A stretch of DNA of 64,000 bases from the human T2T-CHM13v2.0 reference genome, Homo sapiens. Positions 1-64,000 of the stretch are shown one piece after another. Each line of letters starts with the position of its first letter. Position 1 is the first letter of the stretch. Under the pieces are notes generated by a model, which was not told where the DNA came from, searched no databases, and saw nothing but the letters and a program-made list of their open reading frames with translations. Position numbers and translations under genes: made by a program. The stretch spans positions 26,880,001 through 26,944,000 of the forward strand of contig CP068257.2 in the NCBI GenBank assembly GCA_009914755.4, given 5' to 3'.

Positions 1-1864
1 GCAGGGACTCAGGCCCTGTTACTGCTAGCAGTCAGCAGCAGGGAGCATTTGGCCTGGTCAACCACTGCACACACCTGGGGCAGTCTTGGGCACCTTGCAG
101 CCTCAAGGGGGCAGCCTAGCTAAGACTCTGGCCCAGATTGTCACTGACAATGGCGGCAGTATCAAAAGCAGTAGTAGTGAGAGTAACAGCTGCAGCCCTA
201 CAGGAAAAGAGAATCTCCCAAGGGGAAAGGACCCTCAGAATGAGAGACCAGCTGGCCTGGCTATCCTGCAACCAATTTCTGCAGTATCTGTGCAAATACC
301 CACTCCCTGGCCTACGAGCAGGGACAGGAACTTCCAGTGCTCAGGCAGTATATTTTATCAGTAAGCGATTACACTTTAAAAGCAGGCACATGGACACTGC
401 AATAAAATAAATTAGGGAGCTATTAGGATTTTTCAGAGTTTCGGATCTCTGGTTTAAAATCTGCTAGAATATTGCAAAGTAAATATCCATAGGCTTAGAA
501 GAAGAAACTAAAAATTGTTGCAATTGATGGAAAAGAGCATTCTTTTCATGTGATACTTCAGATAAATTATTAGTGAGAATGAAAATTTTAAATCTAATTT
601 AACTTGTAACTGAAGATAAAGTGATAGAATGTATAAACAAATATATCCAATTCTAAACAAATCATGAACCACTTTCAGTTTCTTGTATGACCTCCCTAAA
701 ATACAGAAATGTCAGAGGAAACATTAAATGCCACTATATAAATGTGCATTTAATTCATATTTCTACAAAACTGATTTGTATGAAAAGTTAAATCTTTTTG
801 AAAAAACCGTTCCCCGAGATTCTTTAGCTCTAGATGTACTAAAATTTATATTTTGAAATAATTTATCAGAAAATAAATTCATTAAAAGTATAAATTGTGT
901 TGTACCAATAAATAAATTCCCAGATAAGCAAGCCAGAAAAATTATGCAATGAATCATTATATCCCACCAATAAAGTTTTATAACATATTCTGTTGTCACC
1001 AAAAATATTACTGTTTGCATTTATAAGTTTATGTTTACTCATTTATTACTATTGCCCTTATTGCATGTTATAAATAAAATATTTTTACATGAAAAGGCTT
1101 TATATTAAGGTTTTGGTCCAGTTTTGCTAAAATATAAATTCCAAAACCCTATGCTGAATTAAGTGTGAATCCACTGTTATGCCAACCATTCGAATCAGAA
1201 TCACCTGGAATTCTTATTAAATATACAAATCCCTTGGCCTCACCCCAGACCTATTCTGTCAGAGCCCCTTGGGAAGGCAGGGCTGCAGGGAGACATGAGC
1301 ATTTGCCTTTATAATGAGCTCCCAAAGTTCCTTTAACCACACTTCCTTTATTTGCTTTTTGAAGAAAGGGCACTGCGTGTTAATTTTGCATTTTCCCCCA
1401 CAAATTATGTAGCAGGCTCCACCTGAGAGGAAGTAAACTTTGAGATCATTTTATGACTGAGAAGACTGAAATCCATGAGGGTTGAATGGCTCAGCCGTGA
1501 TTTCAAAGCTAGCTATGGAGAACAAATTTCTAGACTTTGAATTTGAGAGGATAGAGCCTGGAGCTGATCAAGAACCCACTTAGAAACCTCCAAATTATTA
1601 GAAGATATGGATCTGCTCCTTAGAGCTAACTTTCCTGGGTAATCAAGACCACAGGGAAACAGAGACGCAGCTGAGGGTGCACAGTAAGCAGCCAGAGCAT
1701 AGAAAACAAAGAAGGGGATGCTCTGCCAGCCTGCCATCCAATAGGGAAATGAGTCATTGGACTTAGCCAGATCTACTGATCCTTTTCTTTTCAGTGAACA
1801 CTTGCAAAAACAAATCTCAAGCAAGAATGGATCAAATAAACGTTTTCTTTAAACACTTTCATGG

Positions 1865-2536
1865 TAAGGGTGTGGTGAAATTGTAATCCTTGTGGATCGT
1901 TGGTGAGAATGTAACATGCTGCAGCCACCATAGAAAACAGTTCAGAGTCTCCACATAGAATTACCACATGATCCAGCAATTCCATGACTAGACATAGACC
2001 CCAAAGAATTAAAACAGAGGCTCAAACAGACCAATGTTTGTAGCAGTATTATTCACAATAGCCAGTTAGAAACCCAAGTATCTATCAACAGACGAATGAA
2101 TAAACAACACGCGGTATACACATAAAATGAAGTATTATCTAGCCACGTACAAGAATGAAATCCTGATGCATGTTACAATATAGATAACTTTGAAAGCATT
2201 ATGCTAAATGAGATGGCAGACACAATATTGTATAACTTCATTCATATGAGGTACCTAGAATGGTGAAATTCACAAAGACAGAAAGTAGAATGGAGGTTAC
2301 CACAGGCTGAAGTGGGGGGAATGGGGATTTATTGTTTAATGCGTACAGAATTTCAGTTGTGATCATGAAAAAGCTCCGGAAATAGAGACCAGTGATTATC
2401 ACACACCATGGTAAATGTACATATTGTCACTGAATTATACATTTAAACATGGTTAAAATGGTAAGTTTTATGTTATATGCATTTCACTACAGTAAAAAAT
2501 AAACTATGATAAGATATAAATAATTTTTTTAAAAAA
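1865..2536 (+). mobile_element. L1 3' end fragment (old L1M/L1P-like): ORF2 C-terminal remnant plus 3'UTR, ending in an A-run
   Basis: Translates in frame to an L1 ORF2 C-terminus-like peptide (WWECKMVQPLWKTVWRFL..IAALFTIAK..); terminates in aaaaaa at ~2531. Confidence 0.5.
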
Positions 2537-2895
2537 CTCTAGGCCCCTACAAAACATATTGTCTGGGTTCCAGATTATTTTCATTTCCTTATCAATTTAA
2601 TATCTCAGAAATTAAAATCAAAGTTCTAAAAATATCCCCAATCACTATTGACATTTGAGTGCCCAAAGGCAATGGTAAATCCAATTTATAGTAGAACTGA
2701 TTTGAAGAATATTATGAACAAATGAGAAATGTGAGAACATTTAACTGTCTCAGAATCATTGAATTTTAGAGTTAGAGAGAACTTCAGATATCTTGTTCAA
2801 TGTTTTCCAAAATGTATTTCACTGACCACTCATCCCACAATATATTCCATCATAAAAGGGTTCTATGCCAAGTCATCATAAAGAGACTACACTTT

Positions 2896-3076
2896 ATTTT
2901 TTTATTATTTATTTATTTTTTTGAAACAGGGTCTTACTCTGTTGCCCAGGCTGGAGTGCAGTGGCCCCATCATGGCTCACTGCAGCCTTGACCTCCCTGG
3001 GCTCAGGTGATTCTCCTGCCTCAGCCTCCCAAGTAGCTGGGACCACAGGCATGCGCCACCATACCCAGCTAATTTC
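2896..3076 (-). repeat. Alu SINE (AluJ/S-like) right-arm portion in reverse orientation with poly-T leader; element is split by an insertion at 3077
   Basis: ttttt..gaaacagggtcttactctgttgcccaggctggagtgcagtgg...cctcagcctcccaagtagctgggaccacaggcatgcgccaccatacccagctaattt is the reverse complement of the Alu 3' half. Confidence 0.75.
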
Positions 3077-3307
3077 TGGGCCTGGGTTGGCTTCTCTCTA
3101 GCTATTTGACTTTAGGTGAATCACCCCAACCTTCTGATTTCCAGTTTTCTCATTAGCAAAATGAATGGGTTGAATTAGATCAATGTTTCCTCCAAAAGGA
3201 CCTGTGATTAAATGAGTTTGGGGGGAAAGGAGGTAAAGATAAGCAGTGGTCTATACTGCGTTGATTCTGAAACCATTTCCACAGAGTCATCCACCACAGA
3301 TTTACCC
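3077..3307. repeat. Inverted-duplication arm 1 (inverted copy of 4261-4495), inserted inside the Alu
   Basis: Reverse complement of 4261-4495 aligns to this segment with only ~7 mismatches over ~230 bp by eye. Confidence 0.7.
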
Positions 3308-3390
3308 AGTATATTTGGAGAGAGGGGGGTTTGTCACGTTGCCCAGACTGGTCTCAAACTCCTGGGCTCAAGCTATTTGCCCTCCTGTAG
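3308..3390 (-). repeat. Continuation of the split Alu (left-arm part, reverse orientation)
   Basis: gtatatttggagagaggggggtttgtcacgttgcccagactggtctcaaactcctgggctcaagctatttgccctcc matches Alu reverse complement gtatttttagtagagacggggtttcaccgtgttagccaggatggtctcgatctcctgacctc..., resuming almost exactly where 2896-3076 stops. Confidence 0.55.
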
Positions 3391-3779
3391 ACATCAGCAA
3401 ATCAGCCCTGTGCATTTTAAATAAACCAGACCTGTTTTGCATGCCAGTGATTCTCAAATTGTAAAGAACACAGTAATCACCTGGGGGTCTTGCAGAAGTG
3501 CAGATTCTGATTAAGAAGGTCTGGGTGGAATCCAGGAATTAGCATTTTTAACAAGCTCTCAGTGCTGCTGCCGCTGTTGGTCCTGGATCATATATTCTGA
3601 GACAAGGCTAGAGAAGGCACTGCAACCTCGGACAGCACAGGGGTGAGAGTGTGCAGGTAGGTAGGGCCATACCAGTTGTGAAAATATTGACATACTTCCA
3701 TGCTGACTGATAAGTAACCACTGAAGGAGCATCCAGACTCCCCAGGATCCAGAAACAAACACCAGATTCCACTTGGGGG

Positions 3780-4135
3780 TGATATGGTTTGGCTGTGTCC
3801 CCACCCAAATCTCACCTTGAACTGTAATAATCCCCATGTGTGAAGGGTGGGGCCAGGTGGAGATAATTGAATCATGGGGGTGGTTTCCCCCATACTCTTC
3901 TCGTGGTAGTGAATAAGTCTCATGAGATCTGATGATTTTATAAGTGGGAGTTCCACTACACAAGCCCTTCTTCTTGCTACCATGTAAGACATGACTTTCC
4001 TCCTCCTTCACTTCTGCCATGATTGTGAGGCCTTCCCGGTCATGTAGAACTGTGAGAATTAAACCTCTTTCCTTTATAAATTACCCAGTCTTGGGTGTGT
4101 CTTTATCAGCAGCATGAGAACAGACTAGTAGAGGG
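3780..4135 (+). mobile_element. MaLR solo LTR (THE1/MST-like)
   Basis: tgatatggtttggctgtgtccccacccaaatctcaccttgaactgtaataatccccatgtgtgaagggtggggccaggtggagataattgaatcatggggg ... ctttataaattacccagtcttgggtgtgtctttatcagcagcatgagaacagactag: start and end motifs of the THE1 LTR consensus as I recall it. Confidence 0.65.
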
Positions 4136-4260
4136 GGTCTCAGAGCCACTTCAGAGTTGCAGCCAGCATTCATTCTGATTGGTCAATGACAGGCTGAACA
4201 GTTGTTTACTGTTTAAAGTAGGTTACCCTGGAAAAGGTCTTACCAGACAGGCAGCTCCCA

Positions 4261-4495
4261 GTAAATCTGTGGTGGATGACTCTGTGGAAATGGTTTCAGA
4301 ATCAATGCAGTATAGACCCCTGCTTATCTTTACCTCCTTTTCCCCCAGACTCATTTAATCACAGGTCCTTTTGGAGGAAACATTGATCTAATTCAACCCA
4401 TTCATTTTGCTAATGAGAAAACTGGAAATCAGAAGGTTGGGGTGATTCACCTAAAGTCATATAGCTAGAGAGAAGCCAACACAGGCCCAGAAATC
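4261..4495. repeat. Inverted-duplication arm 2 (probable original copy)
   Basis: Reverse complement matches 3077-3307 at ~97% identity. Confidence 0.7.
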
Positions 4496-7400
4496 CGTTC
4501 TTCTCACTCTCACAGTCATGCCCAATTGAGTTTTCCTAATATATAAGATGGTTTAGTTCAGCAATTGTAGAAGAGGGATAACCTATAAAGCTTATATTGC
4601 AAACCAGGTAAACTATCTGAATTAGCATTACTTTAAAGAAGAATCTCTATTTCTTTAACTCCAAACCCTCAGCTACGAAATATATTTTTATCAGGGTTAT
4701 AGAGGTATTATGTGAAAATTCTACTGTATCTAAAATCTTCAGGTCATGCTGTCCAAAACCCCTCACCAGAGATGCAGAATTGAGCTAAAGTGACTTGCTT
4801 AATGTCACCAGCACAATGGCTATTTAGTGACAAATCCAAGACCAGTACCCAGATCTCTTTACTCTCATTGTGGAGCTTGTTTCTGCAAACCGCAACTGGA
4901 TTCACTTTAGTTTTCTAAAGGAAGTATCTGAATGAATGACTGTTTAGCACAGCCCAAGCTGCTGTGTAACTAGGTCACTGAATACAAGTTTACTTTTCTT
5001 AAGAACAAGGTGTGAACAACCACCATCTGAGCATGAATGAGACCTGCAATGGTGTACTATAGGCTTGAGGAAACTGCCCTCTGCTGGGATGCAGTGATGC
5101 TGCCTTTCACCATACCTTTAAAAGAAGGACTGAACTATTAAATATTCCCCGAGGTTCAATGAGGAATAAAGGAGGCACGCAGAGATATTGGTACACGGAA
5201 GCAAAACGTTTTGCCATATGCCTTCTTAGAAAATTATTTTCCAGCTGCAGTCAAATTCCCTTTAACAACTGCATCTGCATTTGTAACCCCTACGCAGCAT
5301 CCCGGCTGCTCCACGATGGCCTTGGGGGATATCTGTTACAGGGCTGGATGCCCTCTTATGAGAAATCTGGGAGTTGTATGCCCTGATTCTCACCCACCTC
5401 AAACCAAGAGGACACAGTGGTTACCGTTGTGTGTTACCAGATAAGGTTACAGAAGGGATCAGAGAGGTGTCTGTGATTCAGTTCAAGGCCAAGGTAATTG
5501 CTACAACTTCAGCACTGAAGCGTTTTACAAAGGAAATAGCACCATCAGGTTGCAACACTGGTTTTCCTGTTCAATCTTAAAAAGGAACTGCCCTCAATAA
5601 ATCATCTTCCTAATGGAAATGACAGAATTATTCTCCCAGGAGGACAATACAAACCACACATCCCTCTTAATAGGAAGGAAACACAGAGCCACAGCTGCCT
5701 GGGAGGATCCAAGGCTTCCAAGGGATTTGTTTCCCCTTTGTCCCTCTGAGGTCACTTTTTACAAATTTTCTAAGTCATTGTTTACATGTAAACATAGACC
5801 CCCATCTCCTCAAATATGTTGTCTGTTTCATTTTTTTCTAAAAACTATGTCTATGGTTAATGTAAGGGAAAAAAATCATCATATATCTAAAGCAAAAAGT
5901 AAAGTTGTAAATCAGAGTAAGGTATGTTTTTGTTAATAATGCCAATAAAATTAAATGCAAAAAAACAGAGTGGTAGCTTTTGGAGAAGACTGTGTGATTA
6001 TCTCTCCTTCTGCGTTTGTCTTATTTTTAAATATTGTATATTTTTATAATTGGATTATAAAATTCTTGTTATTTAAAATCATTTATTCGATCATGTATAA
6101 TCTACCACAAGGGTTTGATGCATACCAATATCACTAGCAACTTTTAAAAGTGGAGCAGAAATATATAGATCATATAATGGGATTTTAAAACCAGAACTAA
6201 TAATTCACTTTCACGTTCTCTATCAATTGCATTACGTTTATTAAGAATTAGTAATAAACTTTGCATATGGCATTTGGCAAAGAAACTTCAATTCATTTCT
6301 TTAAAAATGAATTTGTTAGAACTCCAGGTTTCTTTTCCAATCAAAACTTTAGGAAATGCCACTCCCAAACCAACTGAACAGCCAGGCTTTTGGTTTCTGA
6401 GAAATTCTTGCCCAGGTCACCAGAGAATGAAAGGTCAACTTTGAGGAAGTTTCTGGAACAAGGAAGAATATCAGTGAAATTGGCTGGAATTTTTTGAGCG
6501 GTGAAAAAAAAAATCCCTTGACTATTAAGTAAGCTATATGTGAGTAAGGTCACAGTTTTATCAAATTCATCCTGGGCATTTGGTCAGATCCTTTGAAACT
6601 TTTTCCCATGGTTAACATTCTATTTTGTTGCATTTTTGGCATGATGACTAAGAGATTTGGGGCACTGGCCCAAAAATCATAATTTTTTTTTGTTGTTGTT
6701 GTTATAACAAATTAATAAATTAGAGGAAATAGGTGTTCTTTTTTTTTTTTTGGAAATTCACAATGAATAGCCTACTTTGGGGAGAAAAACATCACAATTT
6801 GTTACATGTTCTTTTTGCATTCTTAATTTTTATTTTTTCTGCCATGATAAATCTTATGGAGCTCTTAAACAGAAGCGTTTTCCAAATACGGTTCTTAAGA
6901 CCCTACAGTTTTCTCCCGCTTCCATCTAAAGATCTGCATGAAGCCAAAGTTTCTTTATATGTTTCATCCAAAATAACATGTTGTAATAGACTGAATGCAG
7001 AAGCAGATAAAAGAAATTGTCTTCTATTAAGCCAGACATAAAAGATTTTCAAAAATGTGAAACAATGACGTTTTCTCACTTTCCTTGTTTCAAAAAATAG
7101 TTACTTTTCACAGAAATATGTCATTTATGGAAATAAATTTAGTATTTTTCATTAATTGCTTTTGTCCATTACTATTATTTGTAATGTATTAGTAAATACA
7201 TATTTTTTATTTTCTCAGTATTAATTTCAAATACAGTAAATAGCAACAGAAAGAACCAACCGAAATAGAAACTCTTTGGGATCCTCAAATTTCTAACAAT
7301 GTAAGAAGGTCCTAAGATCAAAAAGTATGAGAATTTCTAAGATAGAGAAGCCCCTTCCTTTTTAAGTTTCATGTACACGTTTCTGGCGGGAATAGAGCCT

Positions 7401-8189
7401 GTACTATATCTCTGCACAACTCTCAGAGATACTTCTTTGAACCTTTGAGATTTTAAATAGACTATTAGGGTTGACCACCCTGCTCTCAAACAATGTGTAA
7501 GGGTATTTACAATCTGTAACCCTGCTATAAGTCATAAATAAAATGGAGCTAGTGAAGAGAACTTTTTATCTGGGGTCATCAATAGGTGCTGAATTTAAGA
7601 AGACAGCAGCATTGTCCTCAGGCATAAAAGGCAAATAAAAACAAACGCACACATCCCATCATGCAGGAGTTTAAACACCACGTATAAGTATATTTCCATA
7701 TCTTAATTGATGAATTTATGATCTATTCTGTACAGATATTCTGATTTATACTAAATATAAGCCAGTTTAGCCCCCCCGAAGCAGCTCAATACATGCCTAA
7801 TTTTGTATCACACGCTGTAGAACCAAACTCCTTCTTTCTATTAAACTACTACTACAGGCGTCATTTATGTTGTTATCCTTGCCTAAAAAAATGCCCCCTA
7901 TTCTTTCCTTTACTTTCAAAGCTCAAGCTAAGTTGTACCTTCCTCTACCAAGATTTCCTTGATAAAATTCAATGAAATAAACTGTTTGCAAACATGGCCC
8001 TAATTCTCTACATCTCCCTGTATCCATACCCTTTCCAGGTGGCTTTAAAATTTCTCTCATCGAAAAGTAGAGTCTGTTTTCCTATTCTTTGAAACTTAGC
8101 CTACCTTGTGATTCACTTTGTCCAGTAAAATGTAATGCAAGTAACAGCATACTAGTTTTAAGCAAAGACCTCTCTCTCTTGCTCCTTTG

Positions 8190-8470
8190 TCTTCCTCACA
8201 AGAACGAGATCACAAGAGCAGTTGGAAGATGACAGACCACATGGAGCAGAGCCTTATCATCCAGGTTGAGGCCATTCTAGAACAGCAAACTCCAGCTGGC
8301 CTACCATTTGACTGAAGATGTGTGAATCAGCCAAACCAAGAGCATATATTTCTGGCCTAGGTGAAAATAACCAACTAGCCAAACTATAAACTTGTGAGAA
8401 ATAATAAATAATTTTTGTTTTAAACCACTAAGTTTTTGAATGGTTTGCTATGCAGCATTATTTTAGCAAT
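8190..8470 (+). repeat. MaLR-type LTR 3' fragment (MLT/MST-like)
   Basis: Ends with ...cttgtgagaaataataaataatttttgttttaaaccactaagtttttgaatggtttgctatgcagca, resembling the ...gtgagaaataaatttctgttgtttaagccacccagtctatggtattttgttatagcagc terminus typical of MaLR LTRs. Confidence 0.35.
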
Positions 8471-10079
8471 AGATAACTGATTTGCTAATCCTCTAATTTC
8501 CCCAGAGAATGAACCATATATCTGCAATGAGTCCTAGACATTTTTCCTTCATTATATACTGTCTTAGGCTGTGAATTGGTGTTTCTGAACTACTTGAGAG
8601 ACTATAGTACACCTTAGCTTTCCTGTTTTTGGCTCAATAGATATCTAATTGGTACATGGAGCAATTGGGAAACTTAAATTTCTAGACATAGAAGGATTCT
8701 TCAAAATTACTAATTTCTTACCTGACATACATTTTCCCCTGAAATTACAATTTTAAGGAAATTTGTCTTTTAAGGAACGAATTTATCTTTCTTTTGCTTA
8801 TTTTTCCTCCAAGACTCAATCTCCATGAGTTCCAAGACTCAATGAGTATGCAGAATTTATAACCACACAACTACAGCTTGATCTGCCAGAAGAAAACATT
8901 TTCAATTTAATCGCTTTCTCATTTCTATCACTGAAATTCTAGAGCTCTGTAATCTACTGTCTCCATCATTTTTGTTATTAATATTATTTTGGAAACTGTT
9001 CAAAAAGAAAGCGAGTCACTTTGCCTGAAAGGCAATTGGCTCCTGCTCCAGGGTGGCCTCAAGATGCTACCTCTCAAGAACACTCTGTTCATTCCCTGAA
9101 AACTTGTGCCACGAGCAGCCAATGACAAAGATGCAAAGCTTGTCCTCCAGAACCTCACATTTCTTTTTCTGTCTGCCTTTACGCCTTTCTGGTCACTTAT
9201 CTCCCCAACATCCTAAAAAATTCAATGCCTTAAGCCTTTTTCTGAATAACAGAAGTCCCACAATGTGAAAACTATTCTCCCTTCAAAATGCTCCATGACC
9301 GAAAGGTGATTTGCCTTCTTCCCTGAGTCCTTACCAAAGTCATGATCCTTACCAAAGTGTCATTTATCTCACCTCGGTGTCTGGTAGAAGAATTTTATTA
9401 GAATTATTCATGTGAATAAGTGGTAGCTTAATAAACTAACTAGAACAATCATTTGCATAAAGAGGATGATTGTTAATAAAATTATAGCAGTGGTAATAAA
9501 CTATTTGTGGAAGGATCTGCTACCTGTTCACCAAATATCATTGTCTACTCTTCTTCCTGGGCACATTATTTCTCACCCAGGGTTACTCAGAAATTGCACG
9601 TTGAAGAATTTCCATTTACCAGGTTTCCTGAATTACTGCATGAGGAGGGACTGCTTTTCTAACCTGTTAACTGTTACGTGAACAACAGAGAAACTTTAGT
9701 TTTGTTTAAATTATAAAAATATTGGGGTTTATGGAAGCTAGAGTTACCCTGAATAATTCACTATACTTTATTCATAATGTGATTTATCCTTTTAAAGAAA
9801 CTTTTTATTCATTTATTCACAAGCAAATTTCACCAAAATTTTTCTATAAAAGGCCAGCTAGTAAATATTTTAGATATTGTAAGTCATATAGTCTCCGTTG
9901 TCACCACTCCACTCTGTCATTGTAATATGAAGCAAGCCATAGATGACACATAAAACAATGGTCATGGCTATGTTTCAATAAAACTTTATTTACCAAAAGA
10001 AGAGGGAGGTAGGCTGGATTTGGCCCATAGGTATATTTTGCTAACTCCTTTGATAGATGATAGGTAAGTAAAACTAGAA

Positions 10080-10570
10080 CCATACCTTTATGATATTGGC
10101 TGGGGTCACTCCCACAACTGCATTCAACAGAGTATTTGATGGTGTCTGAAATTTTAAGATAGTTTCATTCTTACATCTGGTGCTTTATCCACTGTAACTG
10201 AAACATCTGGGGGCTCTCTGAGCTCAAACTTCTTCACATGGTGCTGGATCCCAAGAGTCAACCATGGGAGCTGCCAACCTGAAAACCTTAAAATATGTAG
10301 AAAATTTAAGTAGGGCAACACCTGTTTGGCCCCAGTGAAGAATGTATTGGAATGGAAGCTGAGAGTTTATGCTGTATCTCATCCAATGAAGAAGGACCTG
10401 AGGTCACCTGCAAGAAGGGTAAAAACATAAAGTCCCACATGGCACAAAAGACTTCCCCAGACACTATGCTCAGAGACTTGACCAAACTTTAGCTTGACTT
10501 CCTCCTGTCATGGGTGGAAGCCATGTCCCTAACAGTGACCCCAGCCTTGTACCGAATCTTCACCCAAGAA
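10080..10570 (+). repeat. MLT1-like (ERVL-MaLR) LTR fragment, copy 1
   Basis: Shares cttcacatggtgctggatcccaagagtcaacc motif and general layout with the copy at 11100-11570. Confidence 0.35.
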
Positions 10571-11099
10571 CGTACAGCACTTCCAAATCATAAAAAATAC
10601 ATTGTTTCAACCCATCTTGCCAAACCATTCGCAGTAATTCTCCACCTACCCCTTTCTGTAGTTTTTCCACTTCCACATGGCTCCCTAGTCCATTTTTCCT
10701 TTTTTATTTCCCCGTAAGTCCTTTTTTGTGTCCTATCTGTTCTCCCCTTAAAAACCTCAGTTATCTTTGTCTTAGTTGGAGTTGAGCTCAGGGGCTCAGT
10801 CTATACTGGAGACTCTTTACTTACTGCAGTAAGTCTAATTAAATAGTCTTGCCACCTTTAACAAGAGCCCAGCACTGTTTTTCTCTAACAAGTGTAGACA
10901 GAAATAATTAGAAGAAACTGGAGAAGGGCTCCATTATTTTCAACAAATACATCAGCCATACTTTATTTCCCCTCCTGTAAGGGAGGTATCTGAAAGTAGA
11001 ATAATGTTTAGATTTGGTAATTGTATTAGTTACCTATTGCTACATAAAAGAAATCCCAAAACTTAGTGGCTTAAAATAGCAATGACTTTTTTAACGATT

Positions 11100-11570
11100 C
11101 TATAGATTGGCTGGGCTCATCTACATGATTTGTTTTCTCTTCCTGATATTCGCTACATGATATTGACTCCTAAAGCTGCATTCAACAGGATGCTTGATCA
11201 GGGCTGAGCTACTAAGATGGATTTATCTTCATATCTAGTGACTCATTCGGTGTGGCTAAAAGATCTGCGAGTCAATGGAACTCAAGCTTCTTTACATGGT
11301 GCTGGGTCCCAAGAGTTCAACAATGGAAGCTTCAAGGGTTCTTAAAATCTACCTCTGGAATCACATGTTTTTACTTTCTGTATATTCTACTAGTCAAATG
11401 AAGACACAGGGTCAGCCCAGATTCAGCAGGAAGGGAAGTAGACTCTTCCTCTTGAGAATGAAGTGGCATAGAGCTGCAGACATGGGAAGAATTGGCAGCC
11501 ATGTTTGCAGATCCTACTACAACAGTTCACATCCTGTTCACAAGTGTTATTGAATGGTCGTAGGAGAATT
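11100..11570 (+). repeat. MLT1-like (ERVL-MaLR) LTR fragment, copy 2
   Basis: ctttacatggtgctgggtcccaagagttcaac plus cagggtcagcccagattcagcaggaagggaagtagactcttcctcttgagaatgaagtgg, similar to the MLT1 motif gccagcccagattcaaggggaggggaactagactccacctcttgatgggagg. Confidence 0.4.
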
Positions 11571-13858
11571 CTACATTCAAATTGAACAGGAAAAATGGAT
11601 TGAACCTAAGTTGGGAGTTTGTGGGGAGTCTCCAACAGGGAACAGCAAAGAGCAAGACTGCTGGGGGCAAACTTGAAATAGTTCACGTGCAAGAACATAG
11701 GATGGGTATAAGATGAGTAATGAAGTCTGTGAGGTGAAGGAAGAGCTGATAGACTTATATATTTATCCCATTTGATGAGATAAACCATCTCTTAAGTGCA
11801 GAAATATTTGATGATGGTTTCCTTTCCTCATCCTCTTTAATTATGTCACTGGATGCTGCTCTTAATACAAGGAACTGTGAGTTTCTAGTAGAATCATTTT
11901 GTCTTGCAAGCTTCTGCTTGAAAAAAAAATTAAGAAGATAAATTTCAGCACCTTCCTTTCAAATAAGCAACTGCACAAACTGTAATAACCGTTACAGATG
12001 GTTGTTTTACCTTCAGCATCTGCATTTCAAAACCATGAGGAAAATAAAATTATAACTTCTAGCAATTTTTGATAGGAAATTCAGTATTTTATAGAAGCAA
12101 ATCAATTGACCAAATCAATTGACTACATTTTATACACATCATGCAAGGTCAATGTAGTAAGCAAGGTTTACACATCTCAATGCAATATGCATATGGAATA
12201 ACATATAATGGAAGAAAAGTATACAAGATCAGCATGAGAGCCTTAACAGGCTCAAGGCAGTCTGGATCTCTCAAACCTTCTAAGGCTGAGAGACTCAGCA
12301 GTGAAAAGGTAAATATAAGAGGGTTACTTTCCAACACAAAACTAAAAGACATCCTTTATTTTCCCCCTTTATTTAAAGTGAGAGTGTATTGTGAAAGGGA
12401 AATAGACTGGAGGAAGAAAGAATAAGTGCACAGGAATTCCCAAGGAAAACCACTGGGAAATTTTTGACCGGTACACTGAAAAGTCTATTGCTGAATTTCA
12501 CATCCTTCTCTTTCCCTCCCAACTCCAGAACTCTCCTCACTACACAAGTAGTGGACCCTTCCTAATGTCATAAGGCTGCACTAGGTTTTTCTCAACTCGA
12601 AACAGAGAGATTGAAAAATTGACAGAATAGGGATAATGAAAGAGAGACGTATAATAGATAGATAAAAATAACTACTTTTATGTTGTCTAGTTTGGTCTTC
12701 TTTGCTAAGGAGATTTTTTAAAAATAGACTTTATTTTTTGACATAAGTTTAACGTTCACAGAAAAGTTGGGAAGAAAGTATGGAGTTCCCGTATACCCTC
12801 TGCCCCACGTGCACAGCCTCCCCCACTGTCAGCATTCCACACCAGAGTGGTCCACTTGTCACATCATCATCACCACACTCCATAGTTTACATTAGGGCTC
12901 AGTCTTATTATAAATTCTACGGAGTTTCGCAAATGTATAACAAGATGTATCCACCATTATAGTAGCATATAGAACAGTTTCAATGCCCCTAAAAATCCTG
13001 CGTTCCACTTATTCATCCCTCCCTCTCCTATAACCCCTGGAAAATACTGATTTTTAAAAAAATTTTGTGGGTACATAGGTGTATATATTTATGGGAGACA
13101 TGAGATGTTTTGATACAGACATGCAATGTGAAATAAGCACATCATGGAGAATGGGGTATCCATGCCCTCAATCATTTATCCTTTGAGTTATAGATAATCC
13201 AATTACACTCTTTATTTTAAAATATACAGTTATTATTGACTATAGTCACCCTGTTGTGCTACCAAACAGTAGGTCTGATTCATTCATTCCGACTACTTTT
13301 TGTACCCATTAACCATCCTGACCACCCCTCACTCACCCTGCCATTATCCTTCCTTTTCCAAAATGTCATATAGTTGGAATCATACAGTATGTAACATTTT
13401 CATATAGATTTCTTTCATTTAATAATATGCACTTAAATTGTCTCCATTTCTTTTCATGGTTTGTTAGCTCATTTCTGTTTAACACTGAATAATATTCCAT
13501 TGTGGATATACCACAGTTTGTTTATTCATTCTCCTACTGAAGGACATCTCGGTTGCATTCAAGTTTTAGCAATTATGAATAAAGTTGCTATAACCATCTA
13601 TGTGCAGATTTTTGTGTAGAATAAGATTTTTACATATTTGAGTAAGTACCAGGGAGTGATTGCTGGATTTTAAGATTATGTTAAGTTTTATAAGAAACTG
13701 TTAAGCTGTTTTCCAAATGGCAATACCTTTTCACATCCCACAAGCAATAAATGAGGGTTCCTGTTGTTCCTCAACCTCACCAGCATTTTGTATTATCAGT
13801 GTTTTGGATTTTAGCCATTAGGGATGTCTCTTTTTTTTAATTTACGATTCTCTAATGA

Positions 13859-14101
<243 letters not shown>

Positions 14102-15868
14102 TGAGTTTGTTCTTTGTATATTTTGGATAATACTCCTTTATCAGCCATGTCTTTTGCAAATATTTCTATCTGTGGCTTGCCTCTTCATTCTCTTGACATT
14201 GTCTTTCACACAGAAGAAAATTTTGATTTTAATAAGCTCCAGCCAATCAGTTATTTTGTTCATGGATCTTGTCTTTGCTGTGTATCTAAAAAGTCATCAC
14301 CACACCCAAGGTCATTTGGATATTCTCTTATATTATCTTCCTGGACTTTTATAGTTTTTTGTTTTACATTTAGGTCTGTCACTCATTTTTTGTTAAGTTT
14401 CATAAACAGTGCAGGGTCTGTGCCTAGATTCCTCTTTTTGCATGTAGATGTCCAGCTGTTCCAGCACCATTTGCTGAAAAGACTATTTTGGTTTCATTGA
14501 TTCCCTTTGTTCCTTTGTCGAAGACCAGTTGGCTATATTTATGTAGGTCTGTTTCTAGGCTCTCTATTCCATTCTATTAATCTATTTGTCTATTCTTTTG
14601 CTAATATCACACTGTTTTTATTACTGTAGCTTTATAGTAAGTTTTGAAGTTAGGTAGTGTCAGTCTTCTGACTTTATTCTTCTCTTTCAATATTGTGTTT
14701 GCCATTCTGGGTCTTTTGCCTCTCTATATATACTTTAGAATAATTTTGTCAATATCTAAAAAGTAACTTGCTGAGGTTTTCAGTGGCACTGCATTGAATC
14801 TATAGATCAAGTTGGGAAGAACTTACATCTTGAAAATATTGAGTATTCCTATCCACAAACATGGGCTATCTCTTCATTTATCTAGTTTTTCTTTGATTTT
14901 TTAATCAGAGCTCTGTAGTTTTCCTCATATAGATCTTGAACATATTTTGTTAAATTTATACTTAAAGTATTTCACTTTGGAGTGGCTAATAATGTAAATT
15001 TTGTTGTGTTTGTAATTTAATATCCACTTGTTCATTGCTGGAATATTAAGAAAGTGATTGGATTTTATATGTTAATCTGTGTCCTGCAACCTTGCTATAT
15101 ATATTTATTAGATCCAGATTTATGTCAATTTTTTCAGATTGTCTACATAGACAATTATGTCATCTGAGAACAAAGACAGTTTTATTTCTTCCTTCCTTAT
15201 TTGTATACCTTTTATATCATTTTTTAATCTTACTATATAAGTTAGGACTTCCAGTTAAGAGATTGAAAGGGAACATCCTTCTTTTGTTCCTGTTCTTAGT
15301 GGGAAAGTTTCTGTTTTTTCACCATTAAGTAAAGGCTAGCTGTAGAGTTTTTGTAGATATTATTTATCAAGTTAAGGAAGTTCCTTTTTCTATTCCTAGT
15401 TTGATGATTTTATCATTAATTGCTTTTGTATTTTGTCAAATGCTTTTCCTGCATCTATTGCTATGATTATGTGATTTTGGTTCTTTAGTCTGTTGATGTA
15501 CTAGAATATGTTAATTGATTTTCTAAACAAGCCTTGCATAGCAAGCCTTGCATAACTAGTATAAATCCCACATGGTTTTAGTGAATAATTCTTTGCTGTA
15601 ATGTGTAACTGGATATAATTTGTCAAGGAATTTTGCATCTATGTTAATGAGAGATATTGGTCTGTAGGTTTTTCCTTTCAATACAATGTCTTTGTCTGGC
15701 TTTGGTATTAGAGTGAAGCTGGACTCACAGAATGAATTAGGAAGTCTTCCCTCTGCTTCAATCTTCTGAAAGGGGTTGTAAAGAACTGGTATAATTTCTT
15801 GCTGAAATGTTTAGTAGAATTCCCCAGTGAATCCATCTGGGCCTGATGCTTTCTGTTTTGGAAGTGTG

Positions 15869-16075
15869 TTAGTCTGTTTTGCATAAAGGAATACTTGAGG
15901 CTGGGTAATTTATAAAGAAAATAATTTTATTTGGTTCATGGTTCTGTAGGTTGTGCAAGAAGCATAGCACCAGCATTTGCTGCTGGTGGGGCTTCAGGGA
16001 GCTTCCACTCATGGTGGAAGGCACAGAGGAAGCACACATGTCACACTGCATGAGAGGGAGCAAGAGAGATGGCGT
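15869..16075 (-). repeat. MaLR (THE1/MST-like) LTR fragment in reverse orientation nested in the L1, followed by AT-rich low-complexity tract to ~16200
   Basis: gtctgttttgcataaaggaatacttgaggctgggtaatttataaag is the reverse complement of the THE1/MST LTR terminus ...ctttataaattacccagtctc... Confidence 0.5.
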
Positions 16076-17699
16076 GCTATACTATAGTGAATATGTATAG
16101 TAAATATGTATATTTACTAAATATATATGTTTAGTTCTATATATTTATACATATATTTATAAACATTATGTGGCATACCTTAAGTATACACAATAAAATT
16201 TATTTTTTAAAAAGATTATGTCTTTGCAGGAATTGGTCCATTTCATCTAGGTTATCAAATATGTATGGGCATAGAATTATCGCTGGTATTCTGTTTTCTT
16301 TTTTATGTCCATGGGATCTGTAATAATAATCCCTCTTTTCTAATATTAGTAATTTATGTTTTCTCTTATTTTTTTCTTAGCCTTGCTAGACATTCCTCAA
16401 TTTTATTGATTCTTTTTCAAAGAACCAGCTTTTAGTTTTCTTGATTTTTATTCATTGATTACCTGTTTTCAATTTTATTGATTTCTGCTCTAATTTTTAT
16501 TATTTTTGTATTTATTTTCTTCTGCTTACTTTGAATTTAATTTGCTCTTCTTTTTCTGTTCTGAAAGTGGAAGCTTAGATTATTGATCTTTGATCTTTCT
16601 TCTTTTCTAAAATATGTGTGCAATGCTATAAACTTCCCCATAATCACTGCTTTCACTGCATCTCACAAATTTTGATAAGCTGCATCTTCATTTTCATTTA
16701 GTTCAAGATATTTTAAAATTTCTCCTGAGACTTATTCTTTGATCCATGCATTATTTAGAAGTGTGTCGTTTAATTTCCAAGTATTTTGAGATTTTCCATA
16801 TATCTTTCTGTTATTAATTTCTAGATTAATTCCATTGTGTTCTGAGAGCATACATTGTATAATTTCTATTCCTTTAAATTTGTTGAAGTGTGGTTTATGG
16901 CTCAAACTGTGTTATATCTTTTGAATGTTCCATGTGAGCTTCAGAATAATGTGTATTCTGCAGTTGTTAGATAAAGTATTCTATAGATGTCATTTATAAC
17001 ATATCCAGTTGACTAGTGGTGGTGTTGAGTGCAAGTATGTCCTGATTATCTGTCACTGAGTCTGTTCATTTATGATAGAGGAGTATTGAAGTCTCCAACT
17101 ATATAGTGGATCCATCTATTTCTCATTTCAGTTCCATGTTTTTGTCTCAGATATTTTGACACTCTATTTTTAGGCATGTAAACATAAATAATTATTATGT
17201 CTTCTTGAAGAACTGACCCTCTTTATCCCTAATAAGTTTCCTTGCTTTGAAGTCAGCTCTGTCTTAGATTAACATAACTACTTTCTTTATTTTGACTAGG
17301 GGTATCTTTCTCCATCCCTTTACTTTTAGTCTGTATATTAAAGTCTGTATTAGTCTGCTCAGCCTGCCATAACAAAATACCACAGGCTGGAGTTAGGCAT
17401 TCTGCTTTCCCCAGGTCAATTAGGTGCTGATAAAACACCAATGTGTTGGGCCCTGGAAAATAATTTCTCTTGAGGCCAGGTAGGTCTTGCAAGAACAGAA
17501 TCGTTGACATAAGCAAGTTTAACTATGACTTGATTTTATTTGCATTATTAATTAATTTGTCTGTTAGGCTGAACGTCCAAAGAACATTTTTTCAAGTTCA
17601 CTATCTTTACTAGGCTTTATCATGATGTTGGTATACCTGGGTTGTTTGGTTTCTTCATCAATTTCCCATTGTTATATAACAAGTTGCCACAAATTTAGC

Positions 17700-18800
17700 A
17701 ACTCGAAACAAGACAAATTTATTATCTTATGTCAATGAAAAGAGTCAAACTCTGTAAAATATTTGAATAGATTTATTCTTAGCCAAATATGAGTGTCCAT
17801 GGCCCATGACACAGCCCTGAGGAGGTCCTGAGAACATGTGCCCAGGGTGGTCGGGGTGCAGCTTGGTTTTGTATATTTTAGGGAGGCATGAGACATCAAT
17901 TGAATACATTTAGGAAGGCATGAGACAAAATTGAATAAATACATTCGTTTGGTTCACAAAGTCAGGATAACTAAAGCAGAGGTTTCCAGGCTATAGGTAA
18001 ATTTAAACATTTTCTGGTTGACAAGTGGTTGAGTTTATCTCAAGACCTGGGATCAATGGAAAGGAACATCCAGGTTAAGATAAAGGATTGTGGAGACCAA
18101 GTTTTATTGTGCAGAGGAAGCTCTCAGCAGACTTCAGAGAGAGAACAGGTTGTAAATGTTTCTTATCAGACCTAAAAGGGTGCCTGGCTCTTAGCTGATT
18201 ATCTCCTGGATCTGCAAAGAATGGAAGGAAAACAAAAGGGGGAGGGGATTCTTTATAGAATGTGGATTTTTCCCACAAGAGACTTCTCAGGGCAATTTCA
18301 AGGTATGGCAAGGAAATATATTTTGGGGTTAAATACTTTTTCCTTGTTTCATAATGTTATGCCAGAGTCAGATTGAAAAGTAAGTCACGATATATAGGGT
18401 CAAATAAAACCCATCTAATGAGAACTGATGGTTTGTAGGGCATGAACTCCCTAGACCTCTTGGGTAAGAATTTGGCCAAGATAAAAAGTCAGAGCTTAAT
18501 CCTCACTACAGTATCTACGGGTCAGAAGTCTTGGCAGAAGTTAGCTGGATCCTGTGCTTATTAGGGTCTCACTAGGTTGAAATCAAGGAGTCAGAGGGGG
18601 CTACCATCTTTTCTGAGACTACTGGTCATCTTCCACATTCATGGGTTGTTGGCAGAATTCGATTGCTTACCTCTGTAGGACTAACACCTAGCTTTCTTGC
18701 TGGCTCTCTGCTGGAGGCCACTGTCAGCTCAGTTTTGAGAGACCACTAAGCCATTTCAGGCCAACAGAATAGCCTTGTTTTAAAAGACATTATAACTATG
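17700..18800 (+). repeat. Unclassified LTR-like interspersed repeat block (MLT1-like 3' portion at ~18560-18800)
   Basis: tgaaatcaaggagtcagagggggctaccatcttttctgagactactggtcatcttccacattcatggg resembles the MLT1 tgaaatcaaggtgtcagcagggctg... region; remainder not assignable by eye. Confidence 0.25.
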
Positions 18801-21025
18801 TGTCTTTCCTGAAAATATTGGTAGAGGTCATTCTTTTCATGCATTACTTGTTGAGTTATAAATTTAGTCTCTGCTTAATTTTTATAAAGGATTTTTAACA
18901 GCATTTTAAGAAAATATAGTATAAAAAATAGGATGAGAAAATTGAGGCAAGGAGAAAATAAGTACAGGTGAAATAATGCCCAAGGTGAACGTTATATCCC
19001 AAACTGCATAATATAAAATTCTACTATATAGCTGTCCTACATTTACAATCTAAGCATGCTATTAATAGTTAACAAAGCAGAGAAGGAAACTGACATTCCT
19101 TCAGAAAAGCTTTTTTCAAGCACAGAAACCTAATCGAAATTTCTTCCATGAATCCTCATGAAAAGGGCACCAAGTGGTAGAGTGAGCAACATTGCAACTG
19201 GCCTCCCTAAATAAATCCAAAGGCATAGTTCCAACACATAAACTCTATAAAAATATTTAATAATTGTATAAGAAAACAAAAATGTGGTTTAATTTGGCAT
19301 GATCTAGGCATGGAATTTAAAATACATTAAAAAACGCATAGACTACAAATTCTTTAGTAAGTTATCCATGAATAGCATTACTCAAACTGAGTTTTTGATA
19401 AAAATTACATGGCAAAGCATTTTAAGTTACATTCTCTGGCTAAAACCTGAAGGTTATACATGGCATGTAGGGAATAGCTAGAGGATTATCATGCTTTGAC
19501 AATCAAATAGGCCTGCAGGGATACTGACATCCCCTTATTAAAATGAGGAGCCTAACTAAGACTTGGGCTTGGATAGACTTTCATCCAATGACTGTATGGA
19601 GTTGATTCAAGGTAGTGACTTTGGGCAGAGCCAACATTTTACTCACTCCTGGGGCTGATGCAAATATGGGCAAATCAGTAAATGAAGGTCTAAATTCTCC
19701 ATGAAAGACTATGGCTGCAAGAATTTTCATATAGAAAATGTTATGAACAGGTGTTACAAATAACCAGAGCACCCATTTATAATGTTGGTGAAGTATCCAT
19801 AGAACAGTGACTATAAAATCCTGAAATTAAACTATGTTTGTCTTCTGATGATTCTTTACAGTAAATCAGAAAAGCATTGGTATAGATTTTTCTCCAGCCT
19901 ACTTAGAAGCCAAGGAATAGAAAAATTTGTTTAGTTACATTGGTCCAGAGTTTGAGATTGTCAAGGTGTCATGACAAATCTACCATAAATTTCATAAAAC
20001 CACCAAAAGGTATTAGATCTGGAGAACACAGCAGAGTTAAGAACTTGACAATTATGGTGAGGGTTGAAGGACAGGCAAAAAGGGAGCAAGATAATTTGAG
20101 TGATAAAAATAAAGGGTCCTTTTGTTAAAGTAGGAAATTTCTGGCTTTCAGTTTCCTAAGAGAATCAGATCCGGTGGTGAGAAATTTCAAGGTATAATCA
20201 CACACATGAATGGCTAATGTGAAATTAAGGAAAGTTTATAGAGTAGAAAAGCTTAGGAATGGTGAGTCTAGAGTTGCTGAGGACTCAATGTCCAACAGCC
20301 AAAATATACTCACCTACTTCAAAAGAACTATACTCTGAGCTTCAATTATTTGCTAGTTGTTATTTCCTATTTACTTATGTAAGTTACTTAGTTAAACTGG
20401 TTTGAAAACAATAGCCAGCAAATAAAGTGCAAATTGTTTCATAACTAATACACTTTGTCAAGCTAATTGAACTCTACGTGCTAAGGACTTTGGCATCAAC
20501 AATGATGACTAATAGCTGAAAAGGGAGATGAAGAAAAGTTAATGTGAGGGAAAATGAAAACTTGGATTTATAGTGTAGTCCAATTGACTAAAGTTTCAAA
20601 ATAATATTGACATACTGATAGTAAATGGAAAAAACGAATGGTGGAGAAAGCAGTCACGATTTCACAGAAAACCACTTCCAATAGAAATACCATTTTAGAT
20701 TGCTCATCTTCTAAATGAATGTTTAAAATGCAATTTTTAAGAGAAAGTTTTATTTCCATTGTGGTTACTAATGCATCTGAGTCACTTGTATATTCTTCTC
20801 CAGTGTGATGTAAAAAAGGCCAATGAAGAAATAAATCACTTTGATAAATACCTATGTTTAACAGAACATCTTAGGAAGGTCATCCTTAAAGACCACGTGT
20901 TAAGTTGGCTGAGTATCAATACAATGAGTATGCATTGATTCACAAGGAACTCATGTCCCTAGGGCTCCAGTTTCTAAGAGTGGTCCACAGTGGTAGCTTC
21001 AAGCTGAACTCTGAACGTGAAATGA

Positions 21026-21347
<322 letters not shown>

Positions 21348-21469
21348 TGAACTCTTTTTCTATTCTCGAAATTGTGAGATCCTCTGACAAATTCTGCTAA
21401 CAGTTCCAAGGTTTAAAACTGGGGAAGTTAGAGACATGTTATTATTATTTTTTTTAATTTCAACTTTTA

Positions 21470-21700
21470 TTGTAGACACAGGGAGTACATGTGCAGGTTT
21501 GTTACATGGGTATATTGCACCCAGGTATTGAGCATAGTACTCAATGGGTAGTTTTTCAACCCACATCTCCCTTGCTCCCTCCCCTGTCTAGTGGTCCACA
21601 GTGCCTAATGTTCCCATGTGTATGTCCATGTATGCTCAATACCATAATCCTAAGTGAATTAATGCAGGAACAAAGACATGTTTTTGTTTTTGTTTGAATG
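21470..21700 (+). repeat. L1 3'-terminal fragment (L1P-like)
   Basis: gggagtacatgtgcaggtttgttacatgggtatattgcacccaggtattgagcatagtactcaatgggtagtttttcaacccacatctccc ~ L1P 3' region gggtacatgtgcacaatgtgcaggtttgttacatatgtatacatgtgccatg... Confidence 0.45.
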
Positions 21701-21799
21701 CTACATCTGGGGCTGGCTAGGATTGAGAAGACACTATGTCTTGCTGATATGTCAGTCGCAACTTCAGCCTCTTTTGTGTGTGTGTGTGTAAAAAAGAAA

Positions 21800-22085
21800 T
21801 CTTTTTTATTTATTTATTTTCAAATTATAAATTCGTAGGGTACATATGCAGGCTTGTTACATGGGTGTATTGCATAATGCTGGGTTTAGGCTTCTAGAGA
21901 ACCCATCACCCAAATAGTGAACATAGTATCCAATAGGTAGTTTTTCAATTCTTGTCCCCCTTTCCACCCTCCCCACTTTTGGATTTCTCAGATCTATTTT
22001 TTCCATCTTTATAGCCACCAACATGAGTCTTTTGATGAAATAATGTTTGGCTGAGGTCCACAACTTAAAACAACATTCCAATATA
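21800..22085 (+). repeat. Second L1 3'-terminal fragment (L1P-like)
   Basis: gggtacatatgcaggcttgttacatgggtgtattgcataatgctggg...cccaaatagtgaacatagtatccaataggtagtttttcaattc. Confidence 0.45.
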
Positions 22086-22309
22086 GATTCTCATGATCCC
22101 TGAAGAAGTGTGTCTGATGTGGCTAAACATCATCAAATGAGTAAGTCAACATAGTAAAAGAAAAGAACAGTTCTTTATCAGATTAAATGAGCGAAACAGC
22201 TAAATGTCAAGTGACAAAACATTGGGACTGACTGTATAAAATGCTAATAACATCTACCAAACAGTTTACATTGTGCTAAACAACTTATGCACATTATTTC
22301 TTTGATTCT

Positions 22310-22760
22310 TTTTAACACATGGTTGTGGGCTGAATGGTGTCTCCCAAGAAGTCATATGCCGGGATCCTGTCCCATAGTGCCTCACAACGTGACATTGTTT
22401 GGAGTTAGGGTTGTTGAAGATGTCATTAGTCAAGATGAGGTCATACTTGAGTGAGGTGGGTTTCTAATCCAATGTGACTGGTGTCTGTGAAAAGGGGAAA
22501 TGTGGACACAGGTCCACATATAAGGAGAACACCATGTGAAGATGAAGGTAGAAATTACAGTGATGTGTCTACAAGCCAAGGAACACCAAAGATTGACAGA
22601 AAATCACCAGAAGCCTAGAGAGGCATGAAACATTCTCCCTCAGAGCCTTCAGAAGAAAGCAATCCTGCTGGCACCTTCATCTTGGACTTTGAGCCTCTAG
22701 AACTGTGAGGCAATACATTTCTGTTGTTTAAGCCACCCAGTTTGTGGCATTTTGTTACAG
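22310..22760 (+). repeat. MaLR-type LTR (MLT1/MST-like)
   Basis: ...cctctagaactgtgaggcaatacatttctgttgtttaagccacccagtttgtggcattttgttacagcagcactggaatcctaatgg: hallmark MaLR LTR terminus. Confidence 0.5.
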
Positions 22761-23337
22761 CAGCACTGGAATCCTAATGGATGCTGTATTAGATAAATAT
22801 TTTAGGCTTAGGTAGGTATTTTTTGATCACTTCTATGCAATGGCTTGACTATTGTTCTATTTGTCCCTAAATCTGGTTCTTCAGCCTCCCCAATGATTCT
22901 GTGAGCTAGTGATCATCCTTTAACAGCCTTTTTATGATTAAGTCACCCAGGATAGTCTCTGCTGCTTACATCTTCACAGGAAGAAGAGAACTGTAGACAT
23001 GCAGCAGCCATCTTGTGGATATGAGGGAAGAGCCAAATAGACTACAAATCGGTTAAAACAGAGAACTAAAATTGTGGAGCTACTGAATGAACCAGCTATG
23101 GAATTGTCTGTGTGTGGGCATTCAGATGGACATACCGGATAAAATTCTGGACTGGTAAGAGTGTGGGGAAATTGCCAGTCTTAAGCAGTGCTGATGGAGG
23201 TGTGAATTGGTAAAACAATTTGAAAAGTAAGTTGCTAGTTTTTATAAAATTTTTAAAAATAAATGTATTCTCTGACCCAGTATTATCTTTTCTGGGAATC
23301 TATTTTACACATTAAAAAAGCACTAGATTGTCATATA

Positions 23338-23420
23338 CTATATATATATATATATATGTCATATATAGTTATACATATAAGCCATATATATTTATACACA
23401 TAATTATATATCTATTAAAA
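23338..23420. repeat. TA-rich simple repeat / low complexity
   Basis: ctatatatatatatatatatgtcatatatagttatacatataagccatatatatttatacacataattatatatc. Confidence 0.6.
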
Positions 23421-24021
23421 TACCTGAAGGAATGGTCAATATAAAGAGTATCATCCAATTTTTAAAGAAGACAGGGATAAAAACCCCTCTGTGCTTTTTG
23501 GGGGGATCTATTTGTATGGAGCAGATAAACACATGGAAAGATAAGTATCAAACTGTTGCCATTGGTTACTTCAAGGGAGTGAGTTTATAACAAGAAAGTG
23601 GAAGCAGATAACATTAAAGTTTTCCTTATATGACTCAGTATTATTTGACTCATTTCAATAAGCATGCATTATTTTTTACATAAAACACATCCGGAGTGGA
23701 AAAGCTTTTTCCAAACACTGTCATTATGTCATGCTAATAAGTGAGTTTTGGGAAGCAGCATAGTCCAGTGGTTGTGAACACAAGATTGGAGTAACTTCTG
23801 GATTTAAATACTGGCCTTTTACTAACTGTAGAGTTTGAGCAGAATACTTTCTCTTTAAGTATAGCTGTCCTCATTTACAAATGGAGATGGTGATATCTGT
23901 TAGTCCCCTGCCTTCTACTGCCTGCTGTAGGACAATTTCCCATTCCTTTCAGCAACCCTTCAGTGAAGAGAGGGGCCACAAAGGCAAAGGAATCTTAGCT
24001 AATAGGCACTATAGCAATTTT

Positions 24022-24375
24022 CTAAATACTTTATTTTTTTTAGAGCAATTTTAGGTTCACAGAAAAACTAAGAGTCAGGTGCAGAGATTTCCCATATGCT
24101 TCCTGCCCCACATGCATAGTCTCCTGCATTATCAACATCTCCCACCAGAGTGGTACCTTTGCTACAATTGATAAACCTATATCAACACATCACAATCATC
24201 CAAAGTCCATAGTTAATATTAGGGTTTACTATTGGTGTTGTGCACTCTATGAATCTGGGCAAATGTATAGAGACATGTATCTATTACCATAGTACCACAC
24301 AAAAGCATTTCCACTGCTTTAAAAACTCTGTGTCTGCCTATTAACCCTCCCAAACCATCATAGTAACCTATTTCA
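24022..24375 (-). repeat. Short 5'-truncated L1M/L1PB-type 3'UTR fragment, reverse orientation
   Basis: ttttttttagagcaattttaggttcacagaaaaactaagagtcaggtgcagagatttcccatatgcttcctgccccacatgcatag... is homologous to 12730-13060 and to the L1M 3'UTR antisense consensus tagagcagttttaggttcacagcaaaattgagagg... Confidence 0.55.
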
Positions 24376-24801
24376 TGAGAGACCTACAGCTTATTACCTT
24401 GCTGTGTGGAATGAAAACTCTCTGACAAAGAATAGGAATTATCTTCTCTTACTTGGCCTTGGAATAAGTACAGAGAAGTTAGCAAATGCAGATGCTTGAA
24501 ATCTGAGCTTGCTGTTACCCTGAAAACAAAGCACACAAGACTGCCATTCTTTGTGCTAGCAATTTTCTTCATTTGCTGTATATCCACAAGGAATGGAGAA
24601 GTGTCTTTCTTTTTGCCTCTGTCTGAAGAAATATACACCATACCTTATTTATTCAAGTATTTGATTTAATTCATAGGTATAACCTCATAAAGAAAGTTTT
24701 TAATCCACCCTACCTAAGCCTAAAATATTTATCCAATACAGCGTCCATTAGGATTCTAGTGCATAGGATTGCATAGAAGTGATCAAAAAATACATGTTTG
24801 A

Positions 24802-25101
<300 letters not shown>

Positions 25102-25245
25102 TGTTTATTTTTTCAATTTTTAATACATTAATTTAATGAAAAAATAAACAAGACCATTCCAAAATCATGGAAAATAAAAATGCACACTACTACCAATTCT
25201 GCACCAAAAAATTAAACTTGCAGTAACTGCCAACTGCCTCTAGAT

Positions 25246-25628
<383 letters not shown>

Positions 25629-27360
25629 TAATAACCTCGTAGATAGGGGTGCTAAGAGAATCTTTTGTTCTAATGTTTGGTCTCTGAGCCCAGTTTTGGC
25701 ACAGAGCTTCTAAGACCTTTATAATTTCCTGAGTGCTAAGAGTGTCTGACAAAGAACTTCTAAATCCCTTGGAATTTCCTAGGCAACAGAAGCATCTTCT
25801 GTTCTAATGAAGTGACTCTTGGTGTGTACCCGGATAACCTCATGACTGGAGTTGGTTGGCTGCTAGAAGAACAAATCATGTGATTAGAGTGTTGGAACTT
25901 TCAACCTTAGCCCTCAACTTCTGGGGAGGGGAGAAGCGCAAAAGGTAGAGTTGACCACTAATGGCCAGTGATTTAACTAATCATGCCTATGTAATGAAGC
26001 ATCCATAAAAAACTAAAGATCACGGTGCAGAGAGCTTCTAGATTGCTGAATAAGTGGTAGTTCCTGGAGGATGATGCACCCAGAGAGGCATGGAAGCTCT
26101 GTACCTCTTTCCACATGTCTTTGCCTATGCATTTCTTCCATCTGGCGGATCATCTGTTTGCTTTGTAGTATTTTGTATTTAAAAAATGGATAAATGTAAA
26201 TAAAATGTTTCCCTGAGTTATGTGAGCCACTATAGCAAATTAATTGAACCAAGGAGATCATGGAAACCCCAATTTATAGCTGGTTGTTCAGAAGCACAGG
26301 CCAAAGCCTGGAGCATGTGATTGGCATCTGAAGTTGGGGGGAGTCTTGAGGAATGGAGCCCTCGACCTATGAAATCGGACACTAACTCCAAGTAGATAGT
26401 TGGGTGAATTAGAAGACACCCAGCTGGTGTCCACTAGAGAATTGTCTGGTGTTTGGGAAAAACTCACACCCAGTTTGGTGACCAGAGTTGAAGTGTAGTG
26501 TTGAGAATAGAGAGTAAGAAAAAAGTCTGCTTTTCCATCAAAGGTACCACGTCTGTTTCTCATACTACTTGAAGGAGTCTAAATCATACTATATGGGAAA
26601 CCGTAAAATGTAGCATCTAAAAGTTTACAACTTTTGGTAGGAGGCAGTCTGTGCCTCCCACCAAAACTCATAAGGTATGAATTCATCAAACTATACAGAG
26701 AGTTTTGGTGCTAGGTGGCAGAAAAGAATAATCGATGTGTGCAGTGTATCTTCTTTTTGAGTTTAGCCATTCTACTGGGTGAAAACTGATTTCCCATTCT
26801 TTCTCTTATAACATTTTCCTAATACTATGTTTAAGATATGTTTTATTTCATTTTCCTAATTTGTACTTTTATCTTTTTCAATTATTAATATAGTTTTGTG
26901 CTCTTAAATTTTTAATGCAATTTATATTTTGGTAGTATCTAAAGTATCAATCATTTTATTATTCATTCACCTTAAAATGTGGCTATGGTTTGGACATTTG
27001 GATTAAGTGATGACATTGTAATTCAGCCAGAACTGGCAGTAATCATCAGTGTTTGGCATGTTTTGAGAACAAAAGTCCCAGTTCCTGGAAGGGTGGCCCT
27101 TTATGTGAACACAGAGTGCACACTCTGTATGGTGTAATCCAAGACAGTTGAACGGTCTGCCTGCCAAAAATATGCCTTCCACCAGGTTTTTATAAAGACT
27201 AGTATTACCAGCTTGAAGGCCATTTTCTGATTTAGGGCATTAAAACCTAAGGACCATGTTAAAAGACTGAAATTAACATTCACTGACTTGTTCATTCATT
27301 AAACTTTTTTAAGTTTTTTAATTGACAAATAATTATATACATCTATAGGGTACAATGTGA

Positions 27361-27745
<385 letters not shown>

Positions 27746-27974
27746 GATGTATGTGTGTATTATAGAATGATTAAATCAAGCTACTTAACATATCCATAAC
27801 CTCACTTACTTATGTTGTTTACATGTGCTATGAACATTTAAAATCCACTCTCATAGCAATTTTGAAATATACATTACATTATTATTAACTATTGTCACCA
27901 TGCTGTGCAATCGATTTTAAAAACTTATTCCTCCTATTTAACCAAAACTTTGTAAATATTTAATGAGTGCCTCC

Positions 27975-28170
27975 TATTAGCCAGACCCTGTTTGAGGCAC
28001 TAATGACACAGAGTTGAAAGTCAAGTTTGAACCTCTCTTCTTAGGCATATAACTGTAGGCAAATTGTGTCAACTCTGGCCAGTTTTCACATTTAAAATAG
28101 AGATGATAATGCTGCCCACTTAATGGGTTTGCTCTAAGAATTAAATGATATTGTTTACGGTGCCCAGAAG
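27975..28170 (+). repeat. MIR SINE fragment
   Basis: ctgtaggcaaattgtgtcaactctggccagttttcacatttaaaatagagatgataatgctgcccacttaatgggtttgctctaagaattaaatgatattgtttacggtgcccag parallels MIR core ctgtgtgaccttgggcaagtcacttaacctctctgagcctcagtttcctcatctgtaaaatggggataataatacctacctcacagggttgttgtgaggattaaatgagataatgcatg. Confidence 0.45.
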
Positions 28171-31100
28171 GAAGGTAGGCCCACTGGCAGTCAGCGCACG
28201 TAATGGACCAAGGGGTCTTTGAAGAAAGAACATATCCAAGTACAGGCGATGAGCTTGTATTTGAGCACAATGGGGCAATGTTGAATGGCAGTATGGGAGG
28301 TGCTATCTGTGATCCTCCCACAGTCTGATGACAGGGCCAACACCAAAAGGTGTGATCTAATCAAGCACCAAGCGCCCACGCAAGGGTGCTGTCCAAACCA
28401 GAGACAGCCTATGGGGACTGCCAGTTAGCTCTGCCAAAAAACATCCTTCCTGTCCAAGTCTCCCCCAAGTCTCTAATAAGAAGAGCCACCTTGAAGCTTT
28501 GGACTCCAAGCATGGCTTTCCGGTACAACTTTAACACAGAAGTTTATATTCAATTACCTACAGATACCAAAATTATCATTACTATCATTATTAATAAACA
28601 TACAGTTAATTACAACAAGGTACGACAAATCTATAATAGACGTAGGCTAGGCTGCTATGGTTGATGAGAGTATAGAGGGAACAGCACTTCCCAAATTGGA
28701 GCAGAGGAAAGAAGGTTTATAGAAGGCACCCAGAGGAGAAAAAACTTGAATCAAGTCTTCAAGAATGAATATGAGTTATTCTGGAGAAGAAAGTATGTGT
28801 GTTTGGCAGGAAGTACAAATGCTTGGAGAAGACAAATTAAATAGCACATCCAAACTATGGGGATGTGAAAGAATGTGGAGTGTTGGTAGACTTATGAAAG
28901 GGTAGCATGGGCCAGGACATAACCTAAATGTGGGAGAATGGAGAGAAAGGATGCTGTTCAAATTATGGATGGCTTTGTGTACGATGTTGAATTGAGACAT
29001 TGTGTTCAATAATATAAGGAGACATAAAATGACTTTCAGGGTGGTGGATGGTGGGAGGTCATGATTATCTGTATTTTAGACTTTCTACTCAGAGAGTAGT
29101 GGGGAAGTTGACTGAAGGAGTTTAAGATTAGTAACCAGGAGAGCCCCATCATATCAATGCAGTAATCTCATGGGGAGTGGCAATGGCTAAAGTAGTAGCA
29201 GTAGCAAGGAAGGAAACAATTAGATACACACTTGAGAGGTAGAATTGGCACTTGAGACAACTGGCTGAAGAACAAGGAGAACTCTTCAAATATTACCAGG
29301 TCCCTGGCCTGGACAACTGAGTTGATGTGGCATTATCAAGCATGGGATGTAGAAGACCAGGGTCAGTTTGTTGATTATGTGTAGACTCTGAGATGTCTGT
29401 GGAACACTATTCCAATGAGACCTGGAGCTCCCTGTATATAGTGATATTTTCAAGTTGTGACAGATGTGTATTTTACCAACTGGATGATCTCCATGTCTCA
29501 TATTATCTTCCCCACATGATTCTTGTGAGTATGGGCCTCAAAAGGCACCTGGTGTGAGATTTAGAAGACAGAAGTGAAGTCGCATTGGATTATTTTTATG
29601 CTCCAGAGGTTGGAGCTGGGTATGAGATACAGTAACTACACAGTCAAGTTCTACCTGCCAACTCACCTTGGTGGCAACATTCAGCCTCATTCCTGTATAA
29701 TCCTCTGTTCCTGCTGTAGCTCCTTCTTCAGCATCTCTTGGGCTGGGTGAATAAAAAAGGGGACTGGCTTCTACAGGACACCCATGTTATCAAGGGTTAC
29801 TTCTTAGTAAGAGACTGACGTGTGTTCCAGTTCATCTTCATAAGCCAACTCATCCAGAAGGTCCCAGTTTTTCCTCCTGGGTTCTAGCTCAGACTGTCAG
29901 GTTCCACTTTGTCCATGGTTTCTTTCTTAAATGCCTGCTGTGAAGACTTCAGGCTGATATAGAAGAAAAGAGCCTCCCATATTACTATTGAATTGCCTCC
30001 CAAAACTGCAAAAGGTCAAGTCTCTATGGATAATCCTTACTGGTTCTTCTACTCTGATTGAAGCCTGACTGACACAACAAATGTGATTTTTATAAACCTC
30101 TTTTTCATTGTATACAGCTTGGTATACATAGTCCAACTATCCAGACACTTTGGTCCCTGGGACCAAAGGTTAGCAGTTTTAGAATTCCATCAGTCTAGCA
30201 CCCTGCTGTTCAGTTAGCATTAAGCCAGTGGCCCATCTCCTCAAGCTCAGAAATCATGTGTACAATAGATTGAAAATCTAAAGCAGGGGTTGGCCTGCAT
30301 TTTCTGTGAAGTGCCTAATAGTAAATATTTTAGGATTTGTAGCCCATAAAGTCTTTATTGCAACTATTCTGCTTGCAATATTGAATAACAAGCAGCCATA
30401 GAAAATATAGAAATTTTAAAATATGGCTGTGTCACAATAAAACTTTACTTACAAAAACAAACAGTACAGATTTGGCCTATAGACCATGATTTGACAATGC
30501 CTAATTTAGACAAAATAGTATAAGTTCTTTATCATAAAAGTACATTTAAAATGTTCACAAATACATTTAACATTGAGAAAAAAAATCATTTCAAGGTCAG
30601 ACAGCCTGAGATCTAATCACAGCTCTGCTACTCTCTGATGCTCCATTTTCTCATTTTAAATAGAGGCAAGAAAGTAAGTGCAGTGTTTTAAAATATATCC
30701 ACAAGTTTATTGACATGCTGTCTTTTGAAAGGCAACATATAATTCCCTTTCCCCTGAATATGGACAGGACATAATGACTCTAAATGAATAGAAAGTTGCA
30801 GAAGGTGTATTTGCATAATTCCGAAGGCTAAGTTAGAAAAAAAGATGATTCAGCTTCAACTTGACTCCCTCTCAGGATAATCACACATAAAACACAACAG
30901 CCAAGCTGTGAGAAACCCAAGTGGCCAAACAGAAAGGCATGTCGAGATGTTTTGACCAAAGGCCCCACCAGAGGTCCCAGCCAACAGCTAGCATCATCTG
31001 CCAGACATGCAAGTGATTGGGCCACAGATGATTCCAGTCCCCAACTTTTGGGATAATACAATTGATGCCAAATAGAGCAGAAATATTTGTCTACACAAAC

Positions 31101-32159
31101 CTCACATAGATTGCAGAAACTTAAGTAAAATAAATTTTGTCATTATCTGAAACCACTAAGTTTTGGGGTCATTTGTTACATAGCAATAGATTGCCAGAAC
31201 AAAAGGATTCCCAGAGACTCCTCACTTATTACAATAAGATAATTTTGTGGGAATCTCCCTAATCTATTGACCTGCTCACTTGGATCTTCGTACCAAAGAC
31301 AATATATGTGTGCACTTGACCATTGAAGAAAGCTTCTCAACCATCAAGGAGAAGTCTGAGAAAACAAGCCAGAATACCATCAAAAGCCACAGAGAGAATT
31401 TAAGAGGCTGAACCTAATGATCCAACCTGGAATTTGACCAAAACTCTAGGCTTGACACTTCCAGCTCTTTTTAAAACGATGTCATGGGACTTTCAACAAC
31501 CAGCCTAGATCAGGACTACAGCTGGCCAAACCATCTTTATGTGAAATGGAACACCACTGCAGAAAAATAGGCCAGTGAATTTTGAACTACAAAGTTTGGG
31601 CTTTAATTTATTTTGAGCAGAATTCTTTTCAACAGAAATGTAAACCAATTTTAAAAGTTGGCTTCTAAGAGACATGAATGGCTACAGGTCAGTTACAATT
31701 GGTTAATTTAAGGTTCATTCTTAAGTTCAACATTATAAGATGGAGTATAGGAAACAGAATGCCTACACTTTTTGATCTAAATATTGGGATAAAAACCTCT
31801 ATGGCTAGAATAATTCTTTCATAAAGACAAAGATGATACTAAGAATAAAAGAGAAAAAAGAGAATAAGCCTAGAAACACGGGATTGTAGTTTGATGATAT
31901 GATGTGTGGATGGTGGGTATGAAAAGAGAAGCCCTCGGTTGTGTAAGTGAGTAGGTGTGAGTGAATATAAATATTGAAATTAAAGAACAGGCCTTACAGA
32001 GAATGGAATATGAGAAAATTCTTCAATTACATTTCTTTGCAGCACCTTCTTTCTTTCCCAAAACTATGTGCTTTAGTGACACTGACCTACTTACTCATTC
32101 TTCAGTTTGCCATTTTTTCCAAAATGATATAACTTTGCTACTCTAGGCTCTTTCATAGA

Positions 32160-32350
32160 ATGTTCCCAGAGCAGTGCTTTGAAGTAGAGGAAACATGGAG
32201 TCATGCAACCATGGATTCAGAGGTCACATCTGCCTCTATCAAACTGTGTAAACTTGAGCCTTTGTTATTTACGACCATTAATTTCAAAACCTGTAAAATG
32301 GGGATAAGATATCCAGCCATATGGTGATCATAGGGTTCAAGTAAGGCAAT
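32160..32350 (+). repeat. MIR SINE fragment
   Basis: ...ctgtgtaaacttgagcctttgttatttacgaccattaatttcaaaacctgtaaaatggggataagatatccagccat...; cctgtaaaatggggataa is the MIR core hallmark. Confidence 0.45.
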
Positions 32351-34189
32351 ATTCATGAAACACTGACCACAATATCACAAGACAACATGTAGGACAAGTT
32401 TAGTAAAGATTAATCTTCCCAGAGCCCCCAATTTACTACTCCGTGACTTCTACTTAGGCTTCACAGTCCGATGCAGTGTCACCTCCTCCATGCAGTCCTT
32501 GCCAAAGCCCCCAAGCAAAATTTGGTATCTTTCTCCAAGCTGTCAAAGCATCTTAGTCATATTGTATGGTCTTAGTATGATTACATGTCTATCTACCCCA
32601 TGTGGATTTGGACTTTATCAATTTCTTGTGTTTCGTACCTTCATCATGATAGTCTAGGGATTTCTGTTTTGTAACAAAGGCATTCATCAAGATGACATTT
32701 ACAAAAATTAGTATGTACTATCTGAGAATGTTGAAATGTGGATTACTCAGTTCTTGGAAGTGTGTTAGCCTGCACTGCAGAGACCATCACTCTCTCTCTC
32801 CTCTGGTTCCCGTTTGCCCAGCTATCACCCTTAATTGATTTATGGGGGACCCTGCTCTTCTTTATGACCTTGCCTCTCATGTTCTCTCAAGTTAGTTTCT
32901 TTTTGTAAAACTATACCTTTGCTAATGAAATACCACCAATGGACGCTATAAGGTACTCTTGAAACATGTAATACAACACATTATATACTGCCCAAAGGGG
33001 TAGTACTAACTACAAAGGATGAAAAAACTACGACTACTGTAAAAGTTTACTTTTAGGAATGTGTTTTTTCTCCTTATGTTTTAATCTCAAAAAAGGTTTA
33101 CACTCCGATCCCTTTATTTCAATCTACATATTCTTAAACTGCTAAATGTCTAGAAATAATTATAATACAACTAATGTTTACTCAGTATTTACTATGGCAC
33201 AACACCAGAAAAGCTTTTTATGTGTCATCTCATTTTATTGCTATGGCAAACTTACAGGAGAGATATTATCATTATGCCAATTTCACAGATGAGGAAGTTA
33301 AACCATCATTAGACTAATTCTAATTTTAAAAGCCTAGTTTGCACATTATGCACTATTTATACATGGACTTATATATTGACAGAATTAGCTACCTCCTAGG
33401 GTTTATGATATTTTCATTATTTTCTTTTCTAACATTTAGGTACATAAAGAGCCTATGTTAAGATTTTTCTAGCTATAAATAAAGCAGCTTTGTTTATATG
33501 ATTGCCTTCTGTCATTTGACAGGAATGCATATAAATAGGAAACCAAGTAAATACATTTTATTAAAAATAGGAAGCAGACAAAGAAAAAGTCAAAAAGTTC
33601 AGGATGGATGCTTCTTACTGCAGGCACTGAAGGGGAGGAACTGTGGCAGTCAAAGGGTTACACAAGAACTTACAACTTCCTGAGCAGTTGAAATAATCAA
33701 AAAGAAACAGAAGCTATCCTAATAGTAACATTTATTTACTTTTACCAAAGTAGTAGGTGTCTAAGATCTACAGTAAGCTACTGATTTTTGCATTTACTCT
33801 ACTGATTTCCTTGTAATAAACAGAAAACTGATCAAAGGCAGCCTTCTCAAATTACTTATATTTATTACAAGATTATTCTACCATAACAAACAAATCTCCA
33901 AAATAGAAAAATTTGATTTTTGTGGACCAAATGTTGTTATTTATACACATTCATTCTCCTCGACAGGCATATTCCTTTAGGTTACAGGTAAAAGCCCTTA
34001 GGTGAGTGCCTATCATGGTCCATTAATGTCTTAGGCCATTTGGGCTGCTATAACAAAGTACCATAAACTAAGTGGCTTATAAACAACATAAATTTATTTC
34101 TCAAAGTTCTGGAGGCTATGAAACATAAAGCCTTCTGTTGCCAGCAGATTCAGTGTTTGATGAAGGCTGAATTTCTGGCTCATACACAG

Positions 34190-34555
34190 TAATATGGTTT
34201 GGTTCTCTGTCCCCCCAAAATCTCATCTCAAATTGTAATCCTATGCCAAGGAAGGGACCTGGTGGGAAGTGATTGGATCATAGGGGCAGTTTCCCCACGC
34301 TGTTCTCATGATTGTGAGTTCTCACAAGATCTGATTGTTTAAAAGTATTTAGCAGCTCCTCTATCACTCACTCTCTCTCCTGCTGCCTTGTGAAGAAGGT
34401 GCCGGCTTCCCCTTCACCTTCTGCCATGATTGTAAGTTTCCTGAGGCTTCCCCAGCCATGCGGAAATGTGAGTCAAACCTCTTTTGTTTATAAATTACCC
34501 AGTCTCAGGTAGTTCTTTATAGCAATGTGAAAATAGACTAACACACACAGCATCT
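34190..34555 (+). mobile_element. MaLR solo LTR (THE1/MST-like)
   Basis: atatggtttggttctctgtccccccaaaatctcatctcaaattgtaatcctatgccaaggaagggacctggtgggaagtgattggatcatagggg...ttgtttataaattacccagtctcaggtagttctttatagcaatgtgaaaatagactaacacacac. Confidence 0.6.
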
Positions 34556-34559
34556 TCTT

Positions 34560-34770
34560 ACTGTGTCTTCACCTGGTTAAAAGGGTGAGGGGTCTGTCTC
34601 AGACCTCTTTTATAAGGGCATTGATCCCATTCATAAAAGCTATGTACCCATGACCTAATCACCTCCCACAGCGCCCCCCCTCCTCCCAGTCCTAATATCA
34701 TCACCTTGGGGATTAGGATTTCAACATATAAATTTGGGGGAACAAACATTGAGACCACAGCAGATAGCAG
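34560..34770 (+). repeat. MLT1-like LTR 3' fragment immediately downstream of the THE1-like LTR
   Basis: ataagggcattgatcccattcataaaagctatgtacccatgacctaatcacctcccacagcgcc..cctaatatcatcaccttggggattaggatttcaacatataaatttgggggaacaaacattgagaccacagca ~ MLT1 ...taagggcactaatcccattcatgagggctccaccctcatgacctaatcacctcccaaaggccccacctcctaataccatcacattggggattaggtttcaacatatgaattttggggggacacaaacattcagaccatagca. Confidence 0.45.
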
Positions 34771-35459
34771 TGTCTTGGGGGGATAATGACTTGGGGCCCT
34801 TTTTACCATATATCAAATGGATGCTTTCTCCCTGGTAGCTTCCTAGGCCATTGCTCTAGATTGAATCCAATAAGAAATCTCTCATGAGAGCAAATTCCAA
34901 AAAGCAGACCTTCCGGAAGGAGGACAGAAGAGAGAGAGCATACCTGTGCATGTTTCAGTGGGAGCAATTGCCATGGAGTGTAAGAAAAAAGAGATCTTAT
35001 ACCCCTGTATTCTGATTAGTTCCTCCAGGAATTTTTCTGTTCACATCCTTGATAAGATGGCTTGCACACAAATTATAAAACAACAACATATTGTTTGTAG
35101 ATATGATTAGTGCCTATGTTGGTTCTATTATCCTACCAAAACTAGCCTTTATAGTCATGCAAATAAGGTATCCCTAATATACTGATGTTAATAAATTTAG
35201 TGGTGTTGATTAGTGGTATGGCCAGAAGTGGACTTAGAATCATAATTCATGCATTCAAACACTCGGCAATTTTGCAGTGAAACACTATGTTGCAGTAAAA
35301 GGCATCATTTTTGAGATCAGAGAGTCCTAGACTTAAATACAGCCTTTGATATTTATAAGATACATCAAAATAATTAACCTCTTTGCATCTTATTTTCCAT
35401 CCATTTAAACCAATAATAGTAATATTTTCCCTGAAATACTATTTTGAGAATTAGAGATA

Positions 35460-36560
35460 AGTGCTACAAAATTCATGATGCTCACATTTGGAACATAATA
35501 AAAAATTATTAAAATTATTGTAAAAGAAAAAATACAACAGAGAAAACCAAAACACAAATGGATTTAAATGATTAACAAAAACCGATAAATGACTAAAAAG
35601 ATTCTTTTAAAAAGGAAGGACACATTAATAACCAATTACCAATATCAGAAATAAATGTGACAATATCACTATATATCTTACATACATCCAAAGGCTAATA
35701 AGAAAATATTTTCAGCAAATTTATACCAATAAATTTGATAATTGAAACAAAAATTTTCTTGAAATAACACAATTCCCCAAAAGTGACACAAAAAGAGACA
35801 ATGTGAATAGCATTAAATAAATTGAGGTCATAATCTAAAACTTTTCCACAATGGCACAAGAAAGCTTCAAATCAAGATGGCTTCACTGATGGATTCTATC
35901 AAACATTTACAATCAGTTTTATATAAACTCAGAATATAGGAAATAAGGGACTACTTCCCAAATGATGTTATGAGATCAGCAGGACTCTGATGCCAAAATA
36001 TAATTAGGGCATTATAAGAAAAGAAATTACAGATGAATATCTCTCATGAAAATAAATGTAAATATTCTTATCAAGTATTTAAGTCAGATCAGCAATATAT
36101 AAGAGGCTAATACCTTATGATCAAGTATTCAATATTTTACATTTGTAAATCAGTCAACATAACTGATTAACAGTATAAAAGAGAAAAATCTTATGAACAT
36201 TTCAGTGTATGCAGAAAACATTTTTGACAAAATTTAACATTAATTCAGGATTTTAAAAAATCTCTTAGCAAACTATAACTACAGAGTAACTAAATCAATC
36301 TGACAACAGGCATCTGCAAAGAAACCTACAGCTAACATATTTCTTAATGGTGAAATAGTGAACCCTTTCCCAGATCAAAGATGTCTACTTTCACCACTTC
36401 TATTTAATATCATATGTAGGTCCTGCTGAAGAAATAAGGTTGTTAAAAAGAAGCAAAGTAATAAAGGTTGAAAAGAAGGAAACACAAATGTATTATGAGA
36501 CTATATGATTATATACATAGAAAATCCTAATGAATAGTATTGATATTCAGAATATCCCTA
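35460..36560 (+). repeat. Ancient L1M ORF2 (reverse-transcriptase region) fragment
   Basis: Frame translation gives degenerate RT motifs, e.g. ...[22 protein letters not shown]... ~ L1 ...[32 protein letters not shown]...; many stops, high divergence. Confidence 0.4.
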
Positions 36561-38722
36561 ATGTCAAATTAATTATGTGCCTAGAAGCAAGAATAACATC
36601 CGTTCATTTCCAATGCATTTTACCAATTACCATATTCATCAATAAATTACACATTATATTTGACCATTATGTGTACCTATGAATAGAGGAAGAATATTAA
36701 TTCAGGAATAAAACATATGTTGAGTATTATGTTCCATACCTACCATCACAATTAGTCCCTGCCCTCAAAGAGTTTACAGTCTTGTGAAATCCAAGACTTA
36801 ATATGGGACTTAGATAACATTTACATTTTACAGTTAAATTCACAATTAATATGCATGATGGTTCTATTTTCCATGAGTCACAACTTACCGGTCAGCCTCT
36901 GCTGTTATTGTCACAGGTAAGTCAATTGTCCCCATGGCCATTTACTAGTCAGATGGGATAATAAAAACTAAATCTGAGATGTGACAAGTCTTGGGTAGAG
37001 TACAATGTATGGTCCTCTCTACCTCATGCTATAATCACACTATTGCACTACAGCCTGATACCTTGTCCCTATTAAAAAAATTAAGAAAGATAACTTAGAG
37101 GGTTCTACTTCTTAAACTCTACAGTTTGTTTGCAGGTTTCTAATAAGCTAAGCAAGTTTGAATAATGACATTTGAGCTCTCTGATTTTTCCTTGATGTAA
37201 TTTTCCCATCAATTAAAAAATGATTATGAGAGTGGGCCATAATATGTAGCCAACTGGAGTTTCAGAAAACTTAGCATGTGTTAATGTTTGAGAATCTCAT
37301 TTATTTTTTATTAACCCCTCAAGAACAGAGAAAATCTTATAAATCCTGCCAGAAAATATCAGAAGTTTGGACCATTTTAGATGGTGGTAACTGCCCTAGT
37401 GGCTTTTAATTAGCCATATTGTGCCTACCATTTAGAACGTTTATTTTTGCTCTTGGAAGATTTTCAGAAACAATTAATAAGAGCCAAACCATTTATAGAT
37501 GCACATAACCAAACCAAAATCAGAGTATTCACAAACATGTTAACCCAAGTATGCAGATCAAACAAAACATTAAACTAGGCACACAGAACCAAAGTGCATA
37601 GATGGGGGGACCTCTCCCCAAGCCAAGGGAAGCAGTGAGGGACTGTGCTACCCACCAGGGGTACTACACTTTTTCCACAGATTTTTGCAATCCATGGATC
37701 AGGAGATTCCCTCATGAGCCTACACCACCAGGGCCCTGAGTCTCAAGCACAAAACCAGGCGGCTGCTCAGGCAGGCACTGAGCTGCAGGAGTTTTTACCT
37801 ACTGCAGTGGCACCTGAAACTCCAGCAAGACAAGAGAACCATCCACTCCCATGGAAACGGGGCTGAAGCCAGGGAGCCAAGCAGTCTCGCTCAGTGGGTC
37901 CCACCCCCATGGAGTCCAGCAAGCTAAGAACTACTGGCTTGAAATTCTCACTGCCAGCACAGAAATCTGGAGTCTTCCTGGGATGTCCGAGTTCCCAGGG
38001 GGAGGGGTGACCACAATTACTGTGGCTCTAGTCAGTGGTTTTCCTCTGACAGTGCTAAGGAGACTGGGAGGTTTAGACTGGGTGGAATTCCCCACAGCAC
38101 AGCAAAATGGCTGTGGCCAGACTGCTTCTCTAGATCCTTCATACCTGGAAGGAGGAAGTCCAGCAGCTCCAGGGGCTTACAGACAGAACTCTCATCTCCC
38201 TCGGACAGAGCGCCTGGGGGGAGGTGCTGCCGTGGCCTCAGGTTCAAAGGGCTTAATCTTTTCTGCCTGCCGGCTCTGAAGAGAACGGCTGATTCTGATT
38301 AGGTGGATTCGCCCAGCATAGCACACCAGCTCTGCTAAGGGAGAGACTGCCTCCTCAAGTGGGTCCCTGATCCCATGCCTCCTGACTGGGTGAGACCTCC
38401 CAACAGGGGTGGACAGACACCTCATACAGGAGAGCTCCAGCTGGCATCATGTCTGTGCCCTTCTGGGACAAGCTTCTGCAGAAGAAGCAGGTGGCAATCT
38501 TTGCTATTCTGCAGCTTCCACTGGTGATACCCAGGTGAACAGGATCTGGAGTGAACCCCCAGCAAACCGCAGCAGACTTGCAGAAGAGGGGCCTGTTAGA
38601 AGAAAAACAAACAAACAGAAAGCAACAACAACAACCACATCAACAAAAAAAGACCCCATAAAAACCCCACTTTGGATTTCCGTAACCTCACAGAAATCCA
38701 AAGGTCAACAGCCAGCCTCAAA

Positions 38723-39607
38723 GATCAAAGGTAGATGAATCCACAAAGATAAGAAAAAAACAGCACAAAAATGCTGAAAATCCCAAAAGCCAGAATGCCT
38801 CTTTTCCTCCAAATCATCACAACACTTCTCCAGCAAGGGCACTAAATAGGGCTGAAGCTGAGATGGATGAACTGACAGAAGTGGCTTCAGAAAGGGGGTA
38901 ATAATAAATTTCACTAAGCTAAAGTATTATGTTCTAACCCAATGTAAGGAAGCTAAGAAACATGATAAAAGATTACAGGAGCTGTTAACTAGAAAAACCA
39001 GTTTCAAGAGGAACATAAATGACTTAATGGAGCTGAAAAACACAGCAGGATAACTTCGTGATGCAAACACAACTATCAATAGCCAAATCAACCAAGTGGA
39101 AGAGAGAATATCAGAGCTTGAAGACAATCTTGCTGAAATAAGGCAGGCAGACAAGATTAGAGAAAAAAGAATGAAAAGTTGTGAACAAAACCTCAAGAAC
39201 TGTGGGGCCATGTTAAAAGACCAAACTTACGACTGATTGGAGTACCTGGAAGAGATGGGGAGAATGGAAAAAAGTTGGAAAACACATTTCAGGACATCAC
39301 TCAGGAGAACTTCCCCAACCTAGCAGAACAGGTCAATATTCAAATTCAGGAAATCCAGAGAACCCCAATAAGATACTCCACAAAAAGGTCTACCACAGCA
39401 GAACTCTCAGTGGAAACCCCACAAGCCAGAAGAGATTGGGGGCCAATATTCAACATTCTTAAAAAAAAGAAGTTCCAACCTAGAATTTCATATCTGACTA
39501 AACTAAGTTTTATAAGCAAAAGAGAAATAAAATCTTTTTCAGACAAGCAAATGCTGAGGGATTTTGCCAGCACCAAGCCTGCCTTGCAAGAGCTCCTGAA
39601 GTAAACA
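38723..39607 (+). pseudogene. L1 ORF1 (RNA-binding protein) remnant: start codon mutated (ATG to ATA), multiple stops and frameshifts
   Basis: ccacaaagataagaaaaaaacagcac vs L1 ccacaaagATGGGGAAAAAACAGAAC; track ORF 39275-39604 translates to ...QENFPNLAEQVNIQIQEIQRTPIRYS...RRDWGPIFNILKKKKFQPRISYLTKLSFISKREIKSFSDKQMLRDFASTKPALQELLK, matching the L1 ORF1p C-terminal half. Confidence 0.75.
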
Positions 39608-39723
39608 CTAAACATGGATAGAAAAAAACGTTACTAGCCGCTGCAAAACACACTGAAGTAAACAGAGCAATGACACTATGAAACAACTACATTAACAAGT
39701 CTGCAAAATTAACCAGCCAGCAT

Positions 39724-43880
<4,157 letters not shown>

Positions 43881-46132
43881 CTGAACAATGAGGACACATG
43901 GACACAGGAAGGGGAACAACACTTTTACTGGGCCTGTCAGAGGAGGGAGGTGGGGAAGAAAGCAATAGGGAAAAGAGCTAATGCATGCTGGGCTTAATAG
44001 GTAGGTGACGGGTTGATAGTTGCAGCAAACCACCATGGCACATGTTTTTCTATGTAACAAACATGCACATCCTGCACATGTACCCTGGAACTTAAAAAAT
44101 ACAAATAAAATACTTATTTTTAAAAAAAGACAGAGTTGCCAGTGGCATTTAAAAAAAAAAAATTCATTCATCTGCTGTCTTCAAGAGATCCACTTCACAT
44201 GTAATGACACACAGGCTCAAAGTAAAGGGTTGCAGAAAGATCTACCATGCAAACGGCAAACAAAAAAGAGCAGGGGATGCTATTTTTATATCGGATGAAG
44301 GAGATTTTCAAACTAACAACAGTAAAAAAGAACAAAGAAGGACATTACATAATGATAAAGGGTTGAATTCAAAAGACTAACCTATCCTAAATATATATGC
44401 GCCCAACACTGGAGCACCTAGATTCATAAAACAAATTCTTGGAGACTTATTAAGAGACACCAATAACCACACAATAATACTGGGAGATTTCAACACCCCA
44501 CTACAATTTTAGACAGATCACCAAGGCAGAATACTAACAAAGATATTCAGGACCTAAACTTGACACTTGACCAAATGCATCTAATGACATCTACAAAACA
44601 CTCCACCCAACAAAAACAGAATATATATTCTTCTCATGTGCAAATGGCACATACTCTAAAATTGACCACATGCTCGGCCATAAATCAAGTCTCAAAAAAG
44701 TCAAAAAACTTTCAAAATCATACGAACCACACTCTTGAACCACAGGACAATAAAAATAGAAACCAATACCAAAAAAGCTCTCTCAGAACCATGCAGTTAT
44801 ATGGAAATTAAACAATATACTCCTGAATGACTTTTGGGTAAATAGTGAAATTATGACAGAAATCAAGAACTAATGAAACTGATGAAAACAAGATACAACA
44901 TACCAGAATCTCTGAGACACCGCTAAAGTAGTGATAAGAGGAAGTTTAGAGTGCTAAATGCCCACATCAAAAAATTGAAAAGATCTTAAATTAGCAACCT
45001 AACATGACACATAGAGGAAACAGAATAAAAAGAGCAAACCAATTCCAAAGCTAGCAGAATAAAAGATATAATCAAAATCAGAGCTGAACTGAATGAAATG
45101 AAGATGAGAAAAAACATGATATTCCAAAGATCAGAATGAAACCAAAAGTTAATTTTTTAAAGAATAAATAAGATTTATAGACTTATAACTAGACTAATAA
45201 AGAAAAAAGGGAGAAGATCCAAATAAACACAATCAGAAATGACAAAGGGAGCATTACCATTGATCCCACAAAAATACAAAAAAAAAAAAAACCCTCAGAG
45301 ACCATTAGGAACACTTTTATGCACACAAACTAGAAAACCTAGAAGAAATAGATAAATTCCTGGAAACATACAACCTCTTAAGATAAAACCAGGAAGAAAC
45401 TGAATACCTGAACAGACCAATAACAAATTCTGAAATTGAATCAGTAATAAACAGCCTACCAAGCAAAAAAAAAAAAAAAAAAGCCCCCGGACCAGAACGA
45501 TTCACAGCCAAATTCTACCAGATGTATACAGAAGAACTGGCACCAGTCCTATTGAAATTATAAAATATTGAAAGGGAGAGACTCCTCTCTAACTCATTCT
45601 ATGAGGCCAGAATCATTTTGATACCAAAATCTAGCAGAGACACCACAAAAAAAAAAATTTAGGCCAATGTGCCTAATGAACATAGATGCACAAATCCTCA
45701 ACAAAATGCTAGCAAACCAAATCCAGCAGCACATCAAAAAGCTAATCCACCAACATCAAGTAGGCCTTATTTCTGGGGTGCAAGGTTGGTCCAACATATG
45801 CAAATCAACACATGTTATTCACTACATAAACACAACTGAAAACAAAAAACATATGATCATCTGAAATACATACAGAATAGGCTTTTTCTAAACTTAACAT
45901 CCCTTCATGTTGAAAATTCTGAACAAACTAGGCATGAAGGTACATACCTCAAAATAATAAAAGCTATCTATGACAAATTCACAGCCAACATCATACTGAA
46001 CAGGCAAAAGCTGGAAACGTTCCCCTTGAGAACTGGGACAAGATAAGGATGTCTGCTCTCACCACTCCTATTCAACATAATACTGGAAGTTCTAGCCAGA
46101 GAAGTGAGGCAAGAGAAAGAAATAAAAAGCAT

Positions 46133-46147
46133 GAAAATAGGAAGAGA
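46133..46147 (+). repeat. Target-site duplication, 5' copy (gaaaataggaagaga) of the SVA insertion
   Basis: Identical 15-mer recurs at 47971-47985; L1 ORF2 reading (..KSMKIGRE | ..IGKEEIQTISL..) is continuous across the insertion when one TSD copy is removed. Confidence 0.85.
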
Positions 46148-60014: not shown

Positions 60015-63000
60015 TAGCTTTTTGGTCTATGATTCCTCCCAAATTAATTTCTGTGAACCATTACCTTAAGATGTTGAGATTTAATGTCCAGAATCTCATT
60101 TGTTCACCTTTGAAAATTAAGAAACCCTGGCACAGTGTTGACTGGAGCCTCTTACCTTAATAGAAAATAAAGCTCACATATATCCATAATGAAAAGCAGA
60201 GACCAGCACAACCATAGTCACCTGACAGTTTAAAAATCCAAGGCCAGGATCTTCTCAACTCAGGCCCACTCACTTACTCCACAACATACTTCTTCTTTCC
60301 TCAGCATCTACTACTTGTGCTGGGACCTTGGTCTTCCCATTGTTCATGTCATTCTTTTCCTCACAGTTCCCATTCTTTTCTCCCTGAAATAAAGAAATTT
60401 CAAAATATACCATGTTTCATGAAAAAGACAAAAACATAAAATTACCTTCAGGAAGATGTATTTTGATATAAGTTTTCTTTATCCATAAGAAATTAATAGA
60501 TTTGCAATAAGCATTGATATTCTGGGAAATGAAACACCCTTGTTTTGCCCACCTGACAACTTTTTATTTCCAAAACCCAAGACCCATCCTCAACAATTTA
60601 CTTTACTTAACAACATATCTAGGGTTGCCAGATAAAATGCAGGTTTCCCAGCTACATTTGAATTTCAGCTAAGCAATAAATAATTTTTAGTATCTATCCT
60701 AAATATTGACCTTATATTTTTTAAAAAAGTGATTTATCTGAAATTCAAATGTAACTGTACATCATGTAGTTTTATTTGATAAATCTGACACCCCTACCCA
60801 CATCCAATTCATCATTAAACCCTCTAAATCCTACTTCCTCAATATTACCCAAGTCAGTCCATTTATTTCTATTTCTAGTACCCTTACTTTTGAAGAAGAC
60901 ACCACATTTATATCGATTGTTTTAATGATCTTTTAATTGGCTCCCAAACTCCAGTCAAAACAACCTTTACTCTCTGTTAAAGCTAAAACAATTTTTTCAA
61001 AACAAATCTGATTGTATCACACCCCTTCCATTGTTTCCATTAATTTAAGATCAAGTCTAAACTCCTAAACTCAGCTGTCATTGCTATATCCTATCTCTAA
61101 ACAATCACTGTTTTGCACTCTGCATACACTCCAGCCATTTTGAAAAATCTTTCAGGCTCCTGGAAAAGCTTAACTCCGCCCTTTGTTTCCAATATTTACA
61201 TATAAATTTTTTTCTATCTAAAGCATGCTTTCAGCCAATAACATAAATCTCACTACCCCTTTCTGCTGAACCTAAATCTTTTTGCCCTCAGATAGAAAGA
61301 TAATTTTCCCTTCTCCTGCTCTGCTCTGATTCAGCTCTCCATAACAAGGTTGTAATCACCTCCTATTCACCCTTCTGGTGAAGGAAGGATTTCCACCCTC
61401 AGGTGATGGGGATGGTTGAACATCCAACACCTGAAACAGGACAGACGATATTGACAGTACTTGTTAGTTGCATATAATCACAGACCAGTGGAAACAGATG
61501 AACCACACAGGGCCACAGGGGGGTTTCACTGGGGAACAGAGTGAACAATCAGGAGGTGTGGGAGGCAGGTTTAGTAGTTTAAAGAGGTTGAGGTGTCCCC
61601 CTGGATCCCATGGGAGGATCACATTGGCTCATTTGAATTATCATACGGACTGGCAGGGAACTGAAATCTTCTACTCAGGGATAAGCAGAAACTGTCCCTG
61701 GTTTCCTTGATAAAAAGGGTTGTTTGATAGGGGACCTTATCCATGGGAGGAAAGTGAGGAGGGAAATTTGTGGCTAAGCCATTCAAGGCCCTCCCAGTTT
61801 TACTAGATGTCAAGGCAGCACACGTAATATTGGGACTTAATTTTAGCCACATAACTAATAAATTTGTAAGTATGTGCAACGGCTCACGCTTGCTTCCAGA
61901 ATGGCACCTAAAAAACAGATTTACCTCTCCCCAAATTCAGATATGGAATTAAATGTAATGTCAGGAAAACTGTCTAAGAGTTGGAAATGGGAAAAAAATG
62001 TTCTTTTGGTGGAGTTATGGACTCCAGAGGTTATCGGATTCTATTGAATAACGTACTTTTGATTGTATTTGTAACAATTAGGCTATTTGTGAACTCGGTA
62101 GGGGTAGAAATCGAGTTGTAGAAAATGGATGGTAATGCAAGTGATTTTTGACCATATCAATGCAAATGAATTCTGTTGGTAGAAATATTCATTTCCACAC
62201 TGTAGATGACCCTAAACATATGTCATTACATTATATTTTATTGCCTTATAGACTATTAACCAATTTTGAATCATACAGTAGCAAATTTATTTCAGCATTC
62301 TTGTGTGTATGTGTTTATATATACACGTGCATATGTATTTAAGATATATAATTGTATATTCTTCAAATTCTTCTTTGAACAGGTTTGAACCTCTTATTAG
62401 TTTCCTCATTAAGGAATTTAATAAGACCTTTAATGCATGTTTGTATTTTCATGAGAGTCATTATTTTACCTTTCTGGAAGTTATACTTCAGCAACCATGC
62501 TTTAAATAAACCATGATTTAAAATAGCTGTCTTAGAAAAAGAAAATAAAAGTATACTTAAATGTAGATGTCTATTTTTTAATGTTTTTATTAATTTGTAA
62601 ATTTAAATAATATATATTTAAGAGAGCTAAGTAAACATATCATAATACAAATAGAATGGAATAAGAATGACCCATGTCAAGGCAGTGTGGCAATTTTTAC
62701 CTATTCAAAATTGTGCATATTTGTTAGTCCGATTTAACACCAAGAGCATTAGCCTGGATCCAATTCCTTGCTCAGCAATGTTGAAAAATATTACCCTTGG
62801 GGCATGCAAAGGGCCCCAGTTTTGCTTTCCTATATATTCAAAGTTTGACTGCTCACTCTGGTGACTGAACTTTCTGTGAAAAAGCTTAATTCCCAAGTTC
62901 TCCTCATCGTGTAAGCAGCTTACATCATGACTAAAAATTTCAAGCATCAATTTGACTGACAAAGCATAAAAGAAGAGAGGCAGTGAGTTTTCTGGTGCAA

Positions 63001-64000
63001 ACAGATGTCAGATCACAATTCTGAATCTCTAAGAGATCATTAAGAAATCTGACAGTAGGCAAAAAGTGAGATTTTCTTGTCAAAAGTGAACACCATCAAT
63101 TTCTGAATATAGTTGATAGGTGACTCGGCTTCTACCACTTTGTACACTTCTTACGTAACTGAGCTGGTGGGAAGCAGTGTCTGTAGGCAGCAGGTGGGCA
63201 AAGATCCTCTAAGAGAAGCAAGCCATTCTCCCCCTCCAGCACAAATGAAAGAAAGAACCTAGAAATGTACTCACTTCACAGTCTCTTGGCCTGTTCCCAT
63301 CATGACGGGGCCCAGAGAGTTGGGCAAGGGGCAGTTCTCTACAGAGCCCTGCAAGGTCACATGGTTTGGAAAAGGAATGCAGCCTGGGAGAAGGGCTAGC
63401 ACGGGCAGGGCAGAGCTCTCCAACAAGTGGCTCTCTGGATCCTGTTTAGCATCCCACCCCACTCCCCACCCATTTGAGCAAAACAATATTCCCTGGCTTC
63501 TGGTGCACCATCTCAGCCATTTTTACCAAGTTCAACTAGCTTGGCTAAAATGAGAAAAGTTTAATGCACTTAAAAAAAAAAAAGACGACGAAGAAGACAA
63601 AGCAACAGCTTTAGTATGCACAGTGAAAGTGCCTGCCCTGTTGCCTGCAAAATTAATGAAAAGAAAATATCACTGAAATTCACTACACACTCAGCCTCCT
63701 CCATGAAACTCCCTCCAACCCAATAGTCGACAATTATCCTCCCCAACCTGGATAGCTAAAACACTTATTGTCTCCCCTGCCCTTTCTGCTGTGTGCATAT
63801 CCTGTTCCTGTTGTGATTCACAGCTTTCTGTATAGGTGTTTCCCTTCCCAACTAGAAAGTAAAGTACTAAAAAATCCTGGGAAATCATGGGTTGTGCCTC
63901 TTATATCCCCAGTTCCTAGTATGGCCTTGATCAGGATCCATATTTAAGCAAATAAGGGTTTAATAATGATGAATTTACCCACACCCCCATTGCCAACGTG

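What the first reader, a model, noticed from the sequence alone, without database searches (positions are those of the whole stretch)
2896..4495. Young ~230-bp inverted duplication: one arm is inserted into an Alu, a THE1-like LTR sits in the spacer
Segment 3077-3307 is the reverse complement of 4261-4495, with only about seven mismatches by eye (~97% identity).

The left arm interrupts a reverse-oriented Alu almost seamlessly. The Alu sequence stops at gctaattt (3076) and resumes at gtatatttggagagagggggg (3308). So this arm was inserted after the Alu landed. The right arm has no Alu on its far side, so it is probably the original copy.

The ~950-bp spacer contains a THE1/MST-like solo LTR (3780-4135). 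Arms this similar at this spacing form a fold-back structure. That structure could extrude as a hairpin or cruciform, drive gene conversion between the arms, or act as a fragile or rearrangement-prone site.

The track's 153-aa ORF at 3559-4020 lies inside this structure and is an LTR artefact.

Mechanistically this looks like a template-switch (FoSTeS/MMBIR-type) or hairpin-mediated inverted duplication rather than a TIR transposon.
Basis: seen in the sequence. Interest (0 to 1): 0.5.

Follow-up and report, generated by a model that had tools for sequence, protein, structure and literature searches.

The report
Old inverted copy pasted into Alu
About 230 bases of ordinary ancient-repeat DNA were copied backwards into a break inside a neighbouring Alu element roughly 1 kb away; this is a clean but ordinary scar of error-prone DNA replication or repair in an ape ancestor, not a functional element.

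Summary
Window 3072-3305 is the ungapped reverse complement of 4261-4494: 234 nt, 6 mismatches, 97.4% identity, 955-nt spacer. It is the most similar repeat pair in the 64-kb window; independent Alus there reach 90.5% at most.

The left arm splits a minus-strand AluJ-like element in its T-rich linker. With 3076-3308 removed, the two Alu parts align as one continuous Alu, with at most 2 nt missing. There is no target-site duplication and no poly(A). The left junction shares 4 nt (ATTT) with the flank of the right arm. The right junction carries 3 unexplained bases (CCA).

The arms are one very old MIR copy (~59% identity to the consensus), so their 97.4% identity means local copying, not two independent insertions. 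The spacer holds the rest of the Alu, a MER5A-like element and a THE1B-like solo LTR with a 5-bp flanking repeat.

Best reading: a single DNA-templated, reverse-oriented template switch or fold-back repair event, a known kind. At 2.6% arm divergence it is probably 5-28 million years old, so not very young.

A 955-nt spacer argues against cruciform-type fragility. I could not obtain primate orthologues or a genome-wide copy count. Interest is low.

The parts
2896..3075 (-). 3' part of an AluJ-like element: A-tail (read as a T-run), right monomer and part of the A-rich linker, consensus positions about 289-131
   Evidence: Rfam Metazoa_SRP model scores 77.2 bits at 2921-3069, minus strand. Aligns to other Alus in the window.
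3072..3075 (.). 4-nt microhomology ATTT at the left junction, shared by the Alu linker and by the flank of the right arm (AAAT at 4491-4494)
   Evidence: Junction alignments. Chance of 4 or more matching bases is about 0.0044.
3076..3305 (+). Inserted copy (left arm): 230 nt, reverse complement of 4261-4490. The sequence is an old MIR copy in + orientation (about consensus positions 46-207).
   Evidence: MIR alignment scores 59-78 against a shuffle maximum of 36.
3306..3308 (.). 3-nt filler CCA at the right junction, belonging neither to the Alu nor to the source
   Evidence: Candidate nearby templates are no better than chance.
3309..3386 (-). 5' part of the same AluJ-like element (consensus positions 127-50); the Alu is 5'-truncated
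   Evidence: Subject coordinates in another Alu run from 25428 (left part) to 25431 (right part), so they are contiguous to within 2 nt.
3445..3602 (+). MER5A-like DNA-transposon relic in the spacer
   Evidence: Sub-threshold Rfam mir-544 match at 3476-3571.
3780..4132 (+). THE1B-like (MaLR) solo LTR in the spacer, flanked by a 5-bp direct repeat GGGGG (3775-3779 and 4133-4137)
   Evidence: 84% identity over consensus positions 1-362, score 479 against a shuffle maximum of 30. The flanking repeat is read directly from the sequence.
4261..4494 (-). Right arm: the presumed source copy of the MIR-derived segment, including the AAAT microhomology at 4491-4494
3559..4020 (-). 153-aa ORF, spurious. 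It runs across the MER5A-like relic, unclassified spacer and part of the LTR.
   Evidence: No Pfam family at E<=1. No gene with this exact product is on record in the assembly collection.

Best explanation
This is a single ancient mutational event, not a functional element. In an ape ancestor, a stalled fork or break arose in the T-rich linker of a resident AluJ-like element (ancestral sequence ...GCTAATTT(TT)GTATATTT...). A free 3' end then used DNA about 1-1.2 kb away on the same chromosome as a template, in reverse orientation. It copied 230 nt of an old MIR-derived segment (4490 down to 4261) and was rejoined to the Alu.

In the four-point template-switch notation this is type 1-4-3-2: an inverted repeat is created and the spacer is not inverted. 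One junction used 4 nt of microhomology (ATTT). The other was sealed with 3 extra bases (CCA). The Alu lost at most 2 nt.

Two sub-variants give the same product and cannot be told apart here. (a) At a fork, the leading-strand end switches to the lagging-strand template (FoSTeS/MMBIR-type). (b) At a double-strand break, the resected right-hand end folds back on itself, is extended, unwinds, and is captured by the other end through microhomology-mediated joining.

Shown: the anatomy, the junctions, and the order of events (Alu first, insert later). Inferred: the enzymology, the direction of synthesis and the age.
For: - Arms are 234 nt, ungapped, 97.4% identical and inverted, and occur only twice in the window.
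- This is the highest-identity repeat pair in the window; independent Alus reach 90.5% at most.
- Each arm is only about 59% identical to the MIR consensus, yet the two share all their private changes.
- With the insert excised, the Alu is continuous to within 2 nt.
- There is no target-site duplication and no poly(A).
- The left junction has 4-nt microhomology with the right arm's own flank, with chance about 0.004.
- Both Alu parts keep the same orientation, so the spacer was not inverted.
- Literature: an inverted insertion near its template, flanked by microhomology, is the stated MMBIR templated-insertion signature (PMC8421209). Type 1-4-3-2 events made up 31% of human-chimp template-switch events (PMC5453318). 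Great-ape template-switch events are enriched at poly(dA:dT) tracts around switch point 1 (PMC7954356). Fold-back synthesis plus end capture at breaks is documented in yeast (PMC11724301).
Against: - The copied length (230 nt) and the template distance (about 950-1,180 nt) exceed the scales those studies searched or observed: templates within 100 nt (PMC8421209, PMC7954356) and fold-back insertions of 2 to about 150 bp (PMC11724301).
- Only one junction shows microhomology.
- With 2.6% later divergence, single-base features at the junctions may have changed since the event.
- No outgroup sequence was available, so neither the empty site nor the two-copy status genome-wide has been observed.
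- An RNA template gives the same product.
Confidence: 0.7

Rival explanations
1. RNA-templated patch (class-2 templated-sequence-insertion type). A break in the Alu linker, possibly an L1 endonuclease nick in the T-run, was repaired by reverse transcription of a nascent +-strand transcript of the same locus. Priming on AAAU at 4491-4494 used the ATTT 3' end, and the 5' junction was sealed by end joining.
For: The junction signature matches class-2 TSIPs as described in PMC5110952: no target-site duplication, no poly(A), microhomology on one side and extra bases on the other. The insertion site is a T-run resembling the L1 endonuclease preference (sequence).
Against: Class-2 insertions are described as coming from distant loci across many chromosomes (PMC5110952). 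A donor only about 1 kb away in cis is what DNA template switching predicts. There is no evidence here that the locus is transcribed on the + strand.
Confidence: 0.12
2. The arms are two members of a low- or mid-copy repeat or segmental-duplication family whose master copy lies elsewhere. The right arm would then not be the direct source, and the inverted arrangement would be coincidental.
For: The genome-wide copy number could not be measured. Scans of metagenome, prokaryote-genome and viral collections for arm 22- and 24-mers found nothing, which is uninformative for a primate sequence.
Against: The window holds no further copy. Homology between the arms extends 4 nt beyond the insert into the flank of the right arm, as expected if that copy was the template. 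The insert has no target-site duplication, no poly(A) and no terminal repeats that a mobile family would leave.
Confidence: 0.08
3. Two independent MIR insertions that happen to lie in opposite orientations.
For: Both arms align to the MIR consensus.
Against: Each arm is about 59% identical to the consensus, but the two are 97.4% identical to each other, with identical indels and end points. One arm sits inside an Alu, a primate-specific family that is much younger than MIR (established knowledge).
Confidence: 0.01
4. A TIR-type DNA transposon or MITE whose terminal inverted repeats are the two arms.
For: Long inverted termini around a roughly 1-kb interior.
Against: The second half of the interrupted Alu lies inside the structure, directly after the left arm. 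It does not lie beyond the right arm, where it would be if a whole element had inserted. No direct repeat flanks 3072 and 4494. The interior is a mosaic of unrelated old repeats.
Confidence: 0.01
5. Assembly or sequencing artefact (fold-back chimera).
For: Inverted duplications are a known chimera type (own knowledge).
Against: Artefactual fold-backs give identical arms. Here the arms differ at 6 sites, including a CpG/CpA difference, and there is a 955-nt spacer of normal repeat mosaic.
Confidence: 0.02

Closest known systems
Reverse-oriented template-switch mutations: four-point model type 1-4-3-2 (Loytynoja & Goldman 2017, PMC5453318; Walker et al. 2021, PMC7954356)
   Same: [quoted passage not shown] This creates a new inverted repeat without inverting the spacer. 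Switch point 1 lies in a poly(dA:dT)-type tract.
   Different: Those surveys dealt with short events: fragments of about 10 bp and up, with the template required within 100 nt in Walker et al. Here 230 nt were copied from about 1-1.2 kb away. The ancestral state has not been observed.
MMBIR/FoSTeS templated insertions (MMB-TI; Osia et al. 2021, PMC8421209; Hastings et al. 2009, PMC2621351)
   Same: An inverted insertion close to its retained template, with junctional microhomology.
   Different: Only one junction has microhomology. There is no accompanying larger copy-number change.
Fold-back synthesis plus end capture at double-strand breaks in yeast (PMC11724301)
   Same: A local inverted templated insertion with 0-5 bp microhomology at the capture junction, which creates a longer inverted repeat.
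   Different: The yeast events were 2 to about 150 bp, mostly under 14 bp, and primed at inverted microhomology right next to the break. Here the loop would be about 950 nt, and the presumed priming junction shows no microhomology.
Class-2 templated sequence insertion polymorphisms (PMC5110952)
   Same: No target-site duplication and no poly(A). Microhomology and extra nucleotides are present at the junctions, and a patch of a few hundred bases fills a break.
   Different: TSIP donors are distant loci and are thought to be RNA-derived. Here the donor lies about 1 kb away in cis.
Fragile long inverted repeats and quasi-palindromes (Lobachev laboratory; PMC10164571)
   Same: Arms of Alu-like length and high identity, which can pair in single-stranded DNA.
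   Different: The spacer is 955 nt, against 12-100 bp for strongly fragile repeats. The expected effect in duplex DNA is reduced by tens to hundreds of fold. Interaction would need long single-stranded stretches.

Membership tests
Reverse-oriented template switch / MMBIR-type templated insertion | The insert is the reverse complement of a nearby sequence, which is itself retained | tested here: met
Reverse-oriented template switch / MMBIR-type templated insertion | Microhomology at the switch junctions | tested here: inconclusive
   Left junction has 4 nt (ATTT), chance about 0.004. Right junction has none and carries a 3-nt filler.
Reverse-oriented template switch / MMBIR-type templated insertion | The derived state is absent from the ancestral or outgroup sequence (an empty site is observed) | not testable with these tools
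   No primate genomes are available. Exact-product look-ups and collection scans found nothing. The empty site could only be reconstructed.
Reverse-oriented template switch / MMBIR-type templated insertion | Operational scale used in published surveys (template within about 100 nt, insert of tens of nt) | tested here: not met
   230 nt were copied, with the template 952-1,182 nt from the insertion point. This is a limit of the search methods, not of the mechanism (PMC8421209, PMC7954356).
TIR DNA transposon / MITE | Target-site duplication flanking the two terminal repeats, with host sequence continuous across the whole element | tested here: not met
   The Alu is continuous across the left arm alone. 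No flanking direct repeat is present.
L1-mediated retro-insertion (class-1 TSIP / processed copy) | Target-site duplication of at least 5 bp and a poly(A) tail on the insert | tested here: not met
   At most 2 nt of the Alu are missing, nothing is duplicated, and neither end of the insert has an A-run.
Independent interspersed-repeat copies (MIR) | Identity between the copies comparable with their identity to the family consensus | tested here: not met
   97.4% between the arms against about 59% to the consensus.
Fragile palindrome / cruciform-forming inverted repeat | Short spacer (tens of bp or less) between long, highly similar arms | tested here: not met
   The spacer is 955 nt. For the effect of spacer length see PMC10164571.
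Segmental duplication | At least 1 kb at 90% identity or more (conventional definition, own knowledge) | tested here: not met
   The arms are 234 nt, with no homology beyond them.

The most novel reading that the evidence does not exclude
This may be an intermediate-scale germline reverse template switch (230 nt copied over about 1.2 kb). That size falls between the short-range events catalogued in great apes (100 nt or less) and the kb-to-Mb MMBIR rearrangements. It left an ape-lineage-specific 234-bp near-perfect hairpin. If the locus is transcribed, the hairpin would form a long double-stranded RNA (a substrate for ADAR, Dicer or MDA5), or it could mediate a polymorphic inversion of the 955-nt spacer.
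Probability: 0.1. Interest if true: 0.35.

Novelty: new member of a known kind. Interest (0 to 1): 0.15.

Why it matters
The locus is a tidy, fully resolved example of how replication or repair errors create new inverted repeats in primate genomes. The interrupted Alu gives both the order of events and an almost exact ancestral empty site. It could serve as a marker for ape phylogeny, or as a test case for callers that currently look only for template switches within about 100 nt. Nothing suggests a function, and the predicted structural risk is small.

Tried and rejected
1. **Polarity from the MIR consensus.** I tested whether MIR homology continues past the right arm into its flanks, which would prove that arm is the original. 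The flank scores (14 and 16) are at shuffle level: 689 and 476 of 1000 shuffles reach them. Inconclusive.

2. **Secondary templating of the CCA filler.** TACCCAG at 3062 and TTACCCAGT at 4081 match the junction, but equally long matches occur at 35-63% of random control positions. Rejected as evidence of iterative switching.

3. **Gene conversion between the arms.** The longest mismatch-free run is 111 nt. Six random differences give a run that long with P = 0.12. No signal.

4. **Retrieving orthologues or other copies.** Exact-product look-ups for the 70-aa junction ORF and the 153-aa ORF found nothing. Two arm k-mers scanned against metagenome and prokaryote-genome contigs, and one against viral contigs, gave no hits. 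These collections are not expected to hold primate DNA, so absence means nothing.

5. **Large protein searches.** The exact look-ups showed that ORFs of this locus are not in that collection, and the sequence is non-coding.

6. **Coding potential of the ORFs.** No Pfam hit for any of the three ORFs tested.

7. **Direction of the six differences.** Using the MIR consensus or CpG decay as a guide, 3-4 changes look derived in the right arm and none in the left. Too few to mean anything.

Full report
**Observation**

The sequence at 2600-4900 contains one strong inverted repeat. Arms 3072-3305 and 4261-4494 are 234 nt long, 97% complementary and 955 nt apart. A base-by-base alignment is ungapped, with 6 mismatches at 3085, 3106, 3218, 3225, 3247 and 3260. 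Similarity collapses immediately outside the arms.

A sensitive BLAST of the arm against the whole 64-kb window finds only itself and the other arm (E = 3.9e-88). A self-comparison of the window shows this is its highest-identity repeat pair. The many Alu copies pair at 80-90.5%.

**Anatomy**

A wrong consensus can lower a score but cannot create one.
- 2916-3078 aligns to AluJo positions 289-128 on the minus strand (87%).
- 3386-3309 aligns to AluJo positions 50-127.
- 3080-3238 aligns to MIR positions 46-207 (59%; score 59-78 against a shuffle maximum of 36).
- 3445-3602 aligns to MER5A (66%).
- 3780-4130 aligns to the THE1B LTR, positions 1-362 (84%).

Two checks do not depend on my memory. 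Rfam's SRP model scores 77.2 bits at 2921-3069 on the minus strand. With 3076-3308 excised, the joined sequence aligns as one continuous match across the junction to eight other Alus in the window. In the Alu at about 25250-25493, the left part ends at 25428 and the right part starts at 25431. The Alu is therefore continuous to within 2 nt, inside a homopolymer run.

The LTR is flanked by GGGGG on both sides (3775-3779 and 4133-4137), as expected for a solo LTR that keeps its target-site duplication.

**Junctions**

| Junction | Sequence in the window | Reverse complement of the source |
|---|---|---|
| Left | catacccagctaATTT\|CTGGGCC... | ...gaacggATTT\|CTGGGCC... |
| Right | ...CAGATTTAC\|cca\|gtatatttgg | ...CAGATTTAC\|tgggagc... 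|

- At the left junction, 4 nt (ATTT) belong both to the Alu and to the flank of the right arm. The chance of 4 or more matching bases is about 0.004.
- At the right junction there are three bases of no identifiable origin and no microhomology. Nearby matches to this filler are at chance level.
- There is no target-site duplication, no poly(A), and at most 2 nt of the Alu were lost.
- Both Alu parts are in the same orientation, so the spacer was not inverted.

**What it is**

The arms are one old MIR copy and its duplicate. Each is about 59% identical to the MIR consensus, yet they are 97.4% identical to each other with the same end points. That rules out two independent MIR insertions.

The left arm lies inside an Alu whose other half follows it directly. 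The Alu was therefore there first, and only the left arm was inserted. This excludes a TIR transposon: a whole element inserting into the Alu would leave the Alu halves outside both arms. The lack of a target-site duplication and of a poly(A) tail excludes ordinary L1-mediated retro-insertion.

**How it arose**

The signature is an inverted copy inserted close to its retained template, with junctional microhomology. That is the one given for MMBIR-type templated insertions (PMC8421209). In the four-point model it is type 1-4-3-2, which creates an inverted repeat and made up 31% of human-chimp events (PMC5453318).

The insertion point lies in the T-rich Alu linker. This fits the enrichment of poly(dA:dT) tracts around switch point 1 in great-ape events (PMC7954356).

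A break-repair version is documented in yeast: one end folds back, is extended, unwinds, and is captured by the other end (PMC11724301). It gives the same product.

I cannot distinguish the fork version from the break version. The microhomology at the left junction alone mildly favours priming there, which points to the fork version.

An RNA-templated patch of the class-2 TSIP type has the same junction features. It is described for distant donors (PMC5110952), so I rank it lower.

**Age**

Six differences in 230 nt give K2P = 0.0266 (95% CI of the proportion: 0.0096-0.0559).
- At 1e-9 substitutions per site per year, the event is about 13 My old (range 5-28).
- At 0.5e-9 it is about 27 My old.
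- At 2.2e-9 it is about 6 My old.

The Alu (83-87% identity to consensus) and the LTR (84%) are much older. The spacer therefore already had its present length when the copy was made. 'Young' holds only relative to the surrounding repeats. The SVA element at about 46149-47859 shows that the window is hominid DNA.

**Consequences**

As single-stranded DNA, the region folds with the arms fully paired (MFE -399.5 kcal/mol). In yeast, however, widening an Alu inverted-repeat spacer from 12 bp to 100 bp lowered recombination about 300-fold. A 1.5-kb spacer lowered gross rearrangements about 31-fold relative to 12 bp. Widely spaced repeats became potent only within long single-stranded regions (PMC10164571). 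Cruciform-type fragility is therefore unlikely. Rare inversion of the spacer by recombination between the arms remains possible (inference).

The 153-aa ORF at 3559-4020 has no Pfam match. It crosses three unrelated repeat or spacer segments and is spurious.

**Limits**

No primate genome was available. Look-ups and scans of the available collections found nothing. Two decisive tests remain undone: the genome-wide copy number of the arm, and the empty site in outgroup species.

**Verdict**

This is a real, cleanly resolved, roughly 5-28-My-old templated inverted insertion. It is a further example of a known mutational class, at a somewhat larger scale than the published short-range surveys covered. 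Interest is low.

Noticed in passing
window 46149-47859 (+): A canonical SVA retrotransposon: (CTCTCC)n at 46149-46217, an antisense Alu-like part at 46267-46473, a VNTR at 46597-47271 and an A-tail at 47817-47859. It shows that the window is hominid DNA.
   Followed up: partly
window 39987-43766 and 44302-49569: Two collinear direct copies of about 3.8 kb at 76-79% identity. The first is interrupted by an Alu (40664-40968) and the second by the SVA. This is either an old tandem duplication or two adjacent copies of one interspersed family.
   Followed up: no
window 55164-55235: A perfect three-copy tandem repeat of a 24-nt unit (ATTGCACATGCCAATTTAATGGCA), with a second 24-nt repeat at 55286-55333.
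   Followed up: no
window 3775-3779 and 4133-4137: The THE1B-like solo LTR (3780-4132) is flanked by GGGGG on both sides, a likely intact 5-bp target-site duplication.
   Followed up: partly
window 3476-3571 (+): A sub-threshold Rfam mir-544 match (43.8 bits against a gathering score of 66.5) inside the MER5A-like relic. It most likely reflects the repeat's own palindromic structure, not a microRNA gene.
   Followed up: no
window 3386-3444: The interrupted Alu is 5'-truncated at about consensus position 50. It is followed by about 58 nt of unclassified sequence before the MER5A-like element. I found no convincing target-site duplication for the Alu.
   Followed up: partly
window 3085, 3218, 3247, 3260: Where the MIR consensus or CpG decay gives a direction, the differences between the arms look derived in the right (source) arm, and the inserted copy keeps the older state. 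The count is 3-4 against 0, which is not significant.
   Followed up: partly
whole window: Rfam's SRP model reaches its gathering score on only one Alu, the interrupted one at 2921-3069. BLAST, however, shows at least eight other Alu copies in the window (for example at 21044, 24841, 25257, 27443, 40664, 49575, 52699 and 59711).
   Followed up: no
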